Shown: positions 1 to 64,000, numbered from the stretch's first letter. The stretch is DNA of 64,000 bases from an uncultured Verrucomicrobiae bacterium (GCA_963812605.1 CAWEWF010000001.1:128001-192000), one strand, 5' to 3'. A program made the numbers and translations. Notes: generated by a model not told the origin, from the sequence alone.

Positions 1-433
1 GTGCCACCGCCTCCAGCGCCCGGCGATTGTTCCGCAACGCCAACTTCTCCAATTGGGGCAAAGCCGTCACGTCCCCGCCGGCCACGGCCTGCTCCATCCA
101 GCTTTCCGAGGCAACCTCGGGCACAGCGGGTGCCGCCTCATTTGTCCCGGGCAGGTAAGGAATACGGCGAGGGGTTGCAACCACGGCCTGTGTCTCGAGA
201 TTGCTTTTGAGGATCGAGGCGGTCTCCTTCAGGCGCTGGACTTCGGCGTTGAGTCGCGCGTTCTCCTGCTGCAATAGGCGAAGCTGTTCGGTTTCCGCGG
301 AGAGATCGGAATTCGTGGCGGGCAAGGCCCCACTGCGCGCGCGCTCCGATCCCTGTATATAAAACAGTCCGATCGCCGCAATGACCGCCGCTCCCGTCCA
401 TAATCCAATCGAAAATGCCGCCGCCGGTTTCAT
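1..433 (-). CDS. Hypothetical membrane-anchored protein (N-terminal TM helix, coiled coil), runs off the window
   Basis: Read by hand from ATG at 433: MKPAAAFSIGLWTGAAVIAAIGLFY...ETEQLRLLQQENARLNAEVQRLKE..., open to position 1 with no stop, so absent from the ORF track. Confidence 0.65.
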   Translation of the reverse strand, partial: MKPAAAFSIGLWTGAAVIAAIGLFYIQGSERARSGALPATNSDLSAETEQLRLLQQENARLNAEVQRLKETASILKSNLETQAVVATPRRIPYLPGTNEAAPAVPEVASESWMEQAVAGGDVTALPQLEKLALRNNRRALEAVA

Positions 434-564
434 ATTCCGCCGCGATCTCCTGCGGGGCCACTATAGCCGCGCCGGGCCCGGCGCGGAAGCGAAATCCCGA
501 AGCGCCAGCGAGGAGCAGTGCGAAGTATGCGCGGCACTCCCTCAATCCGCCATGCCGCGTGAAT

Positions 565-2529
565 CTATTGTGTTACCGGCTTCGTCCCATCGGCAGCCGG
601 TGCCGCAGGCTGATTCGTCGAATTCGTGGAAGGCGCGGGCGCATTGGTCGCGCCATTCGATGCCGGTGGGGCAATTCCCGCCGGCGCTTCTACCATCGGC
701 TTCTTCGCCCAGCGAGCGTAGTCGGCAAAGAGGATTTGTTGGTTTTCCGGCGGGACGACAATATAGGCTTTGAGGGGGAAATCCGACCGAATTTGGCCCT
801 GGATCAGTGCTGCCCAGCCCTTAAACTCACCTTTCATGATTTCGCTCTCTCGCTTGCCATCGAGGAAGTAGGGCGTGAGCATCATGAATTGAACACCTTT
901 GGGCGTGACGAAATCGTTAATCTCGTAAAACTCATCAATGGACATCGGCAACCACACGGCGCGGCGGTCACCATCCCAGGCCATGGACCAGGGAAGGTCG
1001 CTGCAGCCCAGTTCATTGGGCTGGAAGAGGCCGGCAACCCAGCGCGTGATTGGTGGAATGTATGGCGGGTACGGGAATTGGCTGGGCCGGGGCGGCAACA
1101 TCGTGAAGATCATCGGCGAAACATTCAACGCGGCGAACGCGCCGATCGCCAGCGCGCGGGTCAACTTGATGCGAAAAGCAATGCGATCCAACAACAGGTA
1201 GAAAAACGCTACCCCAAAGATTGCAACGAGCGGCAGGAACAGCACGAGCAAATTGCCGCCATTCACATCGGGGCTGGTGCGCTCGGGATCCGAGCCGATC
1301 AGCGACATGGCAACGATGGCGGCCGCAAGCCCTCCCAGCAACACGCCGCGCAATCGCGTCGCATCGGGCCGACGGAAACCGTACATCAGGCCCACGCCAA
1401 AGAAAAATACCAGAAAGTCGGAACCAATAAGCCGCAGGTTGGCGAGTAGATTCTGACGCGCGCTGCCCAAAAACTTTGAGGTCAGGGACCGGAGGGAGTA
1501 GGCGTCAGTAAAGTCCGGCTTATAGGAGCGTTGCAGCGCCTCGCCCTGAATGGCTCCGGAACGCTCGATCAGCTCGTATTTGGCCACGCCGATCAGACTG
1601 CCGGAGACCCGCTCGTTGCGCACCAACCATGGGGTGATGACGGCCAGGAACACCGCCACATATACGCCGGCCCACAGGGCGGCCGTGCGACGGCGAAAAA
1701 TGCTCGCTGCATAGATTGTCAGCGGGACCAGAAAGAAACCTGCCAGGTACCGTGTCAGAAAGCACAACCCCAACAACACCGCGCTGCCAATAACCAAGGC
1801 CATTACCGCACCCGGCACTCCCGCCGGCGCAACGCGGGGCGCCGCGTCCCCCGCCGGTTCGGGTGGATTCAGGCGGCCGTCGGCCAGGAACAAACAGTAC
1901 ACTGACAGCAGCAGTAGCAACAACAGCAGGTTCGTTGGCAATCCCGATACACCGTACGACCACAGCGTATCGGAGAAGAGCATCAACCACCCCACCATGG
2001 CCGCGACACGACCGTCAAAGAGTTGCTTGGCCCAGAGGTACGTGATCAGGATGCTTGCCAACAGACAAAGCTGGCTGAAGGGCAGAATGATCCAACGTTC
2101 GGCGGGAAAGATGTGGTCAACTTCATTGTACTTGAACATGCTCTTGGGCAGTATCTTGAACAATTCCGCCAGTACGAACGGATAGAGCGGCGGATTGGAA
2201 ATGTCGGGAAGCTGGTTGATCAGCCGATCGCGTGTGTCTTTGTCTTGAATGTCCCAACCGTGCTGTTCCAGTTGCCAAAGGCTCAGGGGGCGGATCACAT
2301 GTGTCGTAAAGCCTTCGCCGCGGGCAAGGTTGCGCGCCAACTGTGCCATGTCGATCGCTTCGCGCTTGCTGAGGCCGCTGCGGAACTGGCTGGCGGAATA
2401 GATGAGGCACAGGGTGGCCGCCAGCAGGACCAATAACACCCACTGGATGACCTTCTTGCCACGCCCCATCTCAATTTGAAAAACCGCCGACTGAACCGAT
2501 GTTTCGGGTGCCCCTGTTGGTCGCGCCAT
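565..2529 (-). CDS. Multi-TM glycosyltransferase, GT-C / PMT(ArnT)-like
   Basis: 654 aa with many TM segments; DMAQLARNLARGEGF and NPPLYPFVLA motifs typical of GT39/GT83-like enzymes. Confidence 0.65.
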   Translation of the reverse strand: MARPTGAPETSVQSAVFQIEMGRGKKVIQWVLLVLLAATLCLIYSASQFRSGLSKREAIDMAQLARNLARGEGFTTHVIRPLSLWQLEQHGWDIQDKDTRDRLINQLPDISNPPLYPFVLAELFKILPKSMFKYNEVDHIFPAERWIILPFSQLCLLASILITYLWAKQLFDGRVAAMVGWLMLFSDTLWSYGVSGLPTNLLLLLLLLSVYCLFLADGRLNPPEPAGDAAPRVAPAGVPGAVMALVIGSAVLLGLCFLTRYLAGFFLVPLTIYAASIFRRRTAALWAGVYVAVFLAVITPWLVRNERVSGSLIGVAKYELIERSGAIQGEALQRSYKPDFTDAYSLRSLTSKFLGSARQNLLANLRLIGSDFLVFFFGVGLMYGFRRPDATRLRGVLLGGLAAAIVAMSLIGSDPERTSPDVNGGNLLVLFLPLVAIFGVAFFYLLLDRIAFRIKLTRALAIGAFAALNVSPMIFTMLPPRPSQFPYPPYIPPITRWVAGLFQPNELGCSDLPWSMAWDGDRRAVWLPMSIDEFYEINDFVTPKGVQFMMLTPYFLDGKRESEIMKGEFKGWAALIQGQIRSDFPLKAYIVVPPENQQILFADYARWAKKPMVEAPAGIAPPASNGATNAPAPSTNSTNQPAAPAADGTKPVTQ

Positions 2530-2560
2530 GTGTATGCTCCTGTTGTCTTTTCGCTCTTCC

Positions 2561-3922
2561 CTAAAGGTTCTCGATGCCGTATTCCTTCAACTTCCGATGC
2601 AGCGTGCGCCGGCTGATGCCGATTCGTTGCGCCGCTTTCGTGCGATTGCCGTTCGTCTCTTTCAATGCCTGGACGATCAACTGCCGTTCCGCGTCCCCGA
2701 CCGTCATGCCCGCGCGCACGACATTGATCTTCGTCAGGTCCGCGCCGCCGCGGATCGCCGCCGGTACGTCGCGGACCGTCAGGCGCTCGGTGCGGGCCAA
2801 GACAACCATCTGCTCGATGGCGTTGCGCAACTCCCGCACATTGCCGGGCCAATCGTATGCCAGCAGCATGTTAAGTGCCTCCGGCGTCAGCTCGCGCACC
2901 TGCTTGCCGTTTTCACGGCTAAATTCATCCAGGAACGACTTTATCAACAAGGGGATATCTTCCCGTCGGTCGCGCAACAGCGGCAGGTCCACCGCCACGA
3001 CGCTCAACCGATAGAACAAATCATCGCGGAACTTGCCCTCGGTGACCAGCTTTTTCAAATCCTTGTTGGTGGCCGCCACGAGGCGCACATCCACCTGCAA
3101 CGTTTTGGCGCCGCCCACCCGCTCGAAAGCCCGTTCCTCGAGCACGCGCAGCAATTTAACCTGGATGGGCGGTTCGAGCTCCCCAACCTCGTCGAGGAAC
3201 AGAGTTCCCCCATCCGCCAGCTCAAATCGTCCAACCCGTCGTTCCACTGCCCCCGTGAACGCCCCCCTCTCGTGCCCGAATAACTCGCTCTCCAGCAGCG
3301 AAGTCGGCAGCGCCGCCGCATGGACGGCGATGAACGGCCCGTTTTTGCGGGGACTGAGATTGTGAATGGCCTTCGCGATCAACTCCTTGCCCGTGCCTGT
3401 CGCGCCGCTGATCAATACCGTGGCGCGGCTGGGCGCGACCTGTTGAATGGTCTCGAAGACCTGGCGCATCGACGCCGATTCGCCGATGATGTTCTCCATG
3501 CCGTATTTCCGGTCAATTTGCTCGCGCAGATTGACGTTCTCGGCGGCGACGCGGCGGCTGTCGAGCGTCCGCTGGATGACCAGTTCGAGTTCATCGAGGT
3601 TCACCGGTTTCGTGACGTAATGATACGCGCCCGCCTGCATCGCCTGCACGGCGCTTTCGATCGATCCATAGGCGGTCATCATGATGCACACCGGCGGATT
3701 GCTCAGCGACAAGGCCCGGCGCAACAAGCCCATGCCGTCCCCGCCAGGCATGCGCAGGTCCGTCAGCAACACGTCCACGGGCGTGGATTCCAGCGTCTTC
3801 ATGGCTTTCTGCGAGTCTTCTGCCAGCAATACGTCGTAACGATCCTGCAGGGCGCGTTGCAGACCCTCGCGGGTATTGCGCTCGTCGTCGACGATCAGGA
3901 TCGTTGACCGTTTCGCCGTCAT
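2561..3922 (-). CDS. Sigma54-dependent response regulator (NtrC/AtoC family)
   Basis: REC domain (IVDDE, DLRMPG), Walker [24 protein letters not shown]-terminal Fis HTH. Confidence 0.95.
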
Positions 3923-5103
3923 TTTGCGGCGGCCTCATGCCGCGATGCTTCCAACAAACGCGTGCGCTTTTCGTGGATGGGCAGCTTGATCCGAAACGTC
4001 GTGCCCCGGTCCTTGTCGCTCTCCACCTCGATTGTGCCGCCATGCTCGCGCACGATCCGCTGCACGATCATCAGCCCGAGCCCCGTCCCCTTCTCCTTCG
4101 TGGTGAAGTACGGCTCGAAAAGCTGGCCAATGTCCTCCGGGGCGATGCCGTGTCCGCTGTCGATGAACGAGATGATTACGTGTGTCGGATTCGTTTCCGT
4201 GCGGATACGCAGGATTCCCCCGGAGCGCATTGCCTGCAGCCCATTTCGGATGACATTGTAGAACGCCTGCTTGAGTTGGGCCCGGTCCAGCAGGAGGCGC
4301 GGCAATCCCGGCGTCAACTCCTGCTCGACAAGGATGTCGCGGTCGCCAATCTCGCGCTCCAGCAACGTCAGCGTGTCAGCAATCACCTCATTGACCGAGG
4401 CTGGCTGCAGTTGTGGTTGCGTTGGCCGAATCGCCTGGAGGAATTGGTTGATGATCTGGTCGAGGCGGGCAATCTCGTTGCGGGCTACGCGCAGATTCTC
4501 CCGCAGCCGTTCGCCCTCCGCCGTGGGCAGTTTCTTCAACTCGCGCTCCATGAGTTGCAGATGAATGTTGAGCGAGTTCAGCGGATTGCCGATTTCGTGC
4601 GCCACCCCCGCGGCCAGCAAAGTGATCGCCGAAAGTTTCTCCGACTCGATGGCGCTCGCGGTGCGGTGATGGGACTCCGTCACATCGCGCAAGATGATCG
4701 CCATGCCCGTGACCACCGAATTCTGCTCGTCGGCAACGGGCACGATATAAAAACTCAGGAAACGTTGCTGCGGATAGAAGACTTCCAATTCCTGGCTGAA
4801 CACTTTTCGCCACTCGTCCTTGTCCGCGGACCAGATTTTCTGCCAGTCAATATCACGAAGATAATTCGCGAGCGGTTCGCCCACAGCCCGCTCGGCGTCG
4901 ATGCCGAGCAGTTGGCCCCCGGCGGCATTGACATACGTGATGCGACCCTCGGCGTCGGTGACGATGACCCCTTCCTGGATCGTATTGAAAAGCGTTTCCA
5001 GAAAACCCTTCTCGCGGGCCAGTTTCAGCACGACGCTCTGCAAGCTCTGCGGGTCAACCCGCTCAATGCGACCGATCAACTTATCGAGAAAGGATGTCTT
5101 CAC
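3919..5103 (-). CDS. PAS-domain sensor histidine kinase
   Basis: PAS domain, H-box AHEIGNPL, N/G boxes (NVIRNG, DSGHG, GTGLGL); overlaps the regulator by 4 bp. GTG 5103 is my preferred start; the ORF is open to 5214. Confidence 0.92.
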   Translation of the reverse strand: MKTSFLDKLIGRIERVDPQSLQSVVLKLAREKGFLETLFNTIQEGVIVTDAEGRITYVNAAGGQLLGIDAERAVGEPLANYLRDIDWQKIWSADKDEWRKVFSQELEVFYPQQRFLSFYIVPVADEQNSVVTGMAIILRDVTESHHRTASAIESEKLSAITLLAAGVAHEIGNPLNSLNIHLQLMERELKKLPTAEGERLRENLRVARNEIARLDQIINQFLQAIRPTQPQLQPASVNEVIADTLTLLEREIGDRDILVEQELTPGLPRLLLDRAQLKQAFYNVIRNGLQAMRSGGILRIRTETNPTHVIISFIDSGHGIAPEDIGQLFEPYFTTKEKGTGLGLMIVQRIVREHGGTIEVESDKDRGTTFRIKLPIHEKRTRLLEASRHEAAAK

Positions 5104-5236
5104 GGATGTTTGGAATGAGTGCGATTGTGCAACTACGTCACGGTTTGGAATGCTTTCGCCTTTGACAGGCCCGGTTGCGTGTGCCAACATGACGCTAAAT
5201 CTAAACATTTTCAAGCGTAAATCTTGGGAACTCTAA

Positions 5237-6454
5237 ATGAATATTGATGCGGTCTATAAGAGCTTGCTCGTTCCGAATGATTCCAAACTCGCACTGGTTG
5301 TCCTGGACGGGCTTGGCGATATTGCCACGGAATCCACGGGTTTTCGGACACCTCTCGAAGCCGCCCGCACCCCGAACCTCGATGCCCTGGCCAAACGCTC
5401 GGCGCTGGGCCGCATGATCCCCGTCGCCCCGGGTATTACACCCGGCAGCGGCCCCGGACATCTCGGGTTGTTCGGTTACGATCCGCTGGAATTCGAAGTC
5501 GGCCGCGGCGTTATCGAAGCCCTCGGGTTGGGCATCGATCTCAAGCATGGCGACGTTGCCGCGCGCGCGAATTTCTGTTCGCTCGACGCCAAAGGCATCG
5601 TGACCGACCGCCGCGCGGGGCGCATTGACACCAGGGTTTGCGAAGCGCAGTGCGCGTTGCTCGCCGGCAAGATCAAGAAGATCGGCGATGTCGAGGTGAT
5701 CATCAAACCCGGCAAAGGCCACCGCTTTGTCGTCGTGTTCCGGGGCAAGGGACTCGAAGGCCCGTTGAACGACAGCGATCCGCATCGTGAAGGGTTGCCC
5801 ATTGCCGTCGTCAAGCCGCAGAACAAATCCGCCGGGGCCGTGAAGACGGCGAAGGTCATCGCGGCCTTCTACAAACAGGCGCTGCCATTGCTGAAGGACT
5901 GCAAGCCGGCCAATGGCTTTCTGCTTCGCGGCATCGCGCATCAACCGAAGATTCCGCTCTTCGCAGACCGTTACGGGCTCAAGGCCGCGGCGATCGCCAT
6001 CTACCCGATGTACAAAGGTCTCGCCCAACTCGTTGGCATGAAGAAAGTCGAGGGCCCATCGACCGTGCTGCAGGAATTCGAGGCCGCCGTCGATGCCCTC
6101 AAGGCCTACGATTTCGCTTTCATCCACGTAAAGGGGACGGACATGTATGGTGAGGACGGCAATTTCGACGGGAAGGTCAAGGCCATCGAGGAAGCCGATG
6201 CCGCGCTCAGCGTACTGCTGCCGGAAGTGGATGTGTTGGCCATCACCGGTGACCACAGCACCCCCGTGCCGGTGAAGGGACACAGTTGGCACCCGCAACC
6301 CGTGATGATCTGCGGTGAACTCGCCGGCTGGGATGGCCAGGACCGTTTCACCGAACGCACCGCCAACGCCGGCTCCCTCGGCGTCTTCGAAGCGAAGTAC
6401 CTCATCCGCTACCTGCAAGCCAACGCGAAGCGGTTGGATAAATTCGGGGCGTAG
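5237..6454 (+). CDS. apgM: 2,3-bisphosphoglycerate-independent phosphoglycerate mutase (ApgM type)
   Basis: VVLDGLGD, TPNLD, PGSGPGHLGLFGYDP, GRGVIEALG, GDHSTP motifs. Confidence 0.9.
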   Translation: MNIDAVYKSLLVPNDSKLALVVLDGLGDIATESTGFRTPLEAARTPNLDALAKRSALGRMIPVAPGITPGSGPGHLGLFGYDPLEFEVGRGVIEALGLGIDLKHGDVAARANFCSLDAKGIVTDRRAGRIDTRVCEAQCALLAGKIKKIGDVEVIIKPGKGHRFVVVFRGKGLEGPLNDSDPHREGLPIAVVKPQNKSAGAVKTAKVIAAFYKQALPLLKDCKPANGFLLRGIAHQPKIPLFADRYGLKAAAIAIYPMYKGLAQLVGMKKVEGPSTVLQEFEAAVDALKAYDFAFIHVKGTDMYGEDGNFDGKVKAIEEADAALSVLLPEVDVLAITGDHSTPVPVKGHSWHPQPVMICGELAGWDGQDRFTERTANAGSLGVFEAKYLIRYLQANAKRLDKFGA

Positions 6455-6469
6455 AATGATCTGCTTACC

Positions 6470-7141
6470 CTACTCCATCTGCGACTCTACAAATTTTTCA
6501 AGAACGTCGATTCTTTCTTCATCCTCTACGACGATGAGAAGCTTTCGTTTTGGCAGGAGTTCCCATGGAGGCGACGTAAACACATTTCGTATTTCTTCCT
6601 CTTGGTTGGTGCTATTCTCATCAACCAGTTCCGGCCGTATTTTATAAACCCTCGCGACGTAACGGGGACATCGCAATTCAATTCCATCCTGCGTTACGTG
6701 CATTTTCAGGTTGAAAAGTGCGGCTACATACCGGACACAATCTATCAGAGGCACATTACGCAGAGAAAGTGTGGCGGTCCGGTCAGTTTGTGAACCACAC
6801 TGTTGAACACGACCGTACTGTTCTTCCATGTGTTCTCGAACCTCGGCATCGACGTTTGTTGGGATTGCTAATGCTGGTGTGCTAGCGTCAACAAAGAACT
6901 GGATCCCTTTTTCGTCTGGCGAGAGTTTCGTTGTTTTGATTGAAAGAAAACCTAGGATTTCACTGAGAGTTGCATTCGTGTAATTGACCTCCGGAAGCGT
7001 GATCGCTTGCGCCCGCTGCCAAATTCCATTGATTGCGCGTTGTGTTTGGTTTGAGTCATCAGCTGAGGCTTCCGTTAGCCCACTAACTGATACGACTACC
7101 ATTGCGATACATATCCTGTTTCGCAGGACTTGAAACTTCAT
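6470..7141 (-). CDS. Hypothetical exported protein with STN/secretin-N-like domain
   Basis: Signal peptide; LPEVNYTNATLSEILGFL...TLSLRNVPLIDCVRYVA pattern; visibly lower GC than its neighbours. Confidence 0.55.
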   Translation of the reverse strand: MKFQVLRNRICIAMVVVSVSGLTEASADDSNQTQRAINGIWQRAQAITLPEVNYTNATLSEILGFLSIKTTKLSPDEKGIQFFVDASTPALAIPTNVDAEVREHMEEQYGRVQQCGSQTDRTATLSLRNVPLIDCVRYVAALFNLKMHVTQDGIELRCPRYVARVYKIRPELVDENSTNQEEEIRNVFTSPPWELLPKRKLLIVVEDEERIDVLEKFVESQME

Positions 7142-7144
7142 GGA

Positions 7145-7774
7145 TTACTCTCCGCTGAACTGCCGGTCGCCGGCGTCGCCCATGCCGGGGACGATGTAAC
7201 CGCGGTTGTTCAGGTGGGAATCGATCGTGCCAAGATAGATTTCGACGTCGCGGTGCGCTTCGGAAAGTTTGTGGATGCCTTCGGGCGCGGCGAACAGGCC
7301 GAGGTACTTGATCTTCTTGGCGCCCCACTTTTTCAGTCGCGCGACGGCGACGCAGGCCGACCCGCCCGTGGCCAACATGGGGTCGAGCACGAACACGATG
7401 TCGACCGGTTTGTCTTCAGAGAAGCGGCTGTAGTACTCGACCGGCTCCAGCGTTTTCTCGTCGCGGAACAGGCCGAGGTGGTACACGCGCGCTTCCGGCA
7501 GAAACTCCAGGATCCCATCCACCATCCCGAGCCCCGCGCGCAAAATGGGCACGAGCCCGACGCTCGCGCCGACGTGCGCGCCGGTCGTCTCCGCCAGGGG
7601 CGTCGCCACCTGCATGGTTTCCTGCGGCAAATCGCGCGTCGCTTCGTAGAAGAGAAGCACCGACAACGCGCGGATACGACTGCGAATGACAGCGCGGTCG
7701 GAATCCTTGTCGCGGATATCGGTCAGGAAACTTTGGGCCAGGGGGTGATTCAGGACATGGGCTGTCTCGCGCAT
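7145..7774 (-). CDS. upp: Uracil phosphoribosyltransferase
   Basis: VPILRAGLGM, LDPMLATGGS, YIVPGMGDAGDR motifs. Confidence 0.97.
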   Translation of the reverse strand: MRETAHVLNHPLAQSFLTDIRDKDSDRAVIRSRIRALSVLLFYEATRDLPQETMQVATPLAETTGAHVGASVGLVPILRAGLGMVDGILEFLPEARVYHLGLFRDEKTLEPVEYYSRFSEDKPVDIVFVLDPMLATGGSACVAVARLKKWGAKKIKYLGLFAAPEGIHKLSEAHRDVEIYLGTIDSHLNNRGYIVPGMGDAGDRQFSGE

Positions 7775-7808
7775 CGCGACCACCAGTGTAAAGGGCCGAG
7801 CGAATTTT

Positions 7809-9020
7809 TCAAGCGGAGAAACGAATCGCCCGGACCGGATGCCCTCGCGGAATGGTCGTCTCCTCGGGGACCTCCACGAGACAATCCGCGTTCGCCAGCG
7901 ACGAGATCACATGCGAACCCTGGCGCGGCATCGGTTTCGCCAACCACTTCTCGCCGTCCCGCCCCAGCGTCGCCCGCATATAGTGCGCGCGGTCGCCGCC
8001 ATTCACGAAATCCTCCGCGGCCTCCGCGGTCACCGTCGGCAGGTCGATCTCCGCCAGCCCCCGCATCTTGAGCAACGCCGGGCGCACCAGGATGAGAAAT
8101 GTCACCGTGGCGCTGACGGGATTGCCCGGCAACCCGAATACCAGCTTGTCACCGCGCGTGCCGAACACGAACGGTTTGCCGGGGCGCATCGCGATCCTCC
8201 AAAACTTCTGTTCGCACCCCAATTCCGCCAGCACGTCCTTCACGAAGTCATATTCGCCGACGGAAACGCCGCCGACGGTAATCACCGCGTCACATTCACT
8301 CAGGCCATAATCGATCTTCTCGTGCAAATCCTCGCGCGTGTCGTCCGCGATGCCGAGCTCGACCGGTTCGCACCCGGCCTGCTTGACCAGGGCGCAAAGC
8401 GCATAACTATTCGCGTCATAAATCTGGCCGGCGCGCAATGATCGCCCCGGCTCGACGATTTCCGCCCCGGTTACCAGCACGCCCACGCGCGGTCGCGGGC
8501 AGATGGCAAGTTGTGCAAGGCCAACCGCTGCCGCCATCCCCAGTTGCGCGGCGCCAATCACCCCGCCGGCGCGCAGCACGATCTCGTCTTTCGTCACGTC
8601 ATCACCGGCGCGACGGATATTCTCGCCCAGCTCCACCGATTCTTCGACCGCGATGTATCCCTCATGGTGCGGTCGCGTATCCTCCTGCATCACCACCGCG
8701 TCCGCGCCCTCGGGAATCGGCGCGCCCGTGAAAATGCGCGCGCACGCCTGCGGCTCCAATCGTTCGCCCGCCGCCGCGCCCGCGGGCACCGTGGCGGTTA
8801 CGCGCAAATGAATCGGGCTGTCCTCATTCGCATCCGCCACGTCGGAAGAATGCACCGCATAACCGTCCACCGCGCTGTTGTCCCACAAGGGAAGGTTGAT
8901 GGGCGATACAACGTCCAGCGCCAGCACGCAATCCAAAGCCTCCATCAGGGGCACGGCCTGCGCCGGGCGCGTCCGTACTGCCGATAAAATGATTTCCCGC
9001 GCCGCGGCGACCGCGAGCAT
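7809..9020 (-). CDS. moeA: Molybdopterin molybdotransferase MoeA/Glp
   Basis: DNSAVDGYA, RIFTGAPIPEGADAVVMQE, GGVSVGEYD, GLPGNPVS; start taken at MLAVAAARE. Confidence 0.95.
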   Translation of the reverse strand: MLAVAAAREIILSAVRTRPAQAVPLMEALDCVLALDVVSPINLPLWDNSAVDGYAVHSSDVADANEDSPIHLRVTATVPAGAAAGERLEPQACARIFTGAPIPEGADAVVMQEDTRPHHEGYIAVEESVELGENIRRAGDDVTKDEIVLRAGGVIGAAQLGMAAAVGLAQLAICPRPRVGVLVTGAEIVEPGRSLRAGQIYDANSYALCALVKQAGCEPVELGIADDTREDLHEKIDYGLSECDAVITVGGVSVGEYDFVKDVLAELGCEQKFWRIAMRPGKPFVFGTRGDKLVFGLPGNPVSATVTFLILVRPALLKMRGLAEIDLPTVTAEAAEDFVNGGDRAHYMRATLGRDGEKWLAKPMPRQGSHVISSLANADCLVEVPEETTIPRGHPVRAIRFSA

Positions 9021-9030
9021 TTCGTTGCCG

Positions 9031-9411
9031 CTAGTGGACTTCGTCGCCAACGTGCACCTCTCCCTCCATAATGTCCGCCGTCGCGAACTGCGCCCGCACC
9101 GGTTCCGTAATCCGCACAGCGCCAACCCGCTTGCCATTGCGGTAGATGTTCATGCGCGTTCCCACCGCCGGCATCATCCGCGACGTGAAATCGATCACCA
9201 CAAAATCGTGCTCCGTGTTCAGTGAAACGATCCTGGCGGCGGGAGGCCCCAGTTGCGCGGCAGACGGCCCGGCGTCCAGGTTGTCGGGTCTGGACATCGT
9301 GAGTCCCTGGCAACCCGCGAAAAGCACCGCCGCCGCGAAGCCCGCTAGGGCAACGCGCCTTACTACGGGAGACGGAAACGATCGACTCATCATGATGTTC
9401 ATGGCATCCAC
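9031..9411 (-). CDS. Hypothetical lipoprotein
   Basis: Signal peptide with lipobox LFAGC followed by a small beta-rich domain. Confidence 0.6.
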   Translation of the reverse strand: MDAMNIMMSRSFPSPVVRRVALAGFAAAVLFAGCQGLTMSRPDNLDAGPSAAQLGPPAARIVSLNTEHDFVVIDFTSRMMPAVGTRMNIYRNGKRVGAVRITEPVRAQFATADIMEGEVHVGDEVH

Positions 9412-9420
9412 CCGAGAAAT

Positions 9421-9497
<77 letters not shown>

Positions 9498-9546
9498 AAG
9501 CCTTTATTTTACTGGTAAAAATTACTATTCCACTAGCTGTATTTTT

Positions 9547-9570
9547 GTGTTGCAATGCTTTGTTGCAATG
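9547..9570 (+). repeat. Candidate integrase arm-type site pair, island 1 left end
   Basis: GTGTTGCAATGCTTTGTTGCAATG (TGTTGCAATG twice, 13-bp period); 23/24 identical copy at 36823-36846. Confidence 0.75.
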
Positions 9571-9588
9571 GATAGGATGTTTTTCGTC

Positions 9589-10752
9589 ATGAAAGCCACC
9601 CCAACGACACGCAAGCATCAAAAACTCGTTCATGTTGGCGACTGCCTTTATCGTTCAAGCCGCACCGACGTTTACTATGCGATTTTCCAGCGCGATGGCA
9701 AGCAAGTCAAGCGCAGCCTCAAGACGACCGACCCCGAACTTGCAAAGCGTCGGCGGGAAGTACATCGCCAGAAGGTTGAGCGGCTGAACAGCGACAGCGC
9801 CAAAAACCTGCCGTTTGCCGAATACGACGCTAAGACCAGGGAATTGATCGGTGGGCTTGCAAAGCGATGGATTGAGATTGCCGGCGGCACGATGGAAGCA
9901 AGCAGCCGCGACCGAATGCTTGGCGTGATTAGAAACCTCAACCAACACTTCAGCGGATTGACCGTCCGCAACGTCAACTTGCGCACGTTGGAGCAGTGGG
10001 CAACGGCCCGCCGGGATACCTGCTCCGCCCGCACGTTCAACTACGAACTCGAAACCCTGCGGCGCATCTTGGACTACGGCGCGGAACATGGCATTCTCAT
10101 GGAGAATCCCGCCCGCAAGATCAAACGATGCAAACCTCATAAGAAGCCGATCACCATCCCAACGAAAGAACAATTCCGCAAGATGCTGGATGCCATGCGC
10201 GATAATGGCGGGAAAGCTTCGGCGGACCTGGCCGAAATGCTGGCATACTCCGGGTGCCGCAAGGGGGAGATCGTCGGCGATGCCAAATACTCCAAACCGC
10301 CGATGTTCTGGCGCGATGCGGACTTCGAATTGAAAGTGTTCACTATTACGCGGTCAAAGAACCACGAGCCGCGCACCGTGCCGCTTTTCCCAGCGATGGA
10401 GAATTTCTTGCGGGGGCTACAGGCACGCCGGCCGGCGCCGCCGAAACCAGACGAGCGCATTATCCCGATAGATTCCGCCAAGAAAGCCATCGAGAGCGCC
10501 TGCAAGAAGCTGGGGCTGCCGCAATACGGGCACCACACCTGCCGACACTTCTTTTGTTCCAATGCCATTGAGGCGGGGATTGACTTCAAAGTCATCGCGA
10601 GTTGGTTGGGCCACAAAGACGGTGGCGTCCTGGTCGCCCGCACGTATGGCCATCTGCGCAACGAACACAGCGCAGCGATGGCCAAGCGCATGAACTGGGG
10701 CGCATCCAAAGCCGAACCCGCCAACGTCGTGCCGATGGTGGCGAAGGCGTAA
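9589..10752 (+). CDS. Tyrosine recombinase/integrase
   Basis: Catalytic set visible: SGCRKGEI (R), HTCRH (HxxR), WLGH, TYGH (Y); adjacent to the tRNA att. Confidence 0.95.
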   Translation: MKATPTTRKHQKLVHVGDCLYRSSRTDVYYAIFQRDGKQVKRSLKTTDPELAKRRREVHRQKVERLNSDSAKNLPFAEYDAKTRELIGGLAKRWIEIAGGTMEASSRDRMLGVIRNLNQHFSGLTVRNVNLRTLEQWATARRDTCSARTFNYELETLRRILDYGAEHGILMENPARKIKRCKPHKKPITIPTKEQFRKMLDAMRDNGGKASADLAEMLAYSGCRKGEIVGDAKYSKPPMFWRDADFELKVFTITRSKNHEPRTVPLFPAMENFLRGLQARRPAPPKPDERIIPIDSAKKAIESACKKLGLPQYGHHTCRHFFCSNAIEAGIDFKVIASWLGHKDGGVLVARTYGHLRNEHSAAMAKRMNWGASKAEPANVVPMVAKA

Positions 10753-10773
10753 AGCACAGTGCACATTCTCATC

Positions 10774-10950
10774 TCACTCAGCGCCCGTTTCTTTCAGGAA
10801 TCGTTCAATCTCGCGGAGCGGAAACAGCGGCCGCCGTAAGGCCCGACAAGGCCGCAATAACCCGCGGGCAACAAGCCGGTCAACCGTGATCGGTGTTACG
10901 CCCAGTGCTTTAGCGGTTTCCTGTCGCGTAAGTGCGAGTCGGCTTTCCAT
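10774..10950 (-). CDS. Excisionase-like HTH protein (HTH_17/AlpA-like)
   Basis: MESRLALTRQETAKALGVTPITVDRLVARGLLRP...PLFPLREIERFL; convergent with the integrase. Confidence 0.8.
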   Translation of the reverse strand: MESRLALTRQETAKALGVTPITVDRLVARGLLRPCRALRRPLFPLREIERFLKETGAE

Positions 10951-11006
10951 GTTTATTTCCTGCTTGGCAGCCATGCCAGACGTTTTATCACTTGCTGCCA
11001 TGAAAC

Positions 11007-11026
11007 TTGTTCCCGAATGGGAACAA
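11007..11026. promoter_or_regulatory. Inverted repeat between the divergent xis and HTH genes (candidate operator)
   Basis: TTGTTCCC-GAAT-GGGAACAA, perfect 8-bp arms. Confidence 0.45.
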
Positions 11027-11135
11027 CATTATCTGCCGGAATGCGCTTTACTCCAGCGCATGGAAAGATTGTACGCCCGACCTCTAACTTGCGTTAGAAC
11101 ATTGTGTGCCACCGGGATGACAATCACCTGTACCA

Positions 11136-11489
11136 ATGAATGAGCCGTCTACGTCCGATCAGACAAACCACCGATTTGCCGAGGCCGTGCGGGCCTATGC
11201 CCCGATTGTGCCACGGAAGTGGCAGAAGTTTCTCACGCTCAAGCCGGGGATTGCCGAGCTTCGACGCAAGGGCGCGTCGTACCAGGCCATCACGGAAATT
11301 CTGCGTGCCGCCGATGTGCCGGTCTCGCGCACGACTGTCGCGCGGTTTTGCCGGGCTGTGCTGCGCCCATCCCATCGATGGAAGCAGCGCCGTCCTGCTT
11401 CCCGAAACTCGCCGTCTCAACCACAGTCCTCTTTTGTGGCGCCCGTGAACACCAGCGGGCCACGGATCGCCGATCCCCGGATCATTTAG
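11136..11489 (+). CDS. Small HTH DNA-binding protein of the mobile element
   Basis: IAELRRKGASYQAITEILRAADVPVSRTTVARFCR is HTH-like; the tail is low complexity. Confidence 0.55.
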   Translation: MNEPSTSDQTNHRFAEAVRAYAPIVPRKWQKFLTLKPGIAELRRKGASYQAITEILRAADVPVSRTTVARFCRAVLRPSHRWKQRRPASRNSPSQPQSSFVAPVNTSGPRIADPRII

Positions 11490-11757
11490 CCATGCAACGG
11501 CAGCTAAAGATCGTCTCGGCCTCGGCGCGGGTTGCACCCGATTATACAGCTCGGTTGCGGTTGGCTTGTCGGCAAGGCAGATGGCCGGGCCTGGGGATGA
11601 ATGCGGCTGTAGGGAGAATAAATCGACCGAATGCTTGTTGGGCTCGCAGGCCGGGTGTGGGGAGGTTTCGTGTTGGATTTGCTTACTGATTTTGCTACAA
11701 GCAAGTTGCCGCTGCATTGACCCGTCCTGGTGAGAAGAATTCTGTTGGGAGATAATT

Positions 11758-13427
11758 ATGGCAAAATCGGAAGCAAACGAAACGGGCATCGGATTTGAAG
11801 ATACTCTCTGGGCCACTGCCGACAAGTTGCGCGGCACGGTTGATGCCGCAGAATACAAGCACGTTGTTCTGGGCCTGCTGTTCCTCAAATACGTCTCGGA
11901 TGCTTTCGAGTCCCGCCGCGAGGCGTTGAAGGTCGAGTTAGAGCACGACGGCATCGCCGCCGCTCAGATCGAATCGCCTGCTCGAAAGCCGCGACGAATA
12001 CACCGCTGAGCACGTCTTCTGGGTGCCGCCGGAGTCGCGCTGGCCGAACCTACGCGCCCAGGCCCGGCAGGCCAACATCGCCACGCTGATCGACGACGCG
12101 ATCCTGGCCGTCGAGCGCGACAACCCGAACCTTAAGGGCAAGCTGCCACGCGACTACGCCCGCCGCGGCATCGAGCCGGTACAAGCATGGAGGCCTGATC
12201 GATCTCGATCGCCGACATAGGCTTCAAGGGCGACCGCGCCAAGGCCCGCGACACGCTGGGCCGGGTCTACGAATACTTCCTCGGCAAATTCGCCGCGCGG
12301 AAGGCAAGCTTGGCGGCGAGTTCTACACCCCGCGCTGCGTCGTGCGAGTGCTCGTCGAAATGCTCGAGCCTTACAACGGCCGCGTCTACGATCCGTGCTG
12401 CGGCTCGGGCGGCATGTTCGTGCAGTCGGAGAAGTTCGTGGAAGCCCACGGCGGCGCGAAGAGCGACATCTCCATCTTCGGCCAGGAATCCAACCCCACC
12501 ACCTGGCGGCTGGCGCACATGAACCTCGCCATTCGCGGCATCGAGGCCAATCTCGGCGCGCAGCCCGCCGACACGTTCCTGCGCGATCTGCATCCCGACC
12601 TCAAGGCCGACTACATTCTCGCCAACCCGCCGTTCAACGTCAGCGACTGGTCCGGCCAAATCCTGCGCGGCGACGTCCGCTGGAAATTACGGGACCCGCC
12701 CGTGGGCAACGCCAACTACGCCTGGATTCAGCACTTCATCCATCATCTGGCCCCGCCAACGGGCGCGGCGGCGGCGTGGCCGGGCTTCGTCATGGCCAAC
12801 GGCTCGCTGTCCAGCAACACCGGCGGCGAAGGCGAAATCCGCCGCAAGCATCGTCGAGGCCGACTTGGTGGACTGCATCGTCGCGCTGCCGGCACAACTT
12901 TTTTACACCACCGGCATTCCCGTCTGCCTCTGGTTCCTGACGCCGCGACAAGACGGGCAAAAATCCACAAAGGCGCACCCGAACGTCCCGGCGGCCGCAA
13001 GGGCGAGACCCTCTTCATCGACGCCCGCAAGATAGGAACGCTGGAAACCCGTACGCTGCGCGTGCTTTCGGGGGATGTCGAGGGTGACGTGCCACCCGAT
13101 TCCGATACCGGACGCATCGTGTACGCATTCCGCCGCTGGCGCGGTGAGCCGAAGCCTCCTACCTGGGATGAGGCAAAGCACGGGCCATGGGCTTACGCCG
13201 ACGAGCCAGGTTTCTGCAAGGCCGCGCCACTAACCGAGATCGAGAAACACGGCTTTGTCCTGACACCCGGGCCCTACGTTGGTGCCGAAGAAGCGGAGGA
13301 CGACGACGAGCCATTCGAGGTGAAATACCCGAGACTGCTGGCAGAGTTAGAGGAGCAGTTGGCCGAGGGCGAGAGGCTAACGGCGGTGGTGAAGAAAAAG
13401 CTGGGGGGCATCAGCGATGGCAGCTGA
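11758..13427 (+). CDS. hsdM: Type I R-M methyltransferase HsdM, frameshifted as sequenced
   Basis: Motifs spread over several frames: [55 protein letters not shown]. About 8 single-base indels between roughly 11975 and 12950. Confidence 0.9.
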
Positions 13428-14634
13428 GTGGCGAGATGCGATTCTGGGAGAATTTGTCGTTCTGCAGCGAGGTCACGATCTCACTGAGCCTGAACGCAGA
13501 AAAGGTAGCGTACCTGTCATGGGTTCCGCCGGACAGAACGGTTTCCATGATACAGCGTTAGCGAAAGGTCCTGGCGTTGTCATCGGTCGCAGTGGTGCTT
13601 CATTTGGGCAAGTTCATTATAGCGAGGTAGACTACTGGCCGCATAACACGGCGCTATATGTCACTGATTTCAAAGGGAATGATCCCCGGTTTGCCTTCTA
13701 CTTTCTCAAGTCGATCGATTTCTCTCGCTACAACTCTGGAAGCGCACAACAGTCTCTCAACCGAAACTTCATTTATCCGATTGCCGTTCGAGTCCCTCCT
13801 TTACCCGAACAACACGCTATTGCGGAGGTGCTAGGGGCGTTGGACGACAAGATAAAATCTAACCATCAAACAAGCCGAACACTAGAGCGATTAGCGCGGG
13901 CGATATTCCGGACGTGGTTCGTGGATTTTGAGCCGGTGAAGGCTAAGGCCACCGGGGCGCACTCCTTCCCCAGCATGCCCCAAGAAGTATTCGACACCCT
14001 TCCCACACGTCTCATCGACTCCGACCTCGGGCCGATGCCTGAAGGATGGAAGGTGGGAAGTATCGGCGATGCAGTGACGGTACGTGGTGGTGGCACACCC
14101 AGAACGAAAGTTGAGGAATACTGGGAAGGCGGCACCCATTGTTGGCTAACTCCCAAAGACCTTTCGGGAAAGCAGGATCCTATTCTACTGTCGACTGACC
14201 GAAAGATTACTGACAAGGGCTTGGAAAGTATAAGCTCCGGCCTTCTGCCAGTCGGGACGGTTCTCCTGTCGTCACGCGCGCCGTGGGGTACCTCGTCATT
14301 TCCGGAGTTCCAACGGCGATCAATCAGGGTTTCATTGCCATGGTCTGCGAAGGTTCCGCTACCTCCCCTCTACGTCTATCACTGGACGCAGTCGGTTATG
14401 GATGAAATCAAGAGCCGAGCGAGCGGAACCACATTCCCAGAGATCAGCAAGACGGCCTTTCGTCCGATTCGTGTTGTGATTCCTGCCAGAGGTCTTCTTG
14501 TTGCGTTTGAGGATTTGGTGGCGCCAATGTTTAACCGAATCGCGGCTACTTGCCGAGAGACCGCTAAACTTGCCGCATTGCGCGACTACCTTTTACCGCG
14601 ACTGTTATCCGGAAATGTGAGGGTCCCGATGTGA
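13417..14634 (+). CDS. hsdS: Type I R-M specificity subunit HsdS
   Basis: Two TRDs with conserved regions PPLPEQHAIAEVLGALDDKI and LAALRDYLLPRLLSG; compensating frameshift pair at about 14285 and 14355. Confidence 0.93.
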   Translation: MAAEWRDAILGEFVVLQRGHDLTEPERRKGSVPVMGSAGQNGFHDTALAKGPGVVIGRSGASFGQVHYSEVDYWPHNTALYVTDFKGNDPRFAFYFLKSIDFSRYNSGSAQQSLNRNFIYPIAVRVPPLPEQHAIAEVLGALDDKIKSNHQTSRTLERLARAIFRTWFVDFEPVKAKATGAHSFPSMPQEVFDTLPTRLIDSDLGPMPEGWKVGSIGDAVTVRGGGTPRTKVEEYWEGGTHCWLTPKDLSGKQDPILLSTDRKITDKGLESISSGLLPVGTVLLSSRAPWGTSSFPEFQRRSIRVSLPWSAKVPLPPLYVYHWTQSVMDEIKSRASGTTFPEISKTAFRPIRVVIPARGLLVAFEDLVAPMFNRIAATCRETAKLAALRDYLLPRLLSGNVRVPM

Positions 14635-15762
14635 GTGAGACGACCGCCGGTAATCAACCCGAGTCGGAATCTCTGACGCCTGCGAGTAGTCTAATCGAGT
14701 GGCGAAGTACCCGTGAAGAGGCCCGGTACCGGGAATGGTGCGTGACCACGTATGAAATGGTCGAATTGGGGCCGGAGAGTTTTCATCCTGCAGATATACT
14801 TGATAAGTTGGGCACTGACGCCGCTCGCCGAGGGCGAGCGGAGGCCTACGCCTCGTTTCGCAACGAGGTGGAAGAGAAGGTCTGCGAACAATTTCCTTCC
14901 CCCGTAGCAGTCCCCTTTCATGCATTTTTGCATGGAACCTAGTGACCCGCTTCAGCGTCTTCACCGACTTCGTGACGCATGGGAGGGGCTAATTCAACTT
15001 ATCTGCGCCCTATCCTTGGCAGAAGCTGCCGACTCACACTCAGGCATTTCAGGTTTCAAGATCCGTGAAAGCGAGCAGGTGAGTCCGAGGGACTGTAGGG
15101 CGAGAGACTTGGTGAGCGACAAGCTTGCCACACGGATAGGAATAACCGAGGCGCTGTTGAGCCGATTTCGAGTCTTAAACATCGCGACGGAGCTAACTGG
15201 GCTTCTACCACCCGGGATTATTTCAGAAATACGCAGACTCAACTCTGTGAGAAATGAGTTTTCTCACAGTGGGGCGTTGTCGGACATTCAAGCAGTTGCC
15301 TTCATCGATGAAATCTATCCATTATTCAGGGAGATTTTAATTGACGTGGCGGATTTGCCGACTTTTGCATTGATGAGATTGCGGACCATTCGAGCTGGTA
15401 GCCCGTCGGTGGCTGAAGTAGAGTCCCTTACCGGACATGCATTGAGCCGCCGAGTCCGTTCACTTGGGCTCGCAGCGTCTGCTTCCCCCGTCGTTCTGGC
15501 TGCGGGACGGGTGGGAGGCTTGGATCGGGTTCTCGTGCAAGTTGGTTCACGAATACTTGATCTTTCTCCCTTCTACTATGCGTGCGATGACGAGAGCGGG
15601 CATCGAACGCGAGTGGTCTTCTTCAAGGTAAAGAGGGATGGTAAATGGAAATTTGAGATCGTTGGAGAGTCCACGACAATCGACTACGATTCACCTGCCC
15701 AGGACAATCAACTGCATCGATTCGACACGACTCTTGGCAATCAAGAAAGCACACAGAAATGA
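14631..15762 (+). CDS. Uncharacterised protein with HEPN-like RxxxxH motif, between hsdS and hsdR (one frameshift near 14937)
   Basis: ORFs 14631-14942 and 14920-15762 join if one A is removed (HG-PSDPLQRLHRL). Contains LNSVRNEFSHSG at 15250-15267. Overlaps hsdS and hsdR by 4 bp each. Confidence 0.7.
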
Positions 15763-18700
15763 CGGCTTCATATCTTTCTGAATCCGCCGTGGAAGATGTC
15801 GCCATAGATATCTTTGGCTCACTGCGGTATACCTCTCTGCGCGGCACGGAGGTGGACAGCGCGTTGCTCGGTAAACGTCTCGGTGAAGCCGTTCACAAAA
15901 TAAATCCCGTGTTCCCGCCTGAAACCGTTGAGCAAGTCGTACGGATAGTGCAGCGTCCGCCACACCCGACACTGATCGAGAACAACCGCTGGTTGCACGG
16001 CCTGCTGACCGATGGCGTAGAGGTAGAATATCGCGACACCACAACGGGTGAGAACCGGGGCGGACGGGCGCGGCTTGTGGATTTCGACAACCCGGCCAAC
16101 AATGATTTCCTCGTGGTGCGCCAACTGACGGTGGCCGCGGCCAACGGTAAGTTGATCCGCCTCGATCTGGTTGTCTACGTGAACGGCCTGCCACTGGCGG
16201 TGATCGAACTGAAGGATCCGACGGATGAGGGCGCGGACCTTGGGACAGCAATCGATCAACTTGATCGTTACGTGCACACCGCGCCTGACCTATTCGTGTC
16301 CAACATGCTGCTGGTGGCGAGCGATGGTCTGCTAACGCGCGTTGGCTCGATCACCAGCGGGCGGCAGCGCTTCATGCCGTGGCGTCCAGCTAGAGGTGGT
16401 GACCCGACGCTGGAGGCGCTGATACGCGGCGCGTTCGAGCCGGTGGCGTTGCTCGATTACCTACGCTCATGCGTGGTGTTTGAAGAGGATGAGCGCGGGA
16501 ACATCGCGAAGAAGGTTGCGGGCTATCATCAATTTCGCGCTGTCCGTGATACCCGTGCCAAGATACTGGCTGCGTTGAAGCCTCCGGCGGGTATCAACAC
16601 GACCTCCGAAGCGGGCAAAGGTGGCGTGGTATGGCACACGCAAGGTTCGGGCAAGTCGCTCACGATGCTGATGCTCGCAGGCGCGCTGATTCGCGAACCG
16701 GCAATGGCCAACCCAACCATTGTCATGGTGACGGACCGCAACGACCTGGACGCCCAGCTTTTCGGAACCTTCGCGGGTGGACGAGCTTTGCTTCGCCAGG
16801 ATCCAGTGCAGGCCGAAAGCCGGGCACATCTTCAAGAGTTGCTGGATCGTGCGTCTGGCGGCGTAATCTTCACCACTATCTTCAAGTTCACGGAAGACCA
16901 TGGGGTTATCAGCGACCGGGCCAACGTGGTGGTGATGGCCGACGAAGCGCACCGGAGCCAGTACGGTTTCACGGAAGGTGGCGCACGCTGGATGCGCGAG
17001 GCGCTGCCCAACGCAACGTTTGTTGGCTTCACCGGGACGCCGCTGGACCGCGACGACCGCAGCACGCCGCGTGTGTTCGGAGAATACGCCGACATCTACG
17101 ACATCCGCCAGTCGGTGGAGGACGGCGCGACCAAGCCGATCTACTACGAGTCGAGGATTATCAAGCTGTTGGTGAACGAAGCCGGCGCAAAAGCCGCCGA
17201 AGCTGAGTTGGACGCGGCAGCCAAGGCATCGGCAACAGGCGAGGACTTGGACGAAACGGTGCGCGTGCCCCTGGAAGCCCTCGTGGGGGCGCCGGAACGT
17301 CTGGATCGCGTGGCGGCGTTCATCGTGGAACACTGGGAAAAGCGCCGGGCCGCTATGGAAGGCAAGGCGATGGTCGTCACGATGAGTCGCGAGATCTGCA
17401 TGGCCTTATATGATCGGATCGTAGCCCTCCGCCCGGATTGGCATGCTGACGATGACGCACATGGCTTTGTCAAGGTAGTGATGGATGCGGGCATTCCCCC
17501 TCAGCGCCGTGGGGAGAGTGCGGAAGCATACGAAAAGAGAATCGAACCTCTGATCGAACCGATTCGTTACCACGGTAGAACGAAAGCGGCCCGGCAGCGG
17601 CTGTCTGATCGATACAAGGATCCGGCGGATGACTTCCGCTTGGTAATTGTCTGTGACATGTGGTTGACCGGTTTTGACTGCCCACCGATGCACACGATGT
17701 ATTTGGACAAGGCTCTGGCGGGGCACAGTCTGATGCAGGCCATTGCCCGCGTAAACCGCGTGTACGGCGAAAAGCCAGGCGGGCTGGTGGTGGATTTGCT
17801 GGGGCTAGCGGACCAACTAGCCGACGCGCTGGCCACCTACACGCAAGCGGGCGGGCGGGGCGAGGCCGTGAAGAAGGTTCAGGACGAGGCCGTGCCGGCG
17901 ATGGTGGGGGCATTCGAGAAGTTGCGGGCGTTCTTCCATGACTTCGATTACGGGCAAGCTCTCAACGCCGCGCCGTCGTCGGTACTGAAAGTGTATGCCG
18001 ACGCTGCGAATCACGTCTTCCTGCAGGACGATGGGTGGAAACGGTTCCGTACGATGGTGAAGGAACTATCAACGGCATTCGCCCTCGTGGTACCGCGGCC
18101 CGAAGCGGAACCCATCACGCCACACCTGGCGTTCTTCCAGCGAGTCCAGGCGATGATTCGTAAGCGGCTGGCGGATGAAGGCGGTTCGGGCTCGCCTACG
18201 AGGCGATCTACCGACATCGACGCCGCAGTCCGCCAAGTCATCGGCGGAGCCGTGGACGCCGGGGAAGTGATCGACCTTTTTGCAGCTGCGGGACTGGAAG
18301 ATGCCAGGCTTGATATTTTCTCCGAGGAGTTCCTAACACGGGTTGCCGCGCTGGAGCAGAAGAATCTCGCGCTGGAGACACTCCGCAAATTGCTGACCGA
18401 TCAAATTCGCAGCACCGAGCGAACCAATCTGGTCCAGAGTAAGAAGTTCCGCGAAGCCCTCGAAGAGGCAATGTTGCGCTATACCAACAAAGTCATCACG
18501 ACCGCCGAGATGATCACGCGCTTGCTGGATCTCGCGAAGTGGGTGCGCGACGTGCAAAACCGTGGTCAGGAACTCGGCCTCAGCACCGAGGAAACGGCGT
18601 TCTATGATGCCATCGCAGAGAATGAGTCGGCGCGCAAGGCGATGGAGAATGACAAACTGCGCCTGATGGCGCGGGAACTTGCGGAGATGGTGAAGCGATT

Positions 18701-18863
18701 GCCCAAGCTCGACTGGTCTCAACGTGAGTCGGTCCGTGCAGATTTGCGGCGGCAGGTGCGGCGGTTGTTGGCTCGCTACGGCTACCCGCCCGATCTATCA
18801 GAGGACGCTACGCAGCTTGTGCTGAAGCAAGCGGAACTCTCGACGGCGAATGGAGAACATTAG
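15759..18863 (+). CDS. hsdR: Type I restriction endonuclease HsdR
   Basis: 1034 aa; nuclease motif DLVVYVNGLPLAVIELK; helicase motifs HTQGSGKS, DEAHRSQY, GFTGTP, MWLTGFD, QAIARVNR. Confidence 0.97.
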   Translation: MTASYLSESAVEDVAIDIFGSLRYTSLRGTEVDSALLGKRLGEAVHKINPVFPPETVEQVVRIVQRPPHPTLIENNRWLHGLLTDGVEVEYRDTTTGENRGGRARLVDFDNPANNDFLVVRQLTVAAANGKLIRLDLVVYVNGLPLAVIELKDPTDEGADLGTAIDQLDRYVHTAPDLFVSNMLLVASDGLLTRVGSITSGRQRFMPWRPARGGDPTLEALIRGAFEPVALLDYLRSCVVFEEDERGNIAKKVAGYHQFRAVRDTRAKILAALKPPAGINTTSEAGKGGVVWHTQGSGKSLTMLMLAGALIREPAMANPTIVMVTDRNDLDAQLFGTFAGGRALLRQDPVQAESRAHLQELLDRASGGVIFTTIFKFTEDHGVISDRANVVVMADEAHRSQYGFTEGGARWMREALPNATFVGFTGTPLDRDDRSTPRVFGEYADIYDIRQSVEDGATKPIYYESRIIKLLVNEAGAKAAEAELDAAAKASATGEDLDETVRVPLEALVGAPERLDRVAAFIVEHWEKRRAAMEGKAMVVTMSREICMALYDRIVALRPDWHADDDAHGFVKVVMDAGIPPQRRGESAEAYEKRIEPLIEPIRYHGRTKAARQRLSDRYKDPADDFRLVIVCDMWLTGFDCPPMHTMYLDKALAGHSLMQAIARVNRVYGEKPGGLVVDLLGLADQLADALATYTQAGGRGEAVKKVQDEAVPAMVGAFEKLRAFFHDFDYGQALNAAPSSVLKVYADAANHVFLQDDGWKRFRTMVKELSTAFALVVPRPEAEPITPHLAFFQRVQAMIRKRLADEGGSGSPTRRSTDIDAAVRQVIGGAVDAGEVIDLFAAAGLEDARLDIFSEEFLTRVAALEQKNLALETLRKLLTDQIRSTERTNLVQSKKFREALEEAMLRYTNKVITTAEMITRLLDLAKWVRDVQNRGQELGLSTEETAFYDAIAENESARKAMENDKLRLMARELAEMVKRLPKLDWSQRESVRADLRRQVRRLLARYGYPPDLSEDATQLVLKQAELSTANGEH

Positions 18864-18896
18864 GGCTATTCTCGAAGAAAAAGTTCCGGTGCCCCC

Positions 18897-19641
18897 ATGT
18901 CTTCAAAGAAGAGAACTGGACGGACATTCACAGAAGCCGAGTTCGTCAAGCTCTTCCAAGAGGTGCGACAGGACATCAACGCTTTGCTGCTCCACGATGA
19001 AGTATACTCCGGCGTCATCGAACACTTGAAACGGTATCCGCGTGTTCTTCACAATTTCCCGGCGGTTTTCGGGACGTTCCTGACAGCGGCGCGGACAGAC
19101 ATGATCATCCGACTCGGCCGCATCTATGACCCGGAAGGCACTGGACACGAATCCTGCACGTTGGCGCGGAGTCTCCAGGTGCTACGTGACAGCCCAAGTT
19201 TTTTCACTGATGCGGCCATCACCGCCCGGGCTGAGCGAGGCATACCGAAGGTCCAATCCGGGCTGCCTGCGCTTCCATCGCCTCGACAGCGGACGGGTCA
19301 CGAAGGATTTGGGGCAAATTGAGCGCAGCCGGAAACGTTTGATTAAACTGCGCCACAAACTCTACGCCCACAAAGACCTCGATACGATCCTTTCCGGCAA
19401 ACGGGACGGCTTTCTGGACTCGCACGGCGAGGTCCGCGCTCTCATCGAGCTGGCGCACGACATCTGGAACTATTACTCACTCATCTGGAATGCTTCCACG
19501 CACTCTGACAAGACCATTGGCGCTGACGATTACCGGTGGCTTTTTGAGTGTCTTCGTCGGGGATTGAAAACCAAGTCGCTTGCTGACCGTTTCCAGTTTG
19601 AACGAATCCAGAAGCGACACAAGCGAAGGAGCAAATCGTGA
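18897..19641 (+). CDS. HEPN AbiU2-like protein (one frameshift near 19230)
   Basis: Two ORFs join if one G is removed. MIIRLGRIYD...TL and LIKLRHKLYAHKD (R-x5-H) follow the AbiU2-type HEPN pattern. Confidence 0.65.
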
Positions 19642-19703
19642 GAACTTGTTTGTACCGCGATTGGCGCATATTGGGGGGGCGCACCTTTCAAAGGGCAGGA
19701 GTG

Positions 19704-20351
19704 ATGAACAATCTGTTACACCGATATGAAGTTACTGTCCGTGATTACGAACAGAACTGGGTGGCTTTGAACAAAGTTTTGTACGATTTGTGCAGACGCT
19801 ATCCAGACCACCAGCGGCGCGACGGCGTGAATGCGAAACTCTGGGTCATCGGACGGACGTATGCGACCGGAATAGAGCGCCAAATCAGAACTCAAGGCAC
19901 TCAGGGCAGTTCAATGACGCAATTGGCTGACCACATTTGGAATCATCGCCGCCAAGTGGACACGAGCCTCCAACCTTTGGGCGCGGTTAAAGAGCCGCTC
20001 GACGTTGAGAAAATCAAACTGATTCTCATGGCCCATGGGCAGTTGCTTAGCGTGATTCAGCCACTACTGCGGACCAAACTGTCACCGCGGACGTTCGTCT
20101 CCAAATACCTCCACTTTCATTGTCCCGCTGTCCCCATTTACGACAATGTTGCCGTGTCGGCTTTACGCGGGCTTTGTCCTTTGAGGAAGAATTTCCAAGT
20201 TATCGTGCTTCCCAAGCAAGCCGATGGGCAGTACGGACGTTACGTGCTGCGTTTTTGGCAGCTTTATCAGGACATGCGGCATAGGGGAGAACCGGTTTCG
20301 GTCAAATTGCTAGATGAATTCCTTCTCGCAACGGTCATGGCGAAGATCTGA
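19704..20351 (+). CDS. Hypothetical protein with HhH-GPD-like motif (candidate DNA glycosylase)
   Basis: AKLWVIGRTYA and TFVSKYLHFHCPAVPIYD resemble the HhH...P...D signature; AGGAG precedes ATG 19704. Confidence 0.5.
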   Translation: MNNLLHRYEVTVRDYEQNWVALNKVLYDLCRRYPDHQRRDGVNAKLWVIGRTYATGIERQIRTQGTQGSSMTQLADHIWNHRRQVDTSLQPLGAVKEPLDVEKIKLILMAHGQLLSVIQPLLRTKLSPRTFVSKYLHFHCPAVPIYDNVAVSALRGLCPLRKNFQVIVLPKQADGQYGRYVLRFWQLYQDMRHRGEPVSVKLLDEFLLATVMAKI

Positions 20352-20451
20352 GGCTACTCACATGAAGAGCAAGACAGGCCAGACACAAGGCCGTAAGGGG
20401 CGGACTGCGGGTCGCGCGCTTATCAAAGAGTCGATCCGAAGGCCCCGTACA

Positions 20452-23400
20452 TTAAGAATTGGATGATACTCCATTTCGGTCGCATCCATCAACGCAAACA
20501 CGGTCAAGTTGTTGGGATGCTCGCTGGTGATTGCCCAACGCGCGACGCAGTACATCGGCTCGTCCCGGTGGCAGTCCCGCGAACGCCTCGCAGATTTGGA
20601 GAATGTGCTCTTCGTACACAACCATTCCGTAGGTGCTTTTCAAGCATCCCGATAATGACGGATGCGGGTAGATGGTTGACTCCAACCCCTGATAACGACG
20701 CGTGAAGTGTTGTTTCTTGTTTTCGTTCGCGGCACCGGGACGAATCACGCTGACGATAGCGATCAGCCCGTCGATCTGGTGCACATTGCACATCCGGCAC
20801 AATGAGAGCATCGCAGGACTCTCGATGTGATGCACAGCCCGTGCGCCACCGTCCGCGATCATCTCCCACACGGCTTGATCCTCCCACGGCTCAAGACCGC
20901 TAAGGTCAACGGCGATCCCCCGCGAGGCCAGCGACTGTCGGGTGTCTCGCATCGCGGCCAGTCCGCCCTGCGCAAGGATGTCGATCTTGACCAACCCGAT
21001 TGATTCGACCGCATCCATATCGAAATGCGTGGTCGGGTAGCCTTTGTTCGACTCGAAGCACGGCACCAGGTCGGTCATCGGGACACTCGACAGCACGAGG
21101 CCGCACGGGTGCATTTTTGGATAACGCGGGAATCCGTCGAGAAACTGCGCCATCTGCAACGCGGACTTGTAAGGTTCCTCGTTGACTGGCAGATCCCGGA
21201 CCTCCTGTGTTTGTGCGACAGCCTCGACGAGATCGCGGGCCGATGCGTTCGGAATCTTTTCAGTAAATCGTCGCACTTGGTATTCTGATACCCCAAGCAC
21301 TTTGGCGACCTCCGCGAAGGCGCTACGGGCTTGAAAAGTTGAGAGGCCACCAACAACAGCCGTGTGGGCTGTCCCATAACGCTCGAAGATCAGGTCAACG
21401 ACATCATCCTTCCGGTCATGAGCGAAATCCAAGTCGATGTCCGGCAACTTGTTCAGCGCCATCCGATCCTTGTTGAGGAAGCGGCGGAAGTAGAGATCGA
21501 AGCGGATTGGGCAGACATCGCTGATCCGGAGGCAATAGCAGACGAGCGAGTCGGCAGCGCTACCACGAGTGATCCATTCGATGCCGCGTCGTCGGCACTC
21601 CTGCAGGAAGTCCCAGACGACAAGGAAATACTCCTCGTAGCCGACCTCGGCGATGATAGTCAGCTCCTCCTCGAGCTGTGACAACACCTGGCCTTCGCGG
21701 TGCGGGTACCGTTGCCGCAGCCCGTCCAGGACCAACTTCCGCAGAAACAACCGCGGTGTCGATCCATCCGGCGGTTTGAACGAAGGGAAGTGCAGTTGTC
21801 CGAAATCGAAATCAAAGGAACAGCGCTCAGCGATTTCGGTGGTTCGGGCCAGCACATCGTCGCGACCGCAGTAGACCTCGCGCACCTCGGCTGCCGTAAG
21901 GAAATGAAAGTCACCGTCGAGGCGCTTATCGGGATGCGCCTGCCGCAGCAGCGTCAGTGTGCGGACGCTCTGCACGACATCATATTTCCAGCGGTCTGCC
22001 GGCTCGGCATGGTGGATCGCGGGTAACGCGACATCAGCCGCGTTGTAGAATCGTTGCGGGAAATGACGCTCAAGTAATTTATCCTGACTGACTGCGATTA
22101 AGCCGGCTGTGTCGTGCTCCAGAAGCGTCTCAGGGCGAGTCAGAATCCGGCACAGATTCCGGTATCCCGTCGTGTTCTGGACAAAGAGCAGTAATGGCAA
22201 GCGACCTCTACGAATCTCCGCACCAATGATCGGCCTGATGGCCGCCGCCTTTGCGGCGGTTGCGAACTCGACGGCCCCGTGCAGATTGTCGGTATCGGTA
22301 ATGGCGACGGCGGGGAGATGCCGGTGGACGGCGAGATCGACGATGGCCTGGATGGACAAGGTCGAATTCAGGAAGGAATAGTAACTGTGGACATTCAGGG
22401 GGACGTATTGGGTCGTGGTTGGACGAGGACCGGTTCGTTTGGCTGCAACTGAAGAAACCGTCTGTGGCTGCTTCAATTGGCGCTTGAGTAGCAAATCATG
22501 GCCGCGCATTACAACCGAACGCCCGTGACTACCGCGAAGTTCATCGATCACCCGCGATAAGTGACGACGTGCCTCGTGTTGCTGGGTGTCCGTATCCAGC
22601 GGTAGTTCTGTGCGAACGAAGCCCTCATAGAGATTCGAGAACTTCAACGATACCAGCCGCAAGCTGACGCGCCGCTTCCACGCCTGCCTGAGCATGGGTC
22701 GAAATCGCGAATAAAGGTCCGTTTCAAGATCCGTGGGTTCCGCAAGGCTTTCACTGCGCTGATCCTCGGCCATGTCGTTGTAGCGCACTTTGACTGTCAC
22801 TGTCCGGACGCTCATGCCATCTTCGCGTACCTTGGCCATGAGCCCATCTGCCATCCGTCGGAGCGTCGCCTCGATGAACTCCTCGTTCGTCGTGTCCTCG
22901 GCAAAAGTCTCCTGTTGGCCGTAGGACTTGGCAGGTGCGGCTTCGCGTATGACGGGCCGATCGTCGCGCCCATTGGCGAATTCTCTGATTTGCAGGGCCC
23001 CACGACCAAGGAGCATCGCCAGCAAATCGACCGGCGTGGCGGCGATTTGTCCGACGCGCGCCAGACCAGCGGTGTTCAGTCGCTCAGCAGTCTTCGGTCC
23101 GATGCCCGGTAGCCAGCGATTGGCTAGTGGATGCAAGAAGTTTATCTCATGTCCGCGTGGGACCATCGTGAACGCGGCCGGCTTGTTTAGCTTCGACGCG
23201 ATCTGGCTGATCAATTTGTTGCTGCCGATACCTTCGCTGACAGTAATCTTGAGGGATTGATGTATAGCAGTTCGGAGCGTCTGCGCAATGTCGGTGGGGG
23301 ATTTCCTCGCGCCGGTCAAGTCGAGGTAGCCCTCATCAATTGAGCCGACTTCGACATCGGGCGTGAAGTCGTGAGCGTATGAAAACATCCAGCGGGAGAA

Positions 23401-23643
23401 CCGTTCGTACTTGTCGTAATCGCCGGGGAGGACGATCAACCTCGGACACAATCTGCGGGCGCGCACTGTCGGCATTGGGGTGAAAACTCCGAATTTCCGC
23501 GCTTCGTAGGATGCTGAAGCGATGATGCCGCGTTTTTCCCCGCCGACCGCGATGGCCTTACCACGCAGACGAGAATCGGAGGCTTGCTCCACCGACGCGA
23601 AAAAAGCATCGGCATCGAGATGGACGATGGCTCGGGATGACAT
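20452..23643 (-). CDS. Fusion of Y-family DNA polymerase (DinB/Pol IV-like) and DnaE (PHP plus Pol III alpha), C-terminally truncated
   Basis: One 1063-aa ORF. PolY: HLDADAFFASVE, SYEAR, SIDEGYLD. PHP: NVHSYYSF, AITD. DnaE: RGSAADS, PDIDLDF, HPCG, KIDIL. Homology ends after RADVLRRALG (about 20535). Confidence 0.93.
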   Translation of the reverse strand: MSSRAIVHLDADAFFASVEQASDSRLRGKAIAVGGEKRGIIASASYEARKFGVFTPMPTVRARRLCPRLIVLPGDYDKYERFSRWMFSYAHDFTPDVEVGSIDEGYLDLTGARKSPTDIAQTLRTAIHQSLKITVSEGIGSNKLISQIASKLNKPAAFTMVPRGHEINFLHPLANRWLPGIGPKTAERLNTAGLARVGQIAATPVDLLAMLLGRGALQIREFANGRDDRPVIREAAPAKSYGQQETFAEDTTNEEFIEATLRRMADGLMAKVREDGMSVRTVTVKVRYNDMAEDQRSESLAEPTDLETDLYSRFRPMLRQAWKRRVSLRLVSLKFSNLYEGFVRTELPLDTDTQQHEARRHLSRVIDELRGSHGRSVVMRGHDLLLKRQLKQPQTVSSVAAKRTGPRPTTTQYVPLNVHSYYSFLNSTLSIQAIVDLAVHRHLPAVAITDTDNLHGAVEFATAAKAAAIRPIIGAEIRRGRLPLLLFVQNTTGYRNLCRILTRPETLLEHDTAGLIAVSQDKLLERHFPQRFYNAADVALPAIHHAEPADRWKYDVVQSVRTLTLLRQAHPDKRLDGDFHFLTAAEVREVYCGRDDVLARTTEIAERCSFDFDFGQLHFPSFKPPDGSTPRLFLRKLVLDGLRQRYPHREGQVLSQLEEELTIIAEVGYEEYFLVVWDFLQECRRRGIEWITRGSAADSLVCYCLRISDVCPIRFDLYFRRFLNKDRMALNKLPDIDLDFAHDRKDDVVDLIFERYGTAHTAVVGGLSTFQARSAFAEVAKVLGVSEYQVRRFTEKIPNASARDLVEAVAQTQEVRDLPVNEEPYKSALQMAQFLDGFPRYPKMHPCGLVLSSVPMTDLVPCFESNKGYPTTHFDMDAVESIGLVKIDILAQGGLAAMRDTRQSLASRGIAVDLSGLEPWEDQAVWEMIADGGARAVHHIESPAMLSLCRMCNVHQIDGLIAIVSVIRPGAANENKKQHFTRRYQGLESTIYPHPSLSGCLKSTYGMVVYEEHILQICEAFAGLPPGRADVLRRALGNHQRASQQLDRVCVDGCDRNGVSSNS

Positions 23644-23749
23644 CTGCCTCCAGTCCGCCTCCTTCGTCGTCCCCGTTCTCGGGATGTTGTGGGCCGGTTA
23701 AGGCAAGGAGGTAGGACCGACAACGAGGACGACGGTGAAGGCAAATTGA

Positions 23750-24367
23750 TTATTTTCGTTTGCGCATCAAGGCCACCATCACCCCTTGGATGACCAGTTC
23801 AGTCGCGGGAATCAATTTGGGGTATTTGGGGTTCTCGGCTTTCAAGTACGGCTTCCCGCGTTCCGTGAGGAAAGTCTTCAAGGTGCTTTCGTTGTCAATC
23901 AGTGCCGCAACCGTGTCCCCGGGGCGGGGCTCTAAACCATGTTCGAAGACCGCTACATCCCCGTCGACAATGTATTTACCGATCATCGAATCGCCCCGGA
24001 CGCGGAGGGCAAAGGTGCGGGCCGTTGGACGGATGCCTAAAGTCGCGACATCGACGCTGACGCAACCCTCCGCCTCTTGCTTCTGTTCCTCGGCGAAGCC
24101 GGCAGGAATCGATCCGAAAAGGGGAATGTCAACGACTTGGCTACGAAGTTTGTCCAGCGGGGACACAAGATGCAAAGAACGGTCGCGTCCAGGAAGGCGT
24201 TTAAGTTCGCCCTTAGAGATCAATACCCGGATATGGTCTACGGCTGCGGTGACGCTGCGGAAACGGAAATGTCGCGCAATCTCCCGCAGGCTCGGGGTTT
24301 CCCCTGTCGTCTTGTGATGGAAACGGATAAACGCTAGCACCTGTTTTTGACGCTTGGTTAATTCCAT
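23750..24367 (-). CDS. lexA: LexA family repressor
   Basis: LTKRQ, TPSLREIA wHTH, IPAG cleavage site, VRGDSM (Ser), TLKTF (Lys). Confidence 0.93.
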   Translation of the reverse strand: MELTKRQKQVLAFIRFHHKTTGETPSLREIARHFRFRSVTAAVDHIRVLISKGELKRLPGRDRSLHLVSPLDKLRSQVVDIPLFGSIPAGFAEEQKQEAEGCVSVDVATLGIRPTARTFALRVRGDSMIGKYIVDGDVAVFEHGLEPRPGDTVAALIDNESTLKTFLTERGKPYLKAENPKYPKLIPATELVIQGVMVALMRKRK

Positions 24368-24403
24368 ACTGTACACTGTACAGTTATCCGATTAGGGTGT
24401 CAA
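24368..24403 (-). promoter_or_regulatory. Sigma70 promoter of leaderless lexA with overlapping palindromic operator
   Basis: Minus strand reads TTGACA (24403-24398), 17 bp, TACAGT (24380-24375), 7 nt, ATG. Palindrome ACTGTACA-C-TGTACAGT at 24368-24384. Confidence 0.8.
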
Positions 24404-24442
24404 TAGGCTCGAATGGACTGAGGCAATTAGTAAAATGGTTGT

Positions 24443-25201
24443 ATGACCGGTAGAGAAACATCAGCGCACGCCACGCTCAAGAAACTGGCCCTGAATTGGG
24501 CGCAACGGCAAGGGTACCCCATCTGCGGACACGAGATCCGTCTCCCCCACTCCAACTACAGCGCCGATGTTGTGGCATACAGGCCAGCGACCGAGCGTCT
24601 CCCGCTGTCTGGGAACGGAAAGACACCGTCCCGGTTGGTTCGCCAACCGGTTGTGGGAGCTACTGCGGTATTCGAGTGCAAACAAGCGAGAGCTGATTTC
24701 CTGAAGGACTCGCACAACACTGCCGAGACAGCGCGACGGTTGCAGGCGTTCGACGAACGACGGCGGACGTTGGAGCGATTGTTGGGGATGCACCAGCCTT
24801 CCTTGCGGAAGGGCGAGTCGCTGTTTGCCGAATACGACGCCATCGACATTTCCAATTTCGAGCATAAGACCTACCGTAAGGTGGTTCGGGAGATCTCGAT
24901 TCTGCAGGCTCGACTCTATGGCAAGACCAAGTTCGACAAAGTTGCACGGTACAAGTGTGCGAACCTTTGCTACCTGGTGGTCGAGGAGGGAATCCTCCAG
25001 GTTCACGAAGTACCGTTGGATTGGGGTTTGCTGGTTCGGCGGGACGAAGAACTGCTGTTGAAGAGAATGCCGGTGTGGCAGGATGTGCCAGTCCCGACAC
25101 GATTGGAACTGCTGCAGCGAATCGCGCATACCGCAACACGGCGTCTGAATCGGGTCTCGGGCCAGTCAGACGAAAATTCAGTGGACGAGTTGTCTGCTTG
25201 A
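24443..25201 (+). CDS. MmcB-like PD-(D/E)xK nuclease-fold protein
   Basis: HEIRLP...ADVVAY...FECKQARADFLKD...CYLVV...VPLDWGLL; divergent from lexA; TAAAAT lies 6 nt before the ATG. Confidence 0.6.
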   Translation: MTGRETSAHATLKKLALNWAQRQGYPICGHEIRLPHSNYSADVVAYRPATERLPLSGNGKTPSRLVRQPVVGATAVFECKQARADFLKDSHNTAETARRLQAFDERRRTLERLLGMHQPSLRKGESLFAEYDAIDISNFEHKTYRKVVREISILQARLYGKTKFDKVARYKCANLCYLVVEEGILQVHEVPLDWGLLVRRDEELLLKRMPVWQDVPVPTRLELLQRIAHTATRRLNRVSGQSDENSVDELSA

Positions 25202-25401
25202 AATTCGTCGTTGGTAGGACTACACCCTCAAAATATCGGAGCACCTGTCTCGGTTGTGGGAAAAACTACACGGACACAGTGGCGTGGTTTGCCGAACACT
25301 GGCGGAGTTGTTCTGCTTGCGGGGCGGTAATTGACCTCAGACCGCTATTGGCGCAGATCGAGGAGATGAGACGGCCATTCGTGAAAGCGGATTCAGGCTA
25401 G
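25198..25401 (+). CDS. Small zinc-ribbon protein
   Basis: TTG start overlaps the upstream stop; CLGC...VAWF...CSACGAVID; similar to 35892-36083. Confidence 0.5.
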   Translation: MKFVVGRTTPSKYRSTCLGCGKNYTDTVAWFAEHWRSCSACGAVIDLRPLLAQIEEMRRPFVKADSG

Positions 25402-25526
25402 GGGGCTTTGCGCTTCTTCTTCGGCGGCGGTTTGCCCTTGAGAATCTTATGGGTAATCTTGCCGCTAGAGTGGACAGTCGCTTCAACCCAGACCTTTTTC
25501 AGCTTCGGCTTGATAGGCGCTATCAT
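25398..25526 (-). CDS. 42-aa Lys/Pro-rich small protein
   Basis: MIAPIKPKLKKVWVEATVHSSGKITHKILKGKPPPKKKRKAP; GGAGG immediately upstream; below the ORF-track size cut-off. Confidence 0.4.
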   Translation of the reverse strand: MIAPIKPKLKKVWVEATVHSSGKITHKILKGKPPPKKKRKAP

Positions 25527-25644
25527 CCCTCCGATTTACCCCTACGGGGCGGAGCCGTCAAGACCGGCAAAGAATTTCAAATTACGACACTACCCGCTTC
25601 TTTGATGGCTTGAATTAATTCGTTGCTGGGACAAAACTGGATGC

Positions 25645-26319
25645 ATGTGCGGCCGCTACACGCTGTCAACCGATCTCAAAATAATCGCCAAGCGTTTCGC
25701 TGCGACGGTCGCAGACGAGATTCCATCGGTTGTGCAACGTTACAACATCGCACCCACGCAAAAAGTGATTGTGGTTAGCGACGGCGGTCAGCGTGTCATT
25801 AAACAGATGCGCTGGGGACTGATTCCGTCCTGGGCCAAAGACGCCAGCATCGGCAACCGGATGATTAACGCACGAGCCGAGACTCTCGCCGAGAAGCCCG
25901 CGTTTCGCGCCGCGCTGAAAAAACGCCGTTGCATCATTCCGGCGGACGGATTCTACGAGTGGCAGAAACTTGGCGAGGGGAAGCAGCCCCTTCGCATCGT
26001 TCTGAAGAGCCGGGAGCCGTTCGGATTCGCCGGGTTGTGGGAGCACTGGAAGTCGCCAGAAGGTGAGGAGGTCCTGAGTTGCACTATCATCACGACAGCA
26101 GCAAACGAGCTACTAAAAGCCGTTCATGAGCGGATGCCGGTGATTTTGACGCGGGACGCTGAGGCCGCGTGGCTCGACCCGAAGACACAAGACCCTGAGA
26201 GGTTGCTGCCACTGCTGAGGCAGTATCCAGCCGAAGAAATGGAGTTTTACAAGGTGTCCCGTGATGTAAATTCGCCAGCCATTGACGAAGCGAGCAACAT
26301 CGAGCCGCTTGCGGAGTGA
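25645..26319 (+). CDS. SOS response-associated peptidase (SRAP, YedK/HMCES family)
   Basis: N-terminal MCGRY; RYNIAPTQ, RWGLIPSW, INARAET, GFYEW, HERMP. Confidence 0.95.
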   Translation: MCGRYTLSTDLKIIAKRFAATVADEIPSVVQRYNIAPTQKVIVVSDGGQRVIKQMRWGLIPSWAKDASIGNRMINARAETLAEKPAFRAALKKRRCIIPADGFYEWQKLGEGKQPLRIVLKSREPFGFAGLWEHWKSPEGEEVLSCTIITTAANELLKAVHERMPVILTRDAEAAWLDPKTQDPERLLPLLRQYPAEEMEFYKVSRDVNSPAIDEASNIEPLAE

Positions 26320-26361
26320 GGATGAGCCTGCAAACGACAACAGGGAGCAGAGCAGACGTGG

Positions 26362-27814
26362 CTACAACGCTTCCGCCGCCCGCGCAACGCCGCGCAGCAT
26401 CCCCCCAAATACCAGCTGGTGCAAAGGCCAGACGCCGTACCAATATGCCAGTCCCCACAGCCCCACCGGATCAAAAATCGCCGTCTGTCGGATGACCGCA
26501 CCTTTCTCCGCTGATTCGACCACGAACTCCAGCCAGGCGCGGCCCGGCAACTTCATTTCGGCAGACAACAGTAATCGTTTGTTCGGCTCCACCACCTCCA
26601 CCCGCCAACAGTCCACGGTATCGCCGACACGGAACTTCTCTGGATCGCGCCGCCCGCGCCGCATGCCGACGCCGCCCAACACCAAGTCCATCCAGCCCCG
26701 CAACCTCCACAACCAATTGGCATAGTACCAACCGGTCCGCCCACCAATGCGATAAATCGGGGCAAAAGCCAATTCGGGCTTCACTGGCACCCGCATTGAG
26801 CGCACGTCTACCAGCCGGTTCCCAAACCGCACACCGCCCCAGACCCGACCCGTGCCCGAGGCCGACAGCGCATCCGTCCACCGGGTTTGCGCGCTATCGT
26901 GGTCCTCGTTGCGCAATGCCCGCGCAATCGCCTCCGTCATGCCGACCGGCTCAATTGTAAACGCGTGCCGCGCCGTGCCATCTCGCACCACCGTCGGATG
27001 GCGGATGCTGTCAATCAACTTCCGTCCTACCCGCGCATACAACGGCGTCACCAACCCAAGCCACAAGCTCGACAGCCGCGGTGTCAACACCGGCACGGGG
27101 ATCATCCATCGCCGCAGCCCGCGCTGCCGGGCATACTCGCGCATCAGATCGGCGTACGACACCACATCCGGCCCGCCCACTTCGAATGTCGCGGAACCCG
27201 TGTTCGGCAACTCCAGCGCCGCCAACAGATAGGCGAGCATATCATTGATCGCAATCGGCTGGGCCAGCACGCGCACCCACCGGGGTGTCACCATGATCGG
27301 CAGCCGTTCCACCAATGCACGAATCATCTCGAAGGACAGACTGCCAGACCCGATAATGATCGAAGCGCGAAACTCGATCACTGGCACTCCGGCGGCGCGC
27401 AGGATTTCACCAACCTCATGCCCGACTGCGCAGATGCGGCGACAGATCGCTGGCATCCTCGCCCAAACCACCGAGGTAAATGATTCGCCCCACCCCGGCG
27501 GACTTCGCCGCCGCCGCGAAATTCTGTGCAGCCCGCCGGTCTTGTTCCTCGAAGTTGCCCGCCGAGCCCATCGAATGGACGAGATAATACGCAACCGCCA
27601 CACCTTCCAAAACGGGGCGTATGGACTGGGCGGTGACCAGATCACCGGCAACCACTTCCACGGCGACTGGCACGCGTTTACGCAGGTGTTCCGGTTGCCG
27701 CGCTAGGCAGCGGACCCGGCACCCAGACTTCGTGAGTTCCGCCAGCAACCGGCCCCCAACGTAACCGGTGGCACCGGTCAGCAAAACGAGTTTTGGTTGG
27801 ATGTCAGGCGACAT
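26362..27814 (-). CDS. SDR/NAD(P)-binding protein with DUF2867 C-terminus (YbjT-like), frameshift near 27420
   Basis: TGATGYVGG, YYLVHSM, SPHLRSR/HEVG across the frameshift; AEMKLPGRAWLEF. Confidence 0.85.
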
Positions 27815-27925
27815 TGGACAATTACGATACCATATATCGAGAGTTTGCTATCGTCGCCAGATTCCGCTTTCCCGTGGCATATTCGTGGCGCAGATGTACT
27901 GAACGACAGCATGTCAGCCAAGATT

Positions 27926-28645
27926 CTATACAGTCAGATGGTGCAGGTCACTACCCATGGCCCGCTGGCGTTCTTGCTGGATGACACGCTGCTGACTAGA
28001 CCACAGATCTTCAAATGCACGCTGCAATTGCTCCTTACTTTCGCCATGTTCGGCGATTACCGCCAGGAGCTTTTTATTGGTCGTCTGAAGTTGCTGGGTT
28101 CGGTCACCGACGATTCGTTCCAGATTTTCCATTTGGTTCCTCACTTGGCGAAGCAGACGCCACTTCTCTGTCAGCGCAGTTGCCAGTTGCAGGATTTCCA
28201 CCGTGTCAAACGGCTTCTTGAGAAACAGCAAATGGTCCGAGTTTCCGAGCTTGCCAATGATTTCGTCCCACGAATAATCCGAGTATGCTGTGCAGATTAC
28301 CACTTGTAGATCGGCATCGGCTTCCCAGAGCTTCTGCGTCGTCTCAATTCCGTCCCAACCGGGAGGCATCCTCACGTCCACAATCGCCATCGCGTATGGC
28401 CGTCCGGTTTGAAGGGCCTGCCGCAACTGCCCCAAACCTTCCTCGCCTTGGTAGGCGGAGTCGATCTCGAAGACCGCGGACTTGCGGACACTGACTGGTT
28501 TGTCGAACAGCTTGGCCTCCGATTCCTCCAATGCCGTTGCGTAGACATTGGAGGGGCACAGGATTTTTCGGAAATCTTCGTGAATCGCGCGATTGTCGTC
28601 GATCACCAGAATTCGGTAGTTTTTGGTAGCATCATCATTGTTCAT
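27926..28645 (-). CDS. Response regulator, apparently a truncated hybrid kinase
   Basis: VIDDN, DVRMPPGWDG, LKKPF; ends in a coiled coil and QQERQRAMG with no kinase domain. Confidence 0.8.
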   Translation of the reverse strand: MNNDDATKNYRILVIDDNRAIHEDFRKILCPSNVYATALEESEAKLFDKPVSVRKSAVFEIDSAYQGEEGLGQLRQALQTGRPYAMAIVDVRMPPGWDGIETTQKLWEADADLQVVICTAYSDYSWDEIIGKLGNSDHLLFLKKPFDTVEILQLATALTEKWRLLRQVRNQMENLERIVGDRTQQLQTTNKKLLAVIAEHGESKEQLQRAFEDLWSSQQRVIQQERQRAMGSDLHHLTV

Positions 28646-30573
28646 AGTTTCTCCCGTTCCTTCCGCAATGGCAGGGACAACGTGAAGGTTGCTCCTCGGC
28701 CCGGCCCGTCACTGTGTACGTGCAGGTTCCCTCCCAGGTCCTTTGCCGCGAGGGCACCGCTGTGCAGTCCAAACCCGTGCCCGTTCTTTCGTGTTGTAAA
28801 TCCGTGCTCGAAGATGCGCGTGAGATGCTCCGGCGGTATCCCCACGCCGTTGTCAATTACGCAGACCTTAACAAAACCATCGCCGTCCGTCTCCACGCGA
28901 ACCGTCAACCGCTTGTCTTTTCGCCCACTATCATTTAAGGCGAACTTGGCATTTCGCACCAGGTTGACGAGAATCTGTAGCACCTTGTGCTTATCCACAG
29001 GAACCGACGGCGTGGTGGTATATTCGCGCACCACTTGCACTTCATGGCGCGCGAGGGCGCTGACATTCATACGGAGTGCGTCTTCCACCAGGTCCACGAT
29101 GGCCAGTGTCTCCACGATGCCCGACGCGCTGGCGTAGTTTTGCTGCATGTTCACGATCACTTTGATGTGTTCGATATTCTTGTTCAGTGATTCGAGTTCA
29201 TTGAGCATCTCGTCCTGCTCGTAAATCAAGTGTTGAGCCAGGGTACTAAAGTAGCTAACCAGTTGCGTCCCCTTCGGGTGCTTGGTGAGAAACCCGGCCA
29301 AATCGTTCTCGTGCTCACGCATTAAGGCGACGGCTTTGGCTAAATCCGGCGCTTTGGACTTTTGAACCTTCTCGGACACCAATCCGGCCGAGACGTTGAC
29401 GCTATTGAGCACATTGCCGACGTTATGCAGAACGTTGGTGGCGACTTCGGCCATGCCCGCGCAACGAGAAGCTTCCAGGAGTTGCCCGTGGATGTTCTCC
29501 ATCTCTGCCTGCGCTCGCTTGCGCTCGGTGACATCGCGAGAGTTGATGATGATGCCGGCCACGCCCGGATCGGCCAACAGGTTCCTGGCTTTCGATTCGA
29601 GGTAAATCCACGAGCCATCCTTGTGGCGGAAGCGGTATTCGGCGGACGCGATTCCTTCGGGCGCTTCGGCAACCCGCCTCAATTGTTCCGACACAGGCTT
29701 CACATCGTCAGCGTGAATGTAATCGAGCGCGATGTTGCCGATCAACTCGTCGGGAGCGAAGTCCAGAAGACGTTTGGCCGACGGACTGACATAGCGGAAC
29801 CGATTGTCCTGATCGATGATTGTGATGATGTCGCTTGCATTCTCGATCAGCGAGCGAAAATGCTGTTCGCTATCTTGCAGGGCCTTGTCGCGGCCCTGGA
29901 TCTGGGCGAGCATCTCGTTGAACGCGTCAATCAAGGTGCCGACCTCGAATGAGGCGCCGGAGAGTTTGCGCGCGCGCACCTCGTAATCCTTGCCGACAGA
30001 TACTTCTTTCGCCGTTGCTGCCAGTTGGAGGATCGGCTCCGAGATCAGCCTCTGCAGCCGGTTCGACAATAACAGCGCGGCAAACATCGACATCAGCAAC
30101 ACCCCCAAGCCGATGCCGGCGTAGCGGGTCAGCCGCTCGTGTAATTCCAGCAGTTCCTCTTGCAAGTACATGGTACCGATCAGTTCGCCGTTGTGAATGA
30201 TGGGCCGATACAGAGCCAAATAGTCGTCCGTAAAGAACTCACCGCTCGCGACGGGTTTGGGTGGAACCCAGCCTTTCAGGTCACTCCGAACATACGAAGC
30301 AAACACTCGATTGTCTGGCGTGAATATACAAGCGGCCATGAGGTGTGCCTTGGCCTTTAGTGTAGCCAGCGTCCGTTCGGCGGATTTCGCATCATCGAAG
30401 GTGATGGCTGCCGCGCAGGTCCCGCCGATTAATGTGGCCAACATGGCGTGATCATCGACCACTGTTTGCCGGAAGGAGACCCAGTCGTAGGCGACGAAGG
30501 TCGTGCTGGCTAGTAGCAGTGCGACAACGCTGGTCAGCATAATGATCAGCATCAGCTTGTTCTTGAGGGACAT
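28642..30573 (-). CDS. Membrane sensor histidine kinase (periplasmic sensor, HAMP, PAS)
   Basis: Two TMs, HAMP, PAS/PAC; [32 protein letters not shown]. Confidence 0.92.
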
Positions 30574-30592
30574 GTTGCAGGCTGGGCGCATG

Positions 30593-31178
30593 TCAGTTGT
30601 CCTTCTCCGGATGGGTCGAGCGAACCGCGAGCGCCAGATCCAATAACTCGGAATCAATTTTCAGCACCGCGCCTTGCGCCGTCGCCACATTGATCTCGAA
30701 TCGCAATTTGCCGTCCTGCATCTTGAAGTTGATCATCCCGCCGTTTGCCAGGAATTCTTCGGTATCGCCCACAGTCAGGATATTCAATCCCTTAAGGGCG
30801 GTCAGGATTTGTGCATGGCGGGCTTGTTCAGAACGGCTGATAAAGAGAACCTGACAGTCCTTGAGATCCTCGACGCGCCGGGAGCGCTTAATTAGCAGCG
30901 TTCGACCGTTGATGGTTTTGTTCTTGATGAACCCTTCGAGAGCGTTGCCAAACGGATCTTCGCCCAGAATGCCGAAGACGATCGGGCTCTTCCGATACCG
31001 GAAACGCCGCCGCTGGCCACTCCACAAACTTGGCGAAATTGTATAGACAGGCCGCTTTCACCTGATACTCGAGTGATGGCGACTCAGCGCCACGGGCCTG
31101 TGTTCCGAGCGGAACTGCCGCACACGCGATGGCTGCCAGCAATCTCACGGTAGCCTTGAGATGGATCCATCGCGTCAT
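30593..31178 (-). CDS. YfiR family periplasmic protein, frameshift near 30995
   Basis: Signal peptide; EYQVKAACLYNFAKFVEWP then GILGEDPFG...LTVGD...GGMINF...RFEIN. Confidence 0.85.
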
Positions 31179-31180
31179 GG

Positions 31181-33223
31181 TCAAAACTTGTAGCTGCTCC
31201 GGAACCAAATCACGCGCCCCGTTTGCGGGATGATGTCGACCGTGCCGCCCGCGCTGGAGGGGACACCGGAATGTTGGTCGAAGAGATTCTCCACGCTCAA
31301 CAGGAACGTCCAATGCGGCAGGGCATTCTCCGACCGCAACGTGACCGTCGTGATGAAGGCGTCTTTCGTGTCCAAACCGGCAACGCGCGTGGGTAGATCA
31401 CTCACGAAGTTCTCACGGAGCGAAGCGGTGAGTTTCTCGCCGACGATTGGCGTTACAACACCGAGATTGGCGATCCACGCGGGACTGTTGATTGGCGGTC
31501 CAGCGCTGAAGTGCGATTGCTGCCAGGTGCCGTTGACAAAGCCTCGCACGCCATTGGTAAACTGCTTGTTCAATTCCGCTTCCAGACCGGTGGTTCGCAC
31601 GTTGAAGGCGTTATCGAAGATATTCTGGGTGAGATTTTGTACCTTCGCCGCGATGAGATCAGTCGCCTCGTTGTGAAACGCGGACAGACGGCCAAATAAT
31701 CCGTGGCGAAAATCCTGTTCCACCACCAGTTCGTAGGTCGCGATCTGTTCCGGTTTGATGTTTGGATTGGCGATACCCGTTCCGGAGCCGGCGGGATAGG
31801 TAGATTCATACTGGCTGGGAGTGCGGAATGCCTGCCCGTACAGCAGCTTCACGGTGGTTTGTGTGGTGGCCTTCCAGACCAAGGCCGCTCGCGGGGTGAA
31901 TCGGGACAGGGATGATTCCGGATAGGCATCATAACGGCCACCCACCGTCAGTGTTAGCGGCGGCAAGAAGTGGAACTCATCCTGCGCGTAGAAGGCATAG
32001 TAGGAGAAATCGTCATGCGTGCCGGGATATACGAAACTGATCGCGCCGGTGTCGTTCACGTAGTGCCCATTCAGGTCCGTCCAGTGATACTCGTAAACCG
32101 CGCCGAGGGTTAGTCGATGCTTGTCGAGCGGCTGCCAGTCAAACTGCGCCTCGTAGCCCAGCCAGCGGTCCAGGGTGTTTTCCGTATCCAACGTCAGCAC
32201 AGGATCGGCATAGGCGAACGTGCCGCGGTAGGGATAGTCCTCGTAATAGGCCCGCAACATCAGGGTCTTATTCTCGCTGAGTTCGTGTTGCCAGCGCACC
32301 TCGGCCAGATAGTAGGTATCCGCCGTTGTCGTGCGGTCATCGCCGACGATCGTACCGAACTGCCCGGTGGGGATTGTCTTCAGCCGGTCGGCGTACCACA
32401 GTTGGACGAACCAGTCCTGATACTGGGCTGACAGGAAAGCGTCCGCCAGGTGCTGCCCGTCCGCGTCGTGTGCCTTGCCAAACTGGCCAAAGCCGATGTT
32501 CTGCTGGCCTTCGTTTTCTTCGTAGTGCCCGCTCATCATCAAATCGAGACCCATCGGGAACTTGCTGCCATAGGTGAACACGCCGCGCCCGGATGGATTC
32601 GAGTCCACCGCGGCTGATACCGTGGCTCCGTTAACGTCAGCGCCGTTGCGGGTGATGATATTGACGATGCCAAACAACGCGCTGCTGCCGTACAGCGCCG
32701 ACGCGGGACCTTTGATGACTTCGATGCGGTCCACGGCATCCAGCAGATCCGGTGTTTCCTCGATGACGTATGAGTCGTAATACTTGTCATTGAGCGGCTG
32801 CCCGTTCAGCAGAAACAACACCCGGCTGTTGTAGTCGGTGGGAAGGCCCAGTCCGCGCACGCCTACGTACCCGTAACCGCGATCATCCGAGATGAAAAAC
32901 CCCGGCACGCTCGCCAATGCCTGCCCCAGCGTGCGATAACCATATTTCTGGATATCGTCATGGGTAATGACCGTCACAGCCGCGGGCGCCTCCGAAACTG
33001 TTTGCACGCGTCGGGACGCCGCATAGACCGGGATGTTGATCTCGAGCAGTTGCTTGAGATTGAGTTCGCCAAGTTCGTTGGTTGAAACGCTCCCGTCAGC
33101 GCTGACGGCCGGCCGTGTGATCCCCAGAAACAAAACGCATACACTCACAACGGTTGTCCCCCATAGCCCACGGCGATTGCTCCCCTTACAAAAACTACTG
33201 GCGTTATGATGTCTCAGGCCCAC
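31181..33223 (-). CDS. TonB-dependent receptor
   Basis: Plug motifs APAAVTVIT and IEVIKGPASALYG, beta-barrel, terminal SYKF; start uncertain (ORF open to 33547). Confidence 0.92.
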   Translation of the reverse strand: MGLRHHNASSFCKGSNRRGLWGTTVVSVCVLFLGITRPAVSADGSVSTNELGELNLKQLLEINIPVYAASRRVQTVSEAPAAVTVITHDDIQKYGYRTLGQALASVPGFFISDDRGYGYVGVRGLGLPTDYNSRVLFLLNGQPLNDKYYDSYVIEETPDLLDAVDRIEVIKGPASALYGSSALFGIVNIITRNGADVNGATVSAAVDSNPSGRGVFTYGSKFPMGLDLMMSGHYEENEGQQNIGFGQFGKAHDADGQHLADAFLSAQYQDWFVQLWYADRLKTIPTGQFGTIVGDDRTTTADTYYLAEVRWQHELSENKTLMLRAYYEDYPYRGTFAYADPVLTLDTENTLDRWLGYEAQFDWQPLDKHRLTLGAVYEYHWTDLNGHYVNDTGAISFVYPGTHDDFSYYAFYAQDEFHFLPPLTLTVGGRYDAYPESSLSRFTPRAALVWKATTQTTVKLLYGQAFRTPSQYESTYPAGSGTGIANPNIKPEQIATYELVVEQDFRHGLFGRLSAFHNEATDLIAAKVQNLTQNIFDNAFNVRTTGLEAELNKQFTNGVRGFVNGTWQQSHFSAGPPINSPAWIANLGVVTPIVGEKLTASLRENFVSDLPTRVAGLDTKDAFITTVTLRSENALPHWTFLLSVENLFDQHSGVPSSAGGTVDIIPQTGRVIWFRSSYKF

Positions 33224-34290
33224 GCAAATCCCAGATCCAGTGATTGGCGCAATGCCAGCCACGAGTGGTAAGCCTTCGGGGCAACCCGCGATTCCAGGAC
33301 GGTTCAAGATTCTGTAACCTCCGGGGCAACCCCCTTCTTTCTTTCCGGCGGAGATGACCTCACAGCGTTGTAGTAGCTTCGTTTCGTTTATGACGTGACT
33401 AGAACTAGCAGGACACAGACCAAAATAGGCTGGGCGATATAGGGTGTTCACCCCATGGTAGATTTCAGGAATCCAGCCTGAAAGTATGTCAGCGTGGCCA
33501 TGGACTTGGAGTAGGAGCGAGAGAGATACCAAGCCGACAAGAAACACGAACTCTACCTCGCCGGTGGATTGACGGTGCCCAGTTCACGGAACGCTACCAA
33601 CCTTTAGATGATAGGAAACGCTAGATTGAGGAAGAGCTTCTTTAAGTTGAAGCGGAGGCTGACCTGATTATGGACGGTGTTACGAGCACTAATGACTGGT
33701 CTTTGACTCAGTTGGCCATGTCATGGCCCCCGCGCTGTCAGGCAGTTCGGCTGAACATCCACAGGCAACTGAGAAATAATATTAACCCAATCAACACCAC
33801 CAAGCCTTTCTGGGAGCGAATGTCCAGAGTCGAAGTTAGGTTTGGAAAAACACGCAGCAAGCGGTTGTATCGGGTACTCTCGGATTTGCCTTGCACTCGG
33901 TTCCTACAAGCGATCACCCAAGCCAGAGCGATCAGTCGCTTCTCGGTGCGGGTATATGCGGCTAGGTCAGAATTTCCGGACTTCTTTGTTGTTGCCATAC
34001 GGCTTTCTCCCCACCCGCGTTTCACTTTGAGGACCCGCCCTTCTTGAGGCGTATTGCGCACGCAAGTATGACCATTTCTGAAAAACTGTCAATCTAACAA
34101 TCGTCCTGCAAGGCATATTTTTACTGCCTTAACAGCCGATGCGCTGCCACAGCCCAGAATCCATAACAACGATTCCGGGCAGTTCGCGCCTTGCCCACCG
34201 CTGCCGAATGGCGTTTAGCGCAACCAGATTTGAGCCAATGGACTTTCGCGGTTGTTGGCGGTAGACTTTAAAAAGAAAGAGAGGTTGTCG

Positions 34291-34527
34291 ATGAAGAATC
34301 CTACCGAAGAACAAGTCAGGAAACGCGCTTATGAAATTTATATGAGACAGGAAAACCACGGAAAAGACGTGGACAACTGGCTGGAGGCCGAACGCGAACT
34401 CAAGCTAATGCCAGAAGTTGACGCACCAGAAGCAACCGTTGCAAAACGAGAATCGACTAGAGGGGGGGAAGATGTGAACGCCACAGTCAGTTCGGGACGG
34501 AAGGAAGAATTCAAAAAAGGGTTCTGA
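34291..34527 (+). CDS. DUF2934-like small protein
   Basis: EEQVRKRAYEIY...G...DNWLEAEREL; GAGG upstream. Confidence 0.75.
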   Translation: MKNPTEEQVRKRAYEIYMRQENHGKDVDNWLEAERELKLMPEVDAPEATVAKRESTRGGEDVNATVSSGRKEEFKKGF

Positions 34528-34653
34528 CAGGCTGAACTTTGCTTCGATTGCGAATACCCGCGACTATAAAGGGGATCAGAGGCAAACCACGCCAAAGCCA
34601 CACAACTTTTCGTGTAAATGCGACGACAGCGAAGCCAAGCGCAGCGTGTAGCG

Positions 34654-34743
34654 GATGGTCAACTGGACACTACTCTCGATGATTCCCGCCGCGATGGCAT
34701 AGCGGGTGAGACCGGAGATCTCGTGGATGTTGAGTTTTGCCAT
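34654..34743 (-). pseudogene. C-terminal fragment of a LuxR/NarL-type regulator
   Basis: Translates MAKLNIHEISGLTRYAIAAGIIESSVQLTI, a typical LuxR tail; the rest of the gene is absent. Confidence 0.6.
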
Positions 34744-34825
34744 GACCGAAGACGCGCCCTAGTCCACTCGGGTAAACTCCGCGACTGCCGTTGCCAAATC
34801 GCATCCCTGCTGGTTTACTGCGGCG

Positions 34826-35560
34826 ATGCAGTTGAGTCTTTTCAAGAGCCTGCACCCAAAGCGCCCGTGCGTGCCTGCGGTGCTGACAGTCGGCTCGCAT
34901 TCGGTGAGCGTCCTCTTCGTCCGCAATCCCCGCGCCCGTCGGTACATCCTCCGCATCGACCTAACTGGCGCGGTGCGGGTCACACTCCCAACACGCGGTT
35001 CACAGGCGGAAGCGTGGAATTTCGTGCGCCGCAAAACCGGGTGGATCAAGGAACGCATCGAGCAACACCTGACGCAGCCGCCGCGTCCGACAATCTGGGG
35101 CCACGGTACCGAGTTGCTCTTCCGCGAGGACATTGTACAACTGGCAATTCACTCCAACGCTCAAAGCAAGGCCGTTGAGTTCGCCGACCAGCGGATCGAT
35201 GTCGCGTCGGAAGCCGATGCGCGTTGCGTGGTGGAGAGGCACTTATGGAGTCTTGCACGGCAGGAGTTGACTGTCCGCACGACTGAATTGGCTTCGGAAC
35301 ACGGTTTGATGGTGAAGCACATCACGGTTCGCAATCAGAGGTCGCGCTGGGGATCCTGTTCCCGCCGTGGAACCATCTCCTTGAACTGGCGATTGATTCA
35401 GGCACCTGCGTATGTTCGCGACTACATCATCCTACACGAATTGATGCACCTGCGGGAACACAACCATTCGAGCAAATTCTGGAAGCAGGTCGAAACGGTG
35501 TGTCCTGATTACGAGGTCGCGGAGAAGTGGCTGAGACAGCATCGGCAATTGCTGGGATAG
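34826..35560 (+). CDS. M48/SprT-like metalloprotein (YgjP/DUF45 family)
   Basis: RNQRSRWGSCS, LNWRL, YIILHELMHL, NHSSKFW; N-terminal QLSLF. Confidence 0.9.
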   Translation: MQLSLFKSLHPKRPCVPAVLTVGSHSVSVLFVRNPRARRYILRIDLTGAVRVTLPTRGSQAEAWNFVRRKTGWIKERIEQHLTQPPRPTIWGHGTELLFREDIVQLAIHSNAQSKAVEFADQRIDVASEADARCVVERHLWSLARQELTVRTTELASEHGLMVKHITVRNQRSRWGSCSRRGTISLNWRLIQAPAYVRDYIILHELMHLREHNHSSKFWKQVETVCPDYEVAEKWLRQHRQLLG

Positions 35561-35618
35561 ATGTCACCCCGTCAACGCCCCTAGACAGGCAATCTGATGG
35601 CGTGGTAAAAACACCCCA

Positions 35619-35825
35619 ATGAAAAACAAAGCCCTCCATAGAGAACTAAAGAAAGAACGGAAATCACTGCTGATAAGACTCGCTAAGGTCACCGGAATAA
35701 TCCAGGAACTGTTCGGTCCGAGCGAGTCCCCCAAGAAACGAAAGAAGATGTCAGCAAAGGGTCGGGCGGCAATCGTTAAGGCGCAGCGTGCGCGGTGGGC
35801 GAAGATCAAAGCCGCCAAGAAGTAG
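35619..35825 (+). CDS. Small basic protein
   Basis: 68 aa, Lys/Arg rich, KMSAKGRAAIVKAQRARWAKIK tail. Confidence 0.65.
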   Translation: MKNKALHRELKKERKSLLIRLAKVTGIIQELFGPSESPKKRKKMSAKGRAAIVKAQRARWAKIKAAKK

Positions 35826-35891
35826 CCCAAGGCGTGAAATGCTTCGGGATTTCATCGAGTGGCGTGCGCCCAAGGTGGGTGAAGGTAGTGC

Positions 35892-36083
35892 ATGAATCAA
35901 CGTACGACACTGCTGACCTGCAAATGCCTCGGTTGTCGAACTGAAATTACCAAACCAGTTTCATGGTTTAAGAAGGTTAACTTCAAATGTCCACACTGTG
36001 ATGGGCTAATTGACGAAACGCCGCTCAAGGAATTATCTACGCATGGCGCAGCGAGCCTTAAAGTGGGGGTGCGTAGGATATGA
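35892..36083 (+). CDS. Small zinc-ribbon protein
   Basis: CLGC...VSWF...CPHCDGLID; overlaps the next gene by 4 bp. Confidence 0.55.
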   Translation: MNQRTTLLTCKCLGCRTEITKPVSWFKKVNFKCPHCDGLIDETPLKELSTHGAASLKVGVRRI

Positions 36084-36622
36084 ACGAACGCACAATCCTG
36101 ATCAACCGCGCCCCAGTCTTGACCCTTTGGGCAAGTATTCTTGCCGAGCGTCTTGGGTTCGACCGTAACGAAGCGCTGTCGCTTGGCAAGGCCGTTGCGG
36201 GCATGACCGCGCAGAGTAAAGGTAGAAAGCTCGGCATCTATAAGCCAATGCCGAAGGAGATCAAAAAGGCACGGGCACAAAAACGAGGCGAGGAGTTCCT
36301 CATTGAGATTTGCGGAAGACCCGTGCCTGCCATTAACACAGCCGACGGCGTCCGTGCTGTAAACAAGAACAAACCCGTCGAGCCCGAAGGCGCAGAACGA
36401 TACTTGGAAAGCAAATTTGGCAACGAACTTGGTGCGGCCCGAAAAGCGATGCAGGCTCTCGCTAAAGCCTTCAAGCCGGGCGAGCTAACGGAAAAATCGT
36501 TCCGACTGTACGAACAGTTCCGCCCATCAATCCCGGAAGGCGTCGCTGGGTGGGGTGCAAAAGGGAAATTGGATCTTGATCGGATTGGAAGGTTGGCATG
36601 CAAATCGAATCCGATCTCATGA
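36080..36622 (+). CDS. Conserved hypothetical protein
   Basis: 180-aa ORF with INRAPVLTLWA...YEQFRP...GWGAKG; no function recognised. Confidence 0.7.
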   Translation: MNERTILINRAPVLTLWASILAERLGFDRNEALSLGKAVAGMTAQSKGRKLGIYKPMPKEIKKARAQKRGEEFLIEICGRPVPAINTADGVRAVNKNKPVEPEGAERYLESKFGNELGAARKAMQALAKAFKPGELTEKSFRLYEQFRPSIPEGVAGWGAKGKLDLDRIGRLACKSNPIS

Positions 36623-36822
36623 CCAAGGCCTCGGCTATCTGCAGAGCGGCGACAAGCCTCCGCGATGTCATCGCACACCGATGTTGAGCCCGTAGGCCAC
36701 GATCCACCATGACCGCTACGATGCCCGCCACGCTTCGCCAGAAGCCGACAGGGGCACGATTGCGTCGCCGAAGAGAAACCCCATCTGCGCCGAAATCGAG
36801 TGCAAGAAATTCTGAGCCGAAC

Positions 36823-36846
36823 GTGTTGCAATGTTTTGTTGCAATG
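36823..36846 (+). repeat. Candidate integrase arm-type site pair, island 1 right end
   Basis: GTGTTGCAATGTTTTGTTGCAATG; matches 9547-9570 at 23/24. Confidence 0.75.
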
Positions 36847-36974
36847 TCGTGACTGAATTTGAGTAGTTTCAGGCAAACGCAAGTAAAGCTTGAAGATGAA
36901 GAAAACCCGCAGGTCTATTGGTTTTGTTGATTCAAGCGAAGACGAGCAAACACAGGCTAAGAATGTCGGCGGGA

Positions 36975-37014
<40 letters not shown>

Positions 37015-37043
37015 CTCAATGTCTTACAAAAGATTTTCAACCC

Positions 37044-37067
37044 GCTTATCACCCAAACCTGTCACCC
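37044..37067 (+). repeat. Candidate arm-type site pair, island 2 left end
   Basis: GCTTATCACCCAAACCTGTCACCC; 22/24 identical copy at 51267-51290. Confidence 0.75.
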
Positions 37068-37101
37068 GACGCCCGGGACGGGCGCTCTTGTATAATGCTC
37101 C

Positions 37102-37230
37102 GTGAAGCCCGGAACTGTCAAACGCGGGGACTGGAAACAGGCGTTAAAGCGCGTCGGGGACAACCTGTATCGTTCCGACGCGACTGAAATCTACTATGCC
37201 ATCTTCAAGCGGAACGGCAAGCAGATACCC
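37102..37230 (+). pseudogene. Integrase N-terminal remnant
   Basis: LKRVGDNLYRSDATEIYYAIFKRNGKQI aligns with LVHVGDCLYRSSRTDVYYAIFQRDGKQV of the intact integrase, then homology stops. Confidence 0.85.
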
Positions 37231-37428
37231 AAGCTGGATCTCCTCGGCGGTCCGCGCGTTGGCGATGGCTGCTCGCCCACCGCGTCCACCGGCCGTTTGT
37301 CCTTCTTGGTCATCCCGGCCACGAACCGCCTGCTGGCCGCATTCGGGACCGGAATCGAGGTGTCGCCAGACTGAGGGGCACGGATTCAAATTGCGCGGCG
37401 ATGCGGGGGCGGATTGTCCAAGGCGGAA

Positions 37429-38025
37429 TCATTGCTTCGTCTGATCGTAAGTCACGAGATGTGATTCGTCCGCGAGGAATCGTTTCACGTCCTCGTCGCT
37501 TAGATGCGGATCGTTCTTTGCCATTACCTTCGCCAAGGACTCGAAGCCCGAAAACCAGTCCTCGCTCAGGTTGCGCTTCCGTACGTCGTCGGCGTACGGC
37601 TTGCATGCGATCCACCAGCGATCCACATAAAAGCCCAGTTGCCCACCCACCAAGTCCCGGTCTATCAGGTCACGGCTGAAGAGAGCACCGATGTCATCGA
37701 AGGTGTCCAACACCGTCGTGTCGATTTCGTCGAATTTTTTTGGGTCGTACTGTGGGGTTAGTTGTTTCGCCAACATCCGCCTGGCACGCTTCATTTCATC
37801 AGAGTCAAATCGTTGTTGAATCTCCAGCCAGGTCTGCACGCCGAGTTGGGTTGCGCTCGCCTCCTTGGAGTCCAGGGCCATCTGATGGGTCTCGCTAACC
37901 ATGTTGCGCGTCTCCGCCGCCATCCGGTGGTTCTCCAGCGCCAACCAGATCGTCGCCGCGGCAAGGATAATGGTAGCGATTTCGAGAGTGTACTCGAAAA
38001 TCCACGAAGACCCGCGTTGCTTCAT
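37429..38025 (-). CDS. Hypothetical protein with N-terminal TM (DUF4760-like)
   Basis: TM helix, then RFDSDEMKRARR...LDTFDDIGALFSRDLIDRDLV. Confidence 0.55.
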   Translation of the reverse strand: MKQRGSSWIFEYTLEIATIILAAATIWLALENHRMAAETRNMVSETHQMALDSKEASATQLGVQTWLEIQQRFDSDEMKRARRMLAKQLTPQYDPKKFDEIDTTVLDTFDDIGALFSRDLIDRDLVGGQLGFYVDRWWIACKPYADDVRKRNLSEDWFSGFESLAKVMAKNDPHLSDEDVKRFLADESHLVTYDQTKQ

Positions 38026-38114
38026 AACGAGAAGTCTACTGACCTGCGTCTACGTTGGCAAGACATCGAACGAACCACGTCACCGTACGGGCGACAACGC
38101 GTTCGGGCGCTTCG

Positions 38115-38804
38115 CTACTTCGCATTCGCTTCACGGGCGGCCTTCAACAACTCTGTAGCACTCAGTCGCACCTTGTAATTCGGGTCCCAGTGCGCAAAGG
38201 CAATGCGCCCGTTCTTGCCCACAATGTATACTGCCGGCACTGGCAACCAAAAATGCCCTTCGTATTGCGCGGTGAGCGGGACCTTGTAGTTCCTATACTT
38301 CTCAAGCGTCGCATCGTCCAAACCATAGGCCAGGCCGAAAGCTCCCGTGGCCTGCATGTCTGCATCCGAGAGGAGCGTATACTCCAAGTGGTCGTGATCC
38401 GCCGTGGCGCGAAGTGCCGCTACTGGGTCTGGACTGATCGCGACAATGCGATACCCAAGCGCGAGTAAATCCTTCTCGGCTTTCTGCACGTCCGCCAGGT
38501 GCGCATTGCAAAAGGGACACCATCCGCCACGATAAAAGATAACGACAGTGGGCTGCGCCAATGTTTCAGCCTTGAGGGCAAACTTCTTTCCGTCAACTGT
38601 CTGAAGTGTGACATCCGGCACCGCCGCGCCCTTGTCAAGCGGGTGTACCTTCTCGGGCGACTCAGCCAATTCCGCACGCCCCATTAATGGGACCAGTGCA
38701 ATTGCGCCGACGCCGGCCGATGCTTCCCCAGCCGATTCCGCTCGCCCCATTAACGGCAACAGCGCAACTGCGACAATTATAGAAATTAATACACAACGGT
38801 TCAT
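38115..38804 (-). CDS. Exported peroxiredoxin-like protein (AhpC/TSA)
   Basis: Signal peptide; FYRGGWCPFC, VAISPD, LPVPAVYIV. Confidence 0.88.
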   Translation of the reverse strand: MNRCVLISIIVAVALLPLMGRAESAGEASAGVGAIALVPLMGRAELAESPEKVHPLDKGAAVPDVTLQTVDGKKFALKAETLAQPTVVIFYRGGWCPFCNAHLADVQKAEKDLLALGYRIVAISPDPVAALRATADHDHLEYTLLSDADMQATGAFGLAYGLDDATLEKYRNYKVPLTAQYEGHFWLPVPAVYIVGKNGRIAFAHWDPNYKVRLSATELLKAAREANAK

Positions 38805-38972
38805 GATAAACATATCCTTTCGATGCTTCCATGCTTGGCCCGATTCCATAGAATGTCCTGCAATCTCCTGCTCCCAGGAAGTACGGACGCTATCGGGCGC
38901 CTCGGGCTTCGTGATCGGCTTCAAAGTGCTGCGAAGTCGCACATCACTTCGCGTCTGCACAATGAGCTTATT

Positions 38973-39510
38973 TCATTTGGGGACTCTTTCCGGTATGGTT
39001 ATAAAGCGTCGCTCATTTTTCGCCCCTTGCATACCCGTTTCCGTTTCACGACGGCGGCGGAGTTTCCCAACCAATCCGTCCGCCGAAAACTTGCCGGGGC
39101 CAAAAACCAGCACGAGCACCGAGGTCAGTAGAAACAAGAATTCGTCCGCGGACAAAAAGGCATCGGGTTTGCTAAAGATGTTCTTCACGGTGTCCGTATC
39201 CGCCGTGAGATAGGCCACGATCATGACGCAAATCAACGGAATCGTCATGATGCGCGACCCCAATCCAAGAAGTAGCAGGAGGCCGCCAAAGCATTCCGTA
39301 CTGCCAGCCAATGCGGCGTTCAGTTTGGGCATGGGGATGTGCAGCGTCGCGAAGTAGCCGGCGATCTTCTCCAAATGCATCAGTTTGCCCTTGCCTGTTT
39401 GGAAGAATTGCCAGCCGAAATACAGCCGCAAGGATCAACAGCAACGGCGATTGGAGCTTCGCGAGCAAGCCCAAATAAATGTCATACATACCAGCCAACT
39501 TTGCTTTCAT
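38973..39510 (-). CDS. DoxX family membrane protein, frameshift near 39435
   Basis: LQSPLLLI/LRLYFGWQFFQTGKGKL...ECFGGLLLLLGL...GPGKFSAD. Confidence 0.85.
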
Positions 39511-39775
39511 GTGTTTGCCTCCTGAAGGATTACATGAATGTGGTTATGCGTTCCGCGCGCGCGTCTCATCGAGAAAGGCTCTGCTGTTCCGGTCTCGGCT
39601 TTGCACCACTCGCGTAGGAAAGTTGCCAGTTCACGTTCGGACCGGCGGATGCGTGTCACAATGAGTCGCTCGGGATCATCGCGAAATATCTCCTTCGGTG
39701 CTTCGTCCCATCCGAAACTCTCGTACAATCTTGAAGTGTAATTGGCGTGATCATGGGTCACTTCCTGCCTGGACA

Positions 39776-40477
39776 TCAGGTGGCGCAAAACTCCGTGAAC
39801 GCCGCCGCGGTTTCGGCAAATCGAGGGCGGGCCTCGATGTACGGTGACAATTCTTTCCGCAAGATCAGCCGCGCCCGGTGGAGCCGGCTCTTCACGGCTG
39901 GAACACCTTCGTGTGTAAGTTCCGCGATCGCGGCCAGGGAAAGTCCCTCCACGTCCGCCAGGATCACGGTTGTGCGGTGAGATTCGGACAGCGAGTCGAT
40001 CGCTCGGCGCATGTGTTCGCCCAGTTCACTCTGCAGTAACGCCGCATCAGGGCGTTCATCATGATTGTCTTGCACGATGAAATCGGGGTTTTCAAAGCTA
40101 TCGAGGGAAACGAACTGGCGCAAACCCCGCTGTTTGCGAAGTTGCATCAATGCGGCGTTTGCGGTGACTCGATACAGCCATGTCCCCAACTTGGCCTGGC
40201 CTCGATACGTGTCGACCTTGTTCCAGACGGCGATGAGGGCGTCCTGTACGACTTCTCGCGCGCCATCCTCGCTCCGCATAAAACGCATGGCCACGCTGTA
40301 CATCATGGAGCCGTGTCGTTCCAACAAATCGGGCAAAGCCGTCTTGTCGCGCATCCTGAGCCGACCTGCCAGTGCGCCATCATTATCGACGGATGGTTTT
40401 GATTCGACACGCTCCATGAACATGGCTCCCTGTATCTTTGGAACTTTCTCGACGGATTTGATGGTGCTACCTGCCAT
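39776..40477 (-). CDS. ECF sigma factor
   Basis: Region 2 EVVQDA...TWLYRVTANAA; region 4 EGLSLAAIA...AVKSRLHRAR. Confidence 0.9.
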   Translation of the reverse strand: MAGSTIKSVEKVPKIQGAMFMERVESKPSVDNDGALAGRLRMRDKTALPDLLERHGSMMYSVAMRFMRSEDGAREVVQDALIAVWNKVDTYRGQAKLGTWLYRVTANAALMQLRKQRGLRQFVSLDSFENPDFIVQDNHDERPDAALLQSELGEHMRRAIDSLSESHRTTVILADVEGLSLAAIAELTHEGVPAVKSRLHRARLILRKELSPYIEARPRFAETAAAFTEFCAT

Positions 40478-40491
40478 TGCGGTGTTCCTTG

Positions 40492-40794
40492 TTACATCGG
40501 CGCGAGTTCAACCGCTGTTGTGCGCACCGCAAGAATCGCGACCCTGGTATTGTAGAGCGCCACCGAAGCCGGTTGCACTTCAGGCGGAATAACTCTCTGG
40601 CGAACCCCCAGCAATGAAATCTTTGCAGATTGGTCCCGGGGAGACTCTGTCGGTGCTGGCGACGCAGTCTCGGTCACGGAGAACCCGATCAATGCCGTCC
40701 GTGTGTTATAACACATAGCCTCGCGCGCCTGGGTTGTCCGGCTCACTGCACCAAAAGCCAGACCTGCAACTATGATCAAGATTGAGCGTTTCAT
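40492..40794 (-). CDS. Hypothetical exported protein
   Basis: AAGGAG RBS, signal peptide, internal YNTR motif twice. Confidence 0.55.
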   Translation of the reverse strand: MKRSILIIVAGLAFGAVSRTTQAREAMCYNTRTALIGFSVTETASPAPTESPRDQSAKISLLGVRQRVIPPEVQPASVALYNTRVAILAVRTTAVELAPM

Positions 40795-40837
40795 TTTGTT
40801 CTCCTTTGTGGTTTTGGGTGATTCATATGCTCGGAGA

Positions 40838-40866
40838 TTGGTCGGTGAGTCCGCGCGAACCTTACA
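40838..40866 (-). promoter_or_regulatory. ECF-type promoter copy A
   Basis: TGTAAGGT-N13-CCGACCAA upstream of 40794. Confidence 0.75.
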
Positions 40867-41124
40867 GTCTTTGCTTCATATGTTTCACACGGCTGGCAAC
40901 CAGCGCAGCGTGTTCGCGGGCAATCAGGAAGACGCCCGCCACCATAGTTAACAATTGTTAAAAGCAGGGTGCGGCGGTGACGATTTTCGGTTTGCTTCAG
41001 CCAGCGTACAGGCTTAGCCTAGGCGTGTGGTCGGCTTGTCAGGCAACATCCCCATGAACAGGCACTTCTACTGGTGGAGAATGGTGTGTCAATGTACTGG
41101 GCGCACTGCATCTCCGGCACTGCC

Positions 41125-43086
41125 ATGAGAAGAAAATCTCTCGCGAGAAACGAATCTAACGTCGGACCGGGCGAAAGCCGGAGCGCCGAGGATTTGCTGC
41201 GTTCCATTGCGGAAGGCACGGCGGCCGTAACCGGGACGGGGTTCTTTCGCTCCCTGGTCGAGCACGTCGCGACGGGCCTGAATGTGCACTTCGTGTTTAT
41301 CGCCGAATGCCTGCCCAACTTACGCGCTCGTTCCCTGGCGGTCTGGGCGGATGGAAAGTTCGGGGCCGATTTTGAATACGATTTGCCCGGCACTCCTTGC
41401 TTTGAGGTGACCGAAGGCCGCACGTGTCATTATCCGGACCACCTTCCGGAGCTATTCCCAAAAGGCAAAGCCATGATCGACTTGGGGATCCTGAGCTTTC
41501 TCGGTGTCCCGGTACGCGATTCCTTTCAACGTGTCGTTGGCCACCTGGTCATCATGGACGACAAGCCCATGCCGCGGGATCCGATCATTCTACCGGTCAT
41601 AGAGGTTTTTGCGGCTCGGGCCGGTGTGGAACTCGAGCGTGCGCGGGCTTTCAATGAACTGCATCGGCTCCATGAGGAGAGCGAGGAGCGCTTCCGCGAT
41701 CTGTTCGACGAGGCCCCCATTGCCTATGTGCACGAAGGCCTGGATTCTCGTTTTATTCGAGCAAACCGCGCCGCAATGAGGATTCTGGGAATCACTCCCG
41801 AGGAGGTTGCCGGCACATACGGTAAGTCGTTCGCGCCCGATACGCCCGATGCCCAACGGCGTATGCGCGAGGCATTCGAGTCAATCGGCCACGGGACGGA
41901 CACCAGCGGGATCGTGCTGGAACTGCGCCGTAAGGACAACGGGAAGCCGATTTGGGTTCAATGGTGGTCGAGGCCCGATCCGGGTGGGAGCTACACTCGC
42001 ACGATGCTCATCGATATCACGGAACAAGTGCTGATGGAGAAGGAGAAGGCGCGACTCGAGGCACAGAACAAATATTTGCAGGAGGAGATCCGGGCCGAAC
42101 ACAACTTTACCGAGATCGTTGGCAACAGCCCGAAACTGCGAGCCGTGCTTCAGCAGGTTGAGCAGGTCGCATCGACCGATTCCACCGCGCTGATCTATGG
42201 TGAGACTGGCACGGGCAAGGAACTCGTCGCCCGCGCCATCCACAATCGCAGCCCCCGCAAAGAACGACCGCTCGTCAAGGTGAACTGCGGGGCGATTTCC
42301 GCAGGTCTGGTCGAGAGCGAACTCTTCGGTCACGTCAAGGGCGCGTTTACGGGCGCGCTTACCAGCCGCGACGGACGCTTTAAGGTCGCCGACGGCGGCA
42401 CAATCTTCCTCGACGAAGTCGGCGAACTGCCCCTGGAAACACAGGTGAAACTGCTGCGGGTGCTGCAAGAGCAGGAGTTTGAGCCGATCGGCAGCGATAA
42501 GTCCGTTCGCGTGGATGTGCGCATCATTGCCGCGACCAGCCGCAATCTTGACGAGATGGTTCGCGCAGGAAAATTCCGCGCAGACCTCCTCTACCGCCTG
42601 AACGTGTTTCCCATTCATGTCCCGCCGCTGCGTGAGCGACAAGGCGATGTGCCCCTGCTGGTGACATTTTTCCTGCAGCGTTTGGCCAAAAAGCTCGGCA
42701 AAAGAGTGACGCAAGTCTCTGAGGAGACAATGCAGCACCTGGTAGCCTATCCGTGGCCCGGCAATATCCGGGAACTGCAGAATGTCATCGAACGCGCTTT
42801 GATTCTCAGTAAGGGGGCTGTCCTCGCGCTTGATCGCGACTTTCAGCCTGCGGTGACAACGTCGTCTTCGCCCGTATCCGCAACATCAAGCCCGGCGACT
42901 TCCGCACCCCCAACTGCTTCCCTCAAAGACGCCGAACAGCGGCACATCGAGTCCGTACTCGCTCAGGCCGGCTGGGTGATCGAAGGCGAGCGCGGCGCGG
43001 CGAAGATGTTGAAACTACACCCGAACACGTTGCGCAGCCGCATGAAAAAGCTCGGAATTCAACGGCCACACGATCCGGCAGCGTAA
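41125..43086 (+). CDS. Sigma54-dependent activator with GAF and PAS domains (FhlA-like)
   Basis: GAF, PAS, GETGTGKE, GAFTGA, WPGNIREL, Fis HTH. Confidence 0.93.
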   Translation: MRRKSLARNESNVGPGESRSAEDLLRSIAEGTAAVTGTGFFRSLVEHVATGLNVHFVFIAECLPNLRARSLAVWADGKFGADFEYDLPGTPCFEVTEGRTCHYPDHLPELFPKGKAMIDLGILSFLGVPVRDSFQRVVGHLVIMDDKPMPRDPIILPVIEVFAARAGVELERARAFNELHRLHEESEERFRDLFDEAPIAYVHEGLDSRFIRANRAAMRILGITPEEVAGTYGKSFAPDTPDAQRRMREAFESIGHGTDTSGIVLELRRKDNGKPIWVQWWSRPDPGGSYTRTMLIDITEQVLMEKEKARLEAQNKYLQEEIRAEHNFTEIVGNSPKLRAVLQQVEQVASTDSTALIYGETGTGKELVARAIHNRSPRKERPLVKVNCGAISAGLVESELFGHVKGAFTGALTSRDGRFKVADGGTIFLDEVGELPLETQVKLLRVLQEQEFEPIGSDKSVRVDVRIIAATSRNLDEMVRAGKFRADLLYRLNVFPIHVPPLRERQGDVPLLVTFFLQRLAKKLGKRVTQVSEETMQHLVAYPWPGNIRELQNVIERALILSKGAVLALDRDFQPAVTTSSSPVSATSSPATSAPPTASLKDAEQRHIESVLAQAGWVIEGERGAAKMLKLHPNTLRSRMKKLGIQRPHDPAA

Positions 43087-43093
43087 TGGATCG

Positions 43094-43363
43094 TCAATTC
43101 TTGCCTGCGGACTTGAGTTGCTCGTTGAGAAATGGCGAACAACCCCTTATCGACACGCTCCGTCGGCGCAAATCCAGCAACAGCGCCACTCCCTTTTTAT
43201 CCGCAAATGTTGCCTCAGTAACATCAAGGGTAAGCAGACGCCCCTGATTCAGAAGTTCCTCAATCGTCTTCTGCAACTCCTCCACCCACGGGCCAACGAT
43301 CTGGCCCTCAAGGCGAAGCGTCACGGCTGGTTCGTCGGATTCAGCACTGGAAATCCGTAGCAT
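43094..43363 (-). CDS. STAS-like small protein
   Basis: LRLEGQIVGPWVEEL...LDVTEATFADKKGVALL. Confidence 0.75.
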   Translation of the reverse strand: MLRISSAESDEPAVTLRLEGQIVGPWVEELQKTIEELLNQGRLLTLDVTEATFADKKGVALLLDLRRRSVSIRGCSPFLNEQLKSAGKN

Positions 43364-43368
43364 ATCCC

Positions 43369-43995
43369 TTACCCCCTTGATGATCTCTTGTCATGGTCCT
43401 TGCCCCAAGTTGGCGCAAGCGCTTTGCGCAATTGTGTGCGAGCGCGATGGAGCATCACCCATAGATTACTTTCCGAGATGTTGAGCGTGGCGCAAATCTC
43501 GCTCCCGGAACATTCCTCGATCTCATACAGTTGAAACGCCTGTGCGATGCGCGGCGGCAGGTTACCCAGCGCCAATTCGAGCGCCGCACGAAACTCCTGC
43601 AATTCCATCCGCCGGTCCGGAGTGAGACACTGCGCGGCCGATTCATGCAGCCAGACCAGCGATTCATCCATGTCGTCCACATCAGAGCCCCTATCCCGTC
43701 TGAGGTCTGCGAGTCGTGGATGACGGCACTTGGCTCGCAGACGGTCGCAAATCTTGTGTCGCAGGATACTAACGAGCCAGGTTCGTTCGCTGCACTGGCC
43801 AGCAAAGCGATCGCGTGACTTGAACGCCGCCAAAAAGGTCTCCTGCACCAGATCTTCGGCCTCGCTGGCATCGCGAAGCTGGCCGACGGCAAAATTGAAG
43901 AGAAAATCTCCGTACAAGTCCAGCCAATGGGCAGGGTTTGTACGGGGGGATTTCTCCTTCACTCCCGGTCTCGCTGTTGCCGTGTTGCTGATCAC
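43369..43995 (-). CDS. ECF sigma factor
   Basis: AEDLVQETFLAA...SERTWLVSILRHKI...EICATLNISESNLWVMLHRAR; start uncertain. Confidence 0.9.
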   Translation of the reverse strand: MISNTATARPGVKEKSPRTNPAHWLDLYGDFLFNFAVGQLRDASEAEDLVQETFLAAFKSRDRFAGQCSERTWLVSILRHKICDRLRAKCRHPRLADLRRDRGSDVDDMDESLVWLHESAAQCLTPDRRMELQEFRAALELALGNLPPRIAQAFQLYEIEECSGSEICATLNISESNLWVMLHRARTQLRKALAPTWGKDHDKRSSRG

Positions 43996-44009
43996 GAGAA
44001 ATACCCCTT

Positions 44010-44025
44010 TGCAATGGCCGTGCCA
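44010..44025 (-). promoter_or_regulatory. Sigma54 (-24/-12) promoter upstream of the ECF sigma gene
   Basis: TGGCACG-GCCA-TTGCA on the minus strand, exact consensus spacing. Confidence 0.8.
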
Positions 44026-44176
44026 CCATTGCGACGCAAAGTGCGGCACGGCCTTGCAGGGCCGAAATTTATTGGCTTATCAGCCCACGGATTTCTTCGC
44101 GTGGCTTTTCGTTGGTGGTCTTTGCCCAACAAGACTTCGTGGCTGCCCACGAAAGGTCGTGGGCTGGGTGAGTGGG

Positions 44177-44473
44177 TTACGATTCCTTCCCGCTGAGTGA
44201 GCGGCTGATTCGGTCGCGAGCTTCGGGAGAAAGGCCCACGGAATCTGGAGTCTCTGCGTCGGCGGAATGGCTGTGCAGACTGATACGGAGCCGTTTCAAC
44301 TGGCTTTTGTATCGCGAGCACCACGCGCACATCGCGAGGTGGACGCGCAGCGTTACGCGCTCCCGCCATGCGAGCGGGCGCTCTGGCGCTTCGGAGAGTA
44401 TGCGTGTGACTTCGGCACACGGCAGAATGATGCGATGCAGCCAGTTAACAGCTTTCTTGTTCAATGTATTCAC
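44177..44473 (-). CDS. zf-HC2 zinc anti-sigma-like protein
   Basis: CAEVTRILS...LRVHLAMCAWCSRY (HxxxCxxC). Confidence 0.85.
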   Translation of the reverse strand: MNTLNKKAVNWLHRIILPCAEVTRILSEAPERPLAWRERVTLRVHLAMCAWCSRYKSQLKRLRISLHSHSADAETPDSVGLSPEARDRISRSLSGKES

Positions 44474-44494
44474 TGTAGTCTCACTTAACGCCCA

Positions 44495-44524
44495 TTAGTC
44501 GCGGCACAGACTCAAGACCTTACA
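44495..44524 (-). promoter_or_regulatory. ECF-type promoter copy B
   Basis: TGTAAGGT-N14-GCGACTAA upstream of the anti-sigma gene. Confidence 0.75.
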
Positions 44525-44615
44525 ACTCTTTGAAAACGTTGGCCGCTATTCCTTATGCAAGCAGTCGGCCCTGTACTTTCTTAGGACCCAATCGCCATCT
44601 GGCTGCATCCGAACC

Positions 44616-45239
44616 GTGGATGCAACAACAAACGAGGGAAGTGTGCGCCGCAAATTCGCAGCCGTAACAGTAGCCGCGTTGATGGCGACAACAGGGGACA
44701 GCATCCGCCTCGCTGCGGCGCTCCGTCTCGTAAACCAGGATACACAAACGAACGCAGGGGAAATGGAAATCGCTACGTTCGGGGGAGGATGTTTCTGGAA
44801 CTTGGAGGCGGCGTTTCGACAGGTCAAAGGCGTCGCCGATACCGTGGTGGGCTACGCGGTCGGCGCAGGCAAAAGGCCCACGGGCGAAGCCATATGTCGG
44901 CCTCGCACCGATTCTGTTGAAGCGTGCCGCGTTACCTTCGATCCCACGCGGATTACCTACGAGCAATTGGTCAAATACTTCTTTGCGATTCACAATCCGA
45001 CACTCACAGGCGGTGCGGGCCCCTTCGTCGGTTCGCCCGGTCGGCTGATAATCTTCTTCCACAACGCCGAGCAGGAGAGGATTGCCACAGCCGTGATGGA
45101 AAGCCAGGCGCAACCGGAAAACAACCAGCGGTCCCCGCTTGTGCAGGTCCTTTCTGAAAGCGACTTCTGTCGCGCCGATGAGGCTGACCAGCGCTATTTG
45201 GAAAAACAAGGCTTGGCAAACTGTTCTGCGAAACGGTGA
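44616..45239 (+). CDS. msrA: Peptide-methionine (S)-S-oxide reductase, divergent
   Basis: ATFGGGCFW, VGYA, FDPTRITYEQL, HNPT. C-terminal motif is atypical (ADEADQRYL). Alternative ATG at 44763. Confidence 0.8.
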   Translation: MDATTNEGSVRRKFAAVTVAALMATTGDSIRLAAALRLVNQDTQTNAGEMEIATFGGGCFWNLEAAFRQVKGVADTVVGYAVGAGKRPTGEAICRPRTDSVEACRVTFDPTRITYEQLVKYFFAIHNPTLTGGAGPFVGSPGRLIIFFHNAEQERIATAVMESQAQPENNQRSPLVQVLSESDFCRADEADQRYLEKQGLANCSAKR

Positions 45240-45428
45240 GCGCACCGAAACCTGCGTAAGGATTCAATGGGAACATTCAGCTCGCAAACACTATCAGCGG
45301 TAATAAATTGACAATCAACCAACTTCAACGTCCCGCGAGGGTCGCGGGAACACGTCATACGGGAAATGTCGGTCAAAGTCGGAACCCAAAACGAAAAGCG
45401 AACATCACAAAACGTGAGGAACTATTTT

Positions 45429-46175
45429 ATGAGCAATACCACATCAAAAAAACTTGAAGGAAAAATCGCCGTCGTCACCGGCGGCAATTCGGGAATGGGC
45501 CTGGCCACGGCCAAGCGATTCGTGGCGGAAGGCGCGTACGTCTTCATCACCGGTCGCCGCCAAAGGGAACTGGACGCGGCGGTGAAAGAGATCGGCAGCA
45601 ACGTCACGGGCGTTCAGGGCGACATCGCCAACCTCGCCGACATCGACCGTCTTTACGAAACCATCAAAGCAGGCAAGGGCCGGATCGACGTCCTCTTCGC
45701 CAACGCCGGCATCGGCGAGTGGGTCCCCATGGGTTCGATCACGGAAGCGCATTTTGACAAAACCTTTGACGTCAATGTCAAAGGCACGCTCTTCACCGTC
45801 CAGAAAGCCCTGCCCCTGTTCAAGAATGGTGGATCGATCATCATGACCGGCTCCGTCGCAAGCGTGAAGGGATTCCAGAATTTTACCGTCTACAATGCGA
45901 CCAAAGCCGCCATCCGGTCGTTCGCCCGGTCATGGACGACAGACCTAAAAGGCCGAAACATCCGGGTCAACGTGCTGAGTCCGGGCCCGATCGACACGCC
46001 GATTATGGACCCCCTCCCGAAAGACGCCATCGCGCAGATTGTGTCCGTCGTCCCGATGGGCCGCATGGGCACAGCGGACGAAATCGCCAAGGTCGCCGTC
46101 TTCCTGGCATCGGACGATTCCAGCTTTGTCTCCGGCATCGAGCTGTTCGTCGACGGTGGCATCGCGCAAGTTTGA
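45429..46175 (+). CDS. Short-chain dehydrogenase/reductase
   Basis: [27 protein letters not shown]. Confidence 0.93.
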
Positions 46176-46346
46176 AGATCAGTAGAAAGGGCCTGGCCGG
46201 ACTCTGAGGTCGGGGTCCCGCTTGTTTGTTTCTGCACCGTAAAACGGCCTTCAAGCCCGTTTACTTCTCACCGTCGGGGCGTAACCGAGTCAAGGCCGGC
46301 AATCGTGGGGGTACGCCCCCCGAAATCATGAGCGCAGGGAAATTTA

Positions 46347-46375
46347 AGTAAGGATTCGACCGCGACCGCGACAAA
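46347..46375 (+). promoter_or_regulatory. ECF-type promoter copy C
   Basis: AGTAAGGA-N13-GCGACAAA upstream of 46416. Confidence 0.65.
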
Positions 46376-46415
46376 CCATCGGAACAGCTAATTGGCAAAT
46401 AACCTGTGATTTGAC

Positions 46416-46739
46416 ATGAGCATCTGGAATTGGCACCTGTGTAATCTCTTTGGTGGAAACAAGCGTCACGACTTGGAACAAAACAAGTTCAAGTGTCCGG
46501 TCTGTGGCGAGATCGTTCCGGTCGGTGAACTGCGAGCACATGCCGCGACCGACAACCAGCGTTTTCAGGACGGTTTGGTCATCGCCCGGATCAAGCAGGA
46601 TCACCCCGAGTGGGTGGAGGCCGACGGTGCGTGTCCGAAATGCATCCAGTACTACCACCAAAGAGTTGCCGTTGAGAAGATCAAGCCCCACCCCCATCGG
46701 GACGCAGAACTCGGCACACCACCTGGGGCCCGAAGTTGA
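46416..46739 (+). CDS. Small Cys/His-rich protein
   Basis: CPVC...H and HPEW...GACPKC motifs. Confidence 0.65.
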   Translation: MSIWNWHLCNLFGGNKRHDLEQNKFKCPVCGEIVPVGELRAHAATDNQRFQDGLVIARIKQDHPEWVEADGACPKCIQYYHQRVAVEKIKPHPHRDAELGTPPGARS

Positions 46740-46800
46740 CTACATCAACGGCAATGTCCGCAGGAAGCGACGGCACCAATAAGATCGTCGAAAAGACATC

Positions 46801-47556
46801 ATGAAGAACGCGATTCTTTCTCTCCTACTGCTTGGGATGCTAATTGGCGGAGCACGCAACATGGCTTTTGGAGACAACTCTACGGATGAAGCGTTCGCTG
46901 TGGTGGAATTGTTCACATCCGAAGGGTGCTCGAGTTGTCCGCCCGCAGACAAGCTGCTCGCCGAGATTGCTAAAGACGCGAAGGAGAATGGTCGACGCGT
47001 CTTCCCGTTGGAGTATCACGTGGATTATTGGAATTACCTTGGATGGGCTGATCCGTTCAGTTCAGCCGCCTACTCCGATCGCCAGCAGGAGTACTGCCAC
47101 GTCCTTGGTGTGGACCAGATTTACACGCCGCAAATGATTGTGAATGGAAAGGAGGCGTTCGTCGGCTCGGATCGCACTCGTGCGCGTAAAACCGTGAATT
47201 CGGCTCTCTCCCTCCCAGCGAAGGTATCGGTGACGATCCGGGCCATTCCGGATGCCGACGGGTCCAAAATCGAGTATCGGGTTTCCAACACTCCAAAGAA
47301 TGCCTTGGTGTGCGTCGCGGTGGTTGAATCGGATTTGGCCAGTCAGGTGCGCCGTGGCGAAAACGCCGGCCGCACGTTGCCACACACGAATGTTGTTCGG
47401 GAATTCGCGGCTGTAGCACTTGATGGCAGCGGCCTGGGTGGCGTTAGCATCAAGACGAAGCTCTCGGCGCAAGATAAGAACAAGCAGGTCATCGTGTTCA
47501 TTCAAGATCGACGCACGCTGGCGATTCTAGGAGCGGCGAGTGTTGAACCATCCTAG
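46801..47556 (+). CDS. DUF1223 thioredoxin-fold exported protein
   Basis: VELFTSEGCSSCPPAD, HVDYWNYLGW, YTPQMIVNG, RGENAGR. Confidence 0.9.
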   Translation: MKNAILSLLLLGMLIGGARNMAFGDNSTDEAFAVVELFTSEGCSSCPPADKLLAEIAKDAKENGRRVFPLEYHVDYWNYLGWADPFSSAAYSDRQQEYCHVLGVDQIYTPQMIVNGKEAFVGSDRTRARKTVNSALSLPAKVSVTIRAIPDADGSKIEYRVSNTPKNALVCVAVVESDLASQVRRGENAGRTLPHTNVVREFAAVALDGSGLGGVSIKTKLSAQDKNKQVIVFIQDRRTLAILGAASVEPS

Positions 47557-47604
47557 TGCTCCAGCTTGAGCGCCGGTTCGGTTGCTCTGTCCCGATTGTC
47601 GCAC

Positions 47605-47633
47605 TGTAAGGTTTTCCCCGTTTCAGCGACTAA
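47605..47633 (+). promoter_or_regulatory. ECF-type promoter copy D
   Basis: TGTAAGGT-N13-GCGACTAA upstream of the trx-ccdA pair. Confidence 0.78.
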
Positions 47634-47690
47634 GTTTGTGACTGACAGCGGGAAGAATGCGAAGGAACCGCAGACCCAAAGGGAAAAATC

Positions 47691-48161
47691 ATGCACGACA
47701 ATTTCGAAATGGAAAATCTGCTGCCCCGGGAAGTTCACGCCGGTAAACAATACCCGATTTGCCATCGCAAAATACTGGGCGGCTGCCTGCTGGCTGTCTT
47801 CGCCGCGGTATTCACCCTCTTCACTGTTGGCGCGGTTTCCGGCGAAATCCAACCCTACGGCGAGACTGCCTTCAAGGCGGCTACGTCCGGGGGAAAAACC
47901 GTGGTGCTCGACTTCCATGCCGACTGGTGCCCCGTCTGTAGAAAGCAGGGACCACTGCTTGAGAGCCTGGCTCAAGAGGACAAGCTCAAGAACGTCGTGG
48001 TGTTGAAAGTGGATTACGACGAAGAAAGGGCGCTCAAGAAGCAGCTCAAAATCCTCAGCCAGTCCACGCTGGTGGTTTTCAAAGGGGAGAAAGAGGTTGC
48101 CCGCGCCACCGGCGTCACGGACAAGGACCAGATTCGTGAACTGATTGAGAAAGGGCTTTGA
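47691..48161 (+). CDS. Exported thioredoxin family protein
   Basis: Signal/TM segment; FHADWCPVC. Confidence 0.88.
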   Translation: MHDNFEMENLLPREVHAGKQYPICHRKILGGCLLAVFAAVFTLFTVGAVSGEIQPYGETAFKAATSGGKTVVLDFHADWCPVCRKQGPLLESLAQEDKLKNVVVLKVDYDEERALKKQLKILSQSTLVVFKGEKEVARATGVTDKDQIRELIEKGL

Positions 48162-48163
48162 GC

Positions 48164-48880
48164 ATGTCGTCCTTGGTGCTCGCCGTCCTGGCGGGATTGC
48201 TGACTTCCCTCTCGCCATGCGTGATTCCAGTATTGCCTCTGGTGGTAGGGAGCGCCGCCTCGCGTCATCGCCTTGGACCAGTGGCGCTGTGCGCCGGGCT
48301 GGTTGTGTCCTTCAGCGTTCTCGGTGTGGCTGTGGCGCTGGCCGTCAGGGCATTTGGATTCGATCCTGGCACTATCCGGATTGGGGGCGCGGTGCTCTTA
48401 CTATTGTTGGGTGCAGTCTTGCTCGTACCGAGAGCACAGGAGTTTCTTTCCAGCTTGCTCGCGCCCTTCGCATCACTCACGAGCCGCATAGCGCCCCAAG
48501 GAGACCGGGCTGGTCTTACGGGCAATTTTCTTACCGGAATGCTACTCGGCGCAATCTGGAGCCCATGCGCCGGACCGACACTGGGCGCGGCGATCGGTCT
48601 GGCCACGCAGGCGAAGACATCCCTGCAAGGCTTTGTACTCATGTTTGGGTTCGGGAGCGGCGCCAGCCTGCCGTTGCTCGCGGTGGCTTATGGTTCGCGC
48701 ACGCTCTTTCAGAAGAACAAGGGCTGGCTGATCGGGGTATCGGAGAGAATCAAGCCTGTCTTTGGCGCGATTCTCTTGGTGATGTCGGTGGGCGTATTGA
48801 GTGGCTACGACAAGAAGCTCGAATCGGCGGTTCTTCGCCATCTCCCCGATTCATGGGTGGACCTCACGACCCGGTATTGA
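48164..48880 (+). CDS. CcdA/DsbD-like transmembrane electron transporter
   Basis: LSPCVIPVLP and WSPCAGPTLG Cys motifs, about 6 TMs. Confidence 0.9.
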   Translation: MSSLVLAVLAGLLTSLSPCVIPVLPLVVGSAASRHRLGPVALCAGLVVSFSVLGVAVALAVRAFGFDPGTIRIGGAVLLLLLGAVLLVPRAQEFLSSLLAPFASLTSRIAPQGDRAGLTGNFLTGMLLGAIWSPCAGPTLGAAIGLATQAKTSLQGFVLMFGFGSGASLPLLAVAYGSRTLFQKNKGWLIGVSERIKPVFGAILLVMSVGVLSGYDKKLESAVLRHLPDSWVDLTTRY

Positions 48881-48954
48881 TTGGTCGCACACGTATCTTC
48901 AGAACCCTTAAAGTTCGTTTTGATTTTGCCCCACCCGCCAAAACGTTTATCAAT

Positions 48955-49257
48955 TTAGTGTGGCAATTTGTTGGCGAGCACGTCGAGCTTTTCGATTGAC
49001 GGCGGTTTCGCAAGTAGTTCGGGTGCCTTGGCCATCAAGGCGGCGGCAACCTGACCGGATAAATGCGCCTGACGACCCGCCTCGTCCGGAAATGCATCAA
49101 AAATACCGAAGGTTGACGCTCCAAACCGCACCGCGAACCATGCTGTGGTGGCGGGTTCCTGCTCGACGATGGCCAATCCGCCACGAAGGAATTTCTCGAC
49201 ATCCGTTTCCTTGCCCGGCTTTGCTTCCAATCGAACGAATAATGCGACATTTACCAT
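48955..49257 (-). CDS. Antibiotic biosynthesis monooxygenase (ABM) domain protein
   Basis: LEAKPGKE...FGIFDAFPDEAGRQAHL; AGGAGG RBS. Confidence 0.85.
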   Translation of the reverse strand: MVNVALFVRLEAKPGKETDVEKFLRGGLAIVEQEPATTAWFAVRFGASTFGIFDAFPDEAGRQAHLSGQVAAALMAKAPELLAKPPSIEKLDVLANKLPH

Positions 49258-49335
49258 TTGGTCCTCCTGCTCCTATGGAGCGTTTTTCTCTCGTTGCGTT
49301 ACCACTGATTTCCACTTTAACTCATCAAATAGCGT

Positions 49336-50313
49336 TCAAAGTGTCGGATACATTTTCGCGACGTAGTTGCCATAGCCGTTGAACGGCTGCGTCTTTACCC
49401 GGTCACCGGTGTCGATCAGACGCTCCGTCGCCTGTGACCAACGTGGATGAGGAACCTTGGGATTGACGTTTGACTCAAATGGGTATTCATCTGGGGCCAG
49501 CGTCTCCCAGAACGTGGTCGGTTGTTTGTCCACGAACTCGATTTTCACGATTGATTTGATGCTCTTGTAGCCGTACTTCCACGGAACCACGAGCCGCAGT
49601 GGCGCGCCGTGCTGTTTGGGCAGCGGTTTGCCGTAAATCCCGCTCGCCATAAGTGTTAGCGGGTGCATTGCTTCATCCAGACGTAAGCCCTCCTGATAGG
49701 GCCAGGGATACTGGGGTGTACTTGCCATGCCGGGTGCTTGATCAGGCCGGTTGAATGTTTCGAAGTGAACGAACTTCGCTTCCGGTTTGGGTATGACCTT
49801 TTCGATGAGCTTGCTCAACGGAAATCCCGTCCATGGTACAATTATCGCCCACGCTTCGACGCAGCGCAGCCGATAGACGCGCTCCTCCAGATCGAACATA
49901 TCGACAAGTTCCATTGAGTCGAGCGTCAGCGGCTTTTCAACCAAGCCGGTAATTTGTAGGGGCCATGGAGCCGGTACGAATCTGCCCACGAAGCGGAATG
50001 CATCCTTGTCGGGCGAAAACTCGTAGAAATTGTTGTAGGTGCTTGCAGCTTTCTCATTCGTGAGTCGCCAGTCGGGACTGAATTCTTGATTTCGCTTCGC
50101 CGGATAACCTTTTGCGGGTATCGTCGGGCCGGTGTCTGCGGAGTTGCTGTCCGATGGTTCGGATCTGCCGCAGCCAAGCAACGTCCCCGCCACCAGGGCT
50201 GCGCCCGCGAAACCGAGTTGCCGCAAGAACTGGCGTCGGTTCAGGAATGCCGCTTCGGGCGTGACTGATCGCTCGGGTAAATGCCACGCCGGTCGATGGA
50301 TGATGTTCGCCAT
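49336..50313 (-). CDS. msrP: Protein-methionine-sulfoxide reductase catalytic subunit MsrP
   Basis: Tat signal RRQFL with lipobox-like LLGC; YNNFYEF, RCVEAW, GAPLRLVVPWKYGYKSIK, HPRWSQATER. Confidence 0.93.
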   Translation of the reverse strand: MANIIHRPAWHLPERSVTPEAAFLNRRQFLRQLGFAGAALVAGTLLGCGRSEPSDSNSADTGPTIPAKGYPAKRNQEFSPDWRLTNEKAASTYNNFYEFSPDKDAFRFVGRFVPAPWPLQITGLVEKPLTLDSMELVDMFDLEERVYRLRCVEAWAIIVPWTGFPLSKLIEKVIPKPEAKFVHFETFNRPDQAPGMASTPQYPWPYQEGLRLDEAMHPLTLMASGIYGKPLPKQHGAPLRLVVPWKYGYKSIKSIVKIEFVDKQPTTFWETLAPDEYPFESNVNPKVPHPRWSQATERLIDTGDRVKTQPFNGYGNYVAKMYPTL

Positions 50314-50319
50314 GGAAAG

Positions 50320-50694
50320 CTACCGCTTCTGACCCAACCAGAGGAACAACATTGGAATGATGCATCCCAACGACAACGATGCCCAGACGAGCCATTTTTT
50401 CGGCTGAAAACGCACCGCCAAGACGACGCCCAATGCCACCGTGACGATCAGTGCGATAGCCATGGCGACGACCAACCCCCGAAACAACGACGGCGAATAG
50501 GCGCTGGCGGACTCAGTCGGGTAAATTTGATCCACGTGCACGGACGTCAGCCGCGCTTTCCAATCGCCTAGGTCGCCCGTTCCCTTGTGCCGGTTCGGAG
50601 TGACAGTTTGATACCAGCCGGTCAGCACAAAGAACAACAGCAGCGGCGCGAAGAAACATCCAAGATACGCGTGCAGACGGCGCAAGGCTTTCAT
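50320..50694 (-). CDS. Small PepSY-TM-like membrane protein
   Basis: RRLHAYLGCFFAPLLLFFVLTG...LTSVH; 3 TMs; 6 bp upstream of msrP. Confidence 0.7.
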   Translation of the reverse strand: MKALRRLHAYLGCFFAPLLLFFVLTGWYQTVTPNRHKGTGDLGDWKARLTSVHVDQIYPTESASAYSPSLFRGLVVAMAIALIVTVALGVVLAVRFQPKKWLVWASLSLGCIIPMLFLWLGQKR

Positions 50695-50783
50695 GTAGTG
50701 ATCTTCATTCTCAGTGTCTTTGTTGTTTAGGCGTTTATTTCTTGTCGCTGCAATCCCAATTGCACATCACACCAATCTCAGTA

Positions 50784-50812
50784 TTAGTCGGGCTGAGAAA
50801 GAAAACCTTACA
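50784..50812 (-). promoter_or_regulatory. ECF-type promoter copy E
   Basis: TGTAAGGT-N13-CCGACTAA upstream of the msrP operon. Confidence 0.78.
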
Positions 50813-50919
50813 TACTTGTTCTGTGACAGACAGGTGCAAGGAATGCGCTGCTTCGACGACCCAACCGAAAAACTGTCTGGCAGCGTGCAATCGCCGCGCT
50901 ACGTTCCCTGGCCGTCACG

Positions 50920-51076
50920 AGCGGTTGAAGGTGGCAAGCGATGCTTGACACTCGCCTCGCTCCGCTATCTCGACACCGTCGTGAAAATAGAGGGCGTTTG
51001 GCTATTTGCGGAGCGCCTGCTCTACGTCGCTTGGTTGGAGGAGCGAGCATTGGTAAAATGGCAAAGCGCGGTCTAG
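50920..51076 (+). pseudogene. C-terminal fragment of a SnoaL/NTF2-like protein
   Basis: LASLRYLDTVVKIEGVWLFAERLLYV without a credible N-terminus. Confidence 0.5.
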
Positions 51077-51266
51077 CCCTTCGACAATTACTCGGTATGA
51101 TAACCGACATAGGAGAACTATCATGACCACACCCACGATCCATCGCGAAGCCAGTTGTGGAGGTGACTCGTCCGGAGCCAAGCCGGTGCATGGTTTCTTG
51201 TAGATTCGAGTTCTAACAAGCGAGTCAATCCGGCTTGATGCTCTGACATTCATCGCGCACAGGAAT

Positions 51267-51290
51267 GCTTATCACCCGCACCTGTCACCC
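51267..51290 (+). repeat. Candidate arm-type site pair, island 2 right end
   Basis: GCTTATCACCCGCACCTGTCACCC; matches 37044-37067 at 22/24. Confidence 0.75.
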
Positions 51291-51427
51291 TTTGGAGAAA
51301 TCTCTGACGATTTCTGATGATCGGTGACAAAAACCCTGCGAACGGCATCGACCGCTATGCCTTATGTTGCAACGCATGGATGACCACTGGTGAAGTCTGA
51401 TTATAGCGGTGAAATTTTTTCCTTGCT

Positions 51428-51466
<39 letters not shown>

Positions 51467-51689
51467 CCACTTATATTTTGCTGGCATGAACAACCATTGC
51501 GCTTGCTGTATTTTATGTCCGCACTGGTTTATTGCAATGGCTGGGGTGTTTTTCACCATGAAAGTCACCCCAACGACCCACAAACATCGAAACTCGTCCA
51601 TTGTTGGCGACTGTCTCGATCGTTCAAACCGCACCGACTTTTACCGTGCGATTTTCCAACGCGACGGCAAGCAAGCCAAGCGCAGCCTC
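51467..51689 (+). pseudogene. Left-end relic of a third, island-1-like element with integrase fragment (ATG 51558)
   Basis: 223 bp colinear with 9498-9720; MKVTPTTHKH...VGDCLDRSNRTDFYRAIFQRDGKQAKRSL; ends at the stop codon of the next gene. Confidence 0.88.
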
Positions 51690-53266
51690 TACTCCTCAGC
51701 TGCGGCGCGCGCCAGTCGTGCTCCGATGGCCCCGTGGAGGACGCCCGTCACCACCAGTGTTCCCGCCAAAATAAAAAGCATCTCCACATCCTGCCCTCCC
51801 GGGCTCCGCATGAAAATCAATGAAATGGGCATGACCAGAAAGACCCCGCCCACGTACTGAATCGCCACCGCCAGCGGCAATGCGCCCCGTTTCATTACCA
51901 AAGACAGATACGCTGTCAGATGTAGGAACAAGATGTATTGGCTGACAGAAATGGCGAGAAACATGAGCCCTTCCGGATGGCTCGCCATCCCATCAAGAAA
52001 CTGGGAAAACTCTTTCGGTATCAGCGTGAGGCCAGCCAAACAATACAGCAGGTAGGGCGTGACCCCGGGAACGGAAGCGAAAACCTTCCGGTAAGCGATC
52101 TCTCTCACGGAAAATGGCAGCAGCACGAGCGATGAGAGCGTTTTCCACCGCACTTCGCTCTTGAAAACGCGCGACGCGTCAAGGGCCAGGCTGATGGCCG
52201 TGACTGCCAGTGATGATATCACCAGGAAGCCACCCAAAACTTCTTTCGGCGAACCTGCCTGACGCAACCAAAATCCCTTGGCGAAACAAGCGGCGGCCGC
52301 GCCGAATATCAGGAACTTCAAGGCCAACCCCCGAACGCCGCCGCCAACGAATCGAAATTCCCTCCACGCCACGGCTCCCAGGTCGTGGACCCCCTCCGGC
52401 ACACGAGCACTTCGCCTCCTGCGAAGCATTACGATTCCACGCGCAGGAGCATCCTCATGCTGGTTCCGTGTGCAGGGCTCGAATGCAACCCAAGCCAGCA
52501 GGAAGAAACCGATGCCAATCACGACATTGCTGATCACCTGAAAGCCAACGGGACCCTCGGCGAAGCCGGTTCGCAAAATCGCCGATAGCCGTGACCACGC
52601 GGACACACCGGTCGTGAACTCAAGGGACCGAATGAACACCGCGCGCCAGCCGCTGGTTGCCACGAACACGCCGGCGGCTATCGCGTCCCTGAACGCGCTC
52701 AGAATCGCCGACGGCAAGACAAATAGAATCCACACCGTCACCCCCGTCATGAGGGCGGCGACTGCGGTTCGTCGAAATACGACCGAATTGAACAAGGCAA
52801 TGTTGCAGAGCAGGAACACGTAGGCCAGCAACGTGCAATACCCGGCGGCGATCTGCCGGATGCTCACCCCGCCCAAGGTGACCGCGAGCAGTGTGAATGG
52901 CACTTGCGCCAGCAATAACATGCCCGCGCCCACCAGGCGGCTCGTGGATTTTCCCAGCAGAATTGACAAGGCGTTGAGGTCGGTCATTCGCAGCAACCCC
53001 AACATCATCTCCTCTTTCTCTTCCGTGATGGCCGACGCGAAGTAACTCAGCCCCGCCAGTGAAATGAACACAACATTGATCCACAGCACTCCCTGGAACA
53101 ATTGCAATCCTGGCGCGCTGGAGAAGCCGTAGCGTGATGTTTGCTCGACCTCAAACAATGAGATCAATAGGATGGCCAACAATGCCGCGCGCGTCCCGAA
53201 AACCGACGGCGTGCGCGCATCGACGCGCAGGGAACGCTCGAACAATGCCAGCAGCGGAATCCTCAT
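51689..53266 (-). CDS. ABC-2 type transporter permease
   Basis: Multi-TM; AITEEKEEMMLGLLRMTDL...ILLGK motif. Confidence 0.8.
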   Translation of the reverse strand: MRIPLLALFERSLRVDARTPSVFGTRAALLAILLISLFEVEQTSRYGFSSAPGLQLFQGVLWINVVFISLAGLSYFASAITEEKEEMMLGLLRMTDLNALSILLGKSTSRLVGAGMLLLAQVPFTLLAVTLGGVSIRQIAAGYCTLLAYVFLLCNIALFNSVVFRRTAVAALMTGVTVWILFVLPSAILSAFRDAIAAGVFVATSGWRAVFIRSLEFTTGVSAWSRLSAILRTGFAEGPVGFQVISNVVIGIGFFLLAWVAFEPCTRNQHEDAPARGIVMLRRRRSARVPEGVHDLGAVAWREFRFVGGGVRGLALKFLIFGAAAACFAKGFWLRQAGSPKEVLGGFLVISSLAVTAISLALDASRVFKSEVRWKTLSSLVLLPFSVREIAYRKVFASVPGVTPYLLYCLAGLTLIPKEFSQFLDGMASHPEGLMFLAISVSQYILFLHLTAYLSLVMKRGALPLAVAIQYVGGVFLVMPISLIFMRSPGGQDVEMLFILAGTLVVTGVLHGAIGARLARAAAEE

Positions 53267-54222
53267 GACCCAAGGACCGGGGGCACCCCCGGCTCCGTCA
53301 AATCCAGGAACGCTTGATTCAGATGCCGCACGTCCTCCTGGAAGGACACTACCTGGCCGCCGGTCTCCAGCACCATCCGCAAGACTGCATTCGGATCCGT
53401 CTGTTTCCGCTGAAAACTGACGCGATACCGGGGCTCGCCCTCCGTCCTGGTCACGCTGGTCACCCCCGCCATTTGACGCAGTGACTGTTCCGTAAGTGTC
53501 TGTTCAACCGCCAGCACGAGTAGGTAATCCGCTTCCTGGCCACTGCGCTGTTCCAACCCGCTCATCGGACCGCTGTATTTCACCAGGCCCCGGTCGAGAA
53601 CCGTCACGCTATCGCAAAGCAGTGCCAGTTCGCTAAGAATGTGCGAGCTGATAAAGATCGTCTTCCCCATGCGCCTCAACTCCCGCAGGATCTCCATCAA
53701 TTCTATGCGCGCCCGCGGATCCAATCCGCTGGCGGGTTCGTCGAGGAGCAACAATTCCGGATCGTGGACCAACACCCGCGCCAGGCTCACTCGCTGTTGC
53801 ATCCCGCGGGAAAGGCCCTTGATAAAATCGTTCCGCCGCCCGTCCATGTCCGTCAACGTCAGCACATCCTGGATGATTTTCACGCGTGCCGGGGCGAGTT
53901 GCCCGTACGCCGCCGCAAAGAAGTCGAGGTACTCCTGCACGGTCATCTGGCGGTACATGCTGAAATGGTCGGGCATGAACCCAATGCGCCGCCGCAATTG
54001 TTTGAAGTTGGCGACGATGTCCTTGCCAAACACCCGCACCTGACCGTGTTGCGGTCGCAGCAACGTCGCCAGAATCTTGAGCGTGGTCGTTTTGCCCGCG
54101 CCGTTCGGCCCCACGAACCCGTGAATGGAGCCGTTGTTGACCTCGAATGTCACGCCCTGGAGCGCCTGCTGGCGCTTGTAAGAATGGCGCAGATCAATAA
54201 TCTCGATCACCGGGTCGCTCAT
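53263..54222 (-). CDS. ABC transporter ATP-binding protein
   Basis: GPNGAGKT, LSRGMQQR, LLLDEP, SSH. Confidence 0.95.
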   Translation of the reverse strand: MSDPVIEIIDLRHSYKRQQALQGVTFEVNNGSIHGFVGPNGAGKTTTLKILATLLRPQHGQVRVFGKDIVANFKQLRRRIGFMPDHFSMYRQMTVQEYLDFFAAAYGQLAPARVKIIQDVLTLTDMDGRRNDFIKGLSRGMQQRVSLARVLVHDPELLLLDEPASGLDPRARIELMEILRELRRMGKTIFISSHILSELALLCDSVTVLDRGLVKYSGPMSGLEQRSGQEADYLLVLAVEQTLTEQSLRQMAGVTSVTRTEGEPRYRVSFQRKQTDPNAVLRMVLETGGQVVSFQEDVRHLNQAFLDLTEPGVPPVLGS

Positions 54223-55991
54223 AATTTCCCTTTCTCGCCCGACGGCCTCACACAATCACGATGGTAGAGGACATATCCCACCTCGCGTCCAAAATCCTTG
54301 GCGGCGACGTTGAAACTGCTCGGGCTGCGCGCGAAAATGAAGAGTTGCATTCGGTCATCGTCGGGCGTGTGACCGGTCACCTGGTAGCGAAAGCCATCCA
54401 CTCCGCCGAGGCTCCACCCCATTAGCAGCTCGACAAATCCGGAGAAGGTGGTTTCGACATCCACGGTTCCATCCCCGTTCTCGGGGCGGCGCGCGGTGTA
54501 CGCGTACGGATTCGGTGTTGTTGTCTGGAGAAGTCTGGTTGAAGACAGGAACTGACTCAAGGGTTTGCCCGATTCTGACACCAGCACTCCATCCGTCAGC
54601 CGCATCGGATAAATAGTGTCGCGATACAACGCCCAGATTTTCAGTGGCTGCGGTGGAAAATGCGGGCCGACAGCCAGGGCGAACTCCTGATTGCGCTCTG
54701 TCGGCCACGCCATCACCTGGACCCATGTGTCATCCCCCGTCATCCGCGCCTGGTGTAGAAAAGCCCGCTGGGAATACAACGGGATATCCACGACGAATTC
54801 GCCATCCTTGCCGCTGCGGATCACGCCGTTGACAGGTTCATAATCATTGGCCGTCGCGTAGAGATTGTGTGGCGCGGCGTGACGGATGGTGTAGAAATCT
54901 CCACGCGAGACGAAGACGTTTATCCATTGCGTCACCTCATAGGTCGTGTCACCCACGGCCCGCGCGTACGACAGCGAATGCACCGCGCTGGCCTCACCCT
55001 GGCCGCGGCGGCCAAGATAGTGAAACAACAGTCCAAACCACGCCACCGCCAGCAACATCACGGCCATCACCCATCGGTAATCCTGCACCCGTTTGCCGAA
55101 AAGATAATTCCCGGGGCCAACCACCAGGATGTAGATGATGGTCAGAAGATAAATCAGCCCCCAACTGTGGCGGGGCCGTGTCAACCCCGCCAGTGCGCGA
55201 AGGATGGTTTCCGGCAATTGGTAGACAACGGTCGAGCCTTGACCGGTCTTAAGCGCGAGCGGGGGAAATCCGCTGGCAGCAAGCATGGATTCGGTGGCCT
55301 CGCGCCGCGTCACCGCATGGCGCACAACCCACCCAGCTCCCATTCGCATCCGATCAACTGAGGAATTCAACAGGGACATGTCGTCGTTGAAATCGGGGTA
55401 TTTGCCGTTGGCTCCCAACAGAAGGTGCACGGTGCCGCCGCGATGTACCCAATCCAGGAACGCCTCTCGCTTCACGGATTCCCAACGCGGAGCATGGTCA
55501 AGAACCACACTATCCAACCCATCCGCGGCGGCCACCGAGATCGGAAAGAGCTGGTCGGGAAATAATCGGAGCGCGCCACGCGCTGCAATGGCGTCGTCAG
55601 GATCGAACAAGAGCACACGGGCGGGCGGACCCTGCTTCGGCGTTTCGACGCTCATTTGTTCGTCGAGGTGCTTGCCCCACGCCAGCCGCCAGCCGCTCTC
55701 CATGCCAATGTACGGATAAAACTGGATCCACCGCTCCGTAAACGGCGCCACGTAACAGGGTTGCTCGTAGGCTGCCCCGACGGCATCGGCCAGTCCCTGG
55801 TTCTTCAGTAACGTCACCACTCCATCAAAGGGTTCAGTCGAGTCGTTCGCGACCAGGACCGACAACAGGTTGAACCGCTCCGGGACGACCATGCCATCGA
55901 ACCCCCAGCGGACCTCGCGCACCCCCAGCGCCAAAGCCACCTGCGCGACCAGTGTCAGCCCCAACAGTTGGAAAATAATTGCGCGCCTCAT
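54219..55991 (-). CDS. Hypothetical membrane protein of the MoxR/ABC cluster
   Basis: Signal peptide, large soluble domain, TM pair with YILVVGPGNY. Confidence 0.75.
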   Translation of the reverse strand: MRRAIIFQLLGLTLVAQVALALGVREVRWGFDGMVVPERFNLLSVLVANDSTEPFDGVVTLLKNQGLADAVGAAYEQPCYVAPFTERWIQFYPYIGMESGWRLAWGKHLDEQMSVETPKQGPPARVLLFDPDDAIAARGALRLFPDQLFPISVAAADGLDSVVLDHAPRWESVKREAFLDWVHRGGTVHLLLGANGKYPDFNDDMSLLNSSVDRMRMGAGWVVRHAVTRREATESMLAASGFPPLALKTGQGSTVVYQLPETILRALAGLTRPRHSWGLIYLLTIIYILVVGPGNYLFGKRVQDYRWVMAVMLLAVAWFGLLFHYLGRRGQGEASAVHSLSYARAVGDTTYEVTQWINVFVSRGDFYTIRHAAPHNLYATANDYEPVNGVIRSGKDGEFVVDIPLYSQRAFLHQARMTGDDTWVQVMAWPTERNQEFALAVGPHFPPQPLKIWALYRDTIYPMRLTDGVLVSESGKPLSQFLSSTRLLQTTTPNPYAYTARRPENGDGTVDVETTFSGFVELLMGWSLGGVDGFRYQVTGHTPDDDRMQLFIFARSPSSFNVAAKDFGREVGYVLYHRDCVRPSGEKGKL

Positions 55992-57703
55992 CCTTGCTCG
56001 CCCCGCAGATACCGATCGGCCCGAGTTAAACACAGCCGCCGGACATAATACAGGATGGTCCCGTAAAAACAAAAGTTAACCCCGACCAAAACCCACTTGT
56101 CCATCTCCCCAAATGAAAGCCAGTCGTTCCATTCGATCGAGAGGATGATCCCGGCCGGGCTCAACAGACATCCGACGACGGGGCCGGCCAGGTAGCCAAG
56201 ACCGAAAACCTCGTTCGCCTCCAGAACGATCAGCAGAATCAGCGGCAAGGCGCACCATCCGACAAATACCGCGACCGCCGTCATAGTCGCTCGAAATCGC
56301 GTCCGCGTCCGCAGGCCGATCCACACACTGACCCAAATGATTAGCGGCAGGTACACCAGCAGCGACAACACCGACGCAACCGCAAACAGCCAGCGACCAC
56401 TCGCGGTATCAAAACGCCACCACACCTCCATGGCAAATATCGTCAGGAACACCACGGCCAGGGCCTGCGTCAGACGCCGTAATGCCTTTGTCTTTTGGCG
56501 AACGATGTCTCGCCCGGTCATCGGCGTGGTCAGCAACACCTCCAGCGTCTGTGAGCTACGCTCCGTGCTGATCGCGTTGGCGCCCTGAACGGACAAAACC
56601 AACGTGGTCAGCGTCCATAGACCGAAAACAAGCAGGGCGGCACTTCCGTTTCCCCCGCCGCGCGAGCTGTCAGAGATCACCAGAAATCCAAGAAACGACG
56701 TTGGGACCAGCACCAGCACAAATACTCGAAATATGTAATGCGGTTTGCCGAGGGATTTCTTTGTCGTTTCCCGCCAGGCCACGGGTTCCATATCCGGCAA
56801 CGTCACCTTGTCTTTGATCAGCACGATGTTTCCAAAGTGTTTGTTGAGTCCGGTCATGAATCGGTCCAGTCGTTTGAACCATTCCAGCAACCGGTTACGC
56901 GGCCGGACGAATGCCCGCCGGGTCAGGAACGCCCGGGCCAGAAGCAGGAACAGAATGGTGGACAGCCAGACGGGAAAGGCAAACGTCGGATTCCGATTGG
57001 TGAAAAAAATCCATGGCGGAGAAAAGGAGAATGTCGCTTCATCAGGCCCCGCTAACCGATAGCCATAGTACCCATACCCCATACCCATGTACCACAGGGA
57101 CAACCAGCCCATCGGCCGAAAAAGGTAAAAGACCGCGCCGGACACATACGTTATCAAAACCGCGGCGACGGTTGTGCGGCAGAACGCCGACCACATGAGC
57201 GCGAACGCCCCGACTTGCAGACACGTCAGGAACAACAGGTAGATACCCGACAATAAATGGGCGGTGGACACGCCGCCCAATGCGTACGCCACGCCCATCA
57301 ACGGCAACGACAGCAGCAGGAATGTGAACATTGGCACCAGGCGCCCCAGGTACTTCTGCAAGAGGATGGCCCACGGCCCCATCTCCGTCAGAAACAACAA
57401 CGCCAGCGATTCACGTTCCTTCTCCGCGGTGATGACACCCGACATCATCGCCGGCAGGAAAAGATAGATGCCCAAAAATTGCAGGATCATCAAATACTCA
57501 AACATCATCCGCCCGCGCCCGAGCATGGCGGCCCAGCTTCCGGGCCCGGAATAGGAAGCATTCGTCGCCGCGTAGAACAGCCCAAATCCGACAAACAAAA
57601 GAGTGGCGTATGTCGCTCGCACCGCGTAGGTGCGCTTGCGTGCGGCCTGCTCGACCAACTCCTTGCCCAGCAGCGGCAGCCCGAATGTTTGTCCAAACTT
57701 CAC
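55988..57703 (-). CDS. ABC-2 type transporter permease
   Basis: Duplicated ITAEKERESLALL / ISTERSSQTLEVLL motifs, multi-TM. Confidence 0.82.
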   Translation of the reverse strand: MKFGQTFGLPLLGKELVEQAARKRTYAVRATYATLLFVGFGLFYAATNASYSGPGSWAAMLGRGRMMFEYLMILQFLGIYLFLPAMMSGVITAEKERESLALLFLTEMGPWAILLQKYLGRLVPMFTFLLLSLPLMGVAYALGGVSTAHLLSGIYLLFLTCLQVGAFALMWSAFCRTTVAAVLITYVSGAVFYLFRPMGWLSLWYMGMGYGYYGYRLAGPDEATFSFSPPWIFFTNRNPTFAFPVWLSTILFLLLARAFLTRRAFVRPRNRLLEWFKRLDRFMTGLNKHFGNIVLIKDKVTLPDMEPVAWRETTKKSLGKPHYIFRVFVLVLVPTSFLGFLVISDSSRGGGNGSAALLVFGLWTLTTLVLSVQGANAISTERSSQTLEVLLTTPMTGRDIVRQKTKALRRLTQALAVVFLTIFAMEVWWRFDTASGRWLFAVASVLSLLVYLPLIIWVSVWIGLRTRTRFRATMTAVAVFVGWCALPLILLIVLEANEVFGLGYLAGPVVGCLLSPAGIILSIEWNDWLSFGEMDKWVLVGVNFCFYGTILYYVRRLCLTRADRYLRGEQG

Positions 57704-58644
57704 GCCACTTTACCCCGGGTCAACTTCATGAACGCTGTTTCCATGTCCATCGCCTCGGGTTGGAACATCTGGATCCGCGCGCCCAGCGCATGAATTCGTT
57801 CCAATAGCTCCTCCACCGCCAATTCGTCCTCGCGAATGCGAATCGCAATGCGGTCGGTATCCAGTTCCACAGCCGCCACCCCGGGGATGGCCTGGATGCC
57901 CGCGACAAGGCTGTCCGATCGGTTGGCCAATTGCACGTGCACCAGCCGCTGCAATCCCAGCGCGCGGTAAATCTCCTTCACGTCCCCCTCGGCGACGAGT
58001 TGACCCGCCTCGATGATCCCAATGCGTGTGCAAAACTGCGATAGCTCGTGCAGAATGTGGCTCGAGATCAGGATCGTCTTGCCCATGGCTTTGAGTTCCT
58101 TCAACAGTTCCCGCAGCTCGATCCGCGCCCGCGGGTCCAGTCCGCTGGCCGGCTCATCGAGCAGCAGCAACGCCGGATCGTGCAAAAGCACGCGCGCAAT
58201 CCCCAGCCGTTGCTTCATCCCGCGCGACAACGCGTCCACCGGCGCATCCGCCTTCTCCGTGAGATCCGTCAGCGTCAACACATCCGCGACGACAGCCTTG
58301 CGTTTGGCGCGCTCGATCCGATACGCCGCCGCAAAAAAATGCAGGTACTCTGTCACCGTCAGGTCCTCGTACACCCCAAATGAATCCGGCATGTAACCGA
58401 CCACTTGCCGCACACGGTATGGCTCGCGGACAACGTCAAACCCGTGCACCAGGACGGTGCCCGACGTCGGTTTCACCAACGTCGCCAGCACCTTGATCGT
58501 CGAGGTCTTGCCCGCGCCGTTCGGGCCGATGAAACCGAACACCTCCCCGCGAGGGATGCGCAGGGACAAATCGCGGACCGCTGGCTGCTTGCCGTAAAAC
58601 ACGAATAAATTGCTGATGTCGACGACCAGATCATCCTTCGACAT
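57700..58644 (-). CDS. ABC transporter ATP-binding protein
   Basis: GPNGAGKT, LSRGMKQR, LLLDEP, SSH; paralogue of 53263-54222. Confidence 0.95.
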   Translation of the reverse strand: MSKDDLVVDISNLFVFYGKQPAVRDLSLRIPRGEVFGFIGPNGAGKTSTIKVLATLVKPTSGTVLVHGFDVVREPYRVRQVVGYMPDSFGVYEDLTVTEYLHFFAAAYRIERAKRKAVVADVLTLTDLTEKADAPVDALSRGMKQRLGIARVLLHDPALLLLDEPASGLDPRARIELRELLKELKAMGKTILISSHILHELSQFCTRIGIIEAGQLVAEGDVKEIYRALGLQRLVHVQLANRSDSLVAGIQAIPGVAAVELDTDRIAIRIREDELAVEELLERIHALGARIQMFQPEAMDMETAFMKLTRGKVA

Positions 58645-60555
58645 GGTAAACCCTCCGATACACGAGAATATCGTCGCCAGCCTGGGTCACGACCACAACC
58701 ATCCACTGGCCCGGATCGGATTCGTCCAGCACCGCCAGGTCCTCGAAGTTCCCGCCGCCCGATGGCGAGATTTGCGCCACGAGCGAGAACAACCCGTTCG
58801 AGCCGCCCGTGCACGACGCGGAAATCAATGACGGGGGCAGCAACTGGACACGCCGTTCCACATACACCACGTTCGTTCCGTGAAGGAGGAACACGTCGCC
58901 CGGAGGCTGGCGGGTTCCGAAGAGCGTGGCGCTCAATCGGTGTTCGGTGTCTGAGGATTGCAAGATGGCGAGATCGATTGCATCCCAATTGGCCATGATG
59001 GAAGTCGGTGACGGATCCAATGAAAGAATCCGGTTCAATTGCGGTTGCCACTGGTGAATCGCTTGATTCACCTGAAAACGTCCGGGGATTGCGCCCTCGC
59101 ACAAGGGTGGCGTGCTTTCCGGTTCCATCTGTCCCGGCCAGCCAAAGTGCGAGTATCCAACCTCTCTCAAATGGCCGCGTGCGAGAATAGTATGTTCCAA
59201 GGGCGCCCACAACCCGTCTTGCACGTCCATCGTTACGGACTCGTTGTGCCCGGCAAAGAGCAACTCATACCGGTCTTGCCGCAGCACGACGCCACCTTCG
59301 CCAATGTCCACAAAGACGAGGGCCCGACGGTGATCGCCGTGACCGAGGTAGCGATTGGCCATCCGCACCGTCGCGACGGTAAACGCCACTGTTATCGCGG
59401 GAAAAAGGATCCACGTATATCGGCGCCGCCGTAGCCACCCCAGGACGGCGTAGTCCACAGGCCCGATCATCAATACGAATAGCGTGAGCGTCCCCGCCAA
59501 CGCACGCAGCGGGATGAATCGTGTCTCGTGGGGAAGTAGTCCCTCTCGCAAATCGCCACCGGCAAACCGCCCGGCTTCCGTTTGATGATCGTCAAACGAG
59601 TACTGTGCATAGCCCCGGCGATTCATTTCCAGCGCTTCTTTGTAGGTGAGATTCGTATGAACTTCTTCCGCCGGTTGGACCCGCATTTTCCACAGAAAAT
59701 CCACCGCGTCCGACCAGGCCGGCGAGTTCAAATTGGTCTCGGCATTCAGGCGATTATCGATCAGCACGCAGCGGCCCAGACCGGCGTGAATTCTTCGGAT
59801 TCCGTCAACCGCCGGCCCTTCCCCAAGTGCGCTCAAAAACTCTCGCGGCTGCGGTTTCGGACCGTTTTCGGTGAAGAGACACAAACTTCCCCGGCTCTTA
59901 CCCAATGCAGCAGCGCCTGCCATTGTCGCTCACGCAAATCGGCAAACCCGCTCGCCGTAAGCACGATCAGGTCGTACGCGCAATAGGACAGCGGCTGCGC
60001 GGCCATCTCGTCCGGGGCCAGTCGGGCCACGGATACATTCACGGCTTGGGGATTGGACTCCGCGCCCAAGGTTTGAAAACGGGACGGACGAAGGCGCTGT
60101 TGAATCCGGAGCATTTGCGCGTCGGACGAGCCGGCTGAATCGCAAATGCCCATCACCATCGAGCGTTCACCGGGGCCGGAGACAAACAGGGTCGCCGTGC
60201 CAAGATCGAATCGGGACTTCGATGATGCAAATCGCATGACCACGTCCACTTGCGAGTCATACGTTGTCGGAAGCGGCGGCAGCAGCAACCCGAACCGCTG
60301 TTCGCCGCCGGTCAGCGCGATTTCCACGCTGTGGTAGCGGTTCAATAATTGGTTGTCATTCCAGAATTCCAATTCCAGCCGGCCCTCCAACAGGCCGGCA
60401 CCCGACCAGCGAAACGTGACTTCCACAGGCAGTGGCGCATGGCTCCGTCCGCGGGCTGCTGTGGGAACGAGTTGTGCCTGCAAGCGCTCGGCCGCGAGGC
60501 CGTTCCCCGGCCACCACAGCAAGGCCAGCGCGATGGCAATGGCGGTGCGTCTCAT
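58631..60555 (-). CDS. Hypothetical membrane protein, frameshift near 59870
   Basis: Two ORFs join at ALLHWVRAG/GSLCLF; FVLMIGPVDY TM motif resembles 54219-55991. Confidence 0.7.
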
Positions 60556-60562
60556 GATTGCC

Positions 60563-62247
60563 TCAAACCTGGACACCGTGTTTTCTCTGGAAATACCACC
60601 ACTCGACCAGCAACACCATCAAGGCGGTGAACGTCAACTGGCTCCATAACGCGCGGTCCGTCTTCACTTTCGTCGTTTCCGCCTTCACGCTCAACTGCTC
60701 GTTGAACTGGATTTTGTCGACGCGCGCCAGCGATGTCTCACTCGGCGATAACACGCCACCTGTGCCATGAGCCTCGGCCAGTCCCGCCTGCTCCATCGCG
60801 GCTTGCGCTACGTTTGCCACAAACACGGGGAAACCGACACGATACGGCAACGTCGAATGATCCGTATGAAACAATAAACCCACCGTCAGCCCGTCATCCG
60901 TGCGCCGTTCCACCATCAGCGGACCATGTTGCCCGTGCACCAGCACCTCATATCCAAGTTTTTCAGCATCGGCTTCGCCGGTCTCGCCGCGCCAGTGCGG
61001 ATCTTCCAAAATCACCAAATCGTTCATCTGTACATGCTGGAGCAACACCGACTCCCGTTGCCAATCCACTACCTGGGTTCCGTTTGTTTCCACGCGTATG
61101 AGTTCCGCAAGTTCCGTCGGCACCCGCCCCACCCAGAGCCGTGTGCGGGCTCCCACCGCTTCGTCATTGGGCTGATCACTCACGGCCAGGTCAACGGCAC
61201 TCGCGCTGTCATCCGTCACGATCACACTGCTCATTCCCGCCAACACCCGGCGGTAGCTTCCCAGTGTCTTCGCCACATAAACCCGCAACGGCCGCGCCGC
61301 GGGCAACTCCAGGCTGGCCACGTTGTCGGCAGCGAGCGAATCGAACCCGTCCGGGCGCACGTTTACCTGCAACTTCACCGCCTTGTCGCCCGGGAACGGA
61401 AACACCATCCGCTCCGCGTGTCCCTTCACCAGCGTCACCCGTTCGCTGCCGACCACCGCGCCCTCCTGCGTCACCTCGACCGTCATGGCGCCGTCCGCCT
61501 CCGCGCTGCCTTCGATCTGGACGAACACGTCCCAGCCGCCGTTCACGGCCCGCCGCGCGCTCAAGGCCGTCAGTCCAACGTTCGGCCCAGCGGGGGAAGT
61601 TGCTGGTAATTCAGCTTGAAAGGCAGATCAAAGTTCACCCGCGGAGGGAAATTCCCATCGGACACCAGCAACACTTCATCGAAGGCCGTGGTCCGCGCCA
61701 GCGCCTGCGCCAGGCGCAGGGCCTCTTCGCAATCACTGGACACGTTTTCCACCTGGATGCTCTCCAGGGCGTCGCGGAGTTCGCGTTTGTCGTTGGTAAA
61801 CCCGGTGAGCTTCCGCGCCGTTTTGCCAAAGGAAATGAAGCACAGTTCCTGGTCGCCTGCCAATCCGTCGATCAGTTCTCGCACCCGGCGCTTCGCCTCT
61901 TGCAGTCGGGTAATGCCGCCTTCCTTGTCGAGCGCGCCCATGCTGGCGGAACAGTCGATCAGCACCGGCAGACGCCGCACCAAACCCTCGCGGCCGCGCC
62001 AGTAAGGTTGCATCGCGGCCAACACCAGCAAGGCGAGAATCAGGAGTTGCAACCACAGCAGCAAATTGCGTTTGAACTTTTGAAACGGTGAATTGACGCG
62101 ATTGTCCTGGAGCACCTGCCGCCATAATGTCAGGGACGGGACCTCGAGGCGCGGCCGTTTCAACTTCAGGAAATAGAATAACACCAGCGGCGCGGCCAGG
62201 GCCGCCAGCCAGCCGTAGCTCAGTGCGTTGAAACCGCCCCAGTTCAT
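60563..62247 (-). CDS. BatA/vWA domain protein, frameshift near 61580
   Basis: BatA-like LFYFLKLKR...PSLTLW; MIDAS DCSASM, VSDG; C-terminal LLVEWW. Confidence 0.85.
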
Positions 62248-63125
62248 TCAATCCACCCCCGCCGCCGCAAGAAATCGAACAACACCCATTCCAGTGGCGC
62301 CAGGGAATCCAGCGAGACAAACCGTCCCGCCCGCTGCTGGCACAGGGTGGTCAACTCGCGCTCGTACGACGCCCGGTACTCCTGGTAAATCGCCACGAGG
62401 TCCGCGATGCTCGAAACGTCCAGTGTGTCCGTTGTCTCCGCGTCCACAAACCGCACGTCCCCGGTCACGAGTGGGTCAATCTCGCTCGGTCCGAGGATCT
62501 GCAGGCCCAGCAACTCCAGTCCCGTCGCCCGTAACCGGTTGAATCCGCGCTTCAAATCGCCGAACGTCAGGAAATCCGACGTGATCACACAGACGCCGCG
62601 CCCGCGATGGAACTTCAACACCGACTCGATCGCCGCTTCCAACGGCGTATCGCCGCCACCTTCGATCGCTTCGAGAAAGGATAACACGCGCGCCATGCTG
62701 GCCCGTCCCGTGCAGGGGGGCAAGCGGCCCGCCCCACTCGACGGGAACACGCTAACCCGCTCGTGGTTGAGCAATCCCATCACGCCGAAGGCCGCCGCCA
62801 ATTGCTTCGCCCGTTCCAGCTTGCGCTCGAACAACATGGAGGCCGACGCGTCCACCAGCAGCACCACGTGTTGCTCCTCTTCACGGTGAAATTGCTTCAA
62901 ATACGGGCGTTGCAGCCGCGCAAAAATGTTCCAATCGACAAATCGCGTGTCGTCGCCCTCGACGTAGTCACGGTAATCGCAAAACTCCGTGCTCGTCCCA
63001 CCCTTGCCGGCGAGATGTTCCCCACGCGCGCGGGACGTAAATCGCCGACCTGAACGAATGCGCAGACGCTGCAGCCGATCGAGCACAGTGTTCGGGAACA
63101 ACGACGTTAGCTGCGCTCGTTCCAT
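62244..63125 (-). CDS. DUF58 domain protein
   Basis: EFCDYRDYVEGDDTRFVDW, DASASM, SDF. Confidence 0.92.
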   Translation of the reverse strand: MERAQLTSLFPNTVLDRLQRLRIRSGRRFTSRARGEHLAGKGGTSTEFCDYRDYVEGDDTRFVDWNIFARLQRPYLKQFHREEEQHVVLLVDASASMLFERKLERAKQLAAAFGVMGLLNHERVSVFPSSGAGRLPPCTGRASMARVLSFLEAIEGGGDTPLEAAIESVLKFHRGRGVCVITSDFLTFGDLKRGFNRLRATGLELLGLQILGPSEIDPLVTGDVRFVDAETTDTLDVSSIADLVAIYQEYRASYERELTTLCQQRAGRFVSLDSLAPLEWVLFDFLRRRGWIE

Positions 63126-64000
63126 TACACGGTTTCCTTGATCTGTTCGAGAATCTCGCGGATCAAATCGCCGACCCTCACATTCTCCGCCTGCCCGTCG
63201 TAATTCAATAACACGCGGTGCCCGAGCACCTCCGGCAAGAAGTGTTGGATGTCAGCGAACGCCACGTGCGCACGGCCATCCGCCAGGGCCCGCACTCGCG
63301 CGGCGCGAATCAATGCTTGCGTCGCCCGCGGACTGGCGCCCCACTTCACATAACGGCGAACGCGCTCCGTCCCAAATTCCGAATCGGGATGCGTCGCCAA
63401 CACCACCCGCACGGCGTAATCGCAAATCGGATCGGCAACCACTACGCGATCGAGTACCCGGCGCAGCGAAAGAATCCGCTCGGCATTCACGATCTTCTGC
63501 AACTCGGTCCCCTGTTTGAGGATCGTCCGGCTGACGACGTTGTTGAGTTCATCCCGACTAAGGAACGGCACGTCCAACTTGAACATGAACCGGTCCAATT
63601 GCGCCTCCGGCAGTGGATACGTGCCCTCCTGTTCAATGGGGTTTTGCGTGGCCAGCACGAAGAACGGCGGTTGAAGTTGGTACGTGGTTCCGCCGGTGGT
63701 TACCGAACCTTCCTGCATCGTCTCCAGCAACGCCGATTGGGTCTTGGGCGTCGCGCGGTTGATCTCGTCGGCCAGCAGCAATTGCGTGAAGATCGGCCCC
63801 CGCCGAAACTCGAATCGATAGGCGCCATCCGGGCCGGTGGTCATGATGTTCGTGCCGATGATGTCGGCCGGCATCAGGTCCGGGGTGAATTGTATGCGGC
63901 GAAACTCCAGGTCCAGGACCCGACCGAGCGCTTTCACCAGTTCCGTTTTCCCCAGGCCGGGCACGCCTTCGAGCAGCACGTTCCCACCCGCCACCAACGC
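63125..64000 (-). CDS. MoxR family AAA+ ATPase (5' partial)
   Basis: [59 protein letters not shown]. Confidence 0.96.

Follow-up and report, generated by a model that had tools for sequence, protein, structure and literature searches.

A lexA and dinB::dnaE locus with divergent nuclease and SRAP genes on a tRNA-Arg island of a soil Verrucomicrobium: probably a partly decayed second copy

Introduction

Does a group of SOS-type genes carried on a genomic island form a mobile module that works by itself, or is it what remains of a locus at home elsewhere in the chromosome? The question is raised by a block of genes in a soil Verrucomicrobium (GCA_963812605.1), of which a stretch of 64,000 nucleotides (the window) was analysed. 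A sequence-only reading had proposed that lexA, a DinB::DnaE fusion polymerase, an MmcB-like nuclease, a Zn-ribbon protein and an SRAP protein together form a self-contained mobile SOS module. Its account of the genes, gaps and strands of the cassette was confirmed throughout. The explanation favoured here, to which we give a probability of about 0.6, is that the block at 20531-26310 is a horizontally acquired, partly decayed second copy of a lineage-specific verrucomicrobial SOS locus, lodged in a tRNA-Arg island.

The tRNA-Arg island

The cassette had been described as lying inside an integrative island, and this was borne out by the finding of an integrase, a tRNA-Arg gene and att-like repeats. 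The island measures 27.5 kb and displays the hallmarks of tRNA-linked elements, namely an integrase adjoining the tRNA gene and bounding direct repeats, 40 bp in length, of part of that gene (Table 1). The second repeat is both the right end of this first island and the beginning of an older element. The arrangement has in common with tandem arrays of tRNA-integrating genomic islands the tRNA-side integrase, the att-like direct repeats and accessory cargo, here including type I restriction-modification genes and AbiU2. It differs from the usual tRNA-integrating islands in that the 5' portion of the tRNA gene is what is repeated, so that the island lies 5' of the tRNA, the less usual orientation. 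The AbiU2 gene adjacent to the cassette is broken into two frames, suggesting general decay on the island.

Table 1. Features of the island and its cassette, in window coordinates.
Feature	Position	Strand	Evidence or remark
tRNA-Arg(TCT)	9421..9497	-	ARAGORN
First att-like repeat (5' 40 nt of tRNA-Arg)	9458-9497		blastn repeats; island left end
Tyrosine integrase, island 1	9547..10752	+	PF00589, E 3e-12
DinB::DnaE fusion polymerase, 3'-truncated, 1063 aa	20452..23643	-	Pfam, NCBIfam
Long conserved hairpin in lexA-polymerase spacer, CCUCCUUGCC loop	23665..23735	-	RNAalifold
lexA, 205 aa from ATG	23750..24367	-	LexA_DNA_bind PF01726 + Peptidase_S24 PF00717, TIGR00498
Putative LexA operator, perfect 17-bp palindrome ACTGTACA-C-TGTACAGT (TGTAC-N3-GTACA)	24368..24384		abuts lexA ATG
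Promoter-like TTGACA-17-TACAGT, 10/12 matches	24375..24403	-	promoter scan
PD-(D/E)xK nuclease-fold protein, 252 aa, unnamed verrucomicrobial family	24443..25201	+	
Zn-ribbon ORF (CxxC...CxxC)	25198..25401	+	
383-bp insert between nuclease and SRAP	25226..25608		
42-aa basic ORF	25398..25526	-	
SRAP (YedK/HMCES type), 224 aa	25645..26319	+	PF02586, E 5e-83
Second att-like repeat, exact 40-bp copy of tRNA 5' part	36975..37014	+	blastn repeats
Integrase remnant after second repeat	37138-37233		
Third att-like repeat, exact 39 bp	51428..51466	+	blastn repeats
Integrase remnant after third repeat	51528-51689		

A truncated fusion polymerase and a full-length copy elsewhere

Pfam assigns IMS and IMS_C domains to residues 9-338 of the fusion and PHP, DNA_pol3_alpha and finger domains to residues 416-1056, while NCBIfam assigns DinB to residues 2-390 and DnaE from residue 412. 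The Y-family half, for which the best NCBIfam models are DinB, retains the DxDxFFASVE and SIDE motifs, which align with those of the solved Pol IV structure 7yll. The fusion matches NF004225, 'error-prone DNA polymerase', with an E-value of 6e-119 and 399 bits against a cut-off of 939, and DnaE1 models score slightly higher. Fusions of this kind make up a family of at least 1619 proteins at E <= 0.001 among 7999 candidates.

The island protein follows its relatives over residues 1-1037 and departs from them after ...VLRRALG. Its last 26 residues (20452-20530) are translated from unrelated DNA, and DNA homology to full-length fusion copies begins at the truncation point, 20531. About 344 C-terminal residues are gone, including the HhH domain and everything past the finger domain, whereas the 12 closest relatives (P0002-P0013; 1376-1393 aa, with HHH_6) all retain the post-finger region. 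The DinB half, PHP, palm and finger are intact and the reading frame is still open, yet a loss of this extent means that, judging from sequence, the 'bypass' arm of the cassette is probably crippled. A locus of the same cassette type (L203) encodes a second, independently truncated fusion of 897 aa, so that short forms may be tolerated or even used.

A full-length chromosomal copy of the SOS locus is present on contig C6 of the same genome, with a fusion of 1382 aa that is 88% identical to that of the island; identities are 83% for lexA, 82% for the nuclease and 71% for SRAP. At the DNA level, the island block is 81% identical to the C6 copy and nearer to two other sequences, L014 (84%) and L184 (89%). 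The intact C6 copy probably does the bypass work, and the island would add at most a second LexA, a DinB-type half-enzyme, a nuclease and an SRAP protein. A third, decayed remnant of the nuclease-SRAP pair was observed on contig C8.

An insert between nuclease and SRAP

The SRAP protein scores 278 bits against PF02586 (cut-off 27.1) and begins with MCGRY, Cys2 being present. The 383-bp insert that separates its gene from the nuclease gene is absent from all 10 related cassette loci with which the DNA was compared. It was considered as a repeated mobile element and rejected as such, being single-copy in the genome and, outside the island, found in the same-genus genome G412 alone among the fetched loci. 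The homology of the Zn-ribbon ORF to a 63-aa family member begins at residue 10, which is the insert boundary; the native ATG, present in P0241 and G412, is missing, and the remaining TTG overlaps the nuclease stop codon. In G412, the Zn-ribbon gene and the 42-aa ORF are conserved together beside SRAP. The Zn-ribbon gene, counted as a cassette member by the sequence-only reading, is a start-less fragment in the insert and no conserved member of the set.

LexA and its operator

The 106-bp gap between lexA and the fusion downstream, on one strand, was confirmed, and the hairpin within it has 24 pairs, two of them with compensatory changes (seven cassettes). LexA scores 138.9 bits against TIGR00498 (cut-off 110.95) and has an alternative GTG start at 24376. 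Residues A89-G90, S127 and K164, which we take to be the cleavage site and the Ser/Lys catalytic dyad, are invariant in all nine cassette LexAs. The -10 element of the lexA promoter falls within the palindrome that abuts the ATG, so the lexA mRNA would be leaderless or nearly so. With LexA present and a perfect palindrome across its promoter, the proposal that the cassette brings its own repressor stands.

Of 64 loci, 36 have a related palindrome (<=2 mismatches) upstream of lexA. The spacer of the operator is N3 in the island cassette and L184 only, and N4 in the nine other cassettes compared. N3, occurring in L184 as well, is therefore not a private lesion of the island copy. The LexAs of the island and L184 are 98% identical and carry wing substitutions (E55, R57-L58, D62, L65-H66) that are absent from the other seven cassette LexAs in the alignment. 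The LexA motif of Verrucomicrobia is reportedly TGTTC-N4-GAACA. The genome holds only nine perfect TGTNC-N4-GNACA palindromes, few of them intergenic, and no such site was found in the region upstream of recA.

These features, together with an intact promoter, the preservation of all catalytic motifs and the second truncated fusion in L203, could be read in favour of a working self-contained mobile SOS module, in which an N3-LexA pair would be insulated from the N4-using host LexA and DNA damage would induce a short DinB-PHP-palm polymerase, the nuclease and SRAP. We consider this unlikely. The two carriers of N3 are near-identical and so represent one event, the polymerase has lost a region that its closest relatives invariably keep, the Zn-ribbon ORF has no native start and the split AbiU2 gene speaks for decay of the island at large. 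More doubtful still is the bolder proposal that an orthogonal mobile LexA-operator pair, defined by N3 and the wing changes, runs the short polymerase, nuclease and SRAP independently of the host repressor and that, in addition, a phylum-wide single-chain DinB::DnaE 'mutasome' replaces ImuABC under LexA.

The divergent nuclease

The nuclease gene is divergent from lexA across a gap of 75 bp from the lexA ATG, as originally described. Its own ATG lies 58 nt past the operator, and a promoter scan found none for this gene. Neither the incising role proposed for the nuclease nor its control by LexA drew support from the analysis. In the nuclease family (35 sequences), E31, D42, E78, C79 and K80 are invariant. 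The closest solved structure to the fold, which was predicted with an alignment (a single-sequence model reached a pLDDT of only 38.7), is 3dnx (Z 16.7, rmsd 3.0 over 146/146 residues; next entry 8.5), with a Foldseek E-value of 2.5e-6 and an E-value of 8.5e-4 for the family profile against the PDB. We take 3dnx to be the structure of the Pfam MmcB-like family; the island protein is distinguished from 3dnx by a helical insertion some 60-80 residues long. Neither Pfam nor NCBIfam yielded a match to the island nuclease, and PF06319 gave none at E <= 10; this profile weakly matched four of the 35 family members (best E 3e-4) and found neither nuclease copy in a search of the genome at E <= 1. The label 'MmcB-like' therefore holds for the PD-(D/E)xK fold and fails for membership of Pfam's MmcB-like family PF06319.

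Distribution of the cassette genes

In 64 of 80 species loci the fusion is directly preceded by a lexA gene in the same orientation; in 10 of the other 16 the available sequence extends <700 nt upstream, so that the proportion is 64/70 in the assessable set. By comparison, the nuclease and SRAP are each close to the fusion in 2/80 fusion-anchored loci, and 60 nuclease-anchored loci contain neither lexA nor the fusion nor SRAP to a distance of about 9.5 kb. Within a narrow clade the picture is different. Among metagenome contigs with a nuclease at least 68% identical and with upstream flank, lexA is divergent in 9/9. Of 11 contigs assessable for SRAP, four (L184-L187) have an SRAP gene that begins no more than about 50 nt after the nuclease, and a fifth (L192) has a short piece of SRAP some 580 nt downstream of it. 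The co-occurrence of lexA, nuclease and SRAP that had been predicted is thus confined to this clade, and the broadly conserved unit is lexA with DinB::DnaE only, not the whole set.

It might be argued that, beyond lexA and the fusion, the adjacency is functionally meaningless, a housekeeping nuclease and a frequent mobile passenger, SRAP, having landed there by chance in one lineage. The nuclease family is indeed represented, mostly in single copy, in 114 genomes out of the 401 taken from the phylum, and besides its separation from the other genes in all 60 loci, a LexA-type palindrome was found upstream of unlinked family genes in 0/48 assessable loci. Recurrent neighbours of the nuclease include an upstream protein of ~600 aa in seven loci, read by eye as ribosomal protein S1 from its repeated S1-like motifs, and a downstream protein of ~340 aa in about 10 loci. 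Members of the genus carry SRAP DNA at several scattered sites per genome, and in one of them (G414) the nuclease and lexA-fusion are on separate contigs. However, the nuclease has joined lexA-fusion in two layouts, divergent here and co-directional, as third gene of the operon, in L062 and L254; this argues for a real functional link beyond hitch-hiking. Moreover, a GIY-YIG nuclease fills the divergent slot in seven other loci, SRAP is also near lexA in L027, and SRAP-DinB-LexA neighbourhoods are a recurrent theme in the portion of PMC3765255 available to us. Chance adjacency is accordingly regarded as improbable.

Proposed history and significance

In the favoured reading of a decayed second copy, the core would be the lexA and dinB::dnaE operon, conserved phylum-wide, whose LexA would bind the palindrome covering the -10 element of the lexA promoter. 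As inferred from the family, DNA damage would lead to RecA-stimulated self-cleavage of LexA and release of the operon. One narrow clade carries, divergently beside lexA, the nuclease gene with SRAP behind it; on the island, the polymerase end has been lost and the 383-bp piece has broken the nuclease-SRAP pair. The gene identities, the island, the duplication, the truncation, the insert and the distribution among genomes are direct observations, while regulation, enzymatic roles and loss of function are inferred.

The analysis separates the conserved unit, lexA and the fused DinB::DnaE, from its lineage-specific add-ons. The fusion would join inserter-type and extender-type enzymes on one chain under SOS control and may offer a clean system for studying the hand-over between two translesion polymerases. 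The island suggests that SOS loci, repressor included, can travel on integrative elements and then decay, and the N3/N4 operator variants provide a natural test case for LexA spacing specificity. If true, an N3 LexA-operator pair would let a mobile element run a damage-inducible cassette apart from the host SOS repressor.

Comparison with known systems

SRAP-DinB-LexA neighbourhoods, sometimes with a DnaE paralogue, were described by Aravind, Anand and Iyer 2013 (PMC3765255), and in the portion of that paper available to us SRAP has, as here, a DinB-type polymerase, a DnaE-type polymerase and LexA for neighbours. Zn-ribbon-like proteins are noted there too, but in SRAP-Ku neighbourhoods. Compared with the neighbourhoods in that portion, DinB and DnaE form one polypeptide in the present locus, SRAP follows a PD-(D/E)xK nuclease in a unit divergent from the polymerase operon, and the block sits on an integrative island, partly decayed.

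A resemblance to the LexA-regulated ImuA-ImuB-DnaE2 cassette lies in the link of lexA with a Y-family module and with a C-family polymerase, which in the island fusion may be of the error-prone type. Here, however, the catalytic carboxylates of the Y-family half are preserved and DinB models match it, whereas ImuB is inactive, and no match to a RecA-like (ImuA-type) family was found among the ORFs between 19638 and 27651. The DnaE2B-PolY-RecA and related predicted modules (NAR 2026, PMC12926913) are comparable in that they couple an active PolY to a DnaE2-type polymerase, their genomes lacking both imuA and imuB, but PolY and DnaE2 are separate proteins, and no covalent fusion of the two is described, in the part of that paper available to us; its main text contains none of the terms 'fusion', 'single polypeptide' or 'same polypeptide', and 'fused', used twice, refers to other proteins. 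A single-chain DinB::DnaE 'mutasome' under LexA was not found described in the literature searched.

In Caulobacter, MmcB is an SOS-regulated PD-(D/E)XK endonuclease, proposed in the accessible part of PMC9578287 as a partner of translesion polymerases on crosslinks. The island protein has in common with it the fold and a place beside an SOS repressor and a translesion polymerase, and differs in failing PF06319 and in its length of 252 aa with the helical insert, compared with 146 aa for 3dnx. Overall, the cassette is best described as a mobile, though partly decayed, variant of the SOS-associated SRAP/DinB/LexA neighbourhoods already known.

Genomic context and state of the cassette

The cassette of lexA, polymerase, nuclease, Zn-ribbon and SRAP genes in the window is a copy of an SOS locus specific to one clade; it is mobile, has diverged and is in part decayed. 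All of the genes named in the sequence-only reading were confirmed by ORF mapping and family scans (see table). They lie in the first member of a tandem array of integrative elements, a 27.5-kb unit with an intact integrase, whose other cargo includes genes for type I restriction and modification as well as an AbiU2 gene in two frames. A short remnant of an integrase comes after each of the two distal att-like repeats. Because the repeated segment comes from the 5' part of tRNA-Arg, the islands of the array lie 5' of the tRNA gene, whose promoter they must provide. The AbiU2 (HEPN) gene adjoins the truncation point of the polymerase, and its two overlapping frames, covering profile positions 2-90 and 112-185, are probably due to a frameshift.

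Features of the integrative island and the cassette (window positions)
Feature	Position	Strand	Evidence or remark
tRNA-Arg(TCT)	9421-9497	-	tRNA scan
att-like repeats, 5' part of tRNA-Arg	9458-9497, 36975-37014 (exact 40 nt), 51428-51466 (39 nt)		
Tyrosine integrase	9547-10752		
Short integrase remnants	37138-37233, 51528-51689		
AbiU2 (HEPN) gene	18897-19641	+	two overlapping frames
DinB::DnaE fusion polymerase, 1063 aa	20452-23643	-	family scans
Spacer hairpin	23665-23735	-	between lexA and polymerase
lexA	23750-24367	-	106 bp upstream of fusion, same strand
Palindrome	24368-24384		abuts lexA ATG
Nuclease ORF, 252 aa	24443-25201	+	divergent from lexA, 75-bp gap
CxxC...CxxC (Zn-ribbon) ORF	25198-25401	+	ORF map
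Insert, 383 bp	25226-25608		holds the Zn-ribbon ORF
Basic, lysine-rich ORF, 42 aa	25398-25526	-	no family match
SRAP	25645-26319	+	PF02586, E 5e-83; N-terminus MCGRY

Residues 2-390 of the fusion form a complete DinB-type Y-family polymerase (PRK02406 at 257.3 bits, cut-off 256). PHP, palm and finger domains of DnaE type occupy residues 412-1061, after a short linker. The DxDxFFASVE and SIDE motifs are retained in alignment with solved Pol IV (7yll, E 1e-62), as are PDIDxDF and a later aspartate in the DnaE half of a full-length paralogue from another contig of the same genome (C6), aligned with Thermus Pol III alpha; we take these to be the catalytic residues of the two polymerase halves. The window fusion lacks the HHH_6 domain, unlike all 12 of its closest relatives among the matches listed (P0002-P0013; 74-88% identity, 1376-1393 aa). 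DNA homology to full-length relatives begins at 20531, and the protein departs from them just after ...VLRRALG with a stop 26 residues on, indicating that about 344 C-terminal residues are missing. An independently truncated fusion, shortened to 897 aa by a break within the palm domain, was seen in metagenome contig L203 (6556-9249), in the same type of lexA/nuclease cassette with DUF72 in the SRAP position.

Homology to relatives is also broken by the 383-bp insert, which is single-copy in the genome. The same Zn-ribbon gene adjoins SRAP in the same-genus genome G412, and a 63-aa database protein 77% identical to it (P0241) has an ATG start; in the window, homology starts at residue 10, the insert boundary, and a start is possible only at a TTG that overlaps the stop codon of the nuclease gene. 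The 42-aa ORF is kept together with the Zn-ribbon gene in G412, has a counterpart at L274:5947-6063, and occurs alone, without the Zn-ribbon gene, in contig L279.

The copy on C6 is chromosomal-looking and encodes a fusion of 1382 aa with HHH_6, 88% identical to that of the window; lexA, nuclease and SRAP are 83%, 82% and 71% identical, respectively, with SRAP located 3.9 kb further on, past three ORFs for sensor kinases or response regulators. The 5.8-kb island block shares 81% DNA identity with C6, 84% with locus L014 and 89% with metagenome contig L184; being nearer to the latter two than to C6, it is no recent duplicate from within the genome. Of the nuclease-SRAP pair, a third copy, decayed to a nuclease C-terminus and a SRAP N-terminus about 50 nt apart, is found on contig C8 of the same genome (G000:C8:107194-107611; L012:7194-7608), adjoined by PDDEXK_1-like and AAA_25 ORFs. 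The genome further contains a third lexA-like locus (G000:C6:369727-370276; L013), whose DNA-binding and peptidase parts are in different frames and which is thus a frameshifted lexA or two genes.

Putative operator and intergenic elements

The palindrome abutting lexA is a perfect 17-bp sequence, ACTGTACA-C-TGTACAGT; the window has no other zero-mismatch match to TGTACNNNGTACA, nor the genome another perfect match to the longer pattern. The promoter scan placed a lexA-strand promoter, TTGACA-17-TACAGT, with its -10 element within the palindrome, an arrangement in which lexA probably represses itself and has almost no leader. The scan found no promoter for the nuclease, whose ATG is 58 nt away from the palindrome. 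Among the cassettes compared, a three-base spacer between half-sites (N3) occurs only in the window and L184, and a four-base spacer (N4) in nine others, those listed being C6, L014, L186, L187, L188, L191, L193 and L203, with L192 and L201 the same as L193 here. The window and L184 have LexAs of 98% identity, which share wing substitutions absent from all seven further cassette LexAs in the alignment. The N3 spacer and the wing changes would represent either one inherited oddity or a joint change of repressor and operator. The spacer between lexA and the polymerase holds a long hairpin (about 18 bp, loop CCUCCUUGCC), which is conserved in seven cassettes with two compensatory pairs and may serve to control processing or translation between the two cistrons.

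Distribution of the cassette genes

The fusion family is large, with at least 1619 proteins at E <= 0.001 among 7999 candidates, and the sources giving a name are labelled Verrucomicrobia or Verrucomicrobiota. One fusion locus, L064, carries the label Pedosphaera parvula Ellin514. In the fusion-anchored neighbourhoods (best 80 of 291 species-level loci), lexA was directly upstream of the fusion on the same strand in 64/80, or 64/70 of those assessable, since 10 of the 16 loci without lexA have less than 700 nt of upstream sequence. Palindromes of the TGTNC-N4-GNACA type with up to two mismatches were found upstream of lexA in 36 of the 64. Within the same 80 loci, the nuclease was within 10 kb of the fusion in two (L014, divergent with the layout of the window, and L062, directly downstream of the fusion on the same strand), as was SRAP (L014 and L027). 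DUF72 is upstream of lexA on the same strand in 21/80 (other Verrucomicrobiota, L015-L093), and a GIY-YIG nuclease is near the fusion in 9/80, divergent from lexA in seven of these nine; the lexA-fusion locus holds different repair-type genes in different lineages.

The nuclease family was found in 114 of 401 genomes sampled across the phylum. Lying within about 9.5 kb of the nuclease, neither lexA, a DinB or DnaE part, SRAP nor the Zn ribbon was detected at any of 60 loci from these 114 genomes, and LexA-type palindromes upstream of the nuclease were absent from all 48 assessable nuclease-anchored loci. None of its recurrent neighbours matched the lexA, polymerase or SRAP queries, one of the two commonest being read by eye as a putative ribosomal protein S1. 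By these counts, the five-gene module of the sequence-only reading is an arrangement found at clade level rather than a conserved system. That interpretation stands in part. Only the lexA-fusion core is broadly conserved.

Among metagenome contigs with close nuclease relatives (best 80 of 306), lexA was divergent in 9/9 of those with a nuclease at least 68% identical and enough upstream flank. It was not found in L194 (67% identical, 10 kb of flank) or in L198, L199, L200 and L202 (55-62% identical, clearly enough flank). In 4/11 assessable contigs of this set (L184-L187), the gap from the nuclease downstream to the SRAP start was at most about 50 nt, and L192 carries a short piece of SRAP some 580 nt downstream of the nuclease. 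In L254 (nuclease 47% identical), lexA, fusion and nuclease are consecutive on one strand. A DNA search recovered the contiguous block in one of 17 other same-genus genomes (G409, 84% identity), and in another, G414, nuclease and lexA-fusion are on separate contigs. The repeated recruitment of a nuclease next to lexA is suggestive of a functional link.

Identity of the nuclease

The 252-aa nuclease matched no Pfam or NCBIfam model. Its family is unnamed and counts 511 database proteins, with E31, D42, E78, C79 and K80 invariant across 35 aligned members. Scanned singly, four of the 35 touched PF06319 (MmcB-like; best E 3e-4) and ten CoiA_nuc (best E 0.026); a search of the genome with the PF06319 model retrieved neither nuclease copy at E <= 1. 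Against solved chains, the family profile gave one match, 3dnx (E 8.5e-4), presumably the representative structure of the Pfam MmcB-like family. The alignment-based model (pLDDT 83) matched the same structure in Foldseek (E 2.5e-6) and VIA-align (Z 16.7, rmsd 3.0, 146/146 residues aligned), the second VIA-align entry having Z 8.5 and restriction-endonuclease-like folds following. The earlier label of an MmcB-like PD-(D/E)xK nuclease is thus correct as a fold relationship only, and not as family membership by the Pfam model. 3dnx has been described as a PD-(D/E)XK structure (PMC3045609), and a review presents MmcB as a PD-(D/E)XK endonuclease under SOS control that is believed to act with translesion polymerases (PMC9578287).

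Comparison with known systems

Zn-ribbon-like proteins have been reported in SRAP-Ku neighbourhoods (PMC3765255). A strict full-text literature search for a fusion of a Y-family polymerase and DnaE2 in Verrucomicrobia found 0 papers, and a looser one gave nothing relevant among the matches listed. No PolY-DnaE fusion is described in the matching passages of PMC6511836 and PMC3919608, nor is a covalent one in those of PMC12926913, whose main text lacks the word 'fusion' and has 'fused' twice, each time for other proteins. The cassette neighbourhood is a variant, itself new, within an already known kind of SOS neighbourhood. Of greater interest is the fused polymerase under LexA, which extends across the phylum; the N3/N4 operator contrast is a side question. 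In the modules of the 2026 survey, as far as its available text goes, DnaE2 is coupled to an active PolY as a separate protein (PMC12926913), whereas in the family represented in the window DinB and DnaE form one chain.
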